DNA of 64,000 nucleotides from Lysobacteraceae bacterium (GTDB lineage: Bacteria; Bdellovibrionota; UBA1018; JAGTJX01). The notes under the pieces were generated by a model. That model was not told the origin of the DNA, ran no database searches, and worked only from the letters and a program-made list of their open reading frames with translations. Below are positions 1 through 64,000 of this stretch, piece after piece; position 1 is the stretch's first letter, and each line of letters begins with the position of its first letter. The position numbers were made by a program, and so were the translations under genes. The DNA is taken from positions 311,889 through 375,888 of the forward strand of contig JAGTJX010000003.1 in the NCBI GenBank assembly GCA_023657465.1, read 5' to 3'.

Positions 1-1512
1 CTTCTTACGGAACCAGTTCACTCCGAAGATGAGAGGAGGATTTTTCACCATCGCACCCATTTTAATCCAATGAGCGAAGTAATCACCCATATTGTATCCG
101 CAGAAGGGAAGCATCGCCATAGGATCGCGTCTGACTTCCCCCACTTTACCTACAGCAGCTGCAGTGGTCTCAGATCCAATAGTAGCAGCGAGATAAACTC
201 CATCATTCCAGTTCTGTGGTTGGTACACGAGAGGAACAAGAGAATCCCTCCTGCCACCGAAGATGAATGCTGAGATCGGAACGCCTACTGGGTTCTCCCA
301 ACTTTTATCAATAGAAGGTGCTTGGTGAGCTGGAGCCGTGAAACGTGAGTTCGGGTGTGCAGCTTTTCTGCCGCATCCAGGAGTCCATGCCTGTCCTGTC
401 CAGTCTGTGAGGTTCGCTGGAGGTACATCTGTCATCTCTTCCCACCACACGTCATTATCTTCTGTGAGTGCTACGTTTGTGAAAATTGTGTTCTTATAGA
501 GTGCATCCATTGCATTGGGATTGGTTTTGTAACTAGTACCTGGAGCCACACCGAAGAAACCAGCTTCTGGATTGATCGCGTAAAGCCTGCCATCAGCACC
601 TGGCTTGATCCATGCAATGTCGTCACCGATGGTGGTGACTTTCCAACCGTCGAATGCCTTAGGTGGAACGAGCATCGCTAAGTTTGTTTTTCCGCATGAA
701 GACGGGAATGCAGCACCGACATAAGTCTTCTCGCCCTGTGGAGATTCCATACCTAAGATGAGCATGTGCTCAGCTAGCCAGCCTTCATCACGAGCCATAG
801 TGGATGCGATACGAAGCGCGAAACACTTCTTACCGAGTAATGCGTTACCGCCGTAACCTGATCCATAAGACCAAATCTCTCGAGTCTCTGGGAAGTGAAC
901 GATGTACTTGGTTTCCTTATTGGATGGCCAGGTGACGTCCTTCTCGCCGTGAGCAAGTGGAGCGCCTACTGAGTGCAAGCAAGGAACGAAGTTTTTATTG
1001 CCCAAGACATCGAGAACTTTGCGTCCCATGCGGGTCATGATTTTCATGTTCACAGCGACGTATGCGGAGTCAGAGATCTCAACACCGATCTGAGCGATAT
1101 CAGAGCCTAGTGGACCCATGCTAAATGGGATCACGTACATCGTACGACCCTTCATCGAACCGCGGAATAAACCTTTGAGCACACCCTTCATCTCGACTGG
1201 ATCCATCCAGTTGTTGGTTGGACCTGCATCGACTTTGTTTTTGGAGCAGATGTAAGTTCTGTCTTCTACTCTCGCGACATCTGAAGGATCAGAGAATGCA
1301 ATATAGCTATTAGGGCGTTTGATGGGATTGAGTTTTTTGAAAGTGCCTGCAGCAACTAAGCGCTCGCAGAGCATGTTGTATTCTTCTTCAGAACCATCAC
1401 AGAAGTGAACTGCATCAGGTTGGCAGAGTTCTGCGGTTTCCAGTACCCAAGTACGTAGCTTCTCGTTCTTTACCCATTCAGGAATCATTAGATTGTGCAT
1501 ATAAAAATTCAT
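1..1512 (-). CDS. pckG: Phosphoenolpyruvate carboxykinase (GTP); N-terminal ~500 aa, C-terminus beyond the left edge
   Basis: Minus-strand translation from the ATG at 1510-1512 gives [13 protein letters not shown]... It contains GTP-PEPCK signatures ([12 protein letters not shown] kinase-1a, [19 protein letters not shown]). It is absent from the supplied ORF track because it runs off the edge. Confidence 0.9.
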
Positions 1513-1615
1513 ACGACGCGGATCACGACTTTAAAAGTGAAAAAAACGGTTTTATAGCCATATGCGCTATAAAGAATGGTGTGACGCACTCGGATCTAAA
1601 TGCTAGCTTAAGCCC

Positions 1616-2284
1616 GTGGCATTCAATCTACTCAAGTCGTTCATCCAGCCCGAATACCTTCCCTTGCTGAAGTACGCTAACCCCAAGGTTCTAAAGATCA
1701 TGTCCTGGGATAAGCCTATCCAGTTCATGAAAGGGTTAAGTAGATCCCCTGACAGCGCTCTAGAGAAAGGGTTGAAGCTCGGAACGAATGAGAAAAACAA
1801 CGCTCTCCTTCAAGCTTATTTCTACCAAATTCACTCCCTTCCTACTTGGTCTTTAGAATTTTCGTTCGAACATCTCACCTCTGAAAACGGAGAAACTCAG
1901 CTCTGGAAGCCAGAAGGATTCTTCTTCAAACCAAGCGAAACGTTCCGAAAAGGTCTATCTGATCTCTATCAAGGCTACTATGAATCAGAGACCGAACAAT
2001 TTGAAATGAGTCTAAAGTCTATTGGACTATTAGAAGCGAAGGACATCATGATGGATCACTTCGGCAATGACGGCAGTCGAAAAATCATTTTCAACGCACA
2101 GGCATTATCAAACACGATAGATAAACTTGCTGAGCGTGCGATCGACCGCAATATCCAACTCGACGAAAACTTCTTAGCCTTTGGGATCATGCTCCTCACC
2201 CTCTATAATCACTTGAGCCAAGACCAAACACCTGTCGATGTGAAGTCGATTTATCTCCAATCAAGAAAGCTATCACCCCAATGA
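1616..2284 (+). CDS. hypothetical protein
   Basis: 222-aa ORF with no recognised motifs. Its stop overlaps the next start (ATGA at 2281), suggesting co-transcription. Confidence 0.4.
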   Translation: MAFNLLKSFIQPEYLPLLKYANPKVLKIMSWDKPIQFMKGLSRSPDSALEKGLKLGTNEKNNALLQAYFYQIHSLPTWSLEFSFEHLTSENGETQLWKPEGFFFKPSETFRKGLSDLYQGYYESETEQFEMSLKSIGLLEAKDIMMDHFGNDGSRKIIFNAQALSNTIDKLAERAIDRNIQLDENFLAFGIMLLTLYNHLSQDQTPVDVKSIYLQSRKLSPQ

Positions 2285-3633
2285 AGATAGTCATCGCAGG
2301 AGCCACTGGATTTATCGGACGAAGACTCATTCATAAACTCAAATACGAACATGAGATCACTGCGCTCACAAGGTCACCTAGTAAGTCAGCAGATCCGCAG
2401 GTCAAATGGCTCAAGTGTGACTTATTCAATTACAAAGATATAGATAAAGCCCTCAAAGGTGCAGATATAGCCATATTCCTAGTCCACTCCATGCTTCCTA
2501 CTGCAAGACTCAATCAAGCGAGCTTCGAGGACATGGATTTGCTTTTAGCAAGTCACTTCGCACGAAGCGCTGAACGAAACAAAGTGAAGCGCATCGTTTA
2601 TCTCGGTGGACTTATCCCTGAAGACAAGAAACTTTCGGCGCACCTGAGATCCAGGCTCGAAGTTGAAGAAGTTTTCCTAAAATCCAAAGTAGACACAATC
2701 GCTCTGAGAGCGGGATTAGTCATGGGTGAAGAAGGATCTTCCTTCCAAATGCTTTACTGGCTAGTGAAGCGACTTCCCATGATGATTTGCCCTACTTGGA
2801 CATTGAGCGAAACACAACCTGTTGATATCGACACAGTAGTTGAAGCGATCGCGCATTCTGCTCAAAATTTTGAAATCAAAAAAGGAAACTACGATCTCGG
2901 TAGCCCGACCACTATCACTTACCAAGGACTCATGATTGAGACGGCCAAACAAATGGGGCTTAAGCGCCCGATGATCTCAGTACCTCTATTCTCACCTGGC
3001 TTATCTAACCTCTGGGTCAGTCTCATCACTGGCGCAAGTTCTCACCTCGTCGCTCCACTCGTTCAAAGTCTCAGGTATCCCATGGTCGCGAGGAAGGATT
3101 ATCTTTTCCCAATCGCTTTACCTTCAAAAAGTATTTCTGATTCTATAGCGGATTCTATCAAATCCATTCAGCCAGTACTGAGACAACAGACCCGTGACCG
3201 AGTGAAAGCTCAGAAGCGAAGAGAGAATGTCATCTCTATTCAGAGAATCACTCACGCAAAACTTACTGCTACACAGATCTCAACAACTTATTGGAATTGG
3301 CTCAAACAGAAACTAGGTTGGCTCATTGAAGTGAAGAGCTCTCCGTCTCAAGGAATCACGCTTAAGTTGAAACCTGTGAATCTGAAGCTCCTCAGTTTTG
3401 AAGCAAACTCTAGTCATGATGAAACTCTGTGCACTCATCACATCGCTGATGGACTACTCATTTCCAAAAAATCACCTACCACTGCTCGTATTGAGTTCTT
3501 AAGAACAACGCATAACGACTACGGACTCATTGCTGTGCAAGATTTTCTTCCTCGACTCCCGTGGCCAATTTATCTTCTCTCTCAAGCCTGGATTCATCTT
3601 TGGGTGACGAGAGCGTTTATTAAATCTCTCTAA
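2281..3633 (+). CDS. NAD(P)-binding NmrA/SDR-like protein with C-terminal domain of unknown function (possibly DUF2867)
   Basis: N-terminal Rossmann motif MKIVIAGATGFIGRRL. The C-terminal ~200 aa is unassigned. Confidence 0.55.
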   Translation: MKIVIAGATGFIGRRLIHKLKYEHEITALTRSPSKSADPQVKWLKCDLFNYKDIDKALKGADIAIFLVHSMLPTARLNQASFEDMDLLLASHFARSAERNKVKRIVYLGGLIPEDKKLSAHLRSRLEVEEVFLKSKVDTIALRAGLVMGEEGSSFQMLYWLVKRLPMMICPTWTLSETQPVDIDTVVEAIAHSAQNFEIKKGNYDLGSPTTITYQGLMIETAKQMGLKRPMISVPLFSPGLSNLWVSLITGASSHLVAPLVQSLRYPMVARKDYLFPIALPSKSISDSIADSIKSIQPVLRQQTRDRVKAQKRRENVISIQRITHAKLTATQISTTYWNWLKQKLGWLIEVKSSPSQGITLKLKPVNLKLLSFEANSSHDETLCTHHIADGLLISKKSPTTARIEFLRTTHNDYGLIAVQDFLPRLPWPIYLLSQAWIHLWVTRAFIKSL

Positions 3634-5141
3634 AGCGTCTTTAAAAACTCTATTATGTCTCGCTTCTGATCAGGAGTGTACATCTCTTGTCCATTCTTGA
3701 GGAACACTCCTTCGTCGTGTCCTGAATTCGACTGACCTGGCTGAGTTGTATCGTAGAAGTGAACCCTGTCACCTTTTCTAGATGGGTAACCCACACAATC
3801 ACTGTCGAAGTCCTCTTGAGGATCGATCTGCTTTCGAGAATAGTAGTGCTTCGGTCTCTCACTTGCTAGAGTGAGCACCGCACACAAACTCGGCACCGAG
3901 TTATTATGGAAGTAAGGGAAGCGTGCGAAGATTCCTTCGAGCGGTGGAGGCACATAGCCGTGCTGCACCTCAATGACTGTTACGAAATTCTTAGAAATTT
4001 GAAGGTGATTCAATCCACGCGCGAGACTCTCCATTCCCTCTCTCCGTCCCGGATCTGTTCCTACGTCGATCACGGGTGTTGGAGTCGGATACTTCACGAG
4101 GATATTCTCAAGTGTCTTCCAGTTCTTCTCATAGGCACCATGGCAACTGGCGCAGTTCGCATGAAAGAGCGCGCTTCCTTGACGTGCTCGCGCAACATTG
4201 ATCGTTCCTTTACCAAAAAAGTCAGACCAGTGAGGTGCGGAAGTATTAAATACAAACTCTCGCAGCTCCCTGATCGTATCTTCATTGGTTTTGAACCACT
4301 GATCGAGCTCGCGGAGATCCGCCCCTCGGCCAATTTCATTCCAAAGAAAGTTGGTGAAGATCGGATCGCCTGAAACAATCGAACCATCAGAGAGGAAGCG
4401 AGTTTTGTATTTGAGATTCCACCACACTGCAGGTTTAGAATCAGCAACGTGATGATCGAGTAGATCAGCGCGCGGTGACTTCTCTAATTGGCTATTGAAA
4501 CTAGCCCACTCATCGCTATTCCTTCTCGCAAGCGAGAGCGCTACCTGAGCAAGTGAAGTATCGAGCCCTAGAGACTGAGGCTTCACTATACCGATGCGAC
4601 GTGAAGCTTTCTTCATATCGATGAACATTTGTTTTTCACCAGGAGATGCGCCTGTCATGAGTTCAAACATTTCTGGAGTTGAGAATTTGAGTGCGAACTT
4701 TCCATCAGCGAAAAACTCATTCGCTCGCGGAAAGCGATTACTCATGCCCACGACAGTTTTTCCAAAGAGTGTTCCCACGTGGCAGCCAGCACAGCTGATG
4801 GTGAGGCCCTGAGCCCCATATTTTTCTATACGACCGAGTCCCATCCTAAAATGTTCAGGCTCTCCAGTGAAAATAGCGTCTAGATACTCATGCAGGCCTA
4901 ACCATTTGAAAATCGAGTCGAATGCGTTTTTCTTAGGAATGAGGCTAACGAGTTTATTAAACGCCTGCTCTGGAATGAGCATCTGAGTGGTCGAGACAGG
5001 ATAAGTATTGATGTGCTTGAAGCCAAGGCGATCCTCGGCCTTCGTGACATCCGTTTCAAAAACCAAAAGCGTGCTGAGTGTCCCTACCCAGAACCAAAAA
5101 CCCATGGTAGCGTAAAAGTATCGTGACAGATCAATCACCAC
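3630..5141 (-). CDS. di-haem c-type cytochrome (DUF1111/putative di-haem peroxidase-like)
   Basis: Two CxxCH motifs (CAGCH, CASCH) ~190 aa apart, N-terminal hydrophobic anchor, ~500 aa. The DUF1111 family assignment comes from size and motif spacing only. Confidence 0.5.
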   Translation of the reverse strand: MVIDLSRYFYATMGFWFWVGTLSTLLVFETDVTKAEDRLGFKHINTYPVSTTQMLIPEQAFNKLVSLIPKKNAFDSIFKWLGLHEYLDAIFTGEPEHFRMGLGRIEKYGAQGLTISCAGCHVGTLFGKTVVGMSNRFPRANEFFADGKFALKFSTPEMFELMTGASPGEKQMFIDMKKASRRIGIVKPQSLGLDTSLAQVALSLARRNSDEWASFNSQLEKSPRADLLDHHVADSKPAVWWNLKYKTRFLSDGSIVSGDPIFTNFLWNEIGRGADLRELDQWFKTNEDTIRELREFVFNTSAPHWSDFFGKGTINVARARQGSALFHANCASCHGAYEKNWKTLENILVKYPTPTPVIDVGTDPGRREGMESLARGLNHLQISKNFVTVIEVQHGYVPPPLEGIFARFPYFHNNSVPSLCAVLTLASERPKHYYSRKQIDPQEDFDSDCVGYPSRKGDRVHFYDTTQPGQSNSGHDEGVFLKNGQEMYTPDQKRDIIEFLKTL

Positions 5142-6688
5142 AAGAAAAAGCTCAAGCCTACTTAAAGACCTCTGCGCTCTATAAGTTAGGACACCTCCCT
5201 ACCGAGCAGCAGAACCCTAAGACCATGAATTTATCAGATCTTTCTCGGACTGACCCACTGCGCGCAATTCATATTCTCCAAGAAATCGATCTGGATGCTC
5301 TCTCCGCTCTGCATCGTAGGAGCAATCAAGTTGAGCGTTTGAGACTCGTGATCAGAGACACACTCCTAGGCGGAGGCAGGATTTATCTCTGTGGATGTGG
5401 CGCTACCGGGCGACTTTCACTCTCTCTCGAATCTTTCTGGCGCGAAACACGCGAAGGCACTGATCTCGTCGACCGCGTCGTGAGCTTCATGGCCGGTGGA
5501 GACATCGCACTTGTCCGAGCAGCTGAGAACTTCGAAGATTATTCAGACTACGGCTCTCGTCATCTTACAGAATTAGGATTCAAAGACGGCGATCTATTAC
5601 TTGCCATCACTGAGGGTGGAGAAACTCCTTATGTGATCGGCGCTGCTCTCGCTGCCAAAGATATTTCTGAAATTCCACCTTGGTTCCTCTATTGCAATCC
5701 CGATTCTGCTCTCGTTGGATCGATCGAGCGATCTCGCCAAGTCATTGAAGACTCAGGAATTGAGAAGCTGAATCTCGAAACAGGTCCAATGGCGATCTCA
5801 GGAAGCACTCGACTTCAAGCGAGCACCGTTCTCATGTACGCAGTAGGGCTTGCACTCCTCGAGTTTGAAAGTGAAGAGAAGATCGCAGACCAGATCGCAA
5901 AGTTTATCGAACAAGTTCAGCAAGCGGATCTTGAGTTCTTGGTACCTTTCATTGAGCATGAATCTAAGTATTACACCGAAGGACACGGTATCTATTATCA
6001 GACTGACGTCTATGAGATCACCGTACTCACAGACACAACCGAGCGTCATCCGACGTTCAGTCTACAGCCGTTTGAAAACTCACATGAACCGGACGCTCAA
6101 CCTTCTCTCTCTTACCTATATCTTCCTCACGCAAGAAACACTGAGGACGGATGGTTCCAGACATTGAAGCGCAAGCCACGCGCACTGGATTGGGAAGGCT
6201 ACGGCGATAGATTGGGACTTAAGAAACTCTACGGTTATGACTTCTCTGTAGCTAGTGTGGAGCGCAGGAAAAACAAATTCAAAGAAAACCACTTCTTCAA
6301 AATCGACCGCGAAGGCTTACTGATGCGGTTCCGTTTAGACGATATTCGTGGAACGATCCCCATTCACAGAATGAGTATTCTAGAGGAACACCTCATGCTC
6401 AAAATGTGCATCAATATCCTCTCTTGCCTCGTCATGGGTCGCATGGGCAGAATCGAAGGCAATGTCATGAGTTGGGTAAAACCCTCTAACGGAAAACTTA
6501 TTGATCGTACGATCCGCTACGTTCAAATGCTCTATGAGGCTAAATACAGTGAAACCAAGCAGGGTGTCGATAATCACAAGAAGAAACCTACTCCGACTTA
6601 CGAATCCATCTGCGATAAGTTATTTATTGCTCTCGAGACTTTCAAGGGAGATGAATCTATCGTAATGAAAGTTCTCTCCCAATGCTAG
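5123..6688 (+). CDS. SIS-domain protein of the MurQ/GckR (MurNAc-6-P etherase / glucokinase-regulator-like) family
   Basis: N-terminal LPTEQQNPKTMNLSDLS...GGGRIYLCGCGATGRLS resembles the MurQ N-terminus and SIS phosphosugar-binding loop. At 521 aa it is longer than MurQ and closer to GckR-like. Confidence 0.55.
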   Translation: MTDQSPQEKAQAYLKTSALYKLGHLPTEQQNPKTMNLSDLSRTDPLRAIHILQEIDLDALSALHRRSNQVERLRLVIRDTLLGGGRIYLCGCGATGRLSLSLESFWRETREGTDLVDRVVSFMAGGDIALVRAAENFEDYSDYGSRHLTELGFKDGDLLLAITEGGETPYVIGAALAAKDISEIPPWFLYCNPDSALVGSIERSRQVIEDSGIEKLNLETGPMAISGSTRLQASTVLMYAVGLALLEFESEEKIADQIAKFIEQVQQADLEFLVPFIEHESKYYTEGHGIYYQTDVYEITVLTDTTERHPTFSLQPFENSHEPDAQPSLSYLYLPHARNTEDGWFQTLKRKPRALDWEGYGDRLGLKKLYGYDFSVASVERRKNKFKENHFFKIDREGLLMRFRLDDIRGTIPIHRMSILEEHLMLKMCINILSCLVMGRMGRIEGNVMSWVKPSNGKLIDRTIRYVQMLYEAKYSETKQGVDNHKKKPTPTYESICDKLFIALETFKGDESIVMKVLSQC

Positions 6689-7137
6689 ATGCTTTCTTTT
6701 TAAAGCTAAAACTTCGTATGATTAATATTTGGCCACCATTTTTATTTTCTGGGATTTGGGTAAGCTATCCTGATTCGAACTTACGCACTGTCGTAGTTTC
6801 ACTGAGAGATTACTTCTTAAACCGAAACGCACAGGGTACTCATTACGGTGGATCGCTGTTCTCGATGACAGACCCCTTCTATGCACTGATACTCATGAAT
6901 GCCCTTGGCCCCAAGTACATAGTTTGGGATAAGTCGGCAGAGATTCAGTTTCTGAAGCCAGGAAGAAAACTCGTGCGAGCAGAATTCCATATCCCCGAAG
7001 AAGAAATTGAGAAGATCAGAATCACACTTGAAACAGAACGAAAAGTAGAGCCTGTGTTTGATGCGACTGTGGTCGATTTAGAGGGTACAGTCGTTTGCAA
7101 AGTCAAAAAAGTTCTCTATGTACGCAAACGCGCTTAG
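6682..7137 (+). CDS. hot-dog fold thioesterase-like protein (DUF4442-like)
   Basis: 151 aa with HYGGSLFSMTDPFYALILMNALGPKYIVWDK pattern, typical of DUF4442/PaaI-like hot-dog proteins. Confidence 0.4.
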   Translation: MLDAFFLKLKLRMINIWPPFLFSGIWVSYPDSNLRTVVVSLRDYFLNRNAQGTHYGGSLFSMTDPFYALILMNALGPKYIVWDKSAEIQFLKPGRKLVRAEFHIPEEEIEKIRITLETERKVEPVFDATVVDLEGTVVCKVKKVLYVRKRA

Positions 7138-7189
7138 CGAGTGCAATTTTAGTTTTCCAAAGATTTATTAAACAAACCCACCCTTTTTT

Positions 7190-7240
7190 ATGGTGACACA
7201 GCGTTCCCTTATCAGGTTGTGGCATGAGTGTGGCATGGGC
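7190..7240. repeat. left arm of ~50-bp imperfect inverted repeat (core TATCAGGTTGTGGCATGAGTGTGGCAT)
   Basis: Reverse-complement match to 7713-7762. There is a 27-bp near-perfect core and a ~45-bp span at about 80% identity. It contains the tandem TGTGGCATG x2. Confidence 0.8.
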
Positions 7241-7703
7241 AACGACATGCGGGTGGTAACCTTGCAGGATACAAAACACTCTGAAGCCTTTGCCAGGTAT
7301 CCTCCTTCGGAACGACCTTGCCATGTTCGATGTGACTGAGATGAGTTCGGTCAATTCCTGCTTTTCTAGCCAAAGATTCTTGAGTCAAGCGCAGCTGTTG
7401 TCTACGTACCCGCAGCTTCAATCCCGCGTGAACATTTTTAGACTGAATTTGAATAGCTTGGCGAGTCCTGACTTGTTGAATAGGATCATAGAATGACTGC
7501 AGTCCAGACATAGCGTCCGAATGTCGGATCTGACTCCATCTGAATTCGATGATTTTACTTTCTCGAATCGCTCTCCAAACCATGAGGGCAAAAGTTTTTC
7601 TTGCATCATGGCCTAATGATTTTGATTCAATGCTGATTTTAATTAATGCTGGCCTGTAATGGGCTTCAATCATGGTTTTCTTAAATTCGTTTTTGTTTTT
7701 CAT
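7212..7703 (-). CDS. XRE-family HTH DNA-binding protein (C-terminal HTH_3) with uncharacterised N-terminal ~80 aa
   Basis: LKLRVRRQQLRLTQESLARKAGIDRTHLSHIEHGKVVPKEDTWQRLQSVL is a canonical XRE helix-turn-helix. The ORF tail reads through the left inverted repeat. The start was chosen at MKNKNEF (7703) rather than the track start inside the right repeat. Confidence 0.6.
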   Translation of the reverse strand: MKNKNEFKKTMIEAHYRPALIKISIESKSLGHDARKTFALMVWRAIRESKIIEFRWSQIRHSDAMSGLQSFYDPIQQVRTRQAIQIQSKNVHAGLKLRVRRQQLRLTQESLARKAGIDRTHLSHIEHGKVVPKEDTWQRLQSVLYPARLPPACRCPCHTHATT

Positions 7704-7712
7704 GAACGCATA

Positions 7713-7762
7713 GCAATGCCACATTCATGCCACAACCTGATAACAGAGCAAACGTGTCACTA
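7713..7762. repeat. right arm of ~50-bp imperfect inverted repeat
   Basis: Reverse complement of 7190-7240. It ends 4 bp before the stop codon of the tgt-fusion gene (7766-7768). Confidence 0.8.
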
Positions 7763-7765
7763 AAA

Positions 7766-9775
7766 TCAGCCCTGAAACTGTGGATGCTGCTTAATCTCTG
7801 AATCCCACTCTGGATTCCTACTTCCACTACGTGACCATTGATCGATGAACTCACGCTTGAGCCACTGAACATCACTCGCCCACTTACTCTTAAATCCAGC
7901 ACGATTTCCTGCCACTGTCGTATGAGATCGCGCACCTGTCGCCCGACCCTGTCCAACGTACCAGCCGGAAGCTAAGAGCGCCCCTCGCACAGCGGTCGAA
8001 GCAGTATAAGTGTATAGCAAACACTCGCGATCTGAAGTCTTAGAGAGAATCCGCTTAAACATCTCATGCTTCCAAAGCTCTGTGTCGGTATGTGTAGAAA
8101 ACGGATCATAAAAAATAATATCTGGACTAGCAACTTTAGGGAACTGATGACGGAAGTCGCCTTCAAGCAAGATCCACTCAATCTTGCCATCTCTTGAAAT
8201 CCACCGATGATCATCAAGTAGAGTCTGCACTACACTCTCAAGCTCTCGCATATGAGGGAAAAGATCACTTCGCGCAGCCGCTAATCTCATCGCATCGAGA
8301 TCTTTCTCGAAGCTGATGATGAGACTTGGATTATTCCTCTCGGTACCACTTCTACCCATGAGCGATCTAATGACAGCAATCGCATTATGACCTGCGCCTA
8401 ATCCTACATCCCAAACGACAAGCCGCTCAGTCTCACCCACTCGTTCGCGCACACGAGATTGCTCAGCATAGATGGAGTGCGCTTCGCTATCTGGATGCTG
8501 AGTCGAATGCATGATCTCTCCTGATGTCTTGCACTTCACACTGAAGAAACCCTTGTCAGATTTTACGACTTCGAAGTTTCCTAGTTCGAGCAACACGGGA
8601 GACAGCGAAGCTGTTTCGCGTGGTGCTCCAAGTGGTAGCTTAGGCAGATTCTGCTCATCATCCTGAACAAGCGCTAATCGCTTGGCTACGTAATATTCAT
8701 AGAATGTTCCAGCTAAGATCTGCTTGCGCATCTCGCGCATGAGCTCATGATAGAAGTACAGATTGTGGTTGGCGACTAAGCTCCAACCATAGAACTCTTT
8801 GGATTTAATCAGATGATGAATGTAAGCACGGGAATGAGTGGCACATGTGGGACACTTACAATTCTCATCAATCGGACCCGAACCTAATCTATAAACTCCA
8901 CGCGAAAGCTTGATCACACCTTGATGAGTAAACGCCACACCCTGCTGTGCTTGAGCAGTGGGAAGTATGCAATCGAACATATCGACACCACGGTGAACCG
9001 CTTCGAGTAGATCAATGGGCTTACCTACACCCATGAGATATCGCGGGCGATCCTCAGGCATGAATGCTGTCGTAAATTCAGTGAAGTGTTCGCGTTCTTC
9101 GCGGGTCTCTCCTACAGCAAGCCCTCCGATTGCGTACCCATCAAACGGCATTTCACGTAAAACCTCTGCTGACTCTCGTCTCAAATCTTCGAAGAGCGCG
9201 CCTTGAACAATCCCAAACATACTTTGTGGCGAATCTCCATGAGCCTCTAAACTTCTCTTAGCCCATCGATGAGTGAGCTCCATCGCCTCTGCTGCTTCTT
9301 CACGATTGGAAGTGGATGCAATACATTGATCGAGTACCATCATGATATCTGATCCGATTGAGCGCTGGACAGCGATGCTCTTCTCAGGAGTGAGCAGAAT
9401 CTTGTGACCATCGACTTGGCTCACAAACTCTGCACCCCTCTCACTCATGCGCCTAGCGTGAGTGAGAGAGAAAATCTGGAAGCCACCTGAATCAGTGAGT
9501 ACGCTCTTCCCCCAGTTCATGAACTTGTGAATGCCACCGATATGATCGAAGACTTCAGTCCCCGGCCTGAGCATCAAGTGATACGTATTTGCTAATAAGA
9601 TTTGGGAGCCAGATTTCTGTGCATCTTCAGGCCTTAAAGCCTTAATCGTGGCCTGAGTACCCACAGGCATAAACAATGGGGTTAAAACTTCATTATGTAG
9701 CGTTTGAAACCATGCAGCACGAGCACTTGTTTTCTGCATTTTTTGTGACTTGATTTTAAAACCTAAACGACTCAT
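7766..9775 (-). CDS. tgt: queuine tRNA-ribosyltransferase fused to a C-terminal MnmC(m)/MnmD-like SAM-dependent methyltransferase domain (DUF752/Methyltransf_30-like)
   Basis: N-terminal ~370 aa carry the Tgt motifs FMPVGT, LTDSGGFQIFSL and the zinc site CKCPTCATHSRAYIHHL. The C-terminal ~300 aa carry VVWDVGLGAGHNAI and FYDPFSTHTDTELWKHEMFKRILSKTSDRECLLYTYTASTAVRGALLASGWYVGQGRATGARSHTTVAG, matching the MnmC N-terminal methyltransferase pattern (DGFaP..NPELW...TYT.A..VRR.L..aGF.V.k..G.G.KRE). The true start may be at M13 (9739). Confidence 0.8.
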   Translation of the reverse strand: MSRLGFKIKSQKMQKTSARAAWFQTLHNEVLTPLFMPVGTQATIKALRPEDAQKSGSQILLANTYHLMLRPGTEVFDHIGGIHKFMNWGKSVLTDSGGFQIFSLTHARRMSERGAEFVSQVDGHKILLTPEKSIAVQRSIGSDIMMVLDQCIASTSNREEAAEAMELTHRWAKRSLEAHGDSPQSMFGIVQGALFEDLRRESAEVLREMPFDGYAIGGLAVGETREEREHFTEFTTAFMPEDRPRYLMGVGKPIDLLEAVHRGVDMFDCILPTAQAQQGVAFTHQGVIKLSRGVYRLGSGPIDENCKCPTCATHSRAYIHHLIKSKEFYGWSLVANHNLYFYHELMREMRKQILAGTFYEYYVAKRLALVQDDEQNLPKLPLGAPRETASLSPVLLELGNFEVVKSDKGFFSVKCKTSGEIMHSTQHPDSEAHSIYAEQSRVRERVGETERLVVWDVGLGAGHNAIAVIRSLMGRSGTERNNPSLIISFEKDLDAMRLAAARSDLFPHMRELESVVQTLLDDHRWISRDGKIEWILLEGDFRHQFPKVASPDIIFYDPFSTHTDTELWKHEMFKRILSKTSDRECLLYTYTASTAVRGALLASGWYVGQGRATGARSHTTVAGNRAGFKSKWASDVQWLKREFIDQWSRSGSRNPEWDSEIKQHPQFQG

Positions 9776-9784
9776 GACGAGGCG

Positions 9785-10141
9785 TTATATACCATCAATT
9801 AGCGCTTTTAATTCATTAAAATCAAATGGCTTACTGAGCACTGCTCGAGCCTGTTTCATGACCGCGTCGTTCTCTAACTCAGCGTAAGCAGTAACGAAAA
9901 TCACTGGTGTTTTTAAGCCTTTTTCTATCATTTTCTTGAACATTTCAGGTCCAGTGCCATCTCTCATACGGATGTCACTCACGACCACATCGATCTTCTT
10001 GGATTCCAAAACTTTGAGTGCGATATTGCCACTAGAAGCACTCTCAGTTGCAAAGCCCTCAAGGCTCAATCTGTCTGTGAGAATCTCTACCAAATCAGGT
10101 TCATCATCTACGACGAGAATTGTCTTTTTCGGAACGGTCAT
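9785..10141 (-). CDS. single-domain response regulator (CheY-like receiver)
   Basis: LVVDDEPDLVEIL...VVVSDIRMRDGTGPEMF...VIFVTAY...SKPFD receiver signature; 118 aa. Confidence 0.8.
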   Translation of the reverse strand: MTVPKKTILVVDDEPDLVEILTDRLSLEGFATESASSGNIALKVLESKKIDVVVSDIRMRDGTGPEMFKKMIEKGLKTPVIFVTAYAELENDAVMKQARAVLSKPFDFNELKALIDGI

Positions 10142-10268
10142 CTCTACATATTATCCTTCTATAAGCCCTTTTGAAATTTAAGTTTGCATATTTTTGAATC
10201 TCAGAGATGATTGCTCCAAGTATTACCGTCAAATTATTGATGACACATTCCCATGGGAGGGGATCTCT

Positions 10269-11702
10269 ATGAAGAACTACATGAAATTGATCGGATTATT
10301 TTCTCTATTACTATCTATAACTTCAAACTCTTACGCTGTTCCTATTGCAGTCATTGACTCAGGTACTGACTTCGAACACCCAGATCTCAAAGCCAACGCA
10401 TGGATCAATCCAGGCGATCAAGCCGACGATGGCAAGGATAACGAGCATAACGGAAAAACCGACGATATTCACGGTTGGAACTTCGCTGAGAATAATAAAA
10501 AGTTGATTGAAAGATCACTCTTAGGAACTTTCTCACCCGATGTTTACAAATACTTCGATGTTCAATTCAAGAAGATGGCTGGTACAGCTACTGTTGAAGA
10601 TATTGACTGGATGAAAGCTCGTAGACAGGATGCAAAATTCATTGAAGAGATGAACATCTACGGAAACTTCATGCACGGAACTCACGTTGCAGGAATTTCA
10701 TCTCACAACGCACCGAAGAACGAAATCATGGCGATCAAACTTCTTCCTACAGTAGTGAAGAAGCCAAAAGGCGATAAAGCTGTTCTCGATTGGGCTAACA
10801 AATTCAAGTTCCCAGTTTCCTCTCTCCTCACTGGTCTTGGAAAAGGCTTAAGCCCACAGATGATCGACATGATCATCAAACAAGGCCTCAAATCTCTTGC
10901 AGGCGCACAGAGCGAAATGCTCATTCCTGTAGGTAGATACGTGAGACTCTCTGGAGCTAAAGTTGCAAACTGCTCATTCGGCTCTAGTCCTCGAATGATT
11001 CAGATGTTGCTTGGTCAGCTTTTCAAAGCAATCTTCAAAAAAGATATGCCTGAGAAGGAACTACGTACTTACACTTCATTCTTCATGAAGGAGCTCTCTG
11101 AGCAAGGTCGCAAATTCTCTGTGATTGCAACGAAGACATTGTTTGTGATCGCAGCGGGTAACGACGCTGAGAACAACGACGAGATGCCTTCTTATCCTGC
11201 AGGTATCAGACGCCACAACGCAATCACAGTTGCAGCGACATTCGGAGTTTCTCAACTCGCTGAGTTCTCCAACTACGGCAAGAATACTGTCGAAGTTGCA
11301 GCACCAGGTGTTGCGATTCTATCGAGTGAGCCAGGCACCGGTCACGTTCGCGTGAGCGGAACTAGTCAAGCTGCTCCGTTTGTGACTAACGTTGCAGGAC
11401 GCATCTTGGACCAGAATCCAGCTCTCACTCCTGAAGAAGTGAAGTCTGTACTCATGGGCACTGTGGATTTCAAAGAATCACTCAAAGACAAAGTCGTCTC
11501 TGGTGGTGTCGTGAATCCAGAACGCGCAGTATTGGCAGCTGAACTCAGCCGCGGAATGAATCTCACCGATGCAATGAACAAAGCACGCTTGAATGTAATG
11601 GACGTTGCTGAAACCATGATTCTGCCTCAGGTGAAGAAGCCAGGAGAGCATGTGGTTCAAGCTTCTGAACTCATGATTCCACAGTTCATTCGCTACGAGT
11701 AA
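10269..11702 (+). CDS. secreted subtilisin-like serine protease (peptidase S8)
   Basis: Catalytic triad motifs VIDSGTDFEHPDL (Asp), HGTHVAGI (His) and GTSQAAPFV (Ser). The signal peptide MKNYMKLIGLFSLLLSITSNSYA follows the SD GGGAGGGG. The track start at 10194 was rejected. Confidence 0.85.
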   Translation: MKNYMKLIGLFSLLLSITSNSYAVPIAVIDSGTDFEHPDLKANAWINPGDQADDGKDNEHNGKTDDIHGWNFAENNKKLIERSLLGTFSPDVYKYFDVQFKKMAGTATVEDIDWMKARRQDAKFIEEMNIYGNFMHGTHVAGISSHNAPKNEIMAIKLLPTVVKKPKGDKAVLDWANKFKFPVSSLLTGLGKGLSPQMIDMIIKQGLKSLAGAQSEMLIPVGRYVRLSGAKVANCSFGSSPRMIQMLLGQLFKAIFKKDMPEKELRTYTSFFMKELSEQGRKFSVIATKTLFVIAAGNDAENNDEMPSYPAGIRRHNAITVAATFGVSQLAEFSNYGKNTVEVAAPGVAILSSEPGTGHVRVSGTSQAAPFVTNVAGRILDQNPALTPEEVKSVLMGTVDFKESLKDKVVSGGVVNPERAVLAAELSRGMNLTDAMNKARLNVMDVAETMILPQVKKPGEHVVQASELMIPQFIRYE

Positions 11703-11710
11703 GACTGTTA

Positions 11711-12577
11711 ATGAATTTTCTCGTCACTGGATCGTCAACTGGAATTGGATATTACACTGCAGAAAGACTCGCACGACGAGGCTTCCAAGTGTTCGCCACA
11801 GTGAGACGATCCAGTGATGTAGACAAACTCAAGCAAGTCTCCCCCCTCATTCATCCGATTATTTGTGATGTAGCAGTGAAGAGCACCATTGCTCCTGCTA
11901 TCGAAGAATTAAAATCCAAAACCGGAGGGCTCCTTCATGGATTGGTAAACAATGCCGGAATCGCACTCGGTGGCCCTTTGGAATTCTTTCCTGTCTCTGA
12001 AATCAGAAAAGTTTTTGAAGTGAATGTATTCGGACTTCTTGAGATGACTCAGGCATGCATTCCACTCTTGAGACAGGCAGCTCAGCAGAACAAACGCAGA
12101 TGGCCCGCTCGTATCGTGAACGTCTCATCTGTCAGTGGATTAGTGGCGATGCCACTCATGGGACCTTACTCAGGATCCAAGTTTGCACTCGAAGCTCTCT
12201 CTGATTCGATGCGTGTGGAACTCCGAGGCGCAGGTATTCATGTTTCACTCGTAGAGCCTGGAGTCACTGCTACACCGATCTGGGAAACAACTCTCTGTCA
12301 AGCGAAGAAGATCAGACAAGCACTGCCGCATGAAGCAGAACCCAAGTATGGAAGAATGCTCGATCGCTTCGAGGCATTCTCAGTTTATAGAGGTCCAAGG
12401 GGAGCCCATCCCAATTCTATTGCGAGAGTCATTGAGCGTGCGCTTCTCTCACCCTTTCCACGAGCACGTTACTTCTGCGGTGGAACACAAGGAAACATTC
12501 AGAGAGTACTCTCACTACTTCCCAAGTCAGTTAATGACAGATTTTTCGCGAGAGCTATTGGTACCAGCGAAGGTTAA
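11711..12577 (+). CDS. SDR-family oxidoreductase
   Basis: TGSSTGIGYYTA cofactor motif, NNAG, and YSGSKFALEAL catalytic Tyr-x3-Lys. Confidence 0.8.
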   Translation: MNFLVTGSSTGIGYYTAERLARRGFQVFATVRRSSDVDKLKQVSPLIHPIICDVAVKSTIAPAIEELKSKTGGLLHGLVNNAGIALGGPLEFFPVSEIRKVFEVNVFGLLEMTQACIPLLRQAAQQNKRRWPARIVNVSSVSGLVAMPLMGPYSGSKFALEALSDSMRVELRGAGIHVSLVEPGVTATPIWETTLCQAKKIRQALPHEAEPKYGRMLDRFEAFSVYRGPRGAHPNSIARVIERALLSPFPRARYFCGGTQGNIQRVLSLLPKSVNDRFFARAIGTSEG

Positions 12578-12767
12578 TCTCTAATAATCGAACGACTTTT
12601 ACAGTTTAAGAAAATAGTTTTTCCATTATTAATTTCAATCCAAGAATCTGTAGGCTCATCTAAATACACAATGCCTTCTATTTTTGTTCTTGATGTACCA
12701 GAGTTAAATTTAAACATGACATCTTCTAACTCTGATTTCACGCGAAAGTGATACGAATTTTTGCGTC

Positions 12768-12796
12768 AAAAAAAACGCGCGTTATTTTCTGCGCGC
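12768..12796 (-). terminator. orphan rho-independent terminator-like hairpin oriented on the minus strand
   Basis: On the minus strand it reads GCGCGCAGAAAATAACGCGCG followed by T8. No minus-strand gene ends here. Confidence 0.3.
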
Positions 12797-12890
12797 ACCG
12801 CAATGCTTGGATGTGTCAATTGATTTATTTATCAACACCCTTTACTCTGTACACAACATAAGTTACTTCCTCTCGCAAGGGAGAAATTAA

Positions 12891-13559
12891 ATGAAAAACC
12901 AAACCAAGTTGTTAGTTTTATTAGTCGCACTCACAACAGTGAGCGCATTCGCAAAAGATGACATCGTAAAAAATGCACGCAAAGGTGACGTTGCATCTCA
13001 GTATATTCTGGATCCAAGCGGAAACTTGTTCCGTACTGTTGGAAATAACAAATGCCAAATCACAAACAACGTAGAGGATATAAAAATCTCTGCTCACCCA
13101 CAAGACAAAGCGATGATATACTTCATCAAGAACTCTGACCTCTATGTTCTTCACAATGCAGACAGAACTGGCCAATGTCCAAAAGCGAGCACTAAAGTAA
13201 TTACTTCTAATGTAGCTCACTCTTACAACAAGAAAACCAAAGAGAATTCAAACTATCGTTACAACGTAGTTTCAAACACAAAAACTCTCGTAGTGAATGT
13301 GGTTCTTGATAGCTATGGAAACCTTGAAGTTTGGGGCGATGTGAAGAAACTCGGATACCAAGACGGCATTGTTGATTACTCTATGTACAACTACTACAAC
13401 GTCAAAGGTAAGCCATTCAGCAGCTACGTGCTCTTCGCACTCATGAACAATGGTTGTATCTTAAAAGTAGATGGCGACAATGTAGCCCAGTCTAAAACAG
13501 ACTGTGAACGCAAATGGTCCAGCATCAAAGAATTCAAAGACAACAAATCATTGAACTAA
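12891..13559 (+). CDS. secreted hypothetical protein
   Basis: Signal peptide MKNQTKLLVLLVALTTVSAFA. The gene body is AT-rich and has no recognised domain. Confidence 0.5.
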   Translation: MKNQTKLLVLLVALTTVSAFAKDDIVKNARKGDVASQYILDPSGNLFRTVGNNKCQITNNVEDIKISAHPQDKAMIYFIKNSDLYVLHNADRTGQCPKASTKVITSNVAHSYNKKTKENSNYRYNVVSNTKTLVVNVVLDSYGNLEVWGDVKKLGYQDGIVDYSMYNYYNVKGKPFSSYVLFALMNNGCILKVDGDNVAQSKTDCERKWSSIKEFKDNKSLN

Positions 13560-13580
13560 ATTGTTAGGATTCTAAAAATT

Positions 13581-13616
13581 TAAAGCCGACTCTGATTCCG
13601 AGTCGGCTTTTTTTAT
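13581..13616. terminator. bidirectional rho-independent terminator between convergent genes
   Basis: AAAGCCGACTC-TGATTCC-GAGTCGGCT followed by T7 and preceded by an A-run. It sits between the 12891..13559(+) and msrB(-) genes. Confidence 0.65.
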
Positions 13617-13621
13617 GAAAT

Positions 13622-14131
13622 TTATTTTTTATTGAAAAGTGTTTTGAAAACCGAATAGTCATTTCCGTTAATCCCTTTTTTATCAAGATCTTCTTTAGGA
13701 ATGAACTTAAGAGAAGCGGAGTTAATACAGTATCTCAGCCCCCCCGCTTGTTTAGGACCATCAGTGAACACATGACCTAAGTGTGACTCACCCTCTTTTG
13801 ACTTCACTTCAGTACGGATCATTCCATGAGATTCATCTGCTTTAGTCATCACATGAGATTGATCGATGGGTTTTGTAAAACTAGGCCAGCCACTACCAGA
13901 CTCAAACTTATCTTGCGACGAGAAGAGCGGCTCGCCTGTCACCACATCCACATAGATGCCTTCTTTATGATTATCCCAGTATTCGTTCTTAAACGGGGGC
14001 TCCGTGCCACAACCTTGGGTGACATGAAACTGCTCAGGTGTGAGGATCTTCTTCAGTTCAGCTTCTGATGGTTTCTTATAGTTCTGTGCCATAGCGACTC
14101 CATTAATGAGGATTAGAAAATAGATCTGCAT
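13622..14131 (-). CDS. msrB: peptide-methionine (R)-S-oxide reductase MsrB, probably periplasmic
   Basis: GWPSF and HLGHVF SelR motifs. The likely start is at [15 protein letters not shown] (signal-peptide-like), not the upstream track start at 14191. Confidence 0.85.
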
Positions 14132-14215
14132 CACAATACAATGCCACGTATTAGTCGTTGACATGGCGCAACATTTCATCATGAATGCCACTCAAGCGAA
14201 TCAGAGTGATTTCAC

Positions 14216-14428
14216 TTGAAAACATTCATTTTTTTAGCACTTTTTGCATCTTCAATCACCGCTCAGGCAGCCTCTGACTACATCAAGATAATTGGTTTCC
14301 ATGGTGAGAACGAAGAACAAACCAAGGCTGATTGCAAAGTGATTGAGGCTCAAGTTCGAGAAAGAAGGGGTAACGGAAGAATCGGGTATGTAAAAATTCT
14401 AAATGAACGTCATAAAAACATCTCTTGA
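14216..14428 (+). CDS. small secreted hypothetical protein
   Basis: 70 aa with signal peptide MKTFIFLALFASSITAQA. Confidence 0.35.
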   Translation: MKTFIFLALFASSITAQAASDYIKIIGFHGENEEQTKADCKVIEAQVRERRGNGRIGYVKILNERHKNIS

Positions 14429-14583
14429 AATGCGTCGCATTTTTCATTTAAGCTCATTAAAGCTAGGGAGTGGCCTTAACCACAAGCCATCTCGAGCCTA
14501 ATCCACCTTAAATATCAAAACGCTTTCATTCAAGATAAAACTTAATCATATCAATGATTTAGCTCATTGAGTCATTATTTCTC

Positions 14584-14614
14584 TTGACAGTCACCGTGTA
14601 TTTAATGTTAAGAT
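14584..14614 (+). promoter_or_regulatory. candidate sigma-70 promoter (TTGACA ... TAAGAT) for the 14640-17901 operon
   Basis: TTGACA at 14584 and an A/T-rich -10-like TGTTAAGAT. The spacer is slightly long. A strong RBS AAGGAG lies before the ATG at 14640. Confidence 0.25.
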
Positions 14615-14639
14615 ATCTTAACACATAAAGGAGTTATGT

Positions 14640-15488
14640 ATGATCAGACAGGATGTCCGAATCTTCGCATTAATAGCGGTGGCTATCACAGCTACTGCGT
14701 GCGGAAAAAACACTAATAGTCTCGTAAAGAAAGTGGCTGCTCAGGCTACAACAATGAATGGAGACATATATGCAGCAGTCAGTGCAGATCTCAATACTGA
14801 GACCTACTCTGTTGCTGCGTTTTCTCTGCCCATTATCGACCCCAATAATCCAGCGATCCAGTACGGATCTATTAGTCTCAAGCCCAATGCCATCGGCGGC
14901 GGTGGACGGATTGTTATTTCAGTCAATGTAAGCAAAGCAGCTCATATCAATTCATCGGTCGCAACCACACTACCGAATGGAACTGCATTCCCGCTAGGTC
15001 TTCCTCCTACCGATAATCTGGTAGCTATCCCGATCGGTAACAACGGAGCCAAACTCTACGTTCTCATGGGTGCAAACACGCTCATGATTGGAACCGCGAT
15101 CCCCTTCTCAGCTCTGAATGATGTCGGAAGATATGTACCTGGAGTGAACGTGTTCTCTTCAGTTTCATTCGGCAAGATCAACTCATTCATCGGTGTGTTT
15201 GCTGGGAGTGAAATCAATCAGACAGGTCTAGGTATTTTCGCTGACCTCTCACAGATTCTACCGAATCAACCGACAGTGGCTCCAGAAGTCATTGCAAGTT
15301 CAGAATCTAGTAGTGTCTCAGCTGTCAGTGGTGAATCTCAAGCTTCGAGCAGTGGAGCCTCAAGCACTCCTGTCGTGAAGATCACTCTTAATGGATCCGC
15401 TCAGGGTTCTAAAGAAACCCAGAGACAACTTGCGTACCACTTATGGCGCGTGAGCGAAGAAGGACCTGCTGTCCTTAGGTACCGATAA
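14640..15488 (+). CDS. lipoprotein, function unknown
   Basis: Lipobox-like LIAVAITATAC|GK. The C-terminal half is Ser-rich. Confidence 0.6.
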   Translation: MIRQDVRIFALIAVAITATACGKNTNSLVKKVAAQATTMNGDIYAAVSADLNTETYSVAAFSLPIIDPNNPAIQYGSISLKPNAIGGGGRIVISVNVSKAAHINSSVATTLPNGTAFPLGLPPTDNLVAIPIGNNGAKLYVLMGANTLMIGTAIPFSALNDVGRYVPGVNVFSSVSFGKINSFIGVFAGSEINQTGLGIFADLSQILPNQPTVAPEVIASSESSSVSAVSGESQASSSGASSTPVVKITLNGSAQGSKETQRQLAYHLWRVSEEGPAVLRYR

Positions 15489-16270
15489 TGTTCCTCATCG
15501 TTTTTATGGTAGCCACATCTGCACACTCTGCAGATGTGGTAAACCAATCCCAAACTGAAAATGTCTTGGGCAGAGCTATGGGCGCCACTACAACATCCAG
15601 TGCACCTGAAGGATTACAACGCCTGAAATCCTCGACTGCACTCGTTGTCCTAGGGAAGATCATTCCCGCTCTTCAAGCTATCGGAGGAGTACCTAGTCTA
15701 CCGAACGAGCCAGGAACTCTTGAGTACTATTCTTTTGGCAAAAGAATTTTCGCTGAAAGCTCTTATTCAAAAGGGAATGGATTCCTTCAAGCAGAAGTAG
15801 GTCTTGCTCCTGTAGAAGTCAGAGTGCCCATCATTAAGTATCCCATTGGTCCCCTTGTTCTGGGTATCGATGGAGGCGTGAGATTCCAAGCTCAAGTACG
15901 AGGTCAGATTCAACCCACGATCTGGACCAATCCAGTGAGTAACTCCATCATCAACATGAAGATCTCAGGCAATGCAGCGGGACAAGCGTTCTTAGAAGGC
16001 TCCGCTCAACTCGTCGTTCTTCGTGGCGGATTGGGTGGAGACGTCGAGCTCATCGACGGCAAAATTGATTTGGATTCTAGTTTTTATTTTAACGGTACGA
16101 GTCCGCAAGCCCAGCTCTCTACTCTTGTTCAGATGATGTACGGAGGATTCTATGCCTTTGCAGATGTCTTCAACGTTTTCGGATGGAAATGGAAACGTTT
16201 TTGGAAAGCAGACCTCTTCACCTGGAAGGGCAAGTGCTTTTCGTCAGGAAAACTATCTTGTACAAATTAA
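15488..16270 (+). CDS. secreted hypothetical protein
   Basis: Signal peptide MFLIVFMVATSAHSA. TAATG stop/start overlap with the upstream gene. Confidence 0.5.
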   Translation: MFLIVFMVATSAHSADVVNQSQTENVLGRAMGATTTSSAPEGLQRLKSSTALVVLGKIIPALQAIGGVPSLPNEPGTLEYYSFGKRIFAESSYSKGNGFLQAEVGLAPVEVRVPIIKYPIGPLVLGIDGGVRFQAQVRGQIQPTIWTNPVSNSIINMKISGNAAGQAFLEGSAQLVVLRGGLGGDVELIDGKIDLDSSFYFNGTSPQAQLSTLVQMMYGGFYAFADVFNVFGWKWKRFWKADLFTWKGKCFSSGKLSCTN

Positions 16271-17901
16271 AAATCGTTCTTGCGATCACTCTCCTCACCA
16301 GCGTGGGAGTGCTGATCGTGGGATCACACAAAACCGAAGAACCGTCCAGTCATATTGAGCGAGATGATCGCACACCTGCGTCCCGATTGAAATGCTCTCT
16401 TCATTCCCTTGAGTTTGCACCGAAACCGGGAATGAACTACACCTATTCTTACTCACGCAAAATAGACTTTCATGGAAGCTCAATCGAACCAGTCTTCTAC
16501 CATGGAGACCTCATTGTCTCTGTTATTAAGACTAACGATAAAGGATTTGAAGCCATCGTTCAGAATTTAATCACTGAGAATCAAGATCATTCACATATAA
16601 GTTTAAGAGTACTGGTGTCTACAAACGGAGAAGACATTACTTTGTTTCAGAGTCACTCTCTTCAGCCTGACGAAAACCAAAGCATCTCCATTCTGAAGGA
16701 CATGATCTCACTTCTGATTTTCTCGTCACAGGAAGATACTACTGGAAAGTATCACTCAGAAATGAAGCTAGAAAGTGAGAGCAGTGAGCTTAGGAATTTT
16801 GTAAAAACAAAACTCACTTACATTGCTCAGAATTCACCGACTCCTGCCATACTCAAATCCAAACATGATCTCATTTGGGATTCTCATTTAGGAATGCCTC
16901 TAACCCTTTCTGGCGATGAACTCACCCAATTCGGTAATCTCACAATTCAAATCCTAGCAAGCTATCAGATCAATCTCACTCACGTGAATCAGAGTTCAAA
17001 CATCGATCCACTCATCTCATCACTGACAGAGAATACCCCTCTCGCACTAGAACTTGATACTAACGAAAAAACAGATGAGAAACTTCTTCATACAATGCAA
17101 CAGGCGAAGGCGATGGATTGGGAAGTGATCACTCAAAAACTCAATCAAATTGAAGTGCTCAATTCTCAAGAGCAACTCAAAGTCTTCGGTGAACTGGTCA
17201 AATCTCTCAAAGCTGGAAAAACCAGAGTCACCGGACTCATGGATTTCCTCAAGACAAAGAATGTTCTTAAGCAAGGTGAGAAGTCTGCGATCTTCAAAAC
17301 ATCGACTGGCGCTCTGGCTTCCCTGGGTACTCCAGAGGCACAATCTGCGCTGATTGAGATTTATAATGATCCAGCAGTCCCCACCTCGGGTCGCGGGACT
17401 ATCCTCTCTGCACTCACAACCATGTCATCACCGCAGACGCCCGAAACGCAGAAACAACTGATTGAAACAGTGAAGAATGAATCCAACCCTAATCTCTCGC
17501 TCGGTGCTGCCTACGCTGTGAGCGCTTTTCCAACAGCTCCAGTCGTAGAACTCATTCGCGATATGAAGCATGAACAGCTTGAAACCGCAATCGATATGAT
17601 TGGAAACAGTGGGAGTGAGAAGTTTCTTCCTGATCTAACTAAAATCATTACTGGGGACAATCCCACTTCAGTTAGAGCTAAAGCTGTGTTTGCATTAAGA
17701 TCCATTCCAGGTGTTTCAGCTGCTCAATTCCTAGGTCAGTGTTTAAGCGATCATGATGTTCAAGTTCGTGAATCAGCAATCGATGTTATCCTCAGCACTC
17801 CCTGGACGAGTCACTATAGTGCAGCCATTAATAACTGCATATCTCAAGAGACGAATAGGTATATACGTTCTCAGTGCATCAAAGCTCATCCGAGCAGCTA
17901 A
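16183..17901 (+). CDS. membrane-anchored protein with C-terminal HEAT/PBS-lyase-like repeats
   Basis: TM segment IVLAITLLTSVGVLIV. C-terminal repeats such as VRAKAVFALRSIPGVSAAQFLGQCLSDHDVQVRESAIDVI. An alternative TTG start at 16258 with SD AGGAAA would remove the 88-nt overlap with the upstream gene. Confidence 0.5.
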   Translation: MEMETFLESRPLHLEGQVLFVRKTILYKLKIVLAITLLTSVGVLIVGSHKTEEPSSHIERDDRTPASRLKCSLHSLEFAPKPGMNYTYSYSRKIDFHGSSIEPVFYHGDLIVSVIKTNDKGFEAIVQNLITENQDHSHISLRVLVSTNGEDITLFQSHSLQPDENQSISILKDMISLLIFSSQEDTTGKYHSEMKLESESSELRNFVKTKLTYIAQNSPTPAILKSKHDLIWDSHLGMPLTLSGDELTQFGNLTIQILASYQINLTHVNQSSNIDPLISSLTENTPLALELDTNEKTDEKLLHTMQQAKAMDWEVITQKLNQIEVLNSQEQLKVFGELVKSLKAGKTRVTGLMDFLKTKNVLKQGEKSAIFKTSTGALASLGTPEAQSALIEIYNDPAVPTSGRGTILSALTTMSSPQTPETQKQLIETVKNESNPNLSLGAAYAVSAFPTAPVVELIRDMKHEQLETAIDMIGNSGSEKFLPDLTKIITGDNPTSVRAKAVFALRSIPGVSAAQFLGQCLSDHDVQVRESAIDVILSTPWTSHYSAAINNCISQETNRYIRSQCIKAHPSS

Positions 17902-18185
17902 AGCTTCCGTCTGAAATAGATCTTTCCGAATATTTCTGTGTAAAGTGAGCTCAAAATTATTCCCAAGAAAATATAAAGAGCATCAAGTTCCGCATAGAAA
18001 ACATAAATGAGAGCAAGCAAAGTCAGCATTCCAATTGTCGCTTTGTGAGCGAATTCAAGACTCTTCAATTGAATGAGCTCTTCACGCTCGTCCTTCACTC
18101 GTCTTGAATCCCAAAAATCAAAACCCAAATAAATCGCTACACTCAGAATTGCAATGCTTCGAATGATCGTTGCCAAATCGTTCAT
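17898..18185 (-). CDS. small two-TM membrane protein, partner of the XRE regulator
   Basis: 95 aa with two hydrophobic helices. It overlaps the stop of the upstream HTH gene. Confidence 0.5.
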   Translation of the reverse strand: MNDLATIIRSIAILSVAIYLGFDFWDSRRVKDEREELIQLKSLEFAHKATIGMLTLLALIYVFYAELDALYIFLGIILSSLYTEIFGKIYFRRKL

Positions 18186-18388
18186 TTGTCCTCCAGGTAA
18201 AATAAATCTTCGACTTTGGTATTTAAAACACGTGCAAGTTTAAGCGCGAGTTCAATGGAAGGCACAAACTTACTGCTCTCAATGGAATGGATTGTTTGTC
18301 TTGAACACGAGATTTTATCCGCCAACTCCTGTTGCGTCAGATCACCGTTAGTCACACGAGCGATCTTCACCTTGTTCTTAAGCTCCAT
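18182..18388 (-). CDS. XRE-family HTH transcriptional regulator (YozG-like, 68 aa)
   Basis: LTQQELADKISCSRQTIHSIESSKFVPSIELALKLARVL HTH_3 signature. Confidence 0.75.
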   Translation of the reverse strand: MELKNKVKIARVTNGDLTQQELADKISCSRQTIHSIESSKFVPSIELALKLARVLNTKVEDLFYLEDK

Positions 18389-18447
18389 TATTTAAAGAGT
18401 ACTTCAAGCTTGACTTTATGTAAAGCATACTTTACTTTATTATAAGT

Positions 18448-19044
18448 ATGAAAGACAAATTATTGAAAATTAAGGCAAATATCCCGTTCTTAGTTGCGAT
18501 GAGCTTCTTCATTCTCGTTCGCTCTACATTTGCGAACTACTACATCGTTCCTAGTGGATCTATGGAACCCACGATTGCCATTGGAGATCGAATCTTCGTC
18601 AATCGTGTTGCTTATGACCTGAAGGTTCCACTCACAAACATCATTCTCAAAAACCTAGATGAACCCAAGCGTGGGGACATCGTTGTATTTGAATCACCCG
18701 TTAAACCTGGACTTACTCTGGTGAAACGTTTGGTTGCATTACCAGGAGATGATGTTCTGATCGAAAATGGATTCCTATTCATCAATGGAAAACCAGGAGA
18801 ATTCGAAAACCACGTCAAAAGAATTCCAGAATACTTTAGACCCGAGTCACGACACTTCATAGTACCCGAAGGTCAGTACTTTATGATGGGAGATAATCGT
18901 GACAACTCAGCTGATGGACGAGTGTTTGGTTTTGTTAAACGAGAGCTACTCATGGGCAGAGCTTCACGAGTGCTTTTCTCAGTCGATCTTCATCAGAATT
19001 TCTCTCGGATAGTGGCCTGGAATAGAATTGGCAAGAGTCTCTGA
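18448..19044 (+). CDS. lepB: signal peptidase I
   Basis: S26 motifs SGSMEPTI (Ser box), VKRLVALPGD and GDNRDNSADGR. Confidence 0.85.
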   Translation: MKDKLLKIKANIPFLVAMSFFILVRSTFANYYIVPSGSMEPTIAIGDRIFVNRVAYDLKVPLTNIILKNLDEPKRGDIVVFESPVKPGLTLVKRLVALPGDDVLIENGFLFINGKPGEFENHVKRIPEYFRPESRHFIVPEGQYFMMGDNRDNSADGRVFGFVKRELLMGRASRVLFSVDLHQNFSRIVAWNRIGKSL

Positions 19045-19062
19045 TTCAGGGATACCTGAATA

Positions 19063-19079
19063 AATAATAATAATAATAA
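19063..19079. repeat. (AAT)n microsatellite, ~5.7 units
   Basis: AATAATAATAATAATAA is preceded by the palindrome TTCAGGGATACCTGAA (19045-19060), which lies immediately after the lepB stop. Confidence 0.6.
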
Positions 19080-19089
19080 ATTTTAAAGA

Positions 19090-19392
19090 CTATGGGCAAT
19101 AGTAATTAAAACTCTGCCAAGCCCAGTAATAGTTTCCATTACTGTCTCTGACTTTAGTATAGCCTGTGCACTCAACGCTTCTATATGGATTCACATACCA
19201 AGAGCAAGCACTTGAAGTATCGCCGCTACCATAAACGTAACTTGAACCGTATACAGCACAGGAAATCTTGCCGATATACTGGCCGTAAACATTGTAACAA
19301 GCAGTATGAGCATAGCATGAAGAGTAGCTCGTAGATTGAGCTACAGCATGAGGATTTGATAAATTAACTAACAATAAAAACGTTGCAAACAT
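19090..19392 (-). CDS. small secreted Cys/Tyr-rich protein (8 Cys)
   Basis: Signal peptide MFATFLLLVNLSNPHAVA. The mature ~80 aa region is rich in Cys, Tyr, Ser and Gly. Confidence 0.5.
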   Translation of the reverse strand: MFATFLLLVNLSNPHAVAQSTSYSSCYAHTACYNVYGQYIGKISCAVYGSSYVYGSGDTSSACSWYVNPYRSVECTGYTKVRDSNGNYYWAWQSFNYYCP

Positions 19393-19655
19393 TTCAGTAA
19401 CTTCTCCCTAATTGATGTTGATACGCGTGAATTATAGAAATTTACGAAACGAGTCAATATTAAATTGAGTAAATGTAAAAAAAATCGATTTTAAACCCGT
19501 ACTTTGTTCCTTATGAAGATGTGGCATGTACATTAAAGTCTGCAGGTGGCTCTTGCGATGTGATCTAATCACCTAATCAAGGCACTGCTTCCAACTTGGT
19601 CTACTCGATTCACGATGCAGTAGCTGCAGGAGAATAATCTAGTGTCATTAAACCA

Positions 19656-20290
19656 TTAGTATTGCTTATGTCTCTTTGGCAAAATCACAATGAACTTAGT
19701 ATACTGTGAACGTTTATCAATGGTGAGAGTGCCGTTATGATTATCAATCATCATCTCTTGGAGTTCTACTCTCCCTCGAATCGCATCCAGAGACTTCCCT
19801 AGCTCATGGGCAATACCAGCTGCAAGTTCACCCACACTTACCATTTTATCAGATTGGACTAGAATGGCCCGGTCACACTCTAATTGTTCTTCAATTAGTT
19901 TTCGCTCTGTGATGTCTACACGGATAGCAACATATTTAAACGGACGGTTCTCCTCACCTACAAAAGGTACGATGGTAGTAAATACCCAATAGAACGATCC
20001 ATCTTTAGTTTTATTTTTGATTTCACCTTTCTATACTTTTATTGAAGAAAAAGTCGTCCAGAGTTCTTTGAAAAAATCATGAGAGTGATGACCAGAATTG
20101 ACAATTCTGTGATTTGTTCTATGAGTTCATCTCTAGAATACTTCGAGATTTCACAGAATTTATCATTTACATAGGGAATAGTTCCTTTGGCATCCGTGAA
20201 TGCAACCATCGAAGAATAATCAAGTGCATGCCTCAAATCATCTACTTCTTTCAAGCTACGCTGTAATTGTTCTTCTACACTGAGGAACTA
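19656..20290 (-). pseudogene. degraded paralog of the PAS sensor histidine kinase at 39350..40474
   Basis: Fragments VAFTDAKGTIPYVNDKFCEISKYSRDELIEQ and KDGSFYWVFTTIVPF...VSVGELAAGIAHELGKSLDAIRGRVELQEMMI-DNHNGTLTIDKRSQYTKFIVILPK align to the intact kinase in three frames. There is an in-frame stop, and ~170 aa of the HATPase domain is deleted. Confidence 0.75.
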
Positions 20291-20310
20291 CATCCATTGA
20301 AGAAAAGAAT

Positions 20311-21118
20311 CTAATACTTATCAGCGTTAAATTTGAATTTAAGTAAAAACGACAGATTGAGCGTATCACCTAATCCTGAGTGACCATCGTAAAGTAGAAC
20401 ATCTGCAGTCTTCATCGCATTGACCATGTACCTATGGAATGTCATGTCCTTGGAATCTATCACAGTATCAGCGAGTAGAGCAGGAATTCTAGGGTCAATG
20501 TACAGGAACGAATTTAAAGATTCGCGAGGGCGCACCTCTGTCGTATCCCTTATAAACAATATTTTGGAAATAAGGAATTTGGAAGCCCTCGTCTGCTTTT
20601 TTCATGACTAGAACGAAACGCGAAGTTCCCGCCACGGGAGCTCCTTTATAAATTCGAACTCCTGGTTTACCGGCCGCCTCGATCGAGAATATGGACGGGA
20701 AACTTTTGGCCAACCATTCTGGGATAGGCTCATCTCCCTTTTCTGAATGAATAAGGGTGCGAAAAACTACTGAATTTTTATCTCCCAAAGCAATATAGGC
20801 CGTCCCATTTTTCGAGAGGATTCGCTGAAATTTTGAGAGAACGGCGTACAGTTCCGAGGTGTAAGTGAATACACCGAATACATCGCTAATGAGATCGAAG
20901 GGAGCGCTCCCCGTTAGCTCTTCATCTGGTATCTTTTCTAAATACCGGCCTGTGAGTACTCGAACATTCGAAGTTTTGGGAACTTCATAAGACCTTCTCC
21001 ATGGATCGATTTTGAAGGTTACCACAGTAACCTTAGGCAAAGGCCCTGAAAAGGAATTCAGAATGTTGTTGTAAAAATTCAGATATTTTTTGTAAGCATC
21101 AGGGGCTAGAAGGTGCAC
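20311..21118 (-). pseudogene. hypothetical protein (methyltransferase-like segment), frame-disrupted
   Basis: Two overlapping ORFs (20495..21118 with a GTG start, and 20311..20559) appear to be one gene broken near 20500-20560. FDLISDVFGVFTYTSELYAVLSKFQRILSKNGTAYIAL resembles a post-I methyltransferase motif. Confidence 0.3.
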
Positions 21119-21936
21119 CTAAGAGTTCATAATAGTCGCTAAGGCCACGCTCAACATCGAAATTGTGTTTAGAAATCGAAATCTCCGCATTCAATAAGTT
21201 ATCATCACACGCAGACCACGAAGTGAGTGGAAGCGTAAGAATGAGTAATACCAGAAGTGGTATTGTACTTGAGTTTGATGCGCCTCAACGGTTCAAGCTG
21301 GTCCCCATTTCTAAAATTATACGGTAAACCCAAGAGCGAATGTACTGTTGGTTTTTTGACCAATGATTTGTTTCCTAATCTTGTTTCTAAATCCTTTGTT
21401 ATTCCTCGCAAACCGGATTTCTTGGTTTTTGCGATTTAATCTTTTGCTTTAACAAGTACCTTTCGAACTAAAGATTAGGGCTTATTACTATCAGTCCTTC
21501 TAGCCCCTGGTAAGAGACTTCATTCGAGTCTTGGGTATTTACCGCCTGTAGATTACGAAGCAGAAGTCTTGAAACTAAAACCCGCTGATCGTCCTGTTCA
21601 GAAGATCAGGGGAAAAGCTGTCTAGTTCGATGGGGTCATTCCACTATCCACCTATCAATCCTTCATCCGGGCTCTTTGTAAACTCAATCACGTTAACCCA
21701 GAGGTAAAGACAAAAATCATGGAGCGACTCGTTCATAGAATCGAAATCACGCGAGCTGGGTTCAATATTGCGTTTTATGCAGGGTCAACTGAAATTGAAC
21801 GAGGGCTAGACGAACTCCAGCCAAAAGATTTTTCTTTGACCGCTAGTTCGAATGTCTTGACTAATGGTGGCAACGTCGACTTTGGTTTGGATTCAGCCAC
21901 TTACACGGTTTTATAGCCAGATTTAGCCAAAGTCCA

Positions 21937-22887
21937 TTAGACAGATGGCAAAATCTGCTTTGCTTCAAAGAGATCAACGACTTCCTTCATTGCAGCCATA
22001 TCACTCGGTAATACCCTGAGGGTCTGAGTAGCACCTTTTTCATCTACACCAGCCAACCGGATATACTTCTGCATGGTCTTTAAATCAGCCCAGCCACAAA
22101 TCTTCATGACCCTTGCCGAAGCAACGTCATTGGCTAAAAGCTGGGTTGCAAAGCAAGCACGAAGCGTATGGAAACGGACAGAACGTACACCAATACCAAT
22201 GCAGAACTTCCGTAACATATTCGCCTGACGCCCAGCATCCCACTCATGGAATCGAGGAAGTACATGCTCCCTCTTTTCTGCACTGGCCTTTAGTTCTAAC
22301 AACAGAACCAAAAGCTCATCTGAAATAGGAACTGTTCTCCAGCATCCACTCTTAGTGCTCTTCACCACTCTCCGTCTAGAATGATAGGACTTGGAGACAG
22401 TGATTTTTCGATCTTGAAGGTTAACATCACTCCACAACAAAGCATGGAGTTCGCCATTCCTCATTCCCGTTAATAAAGCCATTACCCATATGGAATACCA
22501 AGGATGCTCAAGCTGCTTGGCACTGCGTAGTAGACACCGAATTTCATCAAGGTTCAATATTTCAGGAACCTTTTCAACCTTTCGATTGCTCAACGCTAGT
22601 CCTTGCACGGGAGCTTCACGCACACCTGGAATCAACCTTTGCTCGATTCCCCATCGGTAAACAAGATTGATGGTGTGCTTGACTTGTTTTCGATAACCGA
22701 GAGAACGACCAGCATTTTCCATCAATGAAAATACCTCTCTGGCATCTCCTATCGTCAGCATTGACGCTGGCCTTTCCAACCATGCTTTCGTCCAGCGACT
22801 TAAACTACTAACATGATCGGTGATGGTGTTCGGCTCATAAGAATATTTTGTTTTATCTCTTACGGCTTCTTCCCATCTCGCAATCAC
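21937..22887 (-). CDS. tyrosine-type site-specific integrase, core-binding and catalytic domains
   Basis: HTLRACFATQLL (HxxR) and KICGWADLKTMQKYIRL (catalytic Tyr) at the C-terminus. GTG start overlapping the upstream ORF stop (GTGA). Confidence 0.85.
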   Translation of the reverse strand: MIARWEEAVRDKTKYSYEPNTITDHVSSLSRWTKAWLERPASMLTIGDAREVFSLMENAGRSLGYRKQVKHTINLVYRWGIEQRLIPGVREAPVQGLALSNRKVEKVPEILNLDEIRCLLRSAKQLEHPWYSIWVMALLTGMRNGELHALLWSDVNLQDRKITVSKSYHSRRRVVKSTKSGCWRTVPISDELLVLLLELKASAEKREHVLPRFHEWDAGRQANMLRKFCIGIGVRSVRFHTLRACFATQLLANDVASARVMKICGWADLKTMQKYIRLAGVDEKGATQTLRVLPSDMAAMKEVVDLFEAKQILPSV

Positions 22888-23096
22888 GGCCTCCCAGGTA
22901 TGCCCTGGGAGGCGCGCTTGACTAACTTTTCTGTGATCTCTCTTGTGAGTTTTTTTTCTTCAGCGAGAGCTGCTTTCTCAGATTCAAATCCAGCAACCAT
23001 TTTTTGTTCTCTGATTGCGGGATTCTCTTTACTTCGGATATTAAGATAAATTTTCCAAAGTTTTTTTCCATCTTTTTCATAACTAGATACAGACAT
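22884..23096 (-). CDS. integrase N-terminal arm-type DNA-binding domain, separated from the catalytic ORF by a frame change
   Basis: MSVSSYEKDGKKLWKIYLNIRSK resembles P4-type integrase arm-binding N-termini. 70 + 316 aa adds up to a typical integrase length. Confidence 0.5.
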   Translation of the reverse strand: MSVSSYEKDGKKLWKIYLNIRSKENPAIREQKMVAGFESEKAALAEEKKLTREITEKLVKRASQGIPGRP

Positions 23097-23371
23097 CAGA
23101 TACCTCTTTCTTGAGAGCTACCCAACTGTTCCTCTAAAGTGGATTTTCGGAAGTAAAGGCGACGCCTCCATTTGCGGCAACGGACTTGTCCGCGACTGAC
23201 CGCTGTATGAAGTGCGCCCACCGATGGCAACCGAAGATACTTCGCAGCCTCGACTGAGTTCATCCAAACCAAATTGTCAAAGATCGGTTCTGAAGAATTA
23301 TTATTTTCTTCAGATTCATTGTTTAAAATCATATCATCTTTCTGTAAAAAATCAGCAGAAAACAAGGGCAT
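23096..23371 (-). CDS. excisionase/AlpA-type HTH (HTH_17) DNA-binding protein
   Basis: MNSVEAAKYLRLPSVGALHTAVSRGQV pattern. Confidence 0.55.
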   Translation of the reverse strand: MPLFSADFLQKDDMILNNESEENNNSSEPIFDNLVWMNSVEAAKYLRLPSVGALHTAVSRGQVRCRKWRRRLYFRKSTLEEQLGSSQERGI

Positions 23372-23691
23372 TACGCGGTGTTTTCATTAATTTTATTTGC
23401 GTTATTTTTTTTGCGCTCGGCTCGATGCTCAAGCTGTGAAATATATTCTTCACCGTAAAGCTCCACCAAGCGCTCTGCGCGCCTTGTGAGTAATTTCTTT
23501 CGGTGGGATTGAGAAACGAGCCTCTTCGACAACCGATCAAAATCCGCCTCACTGAGAGCTTTACAGGCATCAACTAAAAGAGTGTTGACCAAAGGGCTGA
23601 TTTTCTTTCCGCTAAATTCATTCTTATTTTTAATCTGTCCTCGCACATGGTCAAGCGCAATTAATGTCTCTGGGTTAAGGGCTACTTTCAT
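23371..23691 (-). CDS. hypothetical protein
   Basis: 106-aa basic ORF in the element operon with no motif. Confidence 0.4.
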   Translation of the reverse strand: MKVALNPETLIALDHVRGQIKNKNEFSGKKISPLVNTLLVDACKALSEADFDRLSKRLVSQSHRKKLLTRRAERLVELYGEEYISQLEHRAERKKNNANKINENTA

Positions 23692-24008
23692 TTCTTTTTG
23701 GCCTCTTTTTCTTGAGGGATTCCAAGAAGACTAACGTCTCCTTCCAGAATCCATTCTCGATGAGCCTCTATGAGACGATTATTTTCAATCTTCTCGGGAA
23801 TCATGACAGCTCGAAGCTGCGGAGCCGATATTTCGGGAACTACTGCGCCTGCTTTAGCACCCGTCTCAAATACTACGGACTCACGTACAAGCTGACGGCT
23901 GAGGCGTGCAGCCTCATCAGGAGGTACAACCTCCTGCGAACGAGTATGAGCACAACCTGTAAACGCAAGTGCGCAAAATGGAATCAATACTAAGCTAATA
24001 ATCTTCAT
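23688..24008 (-). CDS. lipoprotein (possible TraV-like transfer lipoprotein)
   Basis: Lipobox ALAFTGC|AH. The TraV analogy rests on position only. Confidence 0.45.
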   Translation of the reverse strand: MKIISLVLIPFCALAFTGCAHTRSQEVVPPDEAARLSRQLVRESVVFETGAKAGAVVPEISAPQLRAVMIPEKIENNRLIEAHREWILEGDVSLLGIPQEKEAKKK

Positions 24009-24844
24009 AATAATCCTTTGTGTGTATCAATTGAATCAACCTCACTATGTGGGGGTGATAAGGGACTGCTCAAAGAGCAAAAATCCTTATAAAACAACGG
24101 AACTGCATTCACTACGCCTTGAGATATTGTCGCAATTTTATCTAACGACTCTCCAGGATATTTGTGCTGAATGCCAAAGTACCTAGAGTCAAGAGATTTC
24201 AAGCCCTCAAAAGTAACGATGAGGATACGTTTCTCAAACTCAGGTGGCAGTTTACCGATCTTCTCTTGATATGCGGTCAGTATGGTTTTGTTTCTCACTA
24301 CCACCAATAATCCTGCACAAATCATTTCCTTCAAGAACGTAGCTCTATATTTTTCGATCAGCTCATCCATGAGGTAATCGTTCTTTTGTGTACTCTCTAC
24401 CTCAACTGCCAATTCAAACTTTCCGTCACTGTTTGAAATCTGAATCAATCCATCAGGAATTTTCTCATGGCAGAACTGCTTAATCTCAAAAGAACCAATT
24501 TCGTGTTCAGTTGCGATCAAAGTAATGAATGAATATCTGGACAATACCAAAAATGTTTCGGTTACTGCAATAGCATGAGCTGCGTTGCGATGATGGATTC
24601 CAGAATTCCCAATATGCGATGTTGAAAGCACCTGATTTCGAAGTTTTTTAGTAGCCGCAAAAATATTGAAAGGTGCAGACGGGAAATAAGGTTTATCTAC
24701 AAATGCTGTCGTCCTAAGTTCTTTCAACATTCTATAAACAGTTGCTCTCGTACATCTGCCAGCGCATGAGTCGATAACCTGATCTAAAGTCATGATGCCA
24801 AAACGAACTAATTGGTGGGACAGAAAGGCGTTATGTTTTCTCAT
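24005..24844 (-). CDS. replication-relaxation family protein (Replic_Relax-like, N-terminal wHTH)
   Basis: The N-terminal GIMTLDQVIDSCAGRCTRATVYRMLKELRTTAFV winged-helix pattern and ~280 aa length are typical of PF13814 proteins of conjugative plasmids. Confidence 0.45.
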   Translation of the reverse strand: MRKHNAFLSHQLVRFGIMTLDQVIDSCAGRCTRATVYRMLKELRTTAFVDKPYFPSAPFNIFAATKKLRNQVLSTSHIGNSGIHHRNAAHAIAVTETFLVLSRYSFITLIATEHEIGSFEIKQFCHEKIPDGLIQISNSDGKFELAVEVESTQKNDYLMDELIEKYRATFLKEMICAGLLVVVRNKTILTAYQEKIGKLPPEFEKRILIVTFEGLKSLDSRYFGIQHKYPGESLDKIATISQGVVNAVPLFYKDFCSLSSPLSPPHSEVDSIDTHKGLL

Positions 24845-26202
24845 TTCAACTGTACCTTTTTTGAAGGACGGAAAGACTGGTTCACTCCAACTAATGAACG
24901 GCTATATCCTGCCTGAATGAGCTTTTCAGTATGTTGTTTAATCATTTCTTCTATCTGTATGTTCTTAATGAGAGGGGCTTGAATGATCTCATTGCTTGAT
25001 CGCTGATACACAGCCCTACCAGGATGAGAACCTAATGTGGATGCTGTCATGTCACCGATTACCAATGTTGAAGCCGAAACCGATGGAACAGAAAAGCAAA
25101 TCCTAGTCGGTAAATTGTCTTTGCTCTGCATATCAATAGTGCTTTTGTCTGGTCGTTGTGTGCCTAAGACCAAATGAATGCCAGTGAATCTCGCCAACCT
25201 AGCAAGAGTCGCTATTCTCTCCTGAAGTCCTGACTTGGCAGATTTCTCTAATGCCTTTTTTGATAGTTCAGCCAATTCATCAACAACGATTACTACAGGT
25301 CCTACAGGAAATCCTTGCAGTGCCTTTTCTTGTTCAAGATCTTTCAATAAAAATTCATTCCAATTAGTTTTACTCTTCTGAATCAAATATTCTTTTCTTT
25401 TTTCAAAAAGCTCTAAACACTGATCCAGTAATAACTCTGCATCTGAATAAGATGTCACCATGCTGAAGTTTGGAGCTTTACGAAATGATTGGAAGTCAAT
25501 GCCTCCTTTCATGTCGATTAAACACAAATACGATCCACGCGTTTGTGTCAAAACCGTAGTCATGAATTGCTTGATGAACTGAGTTTTACCTGACCCCGTT
25601 TGACCAGCCACAAGCATATGAATCATTTTCGTAAGTGACAGTTTTTCTACGACTTCATCTCCATGCCCAATAAAAAACTCTCCCTGAGAAAGTGAGTTTA
25701 GGTCTAGTTCGTGAAATGCTACAGAATCTGGAATATTAGTTCGTTTTAAAACGACTTCAATTTCTGGAACCGTCGCTGATGGCTTTGAAATGGATTTAAT
25801 GGGCTGACTGAGCCTCGACGAAAGCTGTAAAATATGTTTTTCAAAGTCACTGGCATCATATCCAGCCGCTCTGATTCGGATTCGATCATTCTTAAGCGGG
25901 TACTTTCCTCGTACGATCCACGTAGGCTCTCCATAGCCCTTAGAGTAATCGAGTCCAATCGTCTCAAATGCTTTGTCAATTGGGCGAACGACTGAGCCAA
26001 TCGCAATGAAACCAACTAATAGATTGGCAAGTACAATCATTCCAATGCTCATGGGGTGCAGAGCTTCAAATAGGATGACATCTAAAGCCGTAGCCAATAT
26101 CCAAAAGTATATATACTCTCGGTTCACCCTCGCTTGCGCAATGAACACAGCGCCGTATCTACGAAGTCTTTTATAAAAAGTATTTTCAGTAGATTGAGTC
26201 AT
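24841..26202 (-). CDS. FtsK/SpoIIIE-family DNA-translocase ATPase (TcpA/TraB-like coupling protein)
   Basis: N-terminal TM helices, Walker A LVAGQTGSGKTQF and Walker B VVIVVDELAEL. Confidence 0.7.
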   Translation of the reverse strand: MTQSTENTFYKRLRRYGAVFIAQARVNREYIYFWILATALDVILFEALHPMSIGMIVLANLLVGFIAIGSVVRPIDKAFETIGLDYSKGYGEPTWIVRGKYPLKNDRIRIRAAGYDASDFEKHILQLSSRLSQPIKSISKPSATVPEIEVVLKRTNIPDSVAFHELDLNSLSQGEFFIGHGDEVVEKLSLTKMIHMLVAGQTGSGKTQFIKQFMTTVLTQTRGSYLCLIDMKGGIDFQSFRKAPNFSMVTSYSDAELLLDQCLELFEKRKEYLIQKSKTNWNEFLLKDLEQEKALQGFPVGPVVIVVDELAELSKKALEKSAKSGLQERIATLARLARFTGIHLVLGTQRPDKSTIDMQSKDNLPTRICFSVPSVSASTLVIGDMTASTLGSHPGRAVYQRSSNEIIQAPLIKNIQIEEMIKQHTEKLIQAGYSRSLVGVNQSFRPSKKVQLK

Positions 26203-27095
26203 CGGCTACCCTTCGCGCTACGAATTTTAACAAAAACGGATGCACCTGATTTCAAACTTAGCTCTGGTTGAGTTTCCTTAAGATCCTTAGTGGCTTCTGT
26301 CGAAAGGCTCATAGATACTTGTTGATTGGTTTCAATAGAAGCACGCTGAAGCTCTTTTGATGTGGCAGAATTATCTGTCAACCCATTCATGACCTTTGAC
26401 ATGGCGATCTGGTCGGCTGCAACGATTCCTTTATTGAGTGCAACGCCCAGTAATCTTGTCAACAATCCAGAGGAGTAATCGGCCTCTATGCCTACGGTTT
26501 TAAGATCAGAGTCAATTGCGTAACCCGTAATTGGGTATGCTCTTCCTTCTTTATTTAAAAGCTCAGAAAAACTGAAATTCAAACGCTTCTTATTGATATT
26601 CGTAGAGAGAATTCCACGAATTTGTCCACCAACAATCTCAGAGATATCCAACACTGCTGTGTGATCTTCCGAGACGAACTGATTCAACCGAATTTGCACT
26701 GGACTCTCTGGAGCAAGTGAAGAAATATCACCCAATAGAATTCCTTCAAAAATAACTTCGAGTCCATCTAACAACGGTCTCTCAATAACGGAGGGAGTAT
26801 TACTTGTACGTGTAGCGCTCGAGGATTTCGAACTCCAGCTAAACGCCTTGGCTAGATCAAACCCGAATCCTTTGGCCTCACTCTTTGAAAGAGATGTTTT
26901 CTGCAAGAATTCAACCGAAGGTTTTATAGAGTCACTTTGGATTGATTGTACAATCACGACATTCTGTTCAGTGAAATATGGTTTTAATTTAAAAAAACCA
27001 ACTAAAGAAACAAGAAGTATACAGGCTAACAGTATCATTTCTCTTTTAACTTCGGGTTTGTCTGTCCATTTGAATTTTTCGATTATTGTTTTCAT
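26199..27095 (-). CDS. VirB10/TrbI-like protein (tentative)
   Basis: N-terminal TM, Ser-rich linker and C-terminal beta-rich domain. Assigned by size and position only, so weak. Confidence 0.3.
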   Translation of the reverse strand: MKTIIEKFKWTDKPEVKREMILLACILLVSLVGFFKLKPYFTEQNVVIVQSIQSDSIKPSVEFLQKTSLSKSEAKGFGFDLAKAFSWSSKSSSATRTSNTPSVIERPLLDGLEVIFEGILLGDISSLAPESPVQIRLNQFVSEDHTAVLDISEIVGGQIRGILSTNINKKRLNFSFSELLNKEGRAYPITGYAIDSDLKTVGIEADYSSGLLTRLLGVALNKGIVAADQIAMSKVMNGLTDNSATSKELQRASIETNQQVSMSLSTEATKDLKETQPELSLKSGASVFVKIRSAKGSR

Positions 27096-27543
27096 CCGTT
27101 CTCCTTTCGTTTTTGTAGGTGTCATGCAAAAGATTGATTCTACGTTTTGAATGAGAGGATGTAATTTCTACAACATCATCATAGTTGTATTTGTCAGCCA
27201 TATGCAAAAGTACGACATAACGTCCTGCTTTGGTGTAGATGATTAGATTTCCAGGTTCATGAGATAAAGGACGGATACTTAAATCCTTTCCCAGAAAATT
27301 GATTTCCAGAGATTCTGGAGAACCTGGAACGACTTTCTCAGGCCGTGAAAGAAAAGGTAAAATAGTCACTCTTTTCAAAGCTACTCTCACGATTGCAGAT
27401 TTTCCTGGTGACAACTCTACTTTTCTCATAACGCCTGCATGACTTTTTTCTGTTACAGAAACGAAAAGCATCAGACTCAGAATGATTGAGGGATAAAGAA
27501 TGAAAAAAAATCGCTTAATGTCCTTCATTTGCAGTCTCCTCAA
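27046..27543 (-). CDS. VirB9/TrbG-like secreted protein (tentative)
   Basis: Signal peptide followed by a beta-rich domain. The assignment is positional. Confidence 0.3.
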   Translation of the reverse strand: MRRLQMKDIKRFFFILYPSIILSLMLFVSVTEKSHAGVMRKVELSPGKSAIVRVALKRVTILPFLSRPEKVVPGSPESLEINFLGKDLSIRPLSHEPGNLIIYTKAGRYVVLLHMADKYNYDDVVEITSSHSKRRINLLHDTYKNERRTDENNNRKIQMDRQTRS

Positions 27544-28099
27544 ATTCCTCGACCCCCACTACCTGAAGTCCATAGGGATTTTCAGGACTGACGGAAGACT
27601 CTCGATACGTTAATCGAACAATGAGTGGAGTAGCTGCTGCCATTGTCCCAATTCTCAAGACTCGACTAATATGCGCTACAATCTTCTTCTCTGAGTTTGA
27701 AAACCCAAACCCTTCAAAAGTAAAAAAACATTTGGCTTTCTGGTTTTGAGCTAGTGACTGAAAGGAAGAAATTGAAGCTTTGAGCTTCTTAAAAACAGCT
27801 TCGTCGGTAAGTGTTTTAAGTAAAGCTTCTCTCTTTGAAAAAGTGTCATTATTCCACTCAAAGCGGCTTATTAAATATTGTTTTGTGAATGCTTCTATTC
27901 TGAAAACAGATACTTCCCAAGGCTTTGTCTTCAACATTCGGTGTATCGAATCGTCATCCACAATGACAAAAGGTCTGTTTGTAAGGATAACTGGTATAAA
28001 AACAATAGCCATTCCCAGTAATGCACAAAGAGAGTAAATAATTTTCTGAGTCTTCCTGGCAGACTCTTGTAAAGTTTCAATTGGCTTAAGGTATTCCAT
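27515..28099 (-). CDS. VirB8/TraE-like bitopic membrane protein (tentative)
   Basis: Single N-terminal TM (IVFIPVILT) plus a ~150 aa periplasmic domain; size typical of VirB8/TraE. Confidence 0.3.
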   Translation of the reverse strand: MEYLKPIETLQESARKTQKIIYSLCALLGMAIVFIPVILTNRPFVIVDDDSIHRMLKTKPWEVSVFRIEAFTKQYLISRFEWNNDTFSKREALLKTLTDEAVFKKLKASISSFQSLAQNQKAKCFFTFEGFGFSNSEKKIVAHISRVLRIGTMAAATPLIVRLTYRESSVSPENPYGLQVVGVEEFEETANEGH

Positions 28100-28111
28100 A
28101 TTTTATTCTTT

Positions 28112-29011
28112 CTATTTTTTTGAAATGTTTGGTTTCGATGGTTTTCGGAAAGGCAACTTTTTCATTGCAGTTCTTGCAACAGACCCAAGACCTGTTGTTG
28201 CCATGCTCTTGGCTCCGCCATAAGCTGTTTGCATTTTTGAGATAGGAATTCCTGATAATGAAGCTCCCATTCCTGAAGTCATAGTTTGCAAAGCACTTGC
28301 ACCTGCTGAAGCTAATTGACCGTTTAGAAAGGAATGAACTAGCATTGGCGTGCTTGCCAAAAGTCCGGCCACGGCGAAGTTAAGAACCGCTGTGTCGAAC
28401 CACTGCGACAGGTTTGCTGGTGTTTCTGAAAAGCCAATCCCAAGCAACAAACGAGCTAAGATAACCCAGATAGGTTTCCATAGTGAAAGCTCAAGCATTC
28501 CCATGAAAATTCCTTTCGGAATCGCATGGAATGTTGGAAATAGACATCCTAGTAAGGCAATAGGACCTAAAATATGCAATAGGTTCCAAAGAGAGAGGTG
28601 CAAAATATCCAGAAATCGTTTTACTACCGCAAGTACAAGAAACGAAAGCGTGGAAATAATTGAAAGTCCGATCTGCCCTAACTTTAACCAATTACTTGTG
28701 CCAGAATCTTTGATTTCAGTAGCTTTGTCGCCGATCTTTGAGAAAATCTGAATAAGGGCGTCATCTCCACCAAATGTTTGGATCAAATACATTTCTAATC
28801 CTTGAATGGATGAGGAAATTTGCATGAACCCGACTAAAAGAGCTATTGCAATAATAAGTCGTCGAAATAAACCTTCGATCTTTGACCCAGAAATTTCACC
28901 ACTAAAATAAATCGCCATCATTGCTAACAAGAAGGCAACTGGCAAAGCTGCCCAGAAAACCGAAGAGCTAGCTTGAAATAATTCACGTGTTGTTGAGTTA
29001 AGGTCAATCAT
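28112..29011 (-). CDS. VirB6/TrbL-like polytopic inner-membrane protein
   Basis: ~6 TM helices and a Gly/Ser/Ala-rich C-terminus; 299 aa. Confidence 0.5.
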   Translation of the reverse strand: MIDLNSTTRELFQASSSVFWAALPVAFLLAMMAIYFSGEISGSKIEGLFRRLIIAIALLVGFMQISSSIQGLEMYLIQTFGGDDALIQIFSKIGDKATEIKDSGTSNWLKLGQIGLSIISTLSFLVLAVVKRFLDILHLSLWNLLHILGPIALLGCLFPTFHAIPKGIFMGMLELSLWKPIWVILARLLLGIGFSETPANLSQWFDTAVLNFAVAGLLASTPMLVHSFLNGQLASAGASALQTMTSGMGASLSGIPISKMQTAYGGAKSMATTGLGSVARTAMKKLPFRKPSKPNISKK

Positions 29012-29718
29012 TGAGAACCTCCGATAGAATTCAGAGAACTCATTCCGTTTCTTTTCATGTCTCTATCAATCAGCGAATGAGTTTCAACGAAAGATTCAAA
29101 TTCTGCGTTTTCTTTGGTTGAATCTTGAATTTTTTTTGTGGAAGATATTTCTAACTGTTTTGCTTCCAAACGATTTCCATGGCTTACAGCATGAAGTAAA
29201 ACTCCCATGGTTTCTGCCGTCAACCTCGTAGCGCTGACTTGACTGGCAACTAGTGCTGCTGTCTTTACTTTGTTTCCCTTTTCATCAAGAAAATTAGAGT
29301 AGTCGAACGCATCTTGACTGAGAAAAAGACCCTCGACACCTGTACGATAATTGTTCTGAGTGACTTTAGGGGATCGTTCACTGACCTCGCCATACACTCG
29401 CCTTGCTTCCCAAACAGCTCGGTCAATCTGCTTGGCTCCTTCATAAACTTGAGGTGGGAGTGAAATATGTGCGGTCTCAGCTAGATTCAAGACTTCCTTC
29501 ACGCCACGATTCATTTCCTCCAGAATACTTACCGTTTCCTTTGCCTTGCCTAGCATTTGAGAAATAGCCTGAACTTGGGAAATGGTTTGTGTAAGAATAT
29601 TAATCAGGATTGGAATATCCATGCCAAAAAAATCTGCGCGAACTTCTTGGGGTTTAATTAAGAATCCGCTCATGAATATGCAGCATATACTGATCCAAGC
29701 TGCGATTTTTTTCTTCAT
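29008..29718 (-). CDS. VirB5/TrbJ-like secreted coiled-coil protein (tentative)
   Basis: Signal peptide followed by a helical 200-aa domain. Positional assignment only. Confidence 0.35.
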   Translation of the reverse strand: MKKKIAAWISICCIFMSGFLIKPQEVRADFFGMDIPILINILTQTISQVQAISQMLGKAKETVSILEEMNRGVKEVLNLAETAHISLPPQVYEGAKQIDRAVWEARRVYGEVSERSPKVTQNNYRTGVEGLFLSQDAFDYSNFLDEKGNKVKTAALVASQVSATRLTAETMGVLLHAVSHGNRLEAKQLEISSTKKIQDSTKENAEFESFVETHSLIDRDMKRNGMSSLNSIGGSQ

Positions 29719-31151
29719 GCTGCTTCTCCTTCTGCTCCGTGAGGGTAATGAGATGCCATGTGAAGCATCAAATCACTCAAGGATAGATTTTGATTTTTTT
29801 CTGAAACTTCTTTGAGCAATGAATTGTCAGGTGGATGTGTCGTTGAAAGCCAATACTCAAGCGGAGTTGGTCTATAAATTAAAGTGCCTTTGATCGACTC
29901 AGATTGCAGAAAGAATTCTGAATAAACACCTCTGACCTGTGACAGAGAAAAAGCATCTTTAGTTTCAACTGCATTGAGCTTCAAGTCATCTTTAAGTGTT
30001 TTTTCATTGCCTCGTTGCCTGAGAATAAAGCGATTAGGTGCATTGGCTAAGATCCCATCTCCGATTTCATCATTCTTCAAGTCTTTTACAGTCTGAGAAA
30101 TGGCTATAGCAGCACTAGAAAACTTTCTCATTTGTCGAAAACAATCTTCAACCCAACGAGCCGATGAATTCGCTCGTCCATCTCCTGATGAGCGAATCAT
30201 AGTATGTGCTTCATCTACAACAATGAGCGAACGTTGTGGAAAGCGCTTTTTAACTTCCCTCCAAATACAATCCATAACGACCAACATCGCCGCGCGAAGC
30301 AAATCAGGGTATCTCTGACATTCCTTCATTTCAAAATGTAGATGAGTTCCATCTAATAAAACATTTGTCTCCCCATCAAAAAGTAATCCGTAAGGATGCG
30401 GGTTACACCAGAGCGAAAGAAGTTTGGACAAACGCTTCATCTCAGAGTGTTGGCTACTCTCTAAGTGTTCGCGAAACTGTGAAAGACGTTTTGGCACATT
30501 GCTTTCGTAGAAAGTTAATATTTCCGTTTCAAGCAATGCTTTTTCAAGCTTCCCTAGGGTTCCTTGATCACCTGTGATTTCCTCTAAAAGAGCAGTAAGG
30601 AATTTAATTTTTTCTGGATCAGGGTGAGTTCCATTTTTAGGAAGGTCGAAGGGATTGATGCGTGTTCCTCCGTTCGGAGAAAGATCAATACTAGCACCTC
30701 CCAAGTAATCGATTGTGCGCTTGAAACTATTTCCAACATCGATAACAAAAGCAGACGGACGATCTTTGCTTTCACCTGCTGCCATTCCTAGAATCAATCC
30801 ACAGGCCAAAGTACTCTTACCTGAACCTGTTGATCCGATCAAAATGGCATTCGCACTCGGGCTTTTTTCAAAGAGCGAATATCCCATGATGCTCTGGTAG
30901 GGAGTTTCAAAAAGTATCTCAGCACTTTCGTGCCCATGGCCAACTCCAAACAATGGGAGAAAATCACAGAGGTGGCTTGCTAGTATTCGCTTCGGTCTAG
31001 TTATAAAAGTAGGTGCAAAAGGAAGGATTGAGAAGAATACAGGATATGCACCCACAGTTTCTTCAAACCATTGACAACCTGAACCAATTTTTGAGGTTTC
31101 ATCCAAGAGATGTTCAAAAGAATTATTCATGATCTGCACCCTCAAAAGTAA
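29715..31151 (-). CDS. VirB4/TrbE/CagE-family ATPase, C-terminal ATPase portion (separate frame from the N-terminal portion)
   Basis: Walker A IGSTGSGKSTLA and Walker B LIVVDEAHTMI. The frame is open from 31151, and the first start codon in that frame is a TTG at 31145. Confidence 0.8.
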   Translation of the reverse strand, partial: LLLRVQIMNNSFEHLLDETSKIGSGCQWFEETVGAYPVFFSILPFAPTFITRPKRILASHLCDFLPLFGVGHGHESAEILFETPYQSIMGYSLFEKSPSANAILIGSTGSGKSTLACGLILGMAAGESKDRPSAFVIDVGNSFKRTIDYLGGASIDLSPNGGTRINPFDLPKNGTHPDPEKIKFLTALLEEITGDQGTLGKLEKALLETEILTFYESNVPKRLSQFREHLESSQHSEMKRLSKLLSLWCNPHPYGLLFDGETNVLLDGTHLHFEMKECQRYPDLLRAAMLVVMDCIWREVKKRFPQRSLIVVDEAHTMIRSSGDGRANSSARWVEDCFRQMRKFSSAAIAISQTVKDLKNDEIGDGILANAPNRFILRQRGNEKTLKDDLKLNAVETKDAFSLSQVRGVYSEFFLQSESIKGTLIYRPTPLEYWLSTTHPPDNSLLKEVSEKNQNLSLSDLMLHMASHYPHGAEGEAA

Positions 31152-32199
31152 TTACATGAAAAGAAGTCGCTAGCAGCTTGTCACCAGAGGAAATCATTGC
31201 TGATAGCGTATCTTCAACATCCTGAAGCTGGCTTTCTGCATATAGATTTCTAACAGTATTTCCCGATGCCATCCCTTGAGCTAATCTCTGTTTGCGTGAA
31301 AGACGCTCCCTTTCTTCGGTTTGCGGTAGTACCAACAAGGTCATAACAAGTGAAAATGGCTTTCCTAAAACCGTTAAGGAACTCATCAAGCAGGGAAAAG
31401 AACTCTCTGGAAGAGTTTTTAAAGTTCCAATTTTTACCTTCGCTCTTCCTAGATTCAAGCCGCTTCTCGACTCAACAAGCTCAGATAAGCAAAAGTTTTC
31501 TGATAAAGCCTGATTTTTACTTTCAGTTAAGTTTAGAAAAATTTTCCTATCAGGATTTAAAAAGCGAAAAATAATTTCCATCACATCGCCTTTTTTAGCT
31601 TCATCAGTTTCAAACCCCAATGCATCTAAACCAGATTTTAATGCTTCATAAACTGCCATTGTTTCTTCACGGATCGCTTGAGAAGTCTTCAATTGCGTTG
31701 AATGATTTCTATTCGACGCAATAAAGGAAAATGCGCCCAGTTGCTTACCTGTCCGTATCTTCACTGAGGGTGGCACTCGTAGCGTCATGTAAATCTTCGT
31801 TTGGTGCAAAAATCCATCACTCCAGAGTTTCTTCAATTCATTCAGCTTCATTTCAAACAGTCTTTGGTTTGCAGAACCTTCTTCTTTGACCGCTTCATGT
31901 GAATGAGTTTTTTTCCAGTTAGTAAATGCCTGATCGGAACTTTCATTGGTTCTTTCTCGATTCAGTAGGATTTGAACTAAAGTACCTTCTGGAATGAGAC
32001 CTAAAACCGAAAGCAAACCCGATCTCATGACTTCAAAATCATCATCGGTATAAGACATGCAGTTTTTTGGAACTAATGAGAATGTTTTGGTAGCACTCCC
32101 ATCCTTTAACCAAAGCAGTCCTGTTTCTTCCTCAAAAGAAACGTAGGGCATAAGATCGTGAAGCAGGTGTTCGCCTGGTCTTTTGTCGATTGCGTTCAT
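31123..32199 (-). CDS. VirB4/TrbE/CagE-family ATPase, N-terminal domain
   Basis: CagE_TrbE_VirB-like N-terminal pattern (LLWLKDGSATKTFSL...). The combined length of 358 + ~476 aa equals a normal VirB4. The frame break lies within 31125-31151 at a TTTT run. Confidence 0.75.
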   Translation of the reverse strand: MNAIDKRPGEHLLHDLMPYVSFEEETGLLWLKDGSATKTFSLVPKNCMSYTDDDFEVMRSGLLSVLGLIPEGTLVQILLNRERTNESSDQAFTNWKKTHSHEAVKEEGSANQRLFEMKLNELKKLWSDGFLHQTKIYMTLRVPPSVKIRTGKQLGAFSFIASNRNHSTQLKTSQAIREETMAVYEALKSGLDALGFETDEAKKGDVMEIIFRFLNPDRKIFLNLTESKNQALSENFCLSELVESRSGLNLGRAKVKIGTLKTLPESSFPCLMSSLTVLGKPFSLVMTLLVLPQTEERERLSRKQRLAQGMASGNTVRNLYAESQLQDVEDTLSAMISSGDKLLATSFHVITFEGADHE

Positions 32200-32485
32200 T
32201 TTTTTCCTCCAAACTAAATGGGCTAATTAATGTTATTCGTGATCGAAATAACTGAAGTAGATAGTGAATCCCGTGCTGAGGTGGGTGTGTTCGATTCAAA
32301 ATTAATAAGGTGATTCCAACGCCAGCCGAAAGCAGCAGTGAAATAAGTGCAGAGAATGGCACTCCTCTCAGCAGCGGACTGATGATGGCATACGCAAGGG
32401 CACAGGCTGCAAGCTCCATTGGCGATAACCCCATGATCCTTGCAGGTTCTTCCAGATTCCTCGGAATCTTTTGTTGTAAGGACAT
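32132..32485 (-). CDS. VirB3/TrbD-like small membrane protein (tentative)
   Basis: ~115 aa from MSLQQK, with a hydrophobic hairpin ALAYAIISPLL...LISLLLSAGVGITLLIL. It overlaps the VirB4 start, as is common for VirB3-VirB4 pairs. Confidence 0.4.
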   Translation of the reverse strand: MSLQQKIPRNLEEPARIMGLSPMELAACALAYAIISPLLRGVPFSALISLLLSAGVGITLLILNRTHPPQHGIHYLLQLFRSRITLISPFSLEEKNERNRQKTRRTPASRSYALRFF

Positions 32486-32766
32486 TAAGCTGCCACTCGG
32501 TGCTGTAGGAATGACAAGATGCTTGGCGCAGTAAAAGAAATCACAGTGCCTACGCAACTCCAAAACAACATTCTTTTTGCGCTTTCGTCACCCATTGCTA
32601 ACTTGAAACCAGCAAAAATAATCCCACCAATACAAAATGTGGGTGCCAACACATCTAAGATTGCCGATTGCAAGTTGCTCATCATGGACTCGACGCTTGC
32701 AAAAGCAGAAATTGGGGTTAGTAGAACAGTCCAAATCAAAGGACTCAGTTTTTTATTTTTTTTCAT
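32485..32766 (-). CDS. VirB2/TrbC pilin-like protein
   Basis: 93 aa with a signal peptide plus two hydrophobic helices (TFCIGGIIFAGFKLAMG, LFWSCVGTVISF). Confidence 0.5.
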   Translation of the reverse strand: MKKNKKLSPLIWTVLLTPISAFASVESMMSNLQSAILDVLAPTFCIGGIIFAGFKLAMGDESAKRMLFWSCVGTVISFTAPSILSFLQHRVAA

Positions 32767-33000
32767 TTTTATTCTCCAATATTTTTTCTATTCGGATTTC
32801 TCTCAGCCACTCTTTTAGTGAAAAATCATCAAACTGAGTTTCCGAGTCGTTTAACTCTCGATTGGTCTGATTCGTACCAATCACAGTAAAGGCAGAGTCG
32901 AACTTGGTTACAGGCTTCATGAAGTCTCCATCCACATCGAGGGCAAGTATTTTGAATTCGGTTTAACCAATTAAATTTGTTCATATGTGCTTTCTGTGAA

Positions 33001-33192
33001 TTACGAAGCACGAGGCAGCTGAAATTGCATGGACTCACTGAGGGCTTCTTTTGCCCATTGTGGAATCAATCGTTGATCTCGATTTTCAATAGTTGGACTA
33101 TAGTTGCAATCAGCGCAATGGCTGTGGGTTGCTAGCACTTCGTAAGCATGGGTACTGCAACGGGGACATTCTAAGAAATTAACCTGGTTCAT
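33001..33192 (-). CDS. small zinc-ribbon protein (CPRC...CADC)
   Basis: 63 aa with two CxxC pairs. It is the first ORF of the transfer operon. A second CxxC ORF (32829..33038) overlaps it in another frame. Confidence 0.4.
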   Translation of the reverse strand: MNQVNFLECPRCSTHAYEVLATHSHCADCNYSPTIENRDQRLIPQWAKEALSESMQFQLPRAS

Positions 33193-33204
33193 TGTTTACT
33201 CTCA

Positions 33205-33228
33205 TTCTGAGGGGTAATTCCCTCAGAA
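33205..33228. promoter_or_regulatory. perfect 9-bp-arm hairpin/operator-like palindrome TTCTGAGGG-GTAATT-CCCTCAGAA immediately upstream of the transfer operon
   Basis: It ends 13 nt upstream of the ATG at 33192. Confidence 0.4.
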
Positions 33229-33304
33229 CTATAAATTGCAAGCCAATGCCAATTCTGATGAGACTCGTGAGACTGGTAAACAGTTGAAATGTATGATTTT
33301 TGAA

Positions 33305-33320
33305 ATTGAGACGAGTCTCA
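33305..33320. promoter_or_regulatory. palindromic motif TTGAGAC-GA-GTCTCAA (copy 1 of 2)
   Basis: The same arms recur at 53852-53869. Both copies lie ~100 bp upstream of minus-strand genes at the edges of accessory blocks. Confidence 0.4.
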
Positions 33321-33568
33321 AGAAAGAAATCGAATCTCACTCAGTATCAAATGAGTTTCATTGAAGCCTATGAATCTCAGAGTTGTATCAATATTTAAAA
33401 AATATTAAAAATGATACAAACCTGAGATTTCTTGGAGAAACGGGTGAGACAGCTAATCATCACTTCAAATAGCAATAACTCGCTAAGTAGCAAATAACTG
33501 TAGGTAAAACCCATAAAAAACAAATGACACCACCGCCACAAGAAATAAGGTGAGTTTCATAGACAGCC

Positions 33569-33904
33569 TCACTCTTTCTCAACAGATGCACGTTCAGAGA
33601 ATTTTACTCCTGCATCGACTTTTATGACGGAATAATGTTCGTCGAGTAGTTGTTCTACTCTTCCTGAACCAAGTTTTATTTTCTGACAACCTACCGTCGT
33701 GCGTGTTTCAGCTGCTTTGGGGGAAACACAAGAGTATCGGTAAATCGACACTTGATCCCCTTCGTTTAATTCATTGCTACCTAGGTTCACGTGCGCTTCA
33801 GAATCGCCCACCTTCATGATCACCGAACCCCGCTTAGGGGCGTGTGAGCATGCGGATAAAAGTAAAAAACAAACCATGGTTTCTAAAATTACTAATTTTT
33901 TCAT
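33569..33904 (-). CDS. lipoprotein, function unknown
   Basis: Lipobox LLLSAC|SH. Confidence 0.5.
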   Translation of the reverse strand: MKKLVILETMVCFLLLSACSHAPKRGSVIMKVGDSEAHVNLGSNELNEGDQVSIYRYSCVSPKAAETRTTVGCQKIKLGSGRVEQLLDEHYSVIKVDAGVKFSERASVEKE

Positions 33905-34023
33905 GAGATCCTCTTTCTTTTTTGCGTTACATTGATCTTATGTATTGCAAAGGCTTTGCCAGCCCTAAGAGGTCTAGAATTGAGTAGAGCTACTACATTC
34001 GGACAATTTTGCTCATGACTGAG

Positions 34024-35472
34024 TTATTCTGTTTCTTTGTTTTTATCTTCTACAAGATCAAGCTCTTCATCAGTCACATGCTGCTCAACAAAGCCATACT
34101 CTCTTTCCTTGCGATAAAGAGTTCTTCGTGTGAATCCAAGAATCTGCGCAGCCTGTTCTTTTCTTCCGCCTGTCTTCTCTAATATGACTTGCATGTATCT
34201 ACGCTCGAGCTGCTCAACAGTAGGAAAATCAGTGATTGCAGAACCAAAGAACTCTTCAGCATTTGTCACACCAGGCGTAGGAATATCGCCTTCACTAATC
34301 ATACTATCAGTAGCAAGCACAACAGCACGCTCAACCACGTTTTCAAGCTCTCTTACGTTTCCATCCCATCTAAAGCTCATGAGCTTATTCATGGCGCGCT
34401 TACTAAAACCTTTCACACGTAAATTATTGGTTGCAGAGTACTTTTGCAAAAAATGTTCTGCCAAGAGAGGCACATCTTCTTTTCTCTGTCTCAGGGGAGG
34501 AATAACAATAGGAATGACGCTGAGACGGTAATAGAGATCTTCTCTGAATCGTCCATCCTTCATTGCCGATTTAAGATCTTTATGGGTAGCAGCGATGATC
34601 CTGACATCTACATCCTTGGTCATGTTTTCACCCACCGCACGGACTTTCTTTTCTTGAATCACGCGGAGTAGCTTTGTTTGAAGGAGTACATTCATGTCCC
34701 CAATTTCATCTAGAAAGAGAGTTCCTCCTTCAGCTTCTTCAAACAAACCTCTTTTACGTTGAATCGCTCCTGTAAAAGATCCTTTTGCATGGCCGAACAA
34801 CTCAGACTCTAAAAGAGTTTCTGGGATAGCTGTACAATTGATAGCAACAAAAGGTTTTTTCGATCGTGGCCCGCTTTCATGAATAGCGCGCGCTACCATT
34901 TCTTTTCCGGTGCCACTTTCTCCCATAATAAGAATATTCGCAGTTGCTTGTGAAACTCTGGAGACCAGGTCAAAGACTGATTTCATCTCAGGACTTTTGC
35001 CTACAATTCCATTCATTGACCAAGAACGTTTCACGACTTGCCTGAGTGCTGTGTTATCTCTCTGAAGCTTACGATGCTCCATCGCGCGAAGCACGTTGAC
35101 CGACATCTCAGCTAGTTTGAATGGTTTTACAATGTAATGAAACGCTCCACGCCTCATTGCTTCGATCGCTGTCTCAATACTTCCAAAAGCTGTGATGAGA
35201 ATCACGGGAATTTCTGATCTGATTTCTTGTAGGCGAGAAGTGAATTCTAGGCCGCTGATCTCTGGCATGTTGATATCAGAGATAATCAAGTCGACATCTC
35301 CATTCTCTTTTTCAATGGATAGTGCGCCTCCTGGCGAAAGGTTCTGAATCGCATCGACTGCGGAAGGAAATACGTGCACATCATATCCTTCGCTACTGAG
35401 GAAGTCCTTGAGTAAGGAGCGCATTTCCTTTTCATCGTCGACCACTACAATTCGACCTTTAAAATCACTCAT
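34024..35472 (-). CDS. sigma-54-dependent response regulator (NtrC family: REC + AAA+ + Fis HTH)
   Basis: Receiver D-box, GAFHYIVKPF, Walker [25 protein letters not shown] and a C-terminal HTH. Confidence 0.9.
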   Translation of the reverse strand: MSDFKGRIVVVDDEKEMRSLLKDFLSSEGYDVHVFPSAVDAIQNLSPGGALSIEKENGDVDLIISDINMPEISGLEFTSRLQEIRSEIPVILITAFGSIETAIEAMRRGAFHYIVKPFKLAEMSVNVLRAMEHRKLQRDNTALRQVVKRSWSMNGIVGKSPEMKSVFDLVSRVSQATANILIMGESGTGKEMVARAIHESGPRSKKPFVAINCTAIPETLLESELFGHAKGSFTGAIQRKRGLFEEAEGGTLFLDEIGDMNVLLQTKLLRVIQEKKVRAVGENMTKDVDVRIIAATHKDLKSAMKDGRFREDLYYRLSVIPIVIPPLRQRKEDVPLLAEHFLQKYSATNNLRVKGFSKRAMNKLMSFRWDGNVRELENVVERAVVLATDSMISEGDIPTPGVTNAEEFFGSAITDFPTVEQLERRYMQVILEKTGGRKEQAAQILGFTRRTLYRKEREYGFVEQHVTDEELDLVEDKNKETE

Positions 35473-35582
35473 AAATCCAATGTCCTTAATATCAAGTTTG
35501 AGACAATTTTTCCCAATGGCGAGAAACTATAACTCGCTAGTAGCATGATTTACTAGTAAATTTAACTACTTAGCTCAATATA

Positions 35583-35600
35583 AAGCAGGATGCGTGCCAA
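35583..35600 (-). promoter_or_regulatory. sigma-54 -24/-12 promoter (TGGCAC-GCATC-CTGCT) upstream of the activator gene
   Basis: The minus-strand sequence TTGGCACGCATCCTGCTT matches the TGGCAC-N5-TTGCW consensus. It is located ~110 nt upstream of the ATG at 35472. Confidence 0.55.
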
Positions 35601-35608
35601 CTCCTAAA

Positions 35609-36091
35609 TTAGCTGGACGAGTGATCATCTAATAAGCTTCGTAGCATCCAAGCGGTCTTTTCATGCAACTGAATCCTCTGTGTAAGTAGATCTGCTGACG
35701 CTTCGTCATGTGCCTTATCAATCATAGGGAATATCGCTCGAGCAGTACGAATGATAATCTCGTGACCCTCTACTAGCTGACGAATCATCTCTTTGGCAGG
35801 GGGAACACCGTCTGCCTCTAATACAGAGCTCATTTTTGAAAATTCTCGATAAGTTCCGGGTGCTGGAAAACCAAGTGAACGAATTCTTTCTGCAATCAGA
35901 TCAACAGCAAGAGCAAGCTCTGTGTATTGCTGCTCGAACATCAAATGCAAAGTCTGGAACATCGAACCAGTCACATTCCAATGAAAGTTATGGGACTTTA
36001 AATAAAGCGTATATGAATCCGCAAGTAACCTTGAGAGTCCCTCTGAGATTTCTCTTCTACTCGTTTCATCAATTCCAATATTTATCTTCAT
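35609..36091 (-). CDS. dps: Dps (DNA-binding ferritin-like starvation protein)
   Basis: Ferritin-like di-iron motifs HNFHWNVTGSMF...HLMFEQQYTE; 160 aa. Confidence 0.85.
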   Translation of the reverse strand: MKINIGIDETSRREISEGLSRLLADSYTLYLKSHNFHWNVTGSMFQTLHLMFEQQYTELALAVDLIAERIRSLGFPAPGTYREFSKMSSVLEADGVPPAKEMIRQLVEGHEIIIRTARAIFPMIDKAHDEASADLLTQRIQLHEKTAWMLRSLLDDHSSS

Positions 36092-36106
36092 ATGTCATTT
36101 CTCCTT

Positions 36107-36466
36107 TTATCTGACGGTTTGTTTATTAAAGTACTTCATCGCAAATGCAGCAATCTGTTGATCCGTTGGATGATCTGAAGATTCACAACCCACTACTTTC
36201 TTTGCAGTGAGTGGGTGTTTTCCTTTCATGTAATTCTCAAAATGCGTTTTAGCGATACCTGGCCCGAGAATCAAAACCCGCTTGGCGGACTCAATGCTGA
36301 GTGCGATTTTTTCATAGAAATTCCAATTGTCTTTTTCGTCAGCATTCAAACGATGAGTATGATGCTCGACCATGGATGCGTGCAGCGTTTCTCGTTTCAT
36401 TTGATCGTCTGAAAAATGAAACAGCTTTGCATTTTCAAAATCTAACCACACAACTGATGAACTCAT
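36107..36466 (-). CDS. host-attachment-family (PF10116-like) small protein, paralog of 42988..43428
   Basis: KRVLILGPGIAKTHFENYM aligns with the VTIVASPHFLGVLRKEL core of the family (LivvAaP..LG.LR). Weak. Confidence 0.35.
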   Translation of the reverse strand: MSSSVVWLDFENAKLFHFSDDQMKRETLHASMVEHHTHRLNADEKDNWNFYEKIALSIESAKRVLILGPGIAKTHFENYMKGKHPLTAKKVVGCESSDHPTDQQIAAFAMKYFNKQTVR

Positions 36467-37662
36467 TTCTCCTCCTTTTGCTTTTTTGATAAAGCATCTA
36501 GCTCATTCAATTTCTTGCGAACTTCATTGGGAATATCAGTTCCACCACTGCCACTAAAACCTAAGTACACGCTTTGCTCGTAATGCTTAAAGCATTCTCT
36601 AGATCTATCCGAGTGTGGAGAATTATGAATACAAGCTAAATAATAAAACTCATTGCCCTCATTGAGATTCACATCTCGAAGGACTTCATAGCACAACCCT
36701 AAAAAGTACAGAGCTTCTGCCGATCTCAAACTCTTTGGATATAAAGCTAATAAATCATGTAATACGGCGCTAGCACGAAGATAAAGAACATCCGCCGATC
36801 GATCATATGGATATTTTTGAATTTCCTTGGCTTGACTCATAAGTTTTATTGCTAGAGCAAAATAACCCTCTTCAGTCATAGGCTTTTCACTCGGTTCATT
36901 TTTCCAAGACTTTAAGCTCTCTTTCCATTGCAAGGCTTGTTCTTTAAAAAAGAATGGAGCTTTTGTATTAGCCAACACTTTCTCTACAATGACTAATGCA
37001 CGGTCAGGATTTTTTTTAACACGAATCACCAATGCCAAAGAAGAACGAGCAGCCTTCTCCCAATCGTAGAGATAGTTTTCAGTAGCACGAGGCTCTGAAA
37101 TTAGTTTTTGATACTCATCCAAAGCTCGATCAAATTGACGAATTGCTGTATAGAAGTTGCCCCTTTCCAAAGTTCGTAAAGACTCGAATCCAGAAGGCGC
37201 TGTAAGTGAAACGAGGCTTGGACCGTCACTATTTCTTGTATGACAAGCAACGCAAAAGCGAGTCACTGACTTTAGAACATCCCTAGAGTAAGCACGGTTT
37301 CCCCACTTCATTGACTTTACCGCAAAGTCAGCCTCACTCGAAAACTGACCTGCAATCCACGGAAGCGTTGGATCTCCATCAGGAAAAACCATCTTTTTAG
37401 AACTTAAATCATGCGCATGGTCGGCTAGCTGTTGCGCTGAACGTTCAATTTTTTTGAAGTTTTTCGGATTGTTGTACCTTTCGTCACTATTCAGATCGAG
37501 AAGCAAACTTCCCAGAACTTTTTCAATCTCTCGCATTTTAGTGCTCCACTTAGGGTTTTTATAAGTGGAGCACTCCTCTTGCGTGATTCCCCTGAATGGC
37601 AGGAGCGCAAAGAACATAGTAAAAATAAATCCTGTCCAACTCATGGGTAGTTTAAGTTTCAT
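36463..37662 (-). CDS. secreted protein with a single CxxCH haem-binding motif and TPR-like helical C-terminus
   Basis: Signal/TM anchor, RFCVACHTRNSDGPS. Confidence 0.4.
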   Translation of the reverse strand: MKLKLPMSWTGFIFTMFFALLPFRGITQEECSTYKNPKWSTKMREIEKVLGSLLLDLNSDERYNNPKNFKKIERSAQQLADHAHDLSSKKMVFPDGDPTLPWIAGQFSSEADFAVKSMKWGNRAYSRDVLKSVTRFCVACHTRNSDGPSLVSLTAPSGFESLRTLERGNFYTAIRQFDRALDEYQKLISEPRATENYLYDWEKAARSSLALVIRVKKNPDRALVIVEKVLANTKAPFFFKEQALQWKESLKSWKNEPSEKPMTEEGYFALAIKLMSQAKEIQKYPYDRSADVLYLRASAVLHDLLALYPKSLRSAEALYFLGLCYEVLRDVNLNEGNEFYYLACIHNSPHSDRSRECFKHYEQSVYLGFSGSGGTDIPNEVRKKLNELDALSKKQKEEK

Positions 37663-37674
37663 AATTGCTCCAGA

Positions 37675-38091
37675 TCAGTACTGAATTCTCTCTTTGTAAT
37701 TTTCAGTAAGAAATTCTCCGAATACTCGCATGCCGTCGGTAGCTGTAAAGATTCCAACTACTTTGCCATTCTCTTGCTGAATGATCGCGCATCCATACTT
37801 ATGCTCTGCCATTTCAGTAATGACGTGATTCAATGGAACATTCGGGCTCACAGTGTAAGGCTCAGGAGTCATCACATCTTCAACTAAGAGTGGATCTGAA
37901 CCAGCTAAGCTTGCAGCGAGCTTTAAATCTCGATCTGTCAAAACTCCAACCAGCTTGCCGCCCTCTTGGACAGGAAGATGGCGAACTCGATACTCTCTCA
38001 TCATCGAGAGCGCACGATCAATCGAGATGTCCTTTCCGATCGTATGTGGCTGGGTCGTCATGTACTTTTGAATTTGTGGCATTTGTTTCAT
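37675..38091 (-). CDS. CBS-domain pair protein
   Basis: Two CBS repeats (VRHLPVQEGGKLVGVLTDRDL... and CAIIQQENGKVVGIFTATD). Start at MKQMPQIQKYM with RBS AAGGAGAAAAAT. Confidence 0.8.
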   Translation of the reverse strand: MKQMPQIQKYMTTQPHTIGKDISIDRALSMMREYRVRHLPVQEGGKLVGVLTDRDLKLAASLAGSDPLLVEDVMTPEPYTVSPNVPLNHVITEMAEHKYGCAIIQQENGKVVGIFTATDGMRVFGEFLTENYKERIQY

Positions 38092-38131
38092 ATTTTTCTC
38101 CTTATGGTTTTTAAGTTCACTCCTATTCATA

Positions 38132-38149
38132 AAGCAGGGAATAGGCCAA
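38132..38149 (-). promoter_or_regulatory. sigma-54 -24/-12 promoter (TGGCCT-ATTCC-CTGCT) for the CBS/cytochrome/Dps operon
   Basis: GG and GC lie at the consensus spacing, ~40 nt upstream of the ATG at 38091. Confidence 0.5.
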
Positions 38150-38318
38150 GATGAGGACAGAACCACGTCATCTATAAACGGCTGAAACTATTGATTTTTT
38201 AATTGATCTCATTTTTAGAAGAGCCTTTTAAAAGCAACCGAATCAGACAATTTGTCTCAATGATCAGTTGTTATTTCTCAAAGCGTTTTTTTATTACCAT
38301 TTTATGCAGCGAAGGTAT

Positions 38319-38334
38319 CGGCATGGATGTTGCT
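38319..38334 (+). promoter_or_regulatory. sigma-54 -24/-12 promoter (CGGCAT-GGATG-TTGCT) for the usp gene
   Basis: Consensus GG-N10-GC with TTGCT at -12, ~50 nt upstream of the ATG at 38384. Confidence 0.5.
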
Positions 38335-38383
38335 CTAGCTCTTAAGCAGATAACTTTTGATAACAGAGAAAGAGGAATAAAAA

Positions 38384-39343
38384 ATGACGATAGCTAGGAA
38401 AAAAATGAAGATTCTTTGGGCACTGGATCCATTCGATGATCTAGATGAAATTTACACAAAGTCCTTCCAGGCATTAAATAGTCTTTCAAACTATGTGCAG
38501 CTTGAAGTTGATCCTGTGTATTTATTAAGCCCTCTTCAATTAAACATCGATTTTAATCTTACGACTGTAAATTCCGAAGTCTATATTTCTGCTGCCAAGA
38601 AGGCTTTGGAAAAAAAATTAGAAGGAATTCCCTTGTCAGAATTGAATGATCCAAAAGTGCTAGTGAATAGCTCATCTCGCTTAAGGCAAGTCGTTCAGGA
38701 ACTAGCTGACCAAGCTCTTTCTAGAGAATACGATATGATTCTTGTTGGATCACATGGAAGAAAAGGACTGAATCGTATGATGATGGGGAGTTTTGCTGAA
38801 CAACTCCTGCTTCAATCAAAAGTACCTGTATTCATCATTGGAAATGAAACAGAGAAATTGAACACTCGTTGGAATCAGAAGCCCATTCATATTCTGATTG
38901 CAAACGATCTATCTAATCCAAGCTCGTCATTCTTTAGTAAAGCACTAGGGTTAGCTCAATCACTTGAGGCAAAAATTACGCTATTAAGAGCAGTAACTCG
39001 ACCAGCAGAAATGGTTTTACAATCTGGTGTTTATTTACTTTCTGGTGGCTTTATTCCAACACCAATTTTTATGCGCCAAGAAGATGAACGCCTAAAGAAT
39101 GCGGCCAATATCATTCTTCACGAAGCTGAAAAACAACACATACAAACAGAAATGATCTTGGATAATAATGCTCAATCCGTTGTGCAATCCATTTTGAGTC
39201 ATGCAAAGGAAAGCAATGCTTCGTTCATCGTTATGGCTGCAGAAAGTGGGCAAGTTGCATCAACACTTCTTGGAAGCATCACAAGGCAAGTTGTTAGACT
39301 AGCCCCATGTCCAGTGCTAGTTTATCGAGTCGACAAAAAATAG
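38384..39343 (+). CDS. tandem-domain universal stress protein (UspA x2)
   Basis: ILVGSHGRKGLNRMMMGSFAEQLL and SITRQVVRLAPCPVLVY ATP-binding-type Usp motifs in each half. Confidence 0.8.
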   Translation: MTIARKKMKILWALDPFDDLDEIYTKSFQALNSLSNYVQLEVDPVYLLSPLQLNIDFNLTTVNSEVYISAAKKALEKKLEGIPLSELNDPKVLVNSSSRLRQVVQELADQALSREYDMILVGSHGRKGLNRMMMGSFAEQLLLQSKVPVFIIGNETEKLNTRWNQKPIHILIANDLSNPSSSFFSKALGLAQSLEAKITLLRAVTRPAEMVLQSGVYLLSGGFIPTPIFMRQEDERLKNAANIILHEAEKQHIQTEMILDNNAQSVVQSILSHAKESNASFIVMAAESGQVASTLLGSITRQVVRLAPCPVLVYRVDKK

Positions 39344-39349
39344 CCCTAT

Positions 39350-40474
39350 TCATTTAGGAAGGGTGATTACAAATCGAGTATTGGGTGAAGCCTGATCTAG
39401 ATAAATTTGGCCGTTATGTTTTTCAATGATTGTTCTGGAAATACTTAATCCCAAACCCGAACCCTTTCCAGCGGGCTTTGTTGTAAAAAAAGGAAGGAGA
39501 ATTTTTTCAGCGATTTCCTGCGGGATGCCTTTTCCGCTGTCAGTTACAGCTATCACTATGCATGAGTCCTGATCTAATACTTGGATTTTAATCCATTTTT
39601 CAGAAAATCCTACAATAGCGTCTCTAGCATTGCCGACTAAATTCACCAGAATTTGACTGATCTGAGTTTCTTGGCAATTGACTTCGATCCGGTCATCAAC
39701 CTCAGAGACATCTACGAGAATATTGTTCTTCTGGAGACCTTCATTTGCAAAACTTAAAACATCTTTCACTAAAAGACCTACTGACACTTTTTGAAAAGGA
39801 TCATGAGTGCCATCTCGCGACAATGCTCGCATTCCACGAATGATCCGAGTCATTCGCTCGGTCAGCTCTTTTACTGTCCCAATACTTCTCAAAATTTCTT
39901 CAGACGTGGACTTTCCTGATAAAATTTGCATTTCAAGAAACTCCATCCTGCCGCTGATTGCAGCTAATGGATTTCCTAACTCATGTGCGGTGCCTGCCGC
40001 TAATTCACCCAAGCTCGCCATTTTCTCAGCATGCAACAGAGCTACGCGCTGATCTTGCGCCTGTTCTTCTATCTGTTTTAGTTCGGTAATATCCGTTCGA
40101 ATCGCAACATACTGAATAGGCTTTCCTGATGAATCCATAAAAGGAACAATCGTGGTAAAGACCCAATAGAAGGTTCCATCTTTAGCTTTATTCTTGAGCT
40201 CACCTTTCCATACTTTTCCTGCAGAAATTGTTCTCCAAAGATTGCTAAAAAACTCTTTATGATGATGAGCTGAATTGATTAGACGATGAGTTTTTCCAAT
40301 CAACTCCTCTCTCGAATATTTTGAAATCTCGCAAAATTTGTCATTCACATACGTGATGACTCCATTTGCGTCTGTAAAAACGATGATGGAGGATTGATCC
40401 AAAGCACGACGTAACTCGTCCGCATCTTTTTCGCTTCTGATTAGTCGTTCTTCGACGCTCATTTGCTTACCCAT
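39350..40474 (-). CDS. cytoplasmic PAS-domain sensor histidine kinase
   Basis: PAS (FTDANGVITYVNDKF), H-box LGELAAGTAHELGNPL, and HATPase motifs (NLVGNARDA, DSGKGIP, GSGLGLSIS). Confidence 0.85.
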   Translation of the reverse strand: MGKQMSVEERLIRSEKDADELRRALDQSSIIVFTDANGVITYVNDKFCEISKYSREELIGKTHRLINSAHHHKEFFSNLWRTISAGKVWKGELKNKAKDGTFYWVFTTIVPFMDSSGKPIQYVAIRTDITELKQIEEQAQDQRVALLHAEKMASLGELAAGTAHELGNPLAAISGRMEFLEMQILSGKSTSEEILRSIGTVKELTERMTRIIRGMRALSRDGTHDPFQKVSVGLLVKDVLSFANEGLQKNNILVDVSEVDDRIEVNCQETQISQILVNLVGNARDAIVGFSEKWIKIQVLDQDSCIVIAVTDSGKGIPQEIAEKILLPFFTTKPAGKGSGLGLSISRTIIEKHNGQIYLDQASPNTRFVITLPK

Positions 40475-40653
40475 ACTGGTGTTGACAACTTATTGATTTT
40501 GGCAACCCCAGTCAATTTAATTAAAAATGTATTGTATGGTCGCTCGATTAAGATTTCGAATCCATACGTTTCCTGTGTATTGCACCCAGTAATAAGCAAG
40601 GCTCGCTATGAAGAGCACACCTATCAGAATAGGGAACACTCTCGATTTCACCT

Positions 40654-42009
40654 TCATATTTCAAACTCCTGTTCTTGCGCAGGGATGACACTCTCCCAGC
40701 CCAATTCATCTTTCATTTTTACTCTGAGTGCATCGGAAGACTGAGGTTCTCCATGATTGATAAAGGTTTGTCTTGGTGCTGCTTTGAAACCTCTCAACCA
40801 ATTCAGGGTTTCTGCTTGGTCGGCATGAGCAGATAAACCTGATATTTCCAGAACACTCGCTCGAACAGGAATGTATCTACCGTGTATTTTCAGTTCCGAG
40901 ATACCATCTTTCAGTAAACGTCCTCTTGTACCTGCGGCTTGATAACCAACTAGTAGAACGGAGTTTTTAGGGTCGGGTAAATGTGCCGCCAGATGGTGCA
41001 ACACTCTTCCACCCGATATCATTCCACTTCCTGCAATCACGATAGAAGATTCTTCAGACCTCATCACGTCAATAGATTGTTTTTGACTTTGAACAACAGT
41101 TACAACATCCCACATTGCTTTCATCTGCGTTCTATCCAAAGTATGCCAATTGGGATGGGACTCAAATATCTCAGTCGCTCGTATTCCCATCGGAGTATCT
41201 AAATAAATTGGAATTCCTGGGAGCTGACTTCTCGATTTAAGGAGAGAAAATAAAAAAAGTAAATCTTGTGCTCTGCCTACTGCAAAACTAGGAATAATGA
41301 GTTTCCCCTTTTTTGAATGGACATCAAAAACTATTTTAGAAAGCTCTGTGAGAGGATCAGAGGGATGATGAGTTCTATCTCCATATGTAGATTCCAACAC
41401 TAAATAGTCAGCCTTCTCAATTCTCTCGGCTTGAGGGTAAAGAAGAGGTCTTTCACGACCGAGATCTCCTGAAAATACGAGCAATTTTTTTTCAATTTCC
41501 AGTTCAATAAAGGTCGATCCTAGGATATGCCCACTCGGAGTTAACCTAAATTGAGCTCCTCCAGGAAGCTTCTCCCACCGATTGACACCCGTAGTATCAA
41601 AACGCTTGAGGGCTTCCTTCACGTCCTTTTGCGAATAAAGAGGATTAGCGGGATGGTGTTTACTGTAGCCTTTTTCATTAGCAAAATCGGCATCTTCTTC
41701 CTGTAGCTTGGCACTGTCCAAGAGGATAATTTCGGCAAGATCACGTGTTGCTGAGCTACAAAAAATACTTCCGCGAAATCCTTGCTTTACTAACAAAGGA
41801 ATGTAGCCAGAGTGATCCAAATGAGCATGGGTCAATAAAATGGAATCTATTTCTCTGGGATCAGCTGGAAAACGCTTCCAGTTGTTTAACCGTAGAGACT
41901 TGACTCCTTGAAACAACCCACAATCCACCAAGAGGCGGTGTTTACCATATGTAACTAAAGTCTTTGAACCCGTTACAGTTTGAACACCGCCTAAGAATTG
42001 AATCTTCAT
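40654..42009 (-). CDS. MBL-fold beta-CASP metallo-hydrolase (RNA/DNA-processing nuclease family)
   Basis: HAHLDHSGYIP (HxHxDH) motif and a beta-CASP-type C-terminal half; 451 aa. Confidence 0.7.
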   Translation of the reverse strand: MKIQFLGGVQTVTGSKTLVTYGKHRLLVDCGLFQGVKSLRLNNWKRFPADPREIDSILLTHAHLDHSGYIPLLVKQGFRGSIFCSSATRDLAEIILLDSAKLQEEDADFANEKGYSKHHPANPLYSQKDVKEALKRFDTTGVNRWEKLPGGAQFRLTPSGHILGSTFIELEIEKKLLVFSGDLGRERPLLYPQAERIEKADYLVLESTYGDRTHHPSDPLTELSKIVFDVHSKKGKLIIPSFAVGRAQDLLFLFSLLKSRSQLPGIPIYLDTPMGIRATEIFESHPNWHTLDRTQMKAMWDVVTVVQSQKQSIDVMRSEESSIVIAGSGMISGGRVLHHLAAHLPDPKNSVLLVGYQAAGTRGRLLKDGISELKIHGRYIPVRASVLEISGLSAHADQAETLNWLRGFKAAPRQTFINHGEPQSSDALRVKMKDELGWESVIPAQEQEFEI

Positions 42010-42986
42010 TGTTGCACTTGCTGTATTTTTTCTTCAGTTATTTGAGTTCTTTTTTCCTGATGTTCTGAATCAGGATGGATCACCCAAACAGGTTGTTCTG
42101 AATAACGAATCACCTGACGAGCCGTGCTTCCTATGATGACAGAGGAAACAGCACCACTATGAGAAACCATTGCAATCATGCTACTCAATCGTTTGGAACA
42201 CTTAAGGATCGCTTGAGCGACTGAAGTTCTTTTTGAGCGATCAAAAATGATGCCCATATGAATTCCTCGCATTTTTGCTATTTCTACATATTGCTTTGCA
42301 GATTGCTTAGCTCCTTCCAATTGCTCCTTCATGATTCTGTCGTAATAAGCATAAGTACTCAAAGGAACATCAAACACGGGATAACCCGCAAAGCCTTCTT
42401 TGTAGAATAAAACAATTTTGCTTTTATTCTCGGCAGCAAAACGAAGAACCTTTGCAAAAGCTTCGCTTGATCCTTGCGAAAAATCTGTTGGAAAAAGGAT
42501 TGTCTTAAATTCGAGTGTTCTATGCCAAGTGGGATGAACAATCATCAAAGGAACGTCTGAATATAAGCTGAGTGTTTCAGCAAAACTTCCCAAAAGCCAG
42601 CGTCGCAACCCTTTACGACCATGACTTGATACAACGATCAGTCCTGCGCCAATTTTTTTTGCGTATGCAATCAAAGCGTGTCCTTGATCACGTGCCGATG
42701 CGGATTTTGCAGAAACAACATGAAATGGTTGAATCCCAGGAATCACAACTCTTCTTAAGGTTCCTTCTAGCCTTTCTGCGCCTTCGTTTTTAATCCTACC
42801 TAAATAGCCAGGGTCTTCCTGAGAGAGGAGATCCAAAGACGATCTTGAGTTAATATAAACAGGCTTAACCCATTTTGAACCGTTCTTTACAATTCCACGC
42901 AAGCACCAAGCTGCTGATTTCAACACATCTTCGTCACTAGAAAATGGATCGACTGCCCAAATAATTTTTTTATTTTCATTTTTCAT
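42006..42986 (-). CDS. tandem-domain universal stress protein
   Basis: IVVSSHGRKGLRRWLLGSFAETLSLYSDVPLMIVH and a second Usp-like half. Confidence 0.8.
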   Translation of the reverse strand: MKNENKKIIWAVDPFSSDEDVLKSAAWCLRGIVKNGSKWVKPVYINSRSSLDLLSQEDPGYLGRIKNEGAERLEGTLRRVVIPGIQPFHVVSAKSASARDQGHALIAYAKKIGAGLIVVSSHGRKGLRRWLLGSFAETLSLYSDVPLMIVHPTWHRTLEFKTILFPTDFSQGSSEAFAKVLRFAAENKSKIVLFYKEGFAGYPVFDVPLSTYAYYDRIMKEQLEGAKQSAKQYVEIAKMRGIHMGIIFDRSKRTSVAQAILKCSKRLSSMIAMVSHSGAVSSVIIGSTARQVIRYSEQPVWVIHPDSEHQEKRTQITEEKIQQVQQ

Positions 42987-42987
42987 A

Positions 42988-43428
42988 TCAAGCTACCTTT
43001 TCAATTAATTCTGTTTTTATTTCTTTCACTAACGCTTGCTTAATCGAACTGTGTAACTCTTTTCTCAGCACACCTAAAAAATGAGGACTGGCAACAATCG
43101 TTACTTTGTTACAAAGTCCTTTTTGATGAGAAAGATAAAGAACTTCAGCGATTTTTCTCGCAAACTTTCGAGAGTAATGCCCTAGTTTTGCATCCTGACT
43201 CCCTACAGCGTAGTGTAGAGTACGAGAGCCATCCATTCGTCCTTCATGTTTACGTCCGTAGTTATTAGTCAAACGTAGAATATATTGAAAATCCTTGTGA
43301 TTTGATTTTGATTCATAAAATACAGCATCTGCTTGATTTGCTAAAATGTACCATCGTGAATTCTTCATGACTGAGACCTTTCTCTTTTGTAGGACTGAAT
43401 CGAAAGAGGATTGAGGGGGGGAACTCAA
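42988..43428 (-). CDS. host-attachment-family (PF10116-like) protein
   Basis: RWYILANQADAVFYE...KVTIVASPHFLGVLRKELHSSIKQALVKEIKTELIE matches the family core (LvvvAaP..LG.LR......E..Kdlt). Confidence 0.45.
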   Translation of the reverse strand: MSSPPQSSFDSVLQKRKVSVMKNSRWYILANQADAVFYESKSNHKDFQYILRLTNNYGRKHEGRMDGSRTLHYAVGSQDAKLGHYSRKFARKIAEVLYLSHQKGLCNKVTIVASPHFLGVLRKELHSSIKQALVKEIKTELIEKVA

Positions 43429-43450
43429 TCCTCTTTCGAGCCATATCGTC

Positions 43451-43966
43451 CTAGTTGATTTTTTTTGTCTCTTTAGACGTCTTGCCTAGAACCTTTTCAA
43501 CTAAAGTTCCTGCTGATTTTGCAATCTTGACGCTCTCTGCTTGTGCTTCTTCCAATTTAGGAAATGCAATTCGCAAAACACCGTCTTGATATTCAGCTTC
43601 GACTTGAGAAGCTTTCAGAGCCAAAGGAACACTAAAGCTACGGTAGAAAGACCTGTAGTTTTGTTTTTCTTTTAATTCAGCTTTGACTGCTAGCAATCCA
43701 TTCCCAACCTGAAGATTGATATCTTCGATTTTCATTCCAGGAACATCCATAGCGAGCAGATAGTGTGTTTTGCCTTCTGTGATTTCACAGGATGGTTCAA
43801 AAGCGACTCTCTCTCCCAACCAGTTATTGTCGAGATCAGCAAAGGCCGCAGCAGTTTCCATAATTTGGTTGATTTGGCGTTGAATTCCAGACACTCCCCA
43901 AAATGGGTTATGAAAAGTTGTTGCTGGTTTCACACTCTTACGATTTGTTTCAGTTAAGTTGTTCAT
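43451..43966 (-). CDS. Hsp20/alpha-crystallin family small heat-shock protein
   Basis: Alpha-crystallin domain YLLAMDVPGMKIEDINLQV...DGVLRIAFPK. Start at MNNLTETN with RBS AAGGAG. The track's longer N-terminal extension was rejected because it overlaps the sigma-54 promoter. Confidence 0.85.
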   Translation of the reverse strand: MNNLTETNRKSVKPATTFHNPFWGVSGIQRQINQIMETAAAFADLDNNWLGERVAFEPSCEITEGKTHYLLAMDVPGMKIEDINLQVGNGLLAVKAELKEKQNYRSFYRSFSVPLALKASQVEAEYQDGVLRIAFPKLEEAQAESVKIAKSAGTLVEKVLGKTSKETKKIN

Positions 43967-44013
43967 TTTTTTATCTCCTTGTTTGTTTTTTTGTTTGCGT
44001 ACACCTTTAACTA

Positions 44014-44029
44014 AGCAAAGGACCTGCCA
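44014..44029 (-). promoter_or_regulatory. sigma-54 -24/-12 promoter (TGGCAG-GTCCT-TTGCT) for the hsp20/host-attachment/usp/MBL operon
   Basis: The minus-strand sequence TGGCAGGTCCTTTGCT lies ~50 nt upstream of the hsp20 ATG. Confidence 0.55.
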
Positions 44030-44102
44030 AAGTGCCAAGTTTTGTAATGCCTTGATATTTTTAGATTTTTTTATAACGCATCTCATTAATAAGAAAATCA
44101 TT

Positions 44103-44121
44103 TTGAGCAAAAATTGCTCAA
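44103..44121. promoter_or_regulatory. perfect palindrome TTGAGCAA-AAA-TTGCTCAA in divergent promoter region
   Basis: 8-bp arms with a 3-nt spacer, between the hsp20 operon (minus strand) and 44179..45021 (plus strand). Confidence 0.4.
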
Positions 44122-44178
44122 AAGTTATTCGATTCGTCTCATGAAGTGATAAAAGTAAAAAATTGAAACGATTGATAC

Positions 44179-45021
44179 ATGACTAAAAAATGGCTTAAGC
44201 CAGGATTGATTTTGATTGGGATTTTCATGCTCGCTTGGTTTTTACCGAGTGCCTCTGTCGACCCATGGAACATCTTGAATCCAAAAAAGATCATTATTCT
44301 CATTTTTGCTCTCGCCTTCATTCAGGTGATGGGATCTGTCATGATCCAATTTTTGGGTGCTCATGCAGGCAGCGTTTTTCTGGGATTTTTTGGTGGACTG
44401 ATCTCAAGCACGGCCACGACTTCAGAAGTAGCGCGGCTGAGTAAAGTCTCACAAAAAACAGACCCACGAGGAGAAACTCTCATTTTCCTTTCATCCACGT
44501 TTGCAATGCTCTGTGAGGGAATAGCCATACTTTTTTTAGGATCAAAAGACACTCATCTTTCTCTACTGCTCATTTTCTTCGGACCTGTTTTGGTTACAGG
44601 AGCTATGATTTTTTATTTTTTTAGAGGTTTGACGATTGATCATTTACAAATGAAGGACTCTCAATTCTCCATTTTTCAGATCTTAAAGCTTTCCGCCTTT
44701 ATTATTCTTATTTTGGCGCTCTCAAAAATACTGCAATCATTTTTTGGACAAACAGGTTTTTTCGTTCTGACATTCATTGCTTCTCTATTTGAAATGCATG
44801 GGTCAGTAATCGCCAATATTCAACTACACGATGCGGGCAACTTCGGTGTAAAAGTTTTGGGTAATTTAGTAGCTGTTTCTTTATCAGCATCCTATCTCTC
44901 CAAACTGTTTTTAATATCAACCATGGGAAGTTCCACTCTAAAAAAGCAAGTGACCCAATGTATAGCCTTTTTGCTTTTTTCGCTGATGATCAGTTGGCTC
45001 GCTTTTTTTCTTTTTGCATGA
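44179..45021 (+). CDS. polytopic membrane protein (DUF4010-like)
   Basis: ~8 predicted TM helices in 280 aa. The family guess is weak. Confidence 0.35.
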   Translation: MTKKWLKPGLILIGIFMLAWFLPSASVDPWNILNPKKIIILIFALAFIQVMGSVMIQFLGAHAGSVFLGFFGGLISSTATTSEVARLSKVSQKTDPRGETLIFLSSTFAMLCEGIAILFLGSKDTHLSLLLIFFGPVLVTGAMIFYFFRGLTIDHLQMKDSQFSIFQILKLSAFIILILALSKILQSFFGQTGFFVLTFIASLFEMHGSVIANIQLHDAGNFGVKVLGNLVAVSLSASYLSKLFLISTMGSSTLKKQVTQCIAFLLFSLMISWLAFFLFA

Positions 45022-45173
45022 ACAAGCTGGGTCATAATGTCTGATAGCCGAGTTCTCTTAACCCTCTATTATCTCTTAGACTCTATATAATTGTCTCAAC
45101 TGCCACACCAGCGTACTCAGCAATGTGGCACTATTCATGCACTCTAAAACTTAACAAAGGTTGGAGAATTATT

Positions 45174-45563
45174 ATGGGTTTTAAAAAAATTTGCTTCTTA
45201 CTTTCAGCCAGTGTCCTTCTTATGAACCTGAGTGTTGCTGATGATGCTTATCAAAAAGCTTTTGAAGGAATGGGTGTAGCCATTAATCTTCATTATATTT
45301 TAGGTGATAAAAACGCGAAGCTATTTATTGCTGGAAATAAAGTTGCACAAGTGGGCTTAGGGAATGGTACAAAAGTCATTGAAATCAGTTCCATCGATCA
45401 GAATGGTAACCGTGAGTTGCTCCGCTTTTCTCCTCAGGCGGGCTACTACAAAGTAGAAACACTACCCAGCGTTCCTCCTCCTTACACTTTAGTGGTAAAA
45501 ACTAAAATCAAAAACAAAGAAGAGCACATCAAGATTAATGTGCAGCCCGGTGTAATCCATTGA
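45174..45563 (+). CDS. secreted hypothetical protein
   Basis: Signal peptide MGFKKICFLLSASVLLMNLSVA. The longer track ORF starting at 45123 was rejected. Confidence 0.45.
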   Translation: MGFKKICFLLSASVLLMNLSVADDAYQKAFEGMGVAINLHYILGDKNAKLFIAGNKVAQVGLGNGTKVIEISSIDQNGNRELLRFSPQAGYYKVETLPSVPPPYTLVVKTKIKNKEEHIKINVQPGVIH

Positions 45564-45598
45564 CTATTGTTGTCTTGAATTGAATAATAGAGCCTCAC

Positions 45599-46416
45599 TT
45601 GAAATACAAAAAAAGGGTAATTTTTTCTAGACACCCAAAAAACAAAACTCGCGTAGACTTAGACCCCAAAGGTACTACTCATCATGGTTTTTGGGGGCTC
45701 TATGAAATCGCTCTTAGAAGATTTAAGACTGTAGTTTATCTCCTCACGATTTTACCGCTTTATTTTCTTTGCAGTTTGCTCATGGGACTTTGTTTTATCC
45801 CTGGCGTGAAACTCTATCAATACATAGATGTGGCCACAACCACTTCATCAGAGTTCATGAGATATTTTTCACTAGGAACAGCGGTTGCTACTGGATTTTT
45901 TCTTTATGGTTTTAGTCTCGTTCTGGTTATTCCCACAACCAATTTTTTATTGAGAGCAAAACCCAAAGTGTTTCGTGGCCCTTACTACTCTATCGATTTT
46001 CTGCAATGGTATGTGCACAACGCTCTCACTTATCTCATGCGGTATACATTTTTGGAATTCATCACTCCCACACCCTTTAATCTACTTTTCTTTAGATTGA
46101 TGGGAATGAAAATTGGTCATGGAACTCAACTCAACACGAGTAATGTTTCTGATCCAGCGCTCATTGAAATCGGTGACCGTGTGACAGTCGGTGGATCAGT
46201 CACGCTTTGTGCTCATTACGGAATGGGAGGATTTCTTATTTTGGCTCCCGTACGTATTGGTAATAACGTCACTCTAGGACTCAAATCCTCCTCATGGGTG
46301 GAGTCATAATTGAAGACAATGCAAAAATTCTTCCTCACTCTGTCGTAATGCCCAAAACCAAAATCCTTATGGGTGAAACTTGGGGTGGTGTTCCAGCACG
46401 ATTATTGAAAGATTGA
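45599..46416 (+). pseudogene. membrane-anchored hexapeptide-repeat (LbH) acyltransferase, frame-disrupted near 46290-46310
   Basis: Hexapeptide repeats IEIGDRVTVGGSVTLCAH continue in the +1 frame as LMGGVIIEDNAKILPHSVVMPKTKILMGETWGGVPARLLKD after the listed stop at 46309. The N-terminus has two TM helices. Confidence 0.5.
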
Positions 46417-46439
46417 GCTGGAAAAAGCTGACTCGAGAT

Positions 46440-47207
46440 TTATTGAGCAACCCAACCACCATCTACTGCTAGAGGGTGTCCTGTTACAAATGATGAAGCA
46501 TCCGAACAAAGCCAGAGAACGGCCTGAGCAACTTCTTCAGGTTGACCTACTCTGCCAATGGGTTCGCCATCGGATAGTTGCTTTTGGATTTGAGCTTCGC
46601 CATGAGTCACTCGTTCAATCATGGCGGTTTGGATGACGCCTGGACAGACAGCGTTTACGCGAATCTTGGATTTTGCATACTCAAGAGCAGCAGTTTTTGT
46701 GAGGCCTATGACTCCATGTTTACTAGCTACATAAGCAGGAGATCCCTGAAAGCCAATGAGTCCAGCAACAGATGAGCAGTTGACGATGGATCCGCTACCT
46801 TGTTTGATCATTTGTGGAATCTGGTACTTCATGCAAAGCCAAACGCCTTTGAGATTAACATCAATCACTCGGTTCCAGTTTTCTTCTGTGGTATCAGCTG
46901 TGTATGCAGATTGTCCTTCGGTACCTGCATTATTAAATGCAAAATCGATTCGACCAAAAGTTTCGATGGTTTTGCCAATTGCACTTTTAACTTCAGAGTC
47001 CTTTGAAACATCACATTTTATCAAAAGAGAACGAACTCCCAACTCCTCGACCTTCCTTGCGGTTTGAGCCCCTTCATCGGTAAGTACATCAGCAATGACT
47101 ACAGAAGCTCCTTCCTTTGCGAAGGCGAGTGCAGTCGCTCTGCCGATCCCAGAAGATGCCCCAGTGATGAAAACAACTTTCCCTTTAAAATTATTCTGTA
47201 AACTCAT
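46440..47207 (-). CDS. SDR-family oxidoreductase (FabG-like 3-oxoacyl reductase family)
   Basis: [16 protein letters not shown] and [13 protein letters not shown] motifs. Confidence 0.85.
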
Positions 47208-47455
47208 TTATATTTTTTCTCTCTCTTTCAAGACTAGTTCCTGCACGAAGAGTGCCAGCGCTCATCTTGCTGCTTATTTGTTTAGAGCTCTTATTTTGAA
47301 ATGATTTGAGACAAATCTACTCAACGATCTAACCATACGGTTCATTTAAAAATGGAAGGTAGGTTCAATTACATCCTGCTATAGTTGAGAGCAATTCATC
47401 ATTGGCACACTATCTGCACTCTCTATTTATGAAAACAATCAAGAAGGAAAAATTT

Positions 47456-48109
47456 ATGAAAACTGATTCTCAAATTCAAACAGATGTTATGCAAGAGCTC
47501 AAATGGGATCCACGTGTGACGCACGAACATATTGGTGTTTCGGTTCAAAATCACATTGTTACCTTAGGAGGTAGTGTTCCTAGTTTTGTAGAGAAAAATG
47601 CAGCTGAACGTGCCGCTCAACGAGTGGAAGGAGCGACAGCAGTTGTAGAAAAAATTGAAGTGAAACCTGTCCACTCTTATGTGAGAGATGACCAGGATAT
47701 TGCGAGCTCCATCTCAAGTGTGTTCAAGTGGAACATTCAAATTCCTGGAGAGCAGATTAAAGTTTCTGTGGCCAAAGGCTGGGTAGCTCTGAGAGGTGAA
47801 GTGGATTGGGGATTCCAAAAGAACGCAGCCGAAAAAGCTGTGCGAGCTCTAATAGGCGTGAACGGATTGTTCAACCATATTATTGTTAAATCGCGAGTAC
47901 AAAGTGCAGACATCAAACAAAACATTGAAGATGCTTTTCGACGTGCGGGTGAGCGTGAGGCAAAGAATATTAATGTATCTATTTTGAATGGCCATGTAAC
48001 TTTGAGTGGAAAAGTGCATTCACTTTCTGACTTACGTGAAGCCAAGATTGCCGCTTGGTGTGCGCCTGGTGTAACTGAGGTCGAAGATCACCTCGTGGTC
48101 ACAGCGTAA
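47456..48109 (+). CDS. BON-domain protein (OsmY-like, two BON domains)
   Basis: Repeated V.V.NG.VTLGG.V......AE pattern twice. Start at MKTDSQ with RBS AAGGA. Confidence 0.7.
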   Translation: MKTDSQIQTDVMQELKWDPRVTHEHIGVSVQNHIVTLGGSVPSFVEKNAAERAAQRVEGATAVVEKIEVKPVHSYVRDDQDIASSISSVFKWNIQIPGEQIKVSVAKGWVALRGEVDWGFQKNAAEKAVRALIGVNGLFNHIIVKSRVQSADIKQNIEDAFRRAGEREAKNINVSILNGHVTLSGKVHSLSDLREAKIAAWCAPGVTEVEDHLVVTA

Positions 48110-48663
48110 TGATATCTGAAAAAATTGTAGAGAAGACAATTGATGACGCTATCGCTCTTTTTAGAGAGAGTGAACTCAATGCGATCTATTCTAGACGAGC
48201 AGTAAGAAGTTACTCTCATCAAAGAGTTTCTTCTGAGTTGGTTGACAAACTGATCGATGCCGCCATTCAAGCACCGAGCGCAATGAACTCTCAGCCTTGG
48301 GGTTTTGTGGTAATTCAAAATCAGGAACTAATCCATGAGCTATCAGTAAAAGTCACCTCAGATTTTGATGTATTCTATGAAGCAACTACTCTGATTATTG
48401 TGTATGCAAAGAAGGATGGATTTGAGCCTGTGGGCGACTGTTATCTTGCTATACAAAACCTCATGCTGGCAGCAACAGCATTAGGATTGGGAACTTGTCC
48501 CATTGGATATGCTCGGGAGACTCTCAAGTCAGAAGAATGGAGACAAAAACTCTCTATTCCGTCTGATTACGTTCCTGTTCTTCCTATAGTTGTCGGTTAC
48601 ACTCAGGATGTTCCGACGAAGTCTGATCGCAGTCCACCTCAAATTTTCAAATGGATCAAATAG
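48109..48663 (+). CDS. nitroreductase-family protein
   Basis: RRAVRSY...APSAMNSQPWGFVVI signature. Confidence 0.8.
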   Translation: MISEKIVEKTIDDAIALFRESELNAIYSRRAVRSYSHQRVSSELVDKLIDAAIQAPSAMNSQPWGFVVIQNQELIHELSVKVTSDFDVFYEATTLIIVYAKKDGFEPVGDCYLAIQNLMLAATALGLGTCPIGYARETLKSEEWRQKLSIPSDYVPVLPIVVGYTQDVPTKSDRSPPQIFKWIK

Positions 48664-48686
48664 TGGCAACGACAAGTTATTTGAGT

Positions 48687-49526
48687 TCAAGATGATTTTC
48701 TCAGCCGAAGCAAAAACTGCGGAAGTTTCTCATTCAAGTCTGATGCAATTAGGCTCAGATGATCCTTGCCATCATCAATCCATTGATCTGCCATAGCTCC
48801 ATGAAGAAACACTCCCAAGCTCGCTGCCTTGATTGGAGCTAACCCTTGACTGAGAAAAGATGCGATCATTCCCGTTAAAACATCTCCCGTTCCTGCTTTG
48901 GATAAAGAGGAGTTTCCAGCAAGGATACGAAAAATGTGCTGTTCATCGGCTACGAGAGTGTGGTGTCCTTTTAAAACAATAATGCAGGAATAATTTTCTG
49001 TAGCGATTTGAATCGCTCCTTCACGGTCCGAACGAATTCTCTCTGCCGACCATCCAATCATTCGAGCGAGTTCCCCCTCGTGTGGAGTGAGTATCCAGTT
49101 TTTAGGAAGACGTAGTTTATTTTTTGAAATCACAGTGAGTGCAGTTGCATCCACAACGACATTTTTTCTCTTCTCTCGAATCCATTTCTTGAGTAACTTC
49201 AGAATCTTTAATTGGTCTGACATTCCTGGGCCAATGGCAGTCGCTTGAAACTTGAGTTGACTGAGCTGTTTAACGGAATGAATTTGAAGAAAATCAGGAT
49301 GACGAAATACAGGGAATTGTTTCTCGTCATTAAACAAATAGACATAACCTGCACCCACGCGAGCTGCTGAGGTTGCACTTAAAATAGCCGCTCCCCACAT
49401 TCCTTTGGATCCAGCAACAATGAGACACTTGCCCCCCTTGGTTTTGTTGTCGGTTTTTTCTCGTGTAGGAAGATCATGACGTGCAAGCGAACGAGTATAG
49501 TTCAATATTTTTTTGAGTTTTTTCAT
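48687..49526 (-). CDS. nnrD: ADP-dependent NAD(P)H-hydrate dehydratase (YjeF C-terminal domain)
   Basis: GGKCLIVAGSKGMWGAAILSATSAARVGAGYVYL and LSKAGTGDVLTGMIASFLSQGL. Confidence 0.75.
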   Translation of the reverse strand: MKKLKKILNYTRSLARHDLPTREKTDNKTKGGKCLIVAGSKGMWGAAILSATSAARVGAGYVYLFNDEKQFPVFRHPDFLQIHSVKQLSQLKFQATAIGPGMSDQLKILKLLKKWIREKRKNVVVDATALTVISKNKLRLPKNWILTPHEGELARMIGWSAERIRSDREGAIQIATENYSCIIVLKGHHTLVADEQHIFRILAGNSSLSKAGTGDVLTGMIASFLSQGLAPIKAASLGVFLHGAMADQWIDDGKDHLSLIASDLNEKLPQFLLRLRKSS

Positions 49527-50920
49527 GAATTGCTAACTCTGTTTTGTGACTGACGAGTTTTAACCAAGCCCAATTCATTGGCTCGTCTGAAGAATGTGGC
49601 TCTGGATAACCCAAGAGACTTTGCCGCCGAGTTTCGGTCTCCTTGAGCTGCATAGATTGCATCCTCAAAACGTTTTCGTTCAGTTAAAATCAAGCTGCCT
49701 CGATAAGTGCCCCCCAAAATGCGTTCTAAGGTATGAGGTTTGAGGCGCGCTACTTCTGGAAGAGCCTGGCAAACATCTTTTTCACGAATGATGTCACCAT
49801 CGCAACGGCTTCTCATGTTCTCGACCACACCTTGAAGTTGCCGAATGTTTCCAGGCCAACGGTATGCCTGCAAAAGTTCAAGAGCTTCCTTCGTTATAGT
49901 CTTACGTTTAAAGGATGTTGCGTGAGAAAGAAAAAACTCGACCAACTCAGGAATATCTTCTGACCTCTCCCGAAGAGAAGGCACATGAATCTTCTCACGT
50001 GCAACACGGTAATATAAATCTTCACGAAATAGTTTTTCCGTGACCAATTGCTCAAGGTTTTTGTGAGTTGCAGAAATTGTCCTGAAATTCACTTTTTTGA
50101 TTTCATTCGACCCTAGTCGAGTTATTTTTCGCTCTTGTAATGCTCGTAACAGTTTAGGTTGCTGAGACATCGGCATATCGCCAATCTCATCCATAAAAAC
50201 AAAGCCACCCGCGGCAGCCTCAAAAACACCGATCTTGTCTCGGTCGGCTCCAGTAAATGCACCGCGAATATGGCCAAACAGCTCAGATTCGATCAAGTTA
50301 TCATTTAGAGCTGCACAGTTACGCGCTAATAACTCTTTTGTAGGATCAGCTTGATTGGAAATAATGCTCGCCACTACTTCTTTTCCCGTACCCGTTTCTC
50401 CTGTCAAAAGAATATCCATCGCTCCTGATGCAACTACACGCGCAATGTCTTTTTTCAGCTGTTGCATGGGAAGTGAACTTCCAATCAACATCGTTGAATT
50501 TGAACCACTTCTCAGAGTCATTTCAACAGTGCGTCTTTTGATCTCTCTTTGATCTAAGATGAATTGAACTTTTTCTCGGATTTCTTTGGGTGAAGCAGGT
50601 TTTGAGATGAATTGGGAAACTCCCGAGTTAAAGACTTGTATCAAGTTCGATGGATTTGTTTCACCAGAAATAACGATTACGTCAGCGCCTCGATCCAATG
50701 CATGAATCTTTTTAAAAACCTCAAGCCCACTTCTTGAATCATTTTCAAAATTGAGATCAAGTAGAATAATGTCAAAGAAGGATAGCTCAATGGCTACCAA
50801 TGCTTCGTCGATACTTTTACAAGTATGCACTTCACATTGATCCTCAAGAATCATTGGCACTTGCTCAAGCCAAGTAACCTCATCATCAACTGCTAACACG
50901 CGAGGCAATCTTGAACTCAT
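49523..50920 (-). CDS. sigma-54-dependent response regulator (NtrC family)
   Basis: REC domain, Walker [24 protein letters not shown], and a C-terminal HTH. Confidence 0.9.
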
Positions 50921-52245
50921 GTTCCAGCCTCTCTATCTGTTAGCAAAGTTACAGTGAACTTAGCCCCTTTAAGAGTATCTGAAGAGCCAGCTAGTAACTG
51001 ACCTCGGTGCGATTCGATGATTTTTTTGGAGACAAATAAACCCAAGCCTGAACCATGAGATTTTGTACTTCTCAATGGTTTGAAAATTTGATCCGAAGGT
51101 GTCTTCAAGCCCGGACCTGAATCTTCAATTTGAACTTTTACTTGCCCTGATTCAATGACGGTTTTGATTTGAACAATAGGACTTTGATCGCTTCTGCTTT
51201 CAAATGCTTCAATGCCATTTTTAATAAGATTGGTGAAAGCTCGCTCTAATTGGATGGCATCGTGTGAAACCATCAAATCTGAAACGCTGGAATCGAAAAC
51301 TACATTAACCTTCCGTGACAACGCTAAATGACGATTAGACTCGATGGAACTCCGGATTGTCGCATTGAGATTACCCAAAACAGGGCGCACGGGGATTTCT
51401 CTGCTTCCATCCAAAGTCAATTCTATGATCTTTTTCATTTTAGGAAGATTGATGGTGCTCGTCTTCTGCAGCATTTCCAAGCGACTCTTCCGTTTTTCAG
51501 ACTCTTCAGTCACTTCATTCACTAATTCCATTGCGCTCATCACAGAATGAAGCAGCGTCTTCACATCATGAACTACCCCCCTTGCCAATTGTCCGAAAAC
51601 AGCTTGCTCCTGTTTTTCAAATGATTGGCTGAGACGATTAGAAATATCTTTGATTTCTATTGGCCATTCCGGTGAGGGCTCGGAGCGATTAGCGGTTGTA
51701 TGCACCAAAGACTGAATGGGTTTTAAAATGTATTTTCTCAAATAAATTCTTTGAATGAGAATACCAACAGCCAATGTGAGGAAAATAGGTAAACCACTCC
51801 AAAGCAATAAATGAAGATCCATGCTTTCAAAATACGATGGAGCGTTAACTGTAATATCAGAGAAAATCTTCGACTCAAGACCAGGTGCTCGTTGATAGTA
51901 GTGAACGGCTCCATCGAAAACTCTCGCACAACTGTCTTTGCTCGTCTCAATACACGAAGGCTTTGCAGAAATACCAACTGAGAGTAGTTTTAAATCCGTA
52001 GCGAGCTGTTTTGAAACTGCTTCAATTGCGCCATCTTTTCCCAACATTAATTCCGCTGAGAGTCTGCGCGAAACAATCGTTGATTTGTGCGCCAGTAGAT
52101 CAACAGATCTGGCAACCATGCTGCGGTATTCACGATATTCCACTATAGCAAATGCGGCGACACTCACAAAAAAGGCCAAGGCTCCTGGGATCAACCACGA
52201 TCTCAGGACAAACTCTTGCAATGACCGTTCCTTACGCGAAGTCAT
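50917..52245 (-). CDS. membrane sensor histidine kinase
   Basis: Two TM helices, H-box VVHDVKTLLHSVMSAMEL, and HATPase G-boxes (DSGPGL, GSGLGLFVS). Confidence 0.85.
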   Translation of the reverse strand: MTSRKERSLQEFVLRSWLIPGALAFFVSVAAFAIVEYREYRSMVARSVDLLAHKSTIVSRRLSAELMLGKDGAIEAVSKQLATDLKLLSVGISAKPSCIETSKDSCARVFDGAVHYYQRAPGLESKIFSDITVNAPSYFESMDLHLLLWSGLPIFLTLAVGILIQRIYLRKYILKPIQSLVHTTANRSEPSPEWPIEIKDISNRLSQSFEKQEQAVFGQLARGVVHDVKTLLHSVMSAMELVNEVTEESEKRKSRLEMLQKTSTINLPKMKKIIELTLDGSREIPVRPVLGNLNATIRSSIESNRHLALSRKVNVVFDSSVSDLMVSHDAIQLERAFTNLIKNGIEAFESRSDQSPIVQIKTVIESGQVKVQIEDSGPGLKTPSDQIFKPLRSTKSHGSGLGLFVSKKIIESHRGQLLAGSSDTLKGAKFTVTLLTDREAGT

Positions 52246-53372
52246 TGAGTTGACCTCGTATAAGTGATGTTCCCGCCATTCAGATCAAAAATGCTGACAC
52301 CCCAAGGAGAGGCGAACAACTTTGAGCCCTGTTTTTCAAAACTCTTTTTGAAATCCGTAGAGGTCTTGGGCTTGGATTTACATAGAAACTCGACGGTAGC
52401 CTCTAAGCTTTTTAAAATGCCGAGAGCCGATCCACTGGAAGGCATTTCTGTCTTTGGTAAATCTTTATAAATCGACAACTTTTTCAAACCCTGTTCGACA
52501 GGCGGCATTCCACGCACAGTAAATCCTTCAACCTCATGATTGTGGTCTGCATTTTGAACAAATCCAAACTTGGAATCCCCCCAGCCATCTCCACCTACGA
52601 AGAGAGGATTTTGGCCGCTGCCTTCAACGGCGGACATCACATGGCTAGTTGTTTTAGAGTAATTGGGTAACAATACAAAAGCTGGTTTCTTTGTTCGGAT
52701 AGACGCAACAATCGCGCTCGTTTCAGGAAAATCGCCCGTTATTTTTAGATCATCAACTTTCTTCAAACCTAATTTCTTCGCCTCTCGGTCAAAAGCATTT
52801 GCGAAGTCTTTACAGGATAAACAATCTTCACTCACTACAGAGATATAGGTCTTGTTCGCTCCAATTTTTTTCAGACGAATTGAGATTTCAATAGCAGCTG
52901 ACTTCGCCATGACTGAATTGGTTGGGGATAATGAAAGATGTAATTTTCCGAGAGCTTCCACTTCACTGGAGGATGCTAGTAAACTTACAGTAGGAGTCGA
53001 CTCAGCTCCTTTCACTAAAAGTAGATAATGATTGCTTCGCCGAGGTCCGACTAATAGCCATGCACCATTTTTTACGGCGGATTCCGCGTGCTCTTTTGCT
53101 TGAAGTGGATCGCTCGCATCATAGAAAAAAGTATTCGATTCAAGTTCATATCCGCATTGAGCGAGTTTTCTTTTGTTAAGTCTTTTTCCAATATCAAGAG
53201 CCGCTAAGTAGTCCTTTTCAAACCGCGCAGACGACGTTGTGTCTTTTGGTGCTAATGCTTCAAGAAACGACAGCTTCACAAGCGTGAGCTTGGTTTGTTT
53301 TTTAGGTGGAGTTGCAAAAGACCACGACGAGCCAAGGACAATGAGTAGTAATGCAACCCAAGACAACCTCAT
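52242..53372 (-). CDS. periplasmic solute-binding protein (Leu/Ile/Val-binding-like Peripla_BP_6 family), first gene of the SBP-HK-RR operon
   Basis: Signal peptide MRLSWVALLLIVLGSSWSFA with a ~350-aa type-I periplasmic binding fold. The family assignment is moderate. Confidence 0.55.
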   Translation of the reverse strand: MRLSWVALLLIVLGSSWSFATPPKKQTKLTLVKLSFLEALAPKDTTSSARFEKDYLAALDIGKRLNKRKLAQCGYELESNTFFYDASDPLQAKEHAESAVKNGAWLLVGPRRSNHYLLLVKGAESTPTVSLLASSSEVEALGKLHLSLSPTNSVMAKSAAIEISIRLKKIGANKTYISVVSEDCLSCKDFANAFDREAKKLGLKKVDDLKITGDFPETSAIVASIRTKKPAFVLLPNYSKTTSHVMSAVEGSGQNPLFVGGDGWGDSKFGFVQNADHNHEVEGFTVRGMPPVEQGLKKLSIYKDLPKTEMPSSGSALGILKSLEATVEFLCKSKPKTSTDFKKSFEKQGSKLFASPWGVSIFDLNGGNITYTRSTQ

Positions 53373-53375
53373 GAA

Positions 53376-53756
53376 CTAAATCCTTTTCCAAATCAGGATT
53401 GCTCGGCCAAAAGACTCTTGAGGAGTAACTAGTGTAACTTCATCGCCTTTGAACTCGGCGTAACGGATCATCTCCCGTCCAATCCTGGCTGGATTAGAGG
53501 CTTGGGTGACCTGATGCTTGATCGTGTTTCCTTCAACTCGGTAGGTACCAGAATAAAAAAGAACGGAGTCGAACTTGTTCTCAAATTCGTTCTCTGAGTC
53601 GTTCTCAACTTTCTTATTGATGCTAACGCTGACGTGACCTGAGTCGGTGTAGATGAGCAGTCCATGGGTATCTTTCCCCCAAGGCGTGATCTGCTTCTCA
53701 TTGTCTTCGATATTGAACGCAACAAGCTTCCAAGTGCCAATTACTGATTGGGTCAT
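53376..53756 (-). CDS. lipocalin-like domain protein (Lipocalin_5-like)
   Basis: GTWKLVAFNIEDNEKQITPWGKDTHGLLIYTDSGHVSV pattern. Confidence 0.5.
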   Translation of the reverse strand: MTQSVIGTWKLVAFNIEDNEKQITPWGKDTHGLLIYTDSGHVSVSINKKVENDSENEFENKFDSVLFYSGTYRVEGNTIKHQVTQASNPARIGREMIRYAEFKGDEVTLVTPQESFGRAILIWKRI

Positions 53757-53851
53757 AATATGCCTTCTTCTAAGTTAAGTATCAGGCTAGTTTGTATATA
53801 TGAGACCAGAACTTGTCAACAGATTGAAAACAAAGAAGAATTTAATTTTTA

Positions 53852-53869
53852 TTGAGACTTGAGTCTCAA
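53852..53869. promoter_or_regulatory. palindromic motif TTGAGACT-TG-AGTCTCAA (copy 2 of 2)
   Basis: It shares TTGAGAC...GTCTCAAG with 33305-33320 and lies ~95 bp upstream of the lipocalin gene start. Confidence 0.4.
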
Positions 53870-53870
53870 G

Positions 53871-54116
53871 CTATGTCTTTAGATTTACTTGGAATTCTGT
53901 AAGCCTTTCTATTTTCTCAGCCGCGTCATAAACCTCCTTGCGGAAGTCTTCAAGGATATAGCTAATCCCAAGCATTGTTTCTATGGGGTCTACAGGGGTC
54001 TCTTGAAAATACCCCTGACACTCTACAAACCAGGCCACTCCTGAGAGCTTTCGACTTAATCGGTACAAATCTGTGTAGACGGCCTCTACAGCAACTTTAT
54101 TAGAGCTATTTATCAT
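53871..54116 (-). CDS. hypothetical protein
   Basis: 81 aa with no motif; located in the tRNA-adjacent islet. Confidence 0.35.
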   Translation of the reverse strand: MINSSNKVAVEAVYTDLYRLSRKLSGVAWFVECQGYFQETPVDPIETMLGISYILEDFRKEVYDAAEKIERLTEFQVNLKT

Positions 54117-54184
54117 TGACCCTCCCTGAATACATATGATCGTGCTTACACATCATCATGCTTATTTGCAACGATTGTTTTATG

Positions 54185-54415
54185 GCAACAACTCTCAGCA
54201 ACGATGATTTAAGATTTCTTAAGAAGCTAGGATTGAGAATCCGTTCCTTACGAAATGAAAAAGGCTGGACGCTTGAGGATGTTGAGTCGCATGGCTGGAA
54301 CGGCTGGCAGCATCTTCAAAAAATTGAATCTGGAAAAAACATCACTGTTGTGACGCTTCGTAAAGTTGCGAAGCTATACAGGATCACAATCTCTCAACTT
54401 CTTGAGGGATGTTAG
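54185..54415 (+). CDS. XRE-family HTH transcriptional regulator
   Basis: LRIRSLRNEKGWTLEDVESH...LQKIESGKNITVVTLRKVAKLYRITISQLLEG. Confidence 0.7.
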   Translation, partial: ATTLSNDDLRFLKKLGLRIRSLRNEKGWTLEDVESHGWNGWQHLQKIESGKNITVVTLRKVAKLYRITISQLLEGC

Positions 54416-54536
54416 AGTTTTTCTATCAAGAACAAAAATACCAAAATTAGAGTAAGCCACGAGCTGTTAGCTGATCACGAAACTGATCGATTTGTTCTTT
54501 CCTTTCACAACCATCTGATGCTACCATTAACAGCAG

Positions 54537-56999
54537 TTAGGTAAACGCGAACTGATCCTCACAGCCTTGCGCCTTACAAACAGGTTTATTGAGCGAGTCT
54601 GGCCGCTTGAACCGCTTTCCTTTACAAGATGTACATGCAAATTTTTCACGAAATTCCTTGAAATTTCTCCAACGGATCTTCTCATCTCCAACCGATCCCC
54701 AACTATTCGGATCAGATTGAAAGTGACTTCCAAAATTTTCGATTAGTCCTCTTTGTAAGGAGAGGAGAAATGGATTTTGGTGACCTGGAACTGTAGGTGG
54801 AAAGAGGCTTCGATTTTCTAGAAACGTGTGTAAAGCCAAAGCAAGCTCATGGCGCTGATGTGAATGCTCCTTGCCGATTTCCCTAATACGAATACTTACG
54901 CCAAAATCTCGACCGATCTTATTTAACCATTCTTCTTCAGCCTGTCTCATCAAGTTGGCAGCAGACTGCTCTAATCGGTGTAATTCTTCAATCTCATGGT
55001 CGAGAACTTGGTGGTCAGAGTAGCGTGGTCCGAAGGTCTTATCGAGTCGGGAAATCCTTTTAAATCTCCATTGAGTAGGTGTTAACTGATCTTCAAGAAA
55101 GCGATAGAACTGTTCGTCGTGAGTCAAAATAAAAACCTGAAAGCCTGATAGGTGTGTCGCAATAACGTCAACAACAGCTTTTCGTCGATCAGCATCGTAT
55201 GAGGTAACAACATCATCTAGAACAATAATTGGGAATCCTTTATTAAACATGCAGATTGAGGCAAGTCTGATTGCCAATGCAAGCGTATGAACTTGTGAGT
55301 CACTCAGATATCCGGCTGGTGGAACACTTTTTCTACCTTCAGCGAAATCAATGAGTAAATCTAGTTGGTGCTGAATTTTTTTATCACCAGGCGGAAACGA
55401 CAAATGAATTACTGGAACACCTTCGACACCAGTTTGGATTTCGTTGTAGAAGAAATTTATTTTGTCTGTCAAGGTCGAGATCAGAGTTTCGACATAGGAT
55501 TTAACTGAGGTGTCGACTATCGACGCATATTTTACTACAGCATCATGAATTTTTTGAACTTCCGACTTTCGACGTACTTCATAGTCAGCGCGCTCTTTGA
55601 GACCCGTTAACTTCTCTAGTGCATCATGCCCCGATTTCCATGTCGGCTTTCCTACCTCCTGCGGCTTCGGAATGGCAGGAGATAAATGTTCGAGTAACGT
55701 CTGAAGAGTCGTCTGCGCCAAATCAAATTTGATCGGGCTTCCAGAATAGGTGTATTTATCGCAAGCCGTCGCTGCTTCCTGAATAGGCTGAAGATCGATT
55801 GAAGATGATGTCTGTTTTAGTAAGTCCAAGATCGAGTTTAGGCAATCTTTCACTTCGCGTATCTTGGTCTCAACAACCATCTTTGACGCTTTCAATGCTT
55901 TCTCGGTGTCATAGTAGGTGGTCAAATGCTTCAGACTATTTTCCAAAGTAACTTTGATCCCATCAACTGATTTCGATGGTGTCTGGGTAATAGGCGTCTC
56001 GCAGACCGGACAATTATCTAATTGGATAGTAGGACTTTTAAAAAGTAGTTCAGCTTCGCGCCAAACATCAGCAAAGATAGCTTTTTCACTTTGGTTTTTT
56101 GTTTCAGAAAATAGTTCTTGGGCCTTCTTGTAGGATTCAATCGCAGTGTTACAGGTCGAAAAAGTGGCAACAGTAAGTGCCACTTTTTCGACCTTATTCC
56201 CAAGAGTTTGCTTGATCTTGTCGGTAATAGTTTTGTTAAGTACAGAGCTTTCATTTGATAATGCTTCAGCAGCACGATCGAATAGAACTTTCTTGATTCC
56301 CGCACACGAATCAAGAGCATCCACCTTAAGTACATTGTCGAGTGGAGTCAGTATAGTGTCGTTAAACCAAGCTACGCACCGAACTTCGTTCCACTGTTGC
56401 TCTTGACTGTTAGTGAGCCGTTTGACTTCACCGTTAATAGTGTCGAGCTGAGTCTGGTCATTGAGTGCACGATTGAGCTGTACACGCAGTTCACGAAGTG
56501 AATCTTGCGTCTTGAGAAGAGGATTGAAACCAAACCAGTTTGAAACCGCTTCGTACCTATCTGATGGACTCGTTGCCTCAACAAACTTCCTAAGCTCAAA
56601 CCCACGAATGATGTACGGAACCTTCATCGCTTCAAGTGCGGTAGCAAGATCGTCTGGAATCACTTCAGGAGTTTTAGCAGAGCGACTGAAAGGCTGTACC
56701 TGTGCCGCCCCAATAAACTCAACTTTAACAAAAGGACTAATATTCGCCTTGGTCGCAGCATGATGTACAAGTGCCTCTTTACCGGCCTGAGTTCCAGAGC
56801 GGACTTTACCAAGCCGCTCGACAAAGCCATCTTTGGAAAAAACAAATTCCATGGCGTCCACCAAACTGGATTTACCTTTTCCGTTGGGAGCCACTACAAC
56901 AAGTGATGACCCATTCTTTCCGAAGTCGATGGGCTGTTCCGAGAGGTAGGCACGAAAACCGGAGAGCGTGAGCTTTTTAAGCCTTGGAGGTATTGTCAT
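54537..56999 (-). CDS. SMC/Rad50(SbcC)-like ABC ATPase with central CPxC zinc hook and novel Cys-rich C-terminal extension
   Basis: N-terminal Walker A VVVAPNGKGKSSLVDAMEF and a long helical middle with DNCPVCETP. The C-terminal Walker B/D-loop is IIVLDDVVTSYDADRR, followed by FILTHDEQF. The extra ~170 aa end in CTSCKGKRF...CKAQGCEDQ. There is a strong SD GGAGG before the ATG. Confidence 0.7.
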   Translation of the reverse strand: MTIPPRLKKLTLSGFRAYLSEQPIDFGKNGSSLVVVAPNGKGKSSLVDAMEFVFSKDGFVERLGKVRSGTQAGKEALVHHAATKANISPFVKVEFIGAAQVQPFSRSAKTPEVIPDDLATALEAMKVPYIIRGFELRKFVEATSPSDRYEAVSNWFGFNPLLKTQDSLRELRVQLNRALNDQTQLDTINGEVKRLTNSQEQQWNEVRCVAWFNDTILTPLDNVLKVDALDSCAGIKKVLFDRAAEALSNESSVLNKTITDKIKQTLGNKVEKVALTVATFSTCNTAIESYKKAQELFSETKNQSEKAIFADVWREAELLFKSPTIQLDNCPVCETPITQTPSKSVDGIKVTLENSLKHLTTYYDTEKALKASKMVVETKIREVKDCLNSILDLLKQTSSSIDLQPIQEAATACDKYTYSGSPIKFDLAQTTLQTLLEHLSPAIPKPQEVGKPTWKSGHDALEKLTGLKERADYEVRRKSEVQKIHDAVVKYASIVDTSVKSYVETLISTLTDKINFFYNEIQTGVEGVPVIHLSFPPGDKKIQHQLDLLIDFAEGRKSVPPAGYLSDSQVHTLALAIRLASICMFNKGFPIIVLDDVVTSYDADRRKAVVDVIATHLSGFQVFILTHDEQFYRFLEDQLTPTQWRFKRISRLDKTFGPRYSDHQVLDHEIEELHRLEQSAANLMRQAEEEWLNKIGRDFGVSIRIREIGKEHSHQRHELALALHTFLENRSLFPPTVPGHQNPFLLSLQRGLIENFGSHFQSDPNSWGSVGDEKIRWRNFKEFREKFACTSCKGKRFKRPDSLNKPVCKAQGCEDQFAFT

Positions 57000-57237
57000 C
57001 TACCTCCTCCTTCTTTTCAGCCTGTGCTCTTGTCGCCGCGAGATCCATCAGGCGCTTCAACGCCTTTGTGATATTTTCTTTTTCGTCACCGTTTGGATTA
57101 AGGAGATCACTTTCGATGGTAGCCAACACTTCGACATCGCCGTCTTTAATTTCCTTTAAGGATTTTTTTAAATCCGAGTAAAGGACTTCTATGCTGAGTA
57201 TCTTGGAATCAGCCACATCTGTGTTTGTCGTCATCAA
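56977..57237 (-). CDS. small acidic protein, translationally coupled upstream partner of the ATPase
   Basis: 86 aa, net acidic (many D/E). Its stop overlaps the ATPase start by 23 nt. Confidence 0.4.
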   Translation of the reverse strand: MMTTNTDVADSKILSIEVLYSDLKKSLKEIKDGDVEVLATIESDLLNPNGDEKENITKALKRLMDLAATRAQAEKKEEVDDNTSKA

Positions 57238-57365
57238 TGCCCCATCGAAATAAACGATCGTTGCTATCGGATTCAGGCAGGTTATATTCGCATTTCACTA
57301 TTTTGTCGCTCGCTTTGATATGACCAGTATCGTCAATAAAGAAAAATTAAACATCAGACACTCTG

Positions 57366-57524
57366 CTAATAACGTGCTGATTTAGGTGAAGAGCTGTTCT
57401 TCATCGACCTCACAAACTCCTTTTTCGCAAACTCGCGGAGCTTTCCATACTGTCCAAGTGCAATCGACAACACGATCACTGCAATCAACCCGTTAATCAA
57501 ATCCCTTAAATCAAATGCCTTCAT
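57366..57524 (-). CDS. small (52 aa) single-TM membrane protein
   Basis: Not in the ORF track (<60 aa). Found by eye as MKAFDLRDLINGLIAVIVLSIALGQYGKL..., with SD AGGGAG upstream of the ATG. Confidence 0.35.
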   Translation of the reverse strand: MKAFDLRDLINGLIAVIVLSIALGQYGKLREFAKKEFVRSMKNSSSPKSARY

Positions 57525-57748
57525 ATTTCGTTCTCCCTTTTTGGTTAAACGACCAATGACAATCTGGTTGGATAAACTCTTTTTCCAAAAAACACCTTAG
57601 CCAAAAGCTAGCCAAATTTTAGCCAACTCAAGACAGTCGAGGCATTTTCGGGACAGTTCGAGGCTTCGTTTTGAGGCTCAACAGCAAGATAACGGGGTTA
57701 TATGTTTCAACTACTTAGAACTCGGAACCAAAATCGGTTGCCGAAAAA

Positions 57749-57835
57749 TGGTGGCTCCGAAGAGAATCGAACTCTTACACCCTTGCGAATACCAGATTTT
57801 GAGTCTGGCGCGTCTACCAATTCCGCCACAGAGCC
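57749..57835 (-). tRNA. tRNA-Leu (anticodon CAA)
   Basis: 87-nt cloverleaf GGCTCTG-TG-GCGG-AATTGGTAGAC-GCGC... with anticodon loop CTCAAAA. It has a long variable arm, T-loop TTCGATT, acceptor 3' strand CGGAGCC, discriminator A, and an encoded CCA. The D-arm is nearly identical to E. coli tRNA-Leu. Confidence 0.9.
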
Positions 57836-57863
57836 ACTCAAGGTAGAAAAATGATCTACCACA

Positions 57864-58880
57864 TCATCTGATCCAAGACCAAGATCTCATTGCAAGATCC
57901 CCGTCTGGAGAGAGATCATACTTAGCTCCCATAGGGAGCGGCGCGTTGTCGCCCCCGTGGCCACAGGGCAAACCCTGAGCAACAGGGATTTTAAACTCCT
58001 CAGTGAGTACAGAGAATATCGCAGCGATCAGATCCTTGTCCTTCACTTGAGGTCTCAATTTCTCTAGGTTCATGGGCCTTGGTGACTTGGCTATCATCGC
58101 TCGCTTCTTGGGATCTTTGATGTACTTCAATGCCCCAGGTACTTTATCGACACAATCTGTGAATGAACCCAAAACCACAGCCTTTACACCTTCGAAGAAC
58201 TTCGCGTGAATGAGGTGGTGAACCATTCGATCTAATCTTGCAGCAGTCTCTGAGAGATCTTCGAGGAAAACAATTTTTCCTTTTGCATTGAGCGAGAACT
58301 CCGTTCCCACCATATCATTCACTAGACAGAGATTTCCACCCGTCATTTCACCTGAGATCAAGTTGCGAGGTTTTTCACCTAACCATTTTAATTTTCGACC
58401 TATCCACGCTGGAGGTGTGGGCATACCTCTGATCCAAGAATAGAGCACACGTAGCTCACGAGGCTGAGCATAGAGTAGACCTCTGTGGCCTGGCATGACT
58501 GCATGAAGTGTAGACCAGTTCCATCGTGTGCGAGTAAACTCCAGAAGTGCAGTTGAGTCTGAGTATCCAATGTAAAGTTTGTGTGGGGGTAATCCACGTT
58601 TCTCGGTTTCTTTCGCAAGTAACGGAAGCAGCTGAATCGCGCCATATCCACCTCGAGCAGCCCAGACTACATCAATCGTTGGATCATAAGCTGCATCTAA
58701 GAAGTCCTTCAAACGAGTCGCAGTATCACCTGCGTAATACAAATGCTTCTTCAAAACTCCACCGTAAACCTTAGGAATGAATCCTGCTTGCTTCAGTGTT
58801 TCTAATCCCATTTTGAGTTCGTTGCGCGCAACGACGGATGAAGGCGCAACGATTGCGATGTTTTTCACTCCCAACTTCAT
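57864..58880 (-). CDS. LD-carboxypeptidase (peptidase S66, LdcA/MccF-like)
   Basis: N-terminal IAIVAPSS...LKDF..A..DP, a central Ser-containing segment and C-terminal GHGGDNAPLPMG. Confidence 0.7.
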   Translation of the reverse strand: MKLGVKNIAIVAPSSVVARNELKMGLETLKQAGFIPKVYGGVLKKHLYYAGDTATRLKDFLDAAYDPTIDVVWAARGGYGAIQLLPLLAKETEKRGLPPHKLYIGYSDSTALLEFTRTRWNWSTLHAVMPGHRGLLYAQPRELRVLYSWIRGMPTPPAWIGRKLKWLGEKPRNLISGEMTGGNLCLVNDMVGTEFSLNAKGKIVFLEDLSETAARLDRMVHHLIHAKFFEGVKAVVLGSFTDCVDKVPGALKYIKDPKKRAMIAKSPRPMNLEKLRPQVKDKDLIAAIFSVLTEEFKIPVAQGLPCGHGGDNAPLPMGAKYDLSPDGDLAMRSWSWIR

Positions 58881-59494
58881 GCTCTTTTGATCTCCCTGAT
58901 TTCTTGAACAAGTCCTGCGATTCCACCGTTATCATGCGCTGAGATCCAGTGAATCTGGGACATATCAGCATCCCAACGCTTCAATCCTTCTTTGATTTCT
59001 TTTTTAGCGGCGGCAGTTGCTTTTTGATTCTTCAATTGATCTATCTTAGTAAACACGAACCCCACATCGACTCCTAGACCTGTCAGAAACTCAATCGCCT
59101 GAATGTCGACGTCCATGAATCCACGTCTAGAGTCCATCAGTACATAAACACGTGCGAGAGACTTATCTGTTTTGAAATATTGCTCGATGAAACGATTCCA
59201 TCTGTCTCGCTCATCTTTAGAAGTCTTTGCGAATCCATAACCAGGAAGATCCGCTACGATGATCTTGTGTTCCGTCCAACGGAAGAAATGAATGCCCTTT
59301 GTTTTCCCAGGTTGCTTAGAAACATAAGCAAGTTTCTTCTCGGCAAGGACTGCATTGATCAAACTACTCTTACCAACGTTTGAACGACCAACGAACGCTA
59401 CACGTGGAGTATTGTCTCCCATGAGGTATTCATCTTTGATGACCTGCGGTATATTGGAAATATCTCCAATAGTGACTAAGTATTGTCCTGCCAT
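58877..59494 (-). CDS. engB: ribosome-biogenesis GTPase YihA/EngB
   Basis: G1 GRSNVGKSSLINAVL and G3 DLPGYGF. Confidence 0.85.
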   Translation of the reverse strand: MAGQYLVTIGDISNIPQVIKDEYLMGDNTPRVAFVGRSNVGKSSLINAVLAEKKLAYVSKQPGKTKGIHFFRWTEHKIIVADLPGYGFAKTSKDERDRWNRFIEQYFKTDKSLARVYVLMDSRRGFMDVDIQAIEFLTGLGVDVGFVFTKIDQLKNQKATAAAKKEIKEGLKRWDADMSQIHWISAHDNGGIAGLVQEIREIKRA

Positions 59495-59617
59495 GAACTT
59501 AAAATCTAAACCAAACGGTACAAAAACTAAACCATTACCAGGGATCTACTCAAAATAAACAACACTAGAGGTTGGCCCAGAGTTTGCTCAGAAGACATCT
59601 GAGAGGAAATCTGGACT

Positions 59618-60940
59618 ATGGAATCAAAATGGAACATCGAGATCACTGACCCTAGCGGAGAGAAGCGCGTGCTCAATCTCAGAAACTCGCCACTCACCAT
59701 CAACCAAGTACTGAAGGAAGAGATACCTTGTCCTGTTGAGCTCACACCTTTTTTAGGATCCTTCTGGCTGAAATCGACTGGAGCACCCGATACTGTTCGA
59801 GTCGGAGATCACTACTTCATTGATGGTCAGATCCCTGTAGAGACACCCATCACTATAGGAAACACCAAAATCACAATCAAACGAGCACCGATTGAAACAG
59901 AGCTACCTGAATTTCCCAAGGGCTACACTCCCTGGCTTGCTGCAAGTGAGTCAGGGATAGATGTGATTACTAAAACCAAGAAAATTGCAAAAACCAAACT
60001 CTCTGTCTACATCGCTGGTGAAACCGGAACCGGAAAAGAAATCTTAGCCTCCCTCATTCATGGTTGGAGCGAAAATGCTTCAGGACCATTCATTCCTCTT
60101 AACTGCGGAGCGCTCGCGGAGTCTGTCGCTGAGAGTGAACTTTTCGGTCACACTAAAGGATCATTCACTGGCGCACACAAAGATCGCCCTGGCGCACTCT
60201 TGCAAGCACATGGAGGAACGCTTTTCTTGGATGAAATCGCGGATCTCTCTCATGATCTTCAAGCAAAGCTCCTTAGATTCCTTGAAAATGGCGAGGTGAG
60301 ACCCGTGGGTTCTGACCGCATCCTTCACTCGAAAACTAGGATTGTTTGCGCCACCCACAAACCCCTTCGCCAGCTCGTAATCGATGGCAAGTTCAGGCGA
60401 GATTTGTATTATCGCTTGGCATCGATCAGTATTGAGATTCCCCCACTCCGAGCGAGATTAGAGGATATCGACTTCCTCTCGAGTGAGTTTGCTCGTGGAT
60501 GCAATCGAACACTTTCTCATCCTTCCATCATCAGATTGCGAGGTTATGAATGGCCCGGAAATGTCAGGGAGTTGAAACATGCCATTGAACGCGCCTCTAC
60601 CATGGCAAGCCAATTTGACCCGACTTTAGGATCTGAGCACTTTGAGTTTCTCAATGAAGAAGCATCATCACTCAGTGAGAATGGTAAAATCAATCCCCTG
60701 GGATCTCGAATGATGACGATGAAAGAAATCGAAAAAGCGATGGTGATGAGATCATTAAAGCTCGCGCAAGGACACAGAGCTACCGCTGCAAAGCTTCTCG
60801 GAGTCGCGCGCAGCACACTCTTTGATATGATGAAACGACATGGAATCAGAGGACCTAGAATGAGTTTTCCTGATCCAACAGCATTAACTCAATATCAGTT
60901 TAGTAAAAAACACGCGCTCCACTCGCCCATCAGGCAGTGA
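59618..60940 (+). CDS. sigma-54-dependent Fis-family transcriptional activator with FHA-like N-terminal domain (no receiver)
   Basis: [24 protein letters not shown], and a C-terminal HTH. The N-terminal 100 aa are beta-rich and FHA-like (tentative). Confidence 0.85.
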   Translation: MESKWNIEITDPSGEKRVLNLRNSPLTINQVLKEEIPCPVELTPFLGSFWLKSTGAPDTVRVGDHYFIDGQIPVETPITIGNTKITIKRAPIETELPEFPKGYTPWLAASESGIDVITKTKKIAKTKLSVYIAGETGTGKEILASLIHGWSENASGPFIPLNCGALAESVAESELFGHTKGSFTGAHKDRPGALLQAHGGTLFLDEIADLSHDLQAKLLRFLENGEVRPVGSDRILHSKTRIVCATHKPLRQLVIDGKFRRDLYYRLASISIEIPPLRARLEDIDFLSSEFARGCNRTLSHPSIIRLRGYEWPGNVRELKHAIERASTMASQFDPTLGSEHFEFLNEEASSLSENGKINPLGSRMMTMKEIEKAMVMRSLKLAQGHRATAAKLLGVARSTLFDMMKRHGIRGPRMSFPDPTALTQYQFSKKHALHSPIRQ

Positions 60941-61657
60941 GACGTTGATCTTAATCAGAATTTTTTCCTGAATGCTCTGCTTACCTGCACTACTCATTAA
61001 GTCTTTGCGAGAGAAACCAATGAGTGCTTGGCTAATTTGGTCGCGGACCTCATTCATGTGACTAGAGATATAGGCTTTGGTCGCAAGCGAATCACAGAGA
61101 ATAGTGACTTCCATTTGAGCGATGTTTTGAATATCGCGCGGCTCTGGTTCAGATAGGAGTTTCTTCATTTGGAATTGAAAAACTCCCAAGTTCAAATTCC
61201 TTTGTAAGTATTCTTCACCCAAGCGTTTCTTCTCTGCTTCGGCTTTCTTTGCTAATTCTTCGGGAGAAATCTCTTGCTGTTTCTTGATCTCTGCTTGGCT
61301 TGCTCTATATCTCATCCAAATGTTGAAGATTCCAACGCTTGAAACAATCAGTCCCAACATCGATGCGATGAAGATCCAGCCCCAAATTTTCACATGAGTT
61401 TTTTCTGAATTGATGGACTCACCTACAGCACCGAAGAGTCCCACCCGCTTAGCAATAGGTGCTGCCTTTGGTTTTTCAACTTTCTTAGGAGCATCGGTAC
61501 CCTCAGGCCCAAACCCTGCAGGTGCTTCCGCGGCTGGAGCTTCGGCTGCAGGCGCGGCTGTAGCTGTAGCTGTAGCCGGAGTGGCTGCAGGAGTTTCAGG
61601 CGTAGCTGCGGCTTGCGGCGCTGCGTCAGTAGCTGGTGTTTTAGGTTCGTCTGCCAT
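60884..61657 (-). CDS. FliL-like membrane protein with Ala/Pro-rich N-terminus (tentative)
   Basis: Single TM (IWGWIFIASMLGLIVSSVGIF). The C-terminal domain resembles FliL (QMEVTILCDSLATKAYISSHMNEVRDQI). Start at MADEPK with RBS GAGGAG. Confidence 0.45.
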   Translation of the reverse strand: MADEPKTPATDAAPQAAATPETPAATPATATATAAPAAEAPAAEAPAGFGPEGTDAPKKVEKPKAAPIAKRVGLFGAVGESINSEKTHVKIWGWIFIASMLGLIVSSVGIFNIWMRYRASQAEIKKQQEISPEELAKKAEAEKKRLGEEYLQRNLNLGVFQFQMKKLLSEPEPRDIQNIAQMEVTILCDSLATKAYISSHMNEVRDQISQALIGFSRKDLMSSAGKQSIQEKILIKINVSLPDGRVERVFFTKLILS

Positions 61658-61714
61658 AATCGTTCTCCTCTTATCGTACACCACTTTCTCATCCTGAAAA
61701 GGCATGATAGCGTC

Positions 61715-62680
61715 ATGAGTTCGATGGAAGGCTGGTTAGATTTCGAAAAGCCCATAGAGTCTTTGGAGAAGGAGTTGGACCTTCTACGTCTTGAATCCAA
61801 AGATTCTCATAAAATCAAAGACCTAGAGAATAAACTCAAAGGAGTCATTGAAGAAATCTACAAAGGACTCACTCCTTGGCAATCCGTTCAACTCTCCCGC
61901 CACCCTTTACGCCCACAGACTCGCGACTATATTGAAAACCTCTTTCCTGATTGGATGGAGCTCCATGGTGATCGAAGATTCGCAGACGATGCAGCAGTCG
62001 TCGGCGGACTCGCTACACTCCCTGGAACAAAAAAATCCGTGATGGTTATCGGCCAACAAAAAGGCAGATCCACTAGGCAGAGAATGGAAACTCACTTCGG
62101 AATGGCAAAACCTGAAGGCGTTCGTAAGGGCATCCGGCTGATGGAAACTGCTGACCGATTACAAATTCCCGTCGTGACCTTCGTCGATACTCCAGGCGCC
62201 TATCCAGGTCTAGATGCTGAAGAACGCGGACAAGCTCAAGCCATCGCAGAGTCTATCGAAGTGATGTTAGGAATCGATGTTCCCACATTAGCCATCATCA
62301 TAGGTGAAGGTGGATCAGGTGGCGCACTCGCGCTTGCAGCAGCTGATCGCGTACTCATGATGAGTCTCAGTATGTACTCTGTCATCTCTCCTGAGAGTGC
62401 GGCAGCGATTCTTTGGAGTAATTCTGGCCTAGGTGAGAAGGCAGCAGAGAAGCTCAAAATTTTCGCACCCGATCTCCTCAAGCGCAATCTCATCGATGGC
62501 GTGATTAAGGAACCACTCGGTGGCGCACACAGATCTTGGGATGCAACCTTTGATCTTGTGAAGAAAACTATTTTGAATGAAATGAAAAAATTAGAAAAAA
62601 TGCCGACACAAACCCGTTTGAAAAAACGTCACTCACGTTTTAGAGCCATTGGTAATGAAGCATTGGGAATGAGATCATGA
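61715..62680 (+). CDS. accA: acetyl-CoA carboxylase carboxyltransferase alpha subunit
   Basis: FVDTPGAYPGLDAEERGQAQAIA and IGEGGSGGALA motifs. Confidence 0.9.
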   Translation: MSSMEGWLDFEKPIESLEKELDLLRLESKDSHKIKDLENKLKGVIEEIYKGLTPWQSVQLSRHPLRPQTRDYIENLFPDWMELHGDRRFADDAAVVGGLATLPGTKKSVMVIGQQKGRSTRQRMETHFGMAKPEGVRKGIRLMETADRLQIPVVTFVDTPGAYPGLDAEERGQAQAIAESIEVMLGIDVPTLAIIIGEGGSGGALALAAADRVLMMSLSMYSVISPESAAAILWSNSGLGEKAAEKLKIFAPDLLKRNLIDGVIKEPLGGAHRSWDATFDLVKKTILNEMKKLEKMPTQTRLKKRHSRFRAIGNEALGMRS

Positions 62681-63603
62681 AACAACAAGCTCATGCATCG
62701 ATGACAGGCTTCGCAGTCATAGAAGGCAAAATCGGAAAACTCCCCGTCAAAATTGAAATCAAATCTCTCAATCACCGTTTCATCGAAATCAAACTGAGAA
62801 TCCCTCGAGAATTCACAGGATTCGATTCAGCGATCAAGTCCACACTCACACAGGGACTCAGCCGCGGCTCGATCGAGTTTAGTCTTCAATACCTAAAAGA
62901 AGACGCGAAGCCAGGAGCTAGATTCACGACCGACATGGAAGCAGCGAAGAGCTATCTCAAAGCTGCCTCAGATCTCCAAAAAAAACTCAAACTCAAAGGC
63001 AAAGTCGAAATCTCTCAACTCCTCACACGCGGAGACTTCATCAAGTATGAAGATCAGTCTTCTACTCTCGATTCTGAGAAGAACTGGGTTGAACTGAAAA
63101 CCCTCATCGACAAAGCAATCGTAGAACTCAAAGCATCACGCGAAAAAGAAGGCTCACACCTCATGAGCCGTGTATTTCATCCTATGATCGCAGACATGCG
63201 TACTGGGTTTGAGAAAATCGGTAAACTCCGAGACGAAGGCCGTGGAGCATACAAGGACAAAATCAAATCCCGCATTGATGCTCTTTTTCAAACCTACAAT
63301 GTTGAGACCCATGGTACGGAAGCCATCTTGGAGACAAGACTTGCACAAGAACTAGCTCTACTTCTCGACCGTACCGACATCGAAGAAGAGCGCGTTAGAT
63401 TCGGAAAGCACATCGATCACTTAGACAAAATTTTTCATGAGAACGGCCCCGTCGGCAAGAAGATCGACTTCGTCCTTCAAGAGCTAGGACGCGAGATCAA
63501 TACACTAGGGAACAAAGCCCAGGATGTCGCGATCTCTGAAGAAGTCGTCAAAATCAAAGTGAAGCTAGAGCAACTCCGCGAACAAGGACTGAATTTAGAA
63601 TGA
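62677..63603 (+). CDS. yicC: YicC-family stress-induced protein
   Basis: MTGFAVIEG...IKSLNHRF N-terminus and DUF1732-like C-terminus (VLQELGREINTLGNKAQD). Confidence 0.8.
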   Translation: MKQQAHASMTGFAVIEGKIGKLPVKIEIKSLNHRFIEIKLRIPREFTGFDSAIKSTLTQGLSRGSIEFSLQYLKEDAKPGARFTTDMEAAKSYLKAASDLQKKLKLKGKVEISQLLTRGDFIKYEDQSSTLDSEKNWVELKTLIDKAIVELKASREKEGSHLMSRVFHPMIADMRTGFEKIGKLRDEGRGAYKDKIKSRIDALFQTYNVETHGTEAILETRLAQELALLLDRTDIEEERVRFGKHIDHLDKIFHENGPVGKKIDFVLQELGREINTLGNKAQDVAISEEVVKIKVKLEQLREQGLNLE

Positions 63604-64000
63604 GCAAACCCAAACTCATTATCGTATCCGCTCCATCCGGGGCAGGCAAAAGCACACTCTGTCAGAGGCTACTCAAGGACTATCCTGAAAAGTTTAAGTT
63701 TTCGATTTCGTCCACGACTCGTAAACCTCGTGGCCAGGAACAAAACGGCAAGGAATATCACTTCCTCTCCAAGCCTGAGTTCCAAAAAGGAATCGAAGCT
63801 GGACAATTCGCTGAATGGGCAAACGTGCATGATGAGTTCTATGGAACTTCAAAGTCAGAAATCGATGCAGCTTTCTTAGCAGGCAAGTCCATCATTTTAG
63901 ATATCGACGTCCAAGGAGCAGCAAGTCTCCGTAAGAGTTATCCTAATCAGCACATTGATATTTTCGTAGCACCACCCTCTCTTGAAGTACTCGAACAACG
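63600..64000 (+). CDS. gmk: guanylate kinase (N-terminal part; continues past the window edge)
   Basis: P-loop SAPSGAGKSTL with SSTTRKPRGQE. The ATG overlaps the yicC stop. Confidence 0.85.
   Translation, partial: MSKPKLIIVSAPSGAGKSTLCQRLLKDYPEKFKFSISSTTRKPRGQEQNGKEYHFLSKPEFQKGIEAGQFAEWANVHDEFYGTSKSEIDAAFLAGKSIILDIDVQGAASLRKSYPNQHIDIFVAPPSLEVLEQ

What the first reader, a model, noticed from the sequence alone, without database searches (positions are those of the whole stretch)
54537..57237. Orphan Rad50/SbcC-like zinc-hook ATPase with novel Cys-rich C-terminal domain, coupled to a small acidic protein
The 820-aa protein has the bipartite ABC ATPase head of SMC/Rad50 proteins: an N-terminal Walker A, and a C-terminal Walker B, D-loop and H-loop. 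A long helical middle region carries CPVC at about mid-length, the classic Rad50/SbcC zinc-hook position. There is no SbcD/Mre11 nuclease partner. Instead the protein carries a ~170-aa C-terminal extension ending in CxxC...CxxxC that I cannot place in any family. Its start overlaps the stop of an 86-aa strongly acidic protein by 23 nt, suggesting co-translation. The pair sits next to a tRNA gene with an XRE regulator, which is typical genomic context for phage-defence or DNA-surveillance modules such as Lamassu, Septu, PARIS and Gabija. The domain combination matches none of those as far as I can tell.
Basis: partly seen in the sequence, partly recalled or inferred. Interest (0 to 1): 0.78.

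Follow-up and report, generated by a model that had tools for sequence, protein, structure and literature searches.

The report
RloC-like zinc-hook ATPase–RNase defence pair
A Rad50-like zinc-hook ATPase with a probable RNA-cutting (HEPN-type) tail is always encoded with a tiny acidic partner protein, and it looks like an undescribed relative of the known phage-defence systems RloC and Lamassu, not a DNA-repair gene.

Summary
An 820-aa ORF (54537-56999, minus strand) has Walker A, an invariant CPVC hook, an LSDSQ signature, Walker B/D-loop and an H-loop. Its start overlaps an 86-aa acidic ORF by 23 nt.

The pair is a conserved two-gene operon: the small gene sits directly upstream, abutting or overlapping, in 97 of 99 loci. 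It occurs sporadically in many bacterial phyla, at least one archaeon, and Bradyrhizobium plasmids. Relatives often lie among integrases, AbiE, Mrr-nSTAND3 and HamC-like genes. No SbcD/Mre11 or LmuA partner is conserved.

By profile the ATPase is closest to Lamassu LmuB (3e-29). The protein fails the RloC/PrrC family model, Pfam AAA_13.

The tRNA and XRE neighbours are not conserved.

Verdict: an unnamed RloC-like ABC-HEPN variant with an obligatory acidic partner, probably a DNA-sensing abortive-infection RNase. Function is untested.

The parts
56977..57237 (-). Small acidic partner gene. It encodes 86 aa from TTG 57237, or 85 aa from ATG 57234. The protein has pI 4.6.
   Evidence: ORF; sequence. 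The family alignment A3 has a conserved ~55-aa core with invariant D34, L66 and R70. An HMM built from A3 finds the gene immediately upstream of the ATPase gene in 97 of 99 loci. There are no Pfam, PADLOC, PHROG, NCBIfam or PDB matches.
56977..57012 (-). Gene junction. A Shine-Dalgarno-like AAGGAGGAGG (57003-57012) lies inside the partner ORF, 3 nt before the ATPase ATG (56999). The two ORFs overlap by 23 nt.
   Evidence: Read directly from the sequence. Relatives whose gene calls I inspected overlap by 1-26 nt, and across the 97 loci the small ORF ends at or just past the ATPase start, with a 3-7 nt gap in two.
54537..56999 (-). 820-aa gene. It encodes a Rad50/LmuB-like ABC ATPase with a zinc-hook coiled coil, a C-terminal HEPN-like domain and a zinc ribbon.
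   Evidence: Full-length relatives are 800-840 aa, and the C-terminal domain always occupies about residues 630-820.
56865..56891 (-). Walker A / P-loop (A37-PNGKGKS-S45)
   Evidence: Read from the sequence. N39, G42, K43 and S44 are 99-100% conserved in 82 members. Pfam SMC_N and AAA_23 cover it.
55425..56522 (-). Antiparallel coiled-coil insert, about aa 160-525
   Evidence: The AlphaFold model shows long helices on either side of residue 330. Foldseek aligns the full model to Rad50, SMC and LmuB structures.
56001..56012 (-). Zinc hook C330-P-V-C333
   Evidence: C330 and C333 are conserved in 82 of 82 members and P331 in 80 of 82. The motif sits at the loop between helices 310-321 and 345-395. 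One relative gives a weak Pfam Rad50_zn_hook hit.
55194..55307 (-). ABC signature LSDSQ (aa 565-569), Walker B IIVLDD (591-596) and D-loop (to D602)
   Evidence: S566, D595, D596 and D602 are 100% conserved. HMMER aligns this stretch to the Rad50 C-lobe in PDB entries.
55119..55124 (-). H-loop T626-H627
   Evidence: Both residues are 96% conserved.
54639..55007 (-). HEPN-like helical domain (about aa 665-787), the putative RNase effector
54933..54956 (-). Motif N682-x2-R685-x3-E689 on the first long helix of the domain
   Evidence: R685 is conserved in 98%, E689 in 96% and N682 in 78% of members. hhalign places it in register with RloC N648-x2-R651-x3-E655. RloC's Arg and Glu are catalytic-triad residues (PMC2610378).
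54723..54737 (-). Motif N755-F-G-S758-H759, holding the putative catalytic His
   Evidence: N755 is conserved in 98%, S758 in 87% and H759 in 99% of members. The pattern is identical to RloC N690-D-G-S693-H694. Position 754 is Glu in most members and Arg in only 2 of 82, so the canonical HEPN Arg is missing.
54561..54635 (-). C-terminal four-Cys zinc ribbon (C789-x2-C792 ... C808-x4-C813)
   Evidence: The four cysteines are 98-100% conserved. The model shows short beta strands here. Foldseek gives only weak hits, to zinc ribbons. RloC has no counterpart.

Best explanation
This is a self-contained, horizontally mobile two-gene module of the abortive-infection or defence type. It belongs to an unnamed family.

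The large protein most likely forms a homodimer like Rad50, LmuB and RloC. Its two ABC heads engage on ATP, and its coiled coils are joined through the CPVC zinc hook.

By analogy with Rad50, LmuB and RloC, the heads sense DNA ends or other aberrant or foreign DNA (inferred). ATP- and DNA-dependent rearrangement would then release or juxtapose the two C-terminal HEPN-like domains. Their R685, E689, N755, S758 and H759 residues would form a metal-independent RNase site, probably cutting tRNA anticodon loops or other RNA, which would stop translation in the infected cell (inferred from motif identity with RloC/PrrC).

The terminal zinc ribbon probably helps bind nucleic acid or pairs the tails (inferred).

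The small acidic partner is made in fixed ratio through the overlapping start. It most likely acts as an antitoxin-like silencer or adaptor that masks the basic HEPN and zinc-ribbon tail, or locks the folded coiled coil as LmuC does, until the trigger arrives (inferred).

Shown here: the architecture, the conservation of the motifs, the obligate gene pairing, the patchy distribution and the mobile or defence-type neighbourhoods.

Not shown here: RNase activity, the trigger, the partner's role and phage protection.
For: - The head and coiled coil are Rad50/SMC-like. Pfam SMC_N scores 1e-16. The PDB profile search hits Rad50 and SMC heads. The best Foldseek hit is Rad50 7zr1, and LmuB 9uxh is also found. 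PADLOC LmuB scores 3e-29.
- The hook cysteines are invariant.
- Two near-invariant motifs match, in order and in register, those of a bona fide RloC orthologue. That orthologue is the Shewanella ANA-3 plasmid protein listed in Table S1 of PMC2610378, which matches Pfam AAA_13 end to end at 4e-178.
- Landmark positions nearly coincide with those of G. kaustophilus RloC: K44, C291, D572, R692, E696 and H737, against K43, C330, D595, R685, E689 and H759 here.
- RloC's nuclease is activated by ATP plus linear DNA and derepressed by hook mutations (PMC3458546).
- The C-domain always occupies about residues 630-820 of 800-840-aa proteins among the 150 best of 313 cluster representatives; shorter hits look like fragments.
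- The partner gene is present and adjacent in 97 of 99 loci; the two exceptions are cut by contig ends.
- The partner is acidic across the family, while the tail is basic.
- 121 relatives were found in 185,579 species genomes, spread over many phyla and including a Nitrosopumilaceae archaeon. Members also lie on Bradyrhizobium plasmids.
- Neighbours in relatives include integrases, transposases, AbiEi/Eii, Mrr-nSTAND3 (PDC-S73), HamC-like DUF3223, HD-CE/HATPase, TIR-NACHT and SocA/Panacea.
Against: - Homology of the C-domain to RloC/PrrC is not statistically established. Pfam AAA_13 scores 21 bits against a cutoff of 36 and covers only the Walker B region. PADLOC finds nothing on the C-domain.
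- hhalign of the C-domains alone gives E about 0.03, with a score about 2 sd above column-shuffled controls and equalled by the best shuffle.
- The canonical HEPN arginine of Rx4-6H is absent.
- The Glu-to-His spacing is 69 residues, against 36-52 in RloC.
- In this window the flanking genes are housekeeping genes. There is no integrase, att repeat or GC shift.
- Nothing here tests activity, toxicity or phage protection.
- The partner has no detectable relatives of known function.
Confidence: 0.55

Rival explanations
1. The pair is a reduced or fused Lamassu system. The ATPase is an LmuB, the small upstream gene is an LmuC-type middle component, and the separate LmuA effector has been replaced by the C-terminal domain fused to LmuB. 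It would work as Lamassu does: DNA-end sensing releases or activates the effector. This overlaps with the best explanation and differs mainly in ancestry and in the partner's role as a structural adaptor at the hook rather than an inhibitor of the tail.
For: - The best profile match anywhere is PADLOC LmuB PDLC03859, at 3e-29 over aa 139-637; two further LmuB models hit at 6e-23 and 4e-12.
- LmuB structure 9uxh is recovered by Foldseek.
[quoted passage not shown] The gene order here is the same.
Against: - No LmuA-like gene is present in the window or conserved in about 90 relatives.
- The partner matches no Pfam or PADLOC LmuC/MC model.
- Rad50 ranks above LmuB in the fold search.
- I found no described Lamassu with an effector fused to LmuB in the papers I read.
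Confidence: 0.2
2. The C-terminal domain is a non-catalytic nucleic-acid-binding or regulatory HEPN-like module. The pair would be only a sensor, and killing would be done by another protein, for example the variable third gene that abuts the ATPase gene in some relatives.
For: - The canonical Rx4-6H arginine is missing, and some HEPN domains that lack the motif are non-catalytic (PMC3710099).
- A third gene directly follows the ATPase stop in subsets of relatives: DUF3223/HamC-like in 13 loci and HD-CE+HATPase in 7. Mrr+nSTAND3 lies adjacent, downstream or upstream, in 14.
Against: - About two thirds of loci, including this window, have none of these recurrent third genes.
- R685, E689, N755, S758 and H759 are 87-99% conserved across deep divergence. 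They coincide with the residues shown by mutagenesis to be essential in RloC/PrrC.
- The third genes are themselves recognisable stand-alone defence genes.
Confidence: 0.12
3. The pair is a toxin-antitoxin addiction module. Its main role would be stabilising plasmids and genomic islands rather than defending against phage. The small acidic protein would be a labile antitoxin and the large protein the toxin.
For: - A small acidic upstream gene overlaps a larger gene with a HEPN-like domain, which is the type II TA layout.
- Members occur on plasmids and next to transposases and integrases.
Against: - An 820-aa toxin with an intact, strongly conserved DNA-sensing ATPase and zinc hook is far more elaborate than addiction needs.
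- The partner shows no DNA-binding antitoxin domain.
- TA and abortive-infection roles are not mutually exclusive.
Confidence: 0.08
4. The gene is a housekeeping DNA-repair or chromosome-maintenance ATPase of the SbcC/Rad50, RecN or RecF type.
For: The Rad50/SMC-like head and CPVC hook fit this class.
Against: - NCBIfam SbcC, Rad50, RecF and SMC models score far below their cutoffs, for example sbcc at 19 bits against 478.
- No SbcD/Mre11 was found in the window, and an SbcD-like gene lies 2.6 kb away in only 4 of about 90 relatives.
- The family is present in about 0.07% of species genomes, with a patchy cross-phylum distribution and variable context.
- There is an extra HEPN-like tail and an obligatory partner.
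Confidence: 0.03

Closest known systems
RloC (wobble-nucleotide-excising anticodon nuclease; Pfam PF13166 AAA_13, COG4694)
   Same: - Both are single polypeptides of about 700-890 aa: an ABC ATPase head split by a coiled-coil and CxxC zinc-hook insert, followed by a C-terminal helical nuclease domain.
- The motifs N-x2-R-x3-E-x-[WY]-[LF] and N-x-G-S-H occur in the same order, and landmark residues fall at nearly the same positions.
- Both are mobile and sporadically distributed.
   Different: - This protein fails the family profile: 21 bits against a cutoff of 36, matching only around Walker B. A true RloC matches end to end at 4e-178.
- The hook is Rad50-like CP[VLI]C, not RloC's C-x-F-C.
- About 30 extra residues lie between the Glu and the His.
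- There is an added four-Cys zinc ribbon.
- An upstream acidic partner gene is obligatory, whereas RloC is described as travelling alone with an internal silencer.
Lamassu (LmuA-LmuC-LmuB, also called DdmABC or ABC-3C)
   Same: - The ATPase and coiled coil give the strongest profile match, to PADLOC LmuB at 3e-29.
- Both have a zinc hook.
- In both, a small gene lies directly upstream of the ATPase gene, like lmuC.
- Both have a defence-island type distribution.
   Different: - There is no LmuA effector gene.
- The candidate effector domain is fused to the ATPase C-terminus.
- The partner matches no LmuC/MC model.
- The protein carries a ~180-aa tail beyond the ABC head that the best-matching LmuB profile (611 positions) does not cover.
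Rad50-Mre11 / SbcCD
   Same: The bipartite ABC head, antiparallel coiled coil and CPVC zinc hook are shared. Rad50 is the top structural match.
   Different: - There is no Mre11/SbcD partner.
- The coiled coil is much shorter.
- There is an extra HEPN-like tail and zinc ribbon.
- The gene is rare and mobile rather than universal.
- It scores far below the NCBIfam cutoffs.
PrrC and other ABC-HEPN fusions (APECO1_4465, ERFG_01251; Anantharaman et al. 2013, PMC3710099)
   Same: All are built on one principle: an N-terminal ABC NTPase regulates a C-terminal HEPN RNase in conflict systems.
   Different: - PrrC lacks the coiled coil and hook and is silenced by a linked type I R-M enzyme.
- Here silencing, if any, would come from a dedicated small protein.
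- I could not compare directly with APECO1_4465 or ERFG_01251.

Membership tests
RloC (Pfam PF13166 AAA_13) | ABC ATPase motifs: Walker A, signature, Walker B/D-loop and switch His | tested here: met
   All are present and 96-100% conserved in 82 members.
RloC (Pfam PF13166 AAA_13) | Coiled-coil insert with a CxxC zinc hook between Walker A and the signature | tested here: met
   C330-P-V-C333 is invariant and lies at the apex of the helical hairpin. The motif is of the Rad50 CPxC type, not RloC's CxFC.
RloC (Pfam PF13166 AAA_13) | C-terminal ACNase triad Arg-X3-Glu-X36-52-(Ser)His (PMC2610378) | tested here: inconclusive
   R685-X3-E689-X68-S758-H759 (69 residues between the Glu and the His): the residues and flanking motifs match and are near-invariant, but the spacing lies outside the published range. 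Profile-profile support is weak, at E about 0.03 and about 2 sd over shuffles.
RloC (Pfam PF13166 AAA_13) | Match to the family profile over the whole length | tested here: not met
   The score is 21.2 bits against a cutoff of 36, covering only profile positions 528-583 of 713. Ten distant relatives also fail. A true RloC orthologue scores 595 bits over positions 1-713.
RloC (Pfam PF13166 AAA_13) | tRNA anticodon-loop cleavage activated by ATP and DNA | not testable with these tools
   This needs biochemistry.
Lamassu | LmuB: Rad50-like SMC ATPase with coiled coil and zinc hook | tested here: met
   PADLOC LmuB PDLC03859 scores 3.3e-29 and PDLC03865 scores 5.8e-23. Foldseek finds LmuB 9uxh_F.
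Lamassu | LmuA effector gene, with an oligomerisation C-terminal domain, in the same operon | tested here: not met
   No such gene lies in the window. Clustering the flanks of about 90 relatives yields no conserved third gene.
Lamassu | LmuC middle component of a known MC1-MC8 type | tested here: not met
   A small gene occupies the lmuC position, but it matches no Pfam or PADLOC model at E<1. I could not run a fold comparison of the partner.
Rad50/SbcC-Mre11/SbcD | Adjacent Mre11/SbcD phosphoesterase partner | tested here: not met
   None was found in the 64-kb window by phmmer with one SbcD-like query. An SbcD-like gene lies 2.6 kb away in only 4 of about 90 relatives.
Rad50/SbcC-Mre11/SbcD | Score above the curated SbcC/Rad50 family thresholds | tested here: not met
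   NCBIfam sbcc scores 19.4 against 478.5, and Rad50 PRK03918 scores 27.6 against 700.
HEPN superfamily | Helical-bundle HEPN fold | tested here: inconclusive
HEPN superfamily | Rx4-6H motif with a polar residue after the Arg | tested here: not met
   H759 and the polar N755 are conserved, but the Arg position (754) is Glu in 51 of 82 members and Arg in 2 of 82. A conserved Arg (R685) lies on the preceding long helix, as in the RloC/PrrC triad.

The most novel reading that the evidence does not exclude
This may be a previously undescribed defence-system family in which a Lamassu/Rad50-type DNA sensor is covalently fused to an RloC/PrrC-type anticodon nuclease and a zinc ribbon, and is held in check by a dedicated about 70-aa acidic protein. 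It would form an evolutionary and mechanistic bridge between the SMC-like DNA-sensing systems (Rad50, Lamassu) and the ABC-HEPN tRNA-cleaving systems (RloC, PrrC). It would also supply an external protein silencer where RloC uses an internal one.
Probability: 0.4. Interest if true: 0.65.

Novelty: new variant of a known kind. Interest (0 to 1): 0.55.

Why it matters
If the pair is an active defence module, it adds a compact two-gene member to the SMC-like immune sensors. It also links two literatures that are usually treated separately: Rad50/Lamassu DNA-end sensing, and RloC/PrrC translation shut-off by tRNA cleavage.

Sensor and effector lie on one chain, and the only other component is a ~70-100-aa protein (86 aa here). 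That makes it a tractable system for asking how head engagement and zinc-hook state are transmitted to a nuclease, and how a tiny acidic protein silences it.

The family has about 300 clusters at 50% identity. It spans many bacterial phyla, at least one archaeon, and rhizobial symbiosis plasmids. It is currently annotated only as "AAA family ATPase" plus "hypothetical protein", so defence-system finders would miss it or record only an orphan LmuB-like hit.

Tried and rejected
- **Island boundaries.** I looked for a direct repeat of the tRNA 3' end and for a GC or skew shift. Neither was found.
- **Promoters and terminators.** The scan gave nothing above chance.
- **C-domain sequence searches.** Pfam, PADLOC and PDB searches found nothing beyond the Walker B region.
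- **PHROGs.** Only a generic SbcC-like head hit appeared.
- **Fold searches.** The AFDB Foldseek library was unavailable. Foldseek of the C-domain against PDB gave only weak zinc-ribbon matches.
- **The partner.** A PDB profile search returned only noise: designed helical proteins, and RelB/VapB peptides at E about 0.5.
- **XRE, the 81-aa ORF, the 52-aa ORF and the lipocalin-like gene as parts of the module.** Rejected, because they are absent next to the pair in relatives.
- **tRNA adjacency as a family trait.** Rejected, because it occurs in only 3 of 60 loci.
- **Membership of RloC proper.** Rejected on the Pfam AAA_13 test. I used a literature-listed RloC orthologue as positive control.
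- **Statistical proof of C-domain homology to RloC.** hhalign with 82 against 119 sequences puts the motifs in register, but the scores are not clearly above column-shuffled controls.
- **The in-gene hairpin as a family feature.** Rejected, because it occurs only in this genome.
- **RloC supplementary figure.** It holds only residues 121-540, so I could not take the RloC C-domain from it.


Full report

Yes.

- The minus strand carries an 820-aa ORF at 54537-56999.
- An 86-aa ORF lies at 56977-57237. It starts at TTG, with an ATG one codon later, and NCBI annotates 85 aa.
- The two ORFs overlap by 23 nt. A strong AAGGAGGAGG lies 3 nt before the ATPase ATG, inside the small ORF.
- tRNA-Leu(CAA) is at 57749-57835.
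- An XRE-type HTH gene is at 54158-54415. It is convergent with the ATPase gene, not divergent from it.

The ATPase motifs are all present: Walker A A37-PNGKGKS, ABC signature L565-SDSQ, Walker B IIVLDD596, a D-loop to D602 and H-loop T626-H627. C330-P-V-C333 sits midway between them.

The AlphaFold model built on 15 homologues has mean pLDDT 81. It shows a bipartite head, a helical hairpin with the CPVC at its tip, and a mainly helical tail after residue about 665 that ends in short strands.

The last cysteine pair is Cx4C here, not CxxxC.

**2. How large and coherent is the family?**

A word-indexed search found only 16 full-length relatives of 815-836 aa.

An exhaustive HMMER search of 1.84 billion cluster representatives, using a profile of the C-terminal 185 residues, found 313 proteins at E<=1e-3. 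Among the 150 best that were listed, the domain always occupies about residues 630-820 of 800-840-aa proteins; shorter hits look like metagenomic fragments.

I aligned 82 diverse full-length members. The near-invariant positions are:

- The ATPase motifs: K43 99%, S566 100%, D595 and D596 100%, H627 96%.
- The hook: C330 and C333 100%, P331 98%.
- In the tail: R685 (98%), E689 (96%), N755 (98%), S758 (87%) and H759 (99%).
- Four cysteines: C789, C792, C808 and C813 (98-100%).

So the "extension" is an integral, strongly constrained part of the protein.

**3. The partner gene**

In every relative's locus I fetched, a small ORF ends at or just inside the ATPase start.

These small proteins align to a common core of about 55 aa with invariant D34, L66 and R70. 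A profile of them retrieved further small proteins, and each that sat on an intact contig proved to be followed by an 810-817-aa SMC_N protein.

An HMM of the partner, run over six-frame ORFs of 99 loci with the ATPase, found it immediately upstream on the same strand in 97. The two exceptions are contigs that end at the ATPase start.

Over 90 distinct homologues the median net charge is -7 and the median pI is 4.5. The ATPase tail is basic, with pI 9.2.

The partner has no match in Pfam, PADLOC, NCBIfam, PHROGs or PDB sequences. The pair is therefore an obligate two-gene operon.

**4. Context and distribution**

A scan of one genome per species found 121 relatives among 185,579 species. This is a lower bound, because the scan depends on sequence patterns. 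The hosts include:

- Alpha-, Beta- and Gammaproteobacteria
- Chloroflexota
- Planctomycetota
- Acidobacteriota
- Nitrospirota
- Actinobacteria
- Gemmatimonadota
- A Nitrosopumilaceae archaeon

Five Bradyrhizobium plasmids also carry it.

Flanks differ from locus to locus. They are rich in:

- Integrases and transposases
- AbiEi/AbiEii
- Mrr+nSTAND3 (PADLOC PDC-S73)
- DUF3223 (PADLOC HamC)
- HD-CE+HATPase
- TIR-NACHT
- SocA/Panacea
- Methyltransferases

Clustering the flanking ORFs shows no universally conserved third gene. DUF3223 (13 loci) and HD-CE/HATPase (7) directly abut the ATPase stop, and Mrr-nSTAND3 lies next to the pair, downstream or upstream, in 14 loci. An SbcD-like gene lies 2.6 kb away in only 4 loci.

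No SbcD-like ORF was found in the whole window.

The XRE gene, the 81-aa ORF and the 52-aa ORF have no counterparts next to the pair elsewhere. Only 3 of 60 loci have a tRNA within 6 kb. I found no att-like repeat and no compositional shift here.

**5. What is the head?**

- Pfam gives SMC_N at 1e-16 and AAA_23.
- NCBIfam models for SbcC, Rad50, RecF and SMC all score far below their cutoffs.
- The PDB profile search hits only Rad50 and SMC head domains.
- Foldseek of the full model ranks C. thermophilum Rad50 first, followed by SMC heads, and also finds Lamassu LmuB 9uxh.
- The strongest profile match of all is PADLOC LmuB: PDLC03859 at 3.3e-29 over aa 139-637, which includes the coiled coil, and PDLC03865 at 5.8e-23.

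LmuB is a Rad50-like protein with a zinc hook. It works with a small "middle component", LmuC, encoded just upstream, and with a separate effector, LmuA (bioRxiv 10.1101/2025.03.14.643221). No LmuA is present here.

**6. What is the tail?**

Sequence profiles are silent on the tail.

The decisive lead is the motif pattern. RloC was defined by three features: an ABC ATPase, a coiled-coil/CxxC zinc hook, and a C-terminal Arg-X3-Glu-X36-52-His triad "where Ser often precedes His". All three triad residues are essential (PMC2610378). Its nuclease domain was later classed as HEPN (PMC3710099).

To compare directly, I located a literature-listed RloC orthologue: Shewanella sp. ANA-3 plasmid 1, 746 aa, from Table S1. 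In the plasmid record it is L101:15255-17495 on the minus strand. It matches Pfam AAA_13 end to end at 3.9e-178. I then collected 119 orthologues, several of which JGI names "wobble nucleotide-excising tRNase".

The invariant C-domain motifs compare as follows:

| Motif | RloC | This family |
|---|---|---|
| First | Q-N648-x-M-R651-x3-E655-x-Y-F | A-N682-x-[MI]-R685-x3-E689-x-W-L |
| Second | W-x-N690-x-G-S693-H694 | [IV]-x-N755-x-G-S758-H759 |

Profile-profile alignment puts both motifs in register. The full-length comparison runs colinearly from the signature motif through Walker B and the H-loop into the R-x3-E helix, with probability 61% and E 8e-5.

For the C-domains alone the score is only about 2 sd above column-shuffled controls, and one shuffle equals it. 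Three further differences stand out:

- The Glu-to-His spacing is 69 residues, against 38 in this RloC orthologue.
- The canonical HEPN arginine is absent: position 754 is Glu in 51 of 82 members.
- The whole protein fails the AAA_13 threshold, at 21 against 36 bits, as do ten distant relatives.

I conclude that the tail is a HEPN-like domain carrying the RloC/PrrC-type catalytic constellation. It is probably a remote homologue, but the family is not RloC in the strict sense. The four-Cys zinc ribbon has no RloC counterpart.

**7. Most likely mechanism**

Shown here: the architecture, the conservation, the pairing and the mobility. The rest is inferred by analogy.

The G. kaustophilus RloC nuclease is silent until ATP and linear DNA are present, and hook mutations derepress it (PMC3458546). 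Lamassu LmuB senses DNA ends and releases its effector.

I therefore propose the following sequence:

1. The protein forms a zinc-hook-linked homodimer.
2. DNA-end or foreign-DNA sensing, together with ATP-driven head engagement, activates the two HEPN-like tails.
3. The tails cut RNA, with tRNA anticodon loops the prime candidate.
4. Translation stops in the infected cell.

The acidic partner is translationally coupled and universally present. It is best explained as a silencer or adaptor for the basic tail, or for the folded coiled coil.

Rivals:

- A fused Lamassu derivative, which overlaps with this explanation.
- A non-catalytic tail with effectors acting in trans.
- A pure addiction module.
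- Housekeeping repair, which is effectively excluded.

**8. Novelty**

Neither Pfam, NCBIfam nor PADLOC v2 has a model for the tail, the partner or the pair. Source annotations read "AAA family ATPase" and "hypothetical protein". Literature searches found no description of such a pair. I could not read the Krishnan et al. 2020 ABC-ATPase classification, so prior mention there cannot be excluded.

The design principle, an ABC ATPase governing a C-terminal HEPN RNase, is known from PrrC, RloC and other ABC-HEPN fusions. I therefore rate this a new variant of a known kind. It combines an LmuB/Rad50-like sensor, an RloC-like effector, a zinc ribbon and an obligatory small acidic partner. It is a good, testable candidate defence system, but not a categorically new mechanism.

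Noticed in passing
window 56153-56194 (inside the ATPase ORF, aa ~269-283): A perfect 17-nt inverted repeat with an 8-nt loop lies inside the ATPase ORF. As RNA it folds at -29 kcal/mol, with z = -7.8 against shuffles. It falls in a low-confidence loop of the coiled coil. No relative has a comparable hairpin at that position; only one of 98 other genes (L028) has any, elsewhere in the gene. Its function is unknown. It is a curious thing to find inside a gene for a Rad50/SbcC-like protein, a class known to act on palindromes and hairpins.
   Followed up: partly
window 53871-54415: An XRE-family HTH gene (54158-54415, plus strand) lies divergent from an 81-aa ORF with no family match (53871-54116, minus strand). 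This may be a small separate regulator or TA-like pair. It is not conserved next to the ATPase pair in relatives.
   Followed up: partly
L001:10482-11192, L044:8485-9243, L086:8429-11122, L074:4575-7025 and similar loci: Subsets of relatives carry a third gene next to the pair: DUF3223 (PADLOC HamC-like) directly abutting the ATPase stop in 13 loci, an ~870-aa HD-CE+HATPase protein likewise in 7 loci, and an ~780-aa Mrr+nSTAND3 protein (PDC-S73) adjacent, downstream or upstream, in 14 loci. These may be accessory effectors, or simply neighbours in defence islands.
   Followed up: partly
L085:4485-5277: In a Caldilineaceae genome, an array of six tRNA genes (Leu, Ala, Gly, Phe, Gln, His) lies about 0.5 kb upstream of the small partner gene. 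Given a possible tRNA-cleaving effector, this might be more than coincidence, but it is a single case.
   Followed up: no
L005:2887-3708, L006:3103-3708 (Mesorhizobium sp. B1-1-7); also L029, L064, L076, L094: In some loci the ORF holding the partner's conserved core is much longer, at 190-290 aa, with an extra N-terminal region. This could be a real fusion or over-extended ORF calls in high-GC DNA.
   Followed up: no
window 57366-57524: A 52-aa ORF lies between the pair and the tRNA gene. It has no family match and no counterpart in relatives, so it may not be a gene.
   Followed up: partly
whole window: NCBI labels the source MAG as "Xanthomonadaceae bacterium" (locus tag KA715_09420, on a 982-kb contig). 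The region has only 40-50% GC and several sigma-54-type regulators. That is unusual for the family, so the taxonomic label may be wrong.
   Followed up: no
L101:15255-17495 (Shewanella sp. ANA-3 plasmid NC_008573): The literature-listed RloC orthologue sits beside a type I R-M system. The same plasmid also carries Qat, Abi and AbiEii genes. In this orthologue the hook is C-P-F-C.
   Followed up: yes
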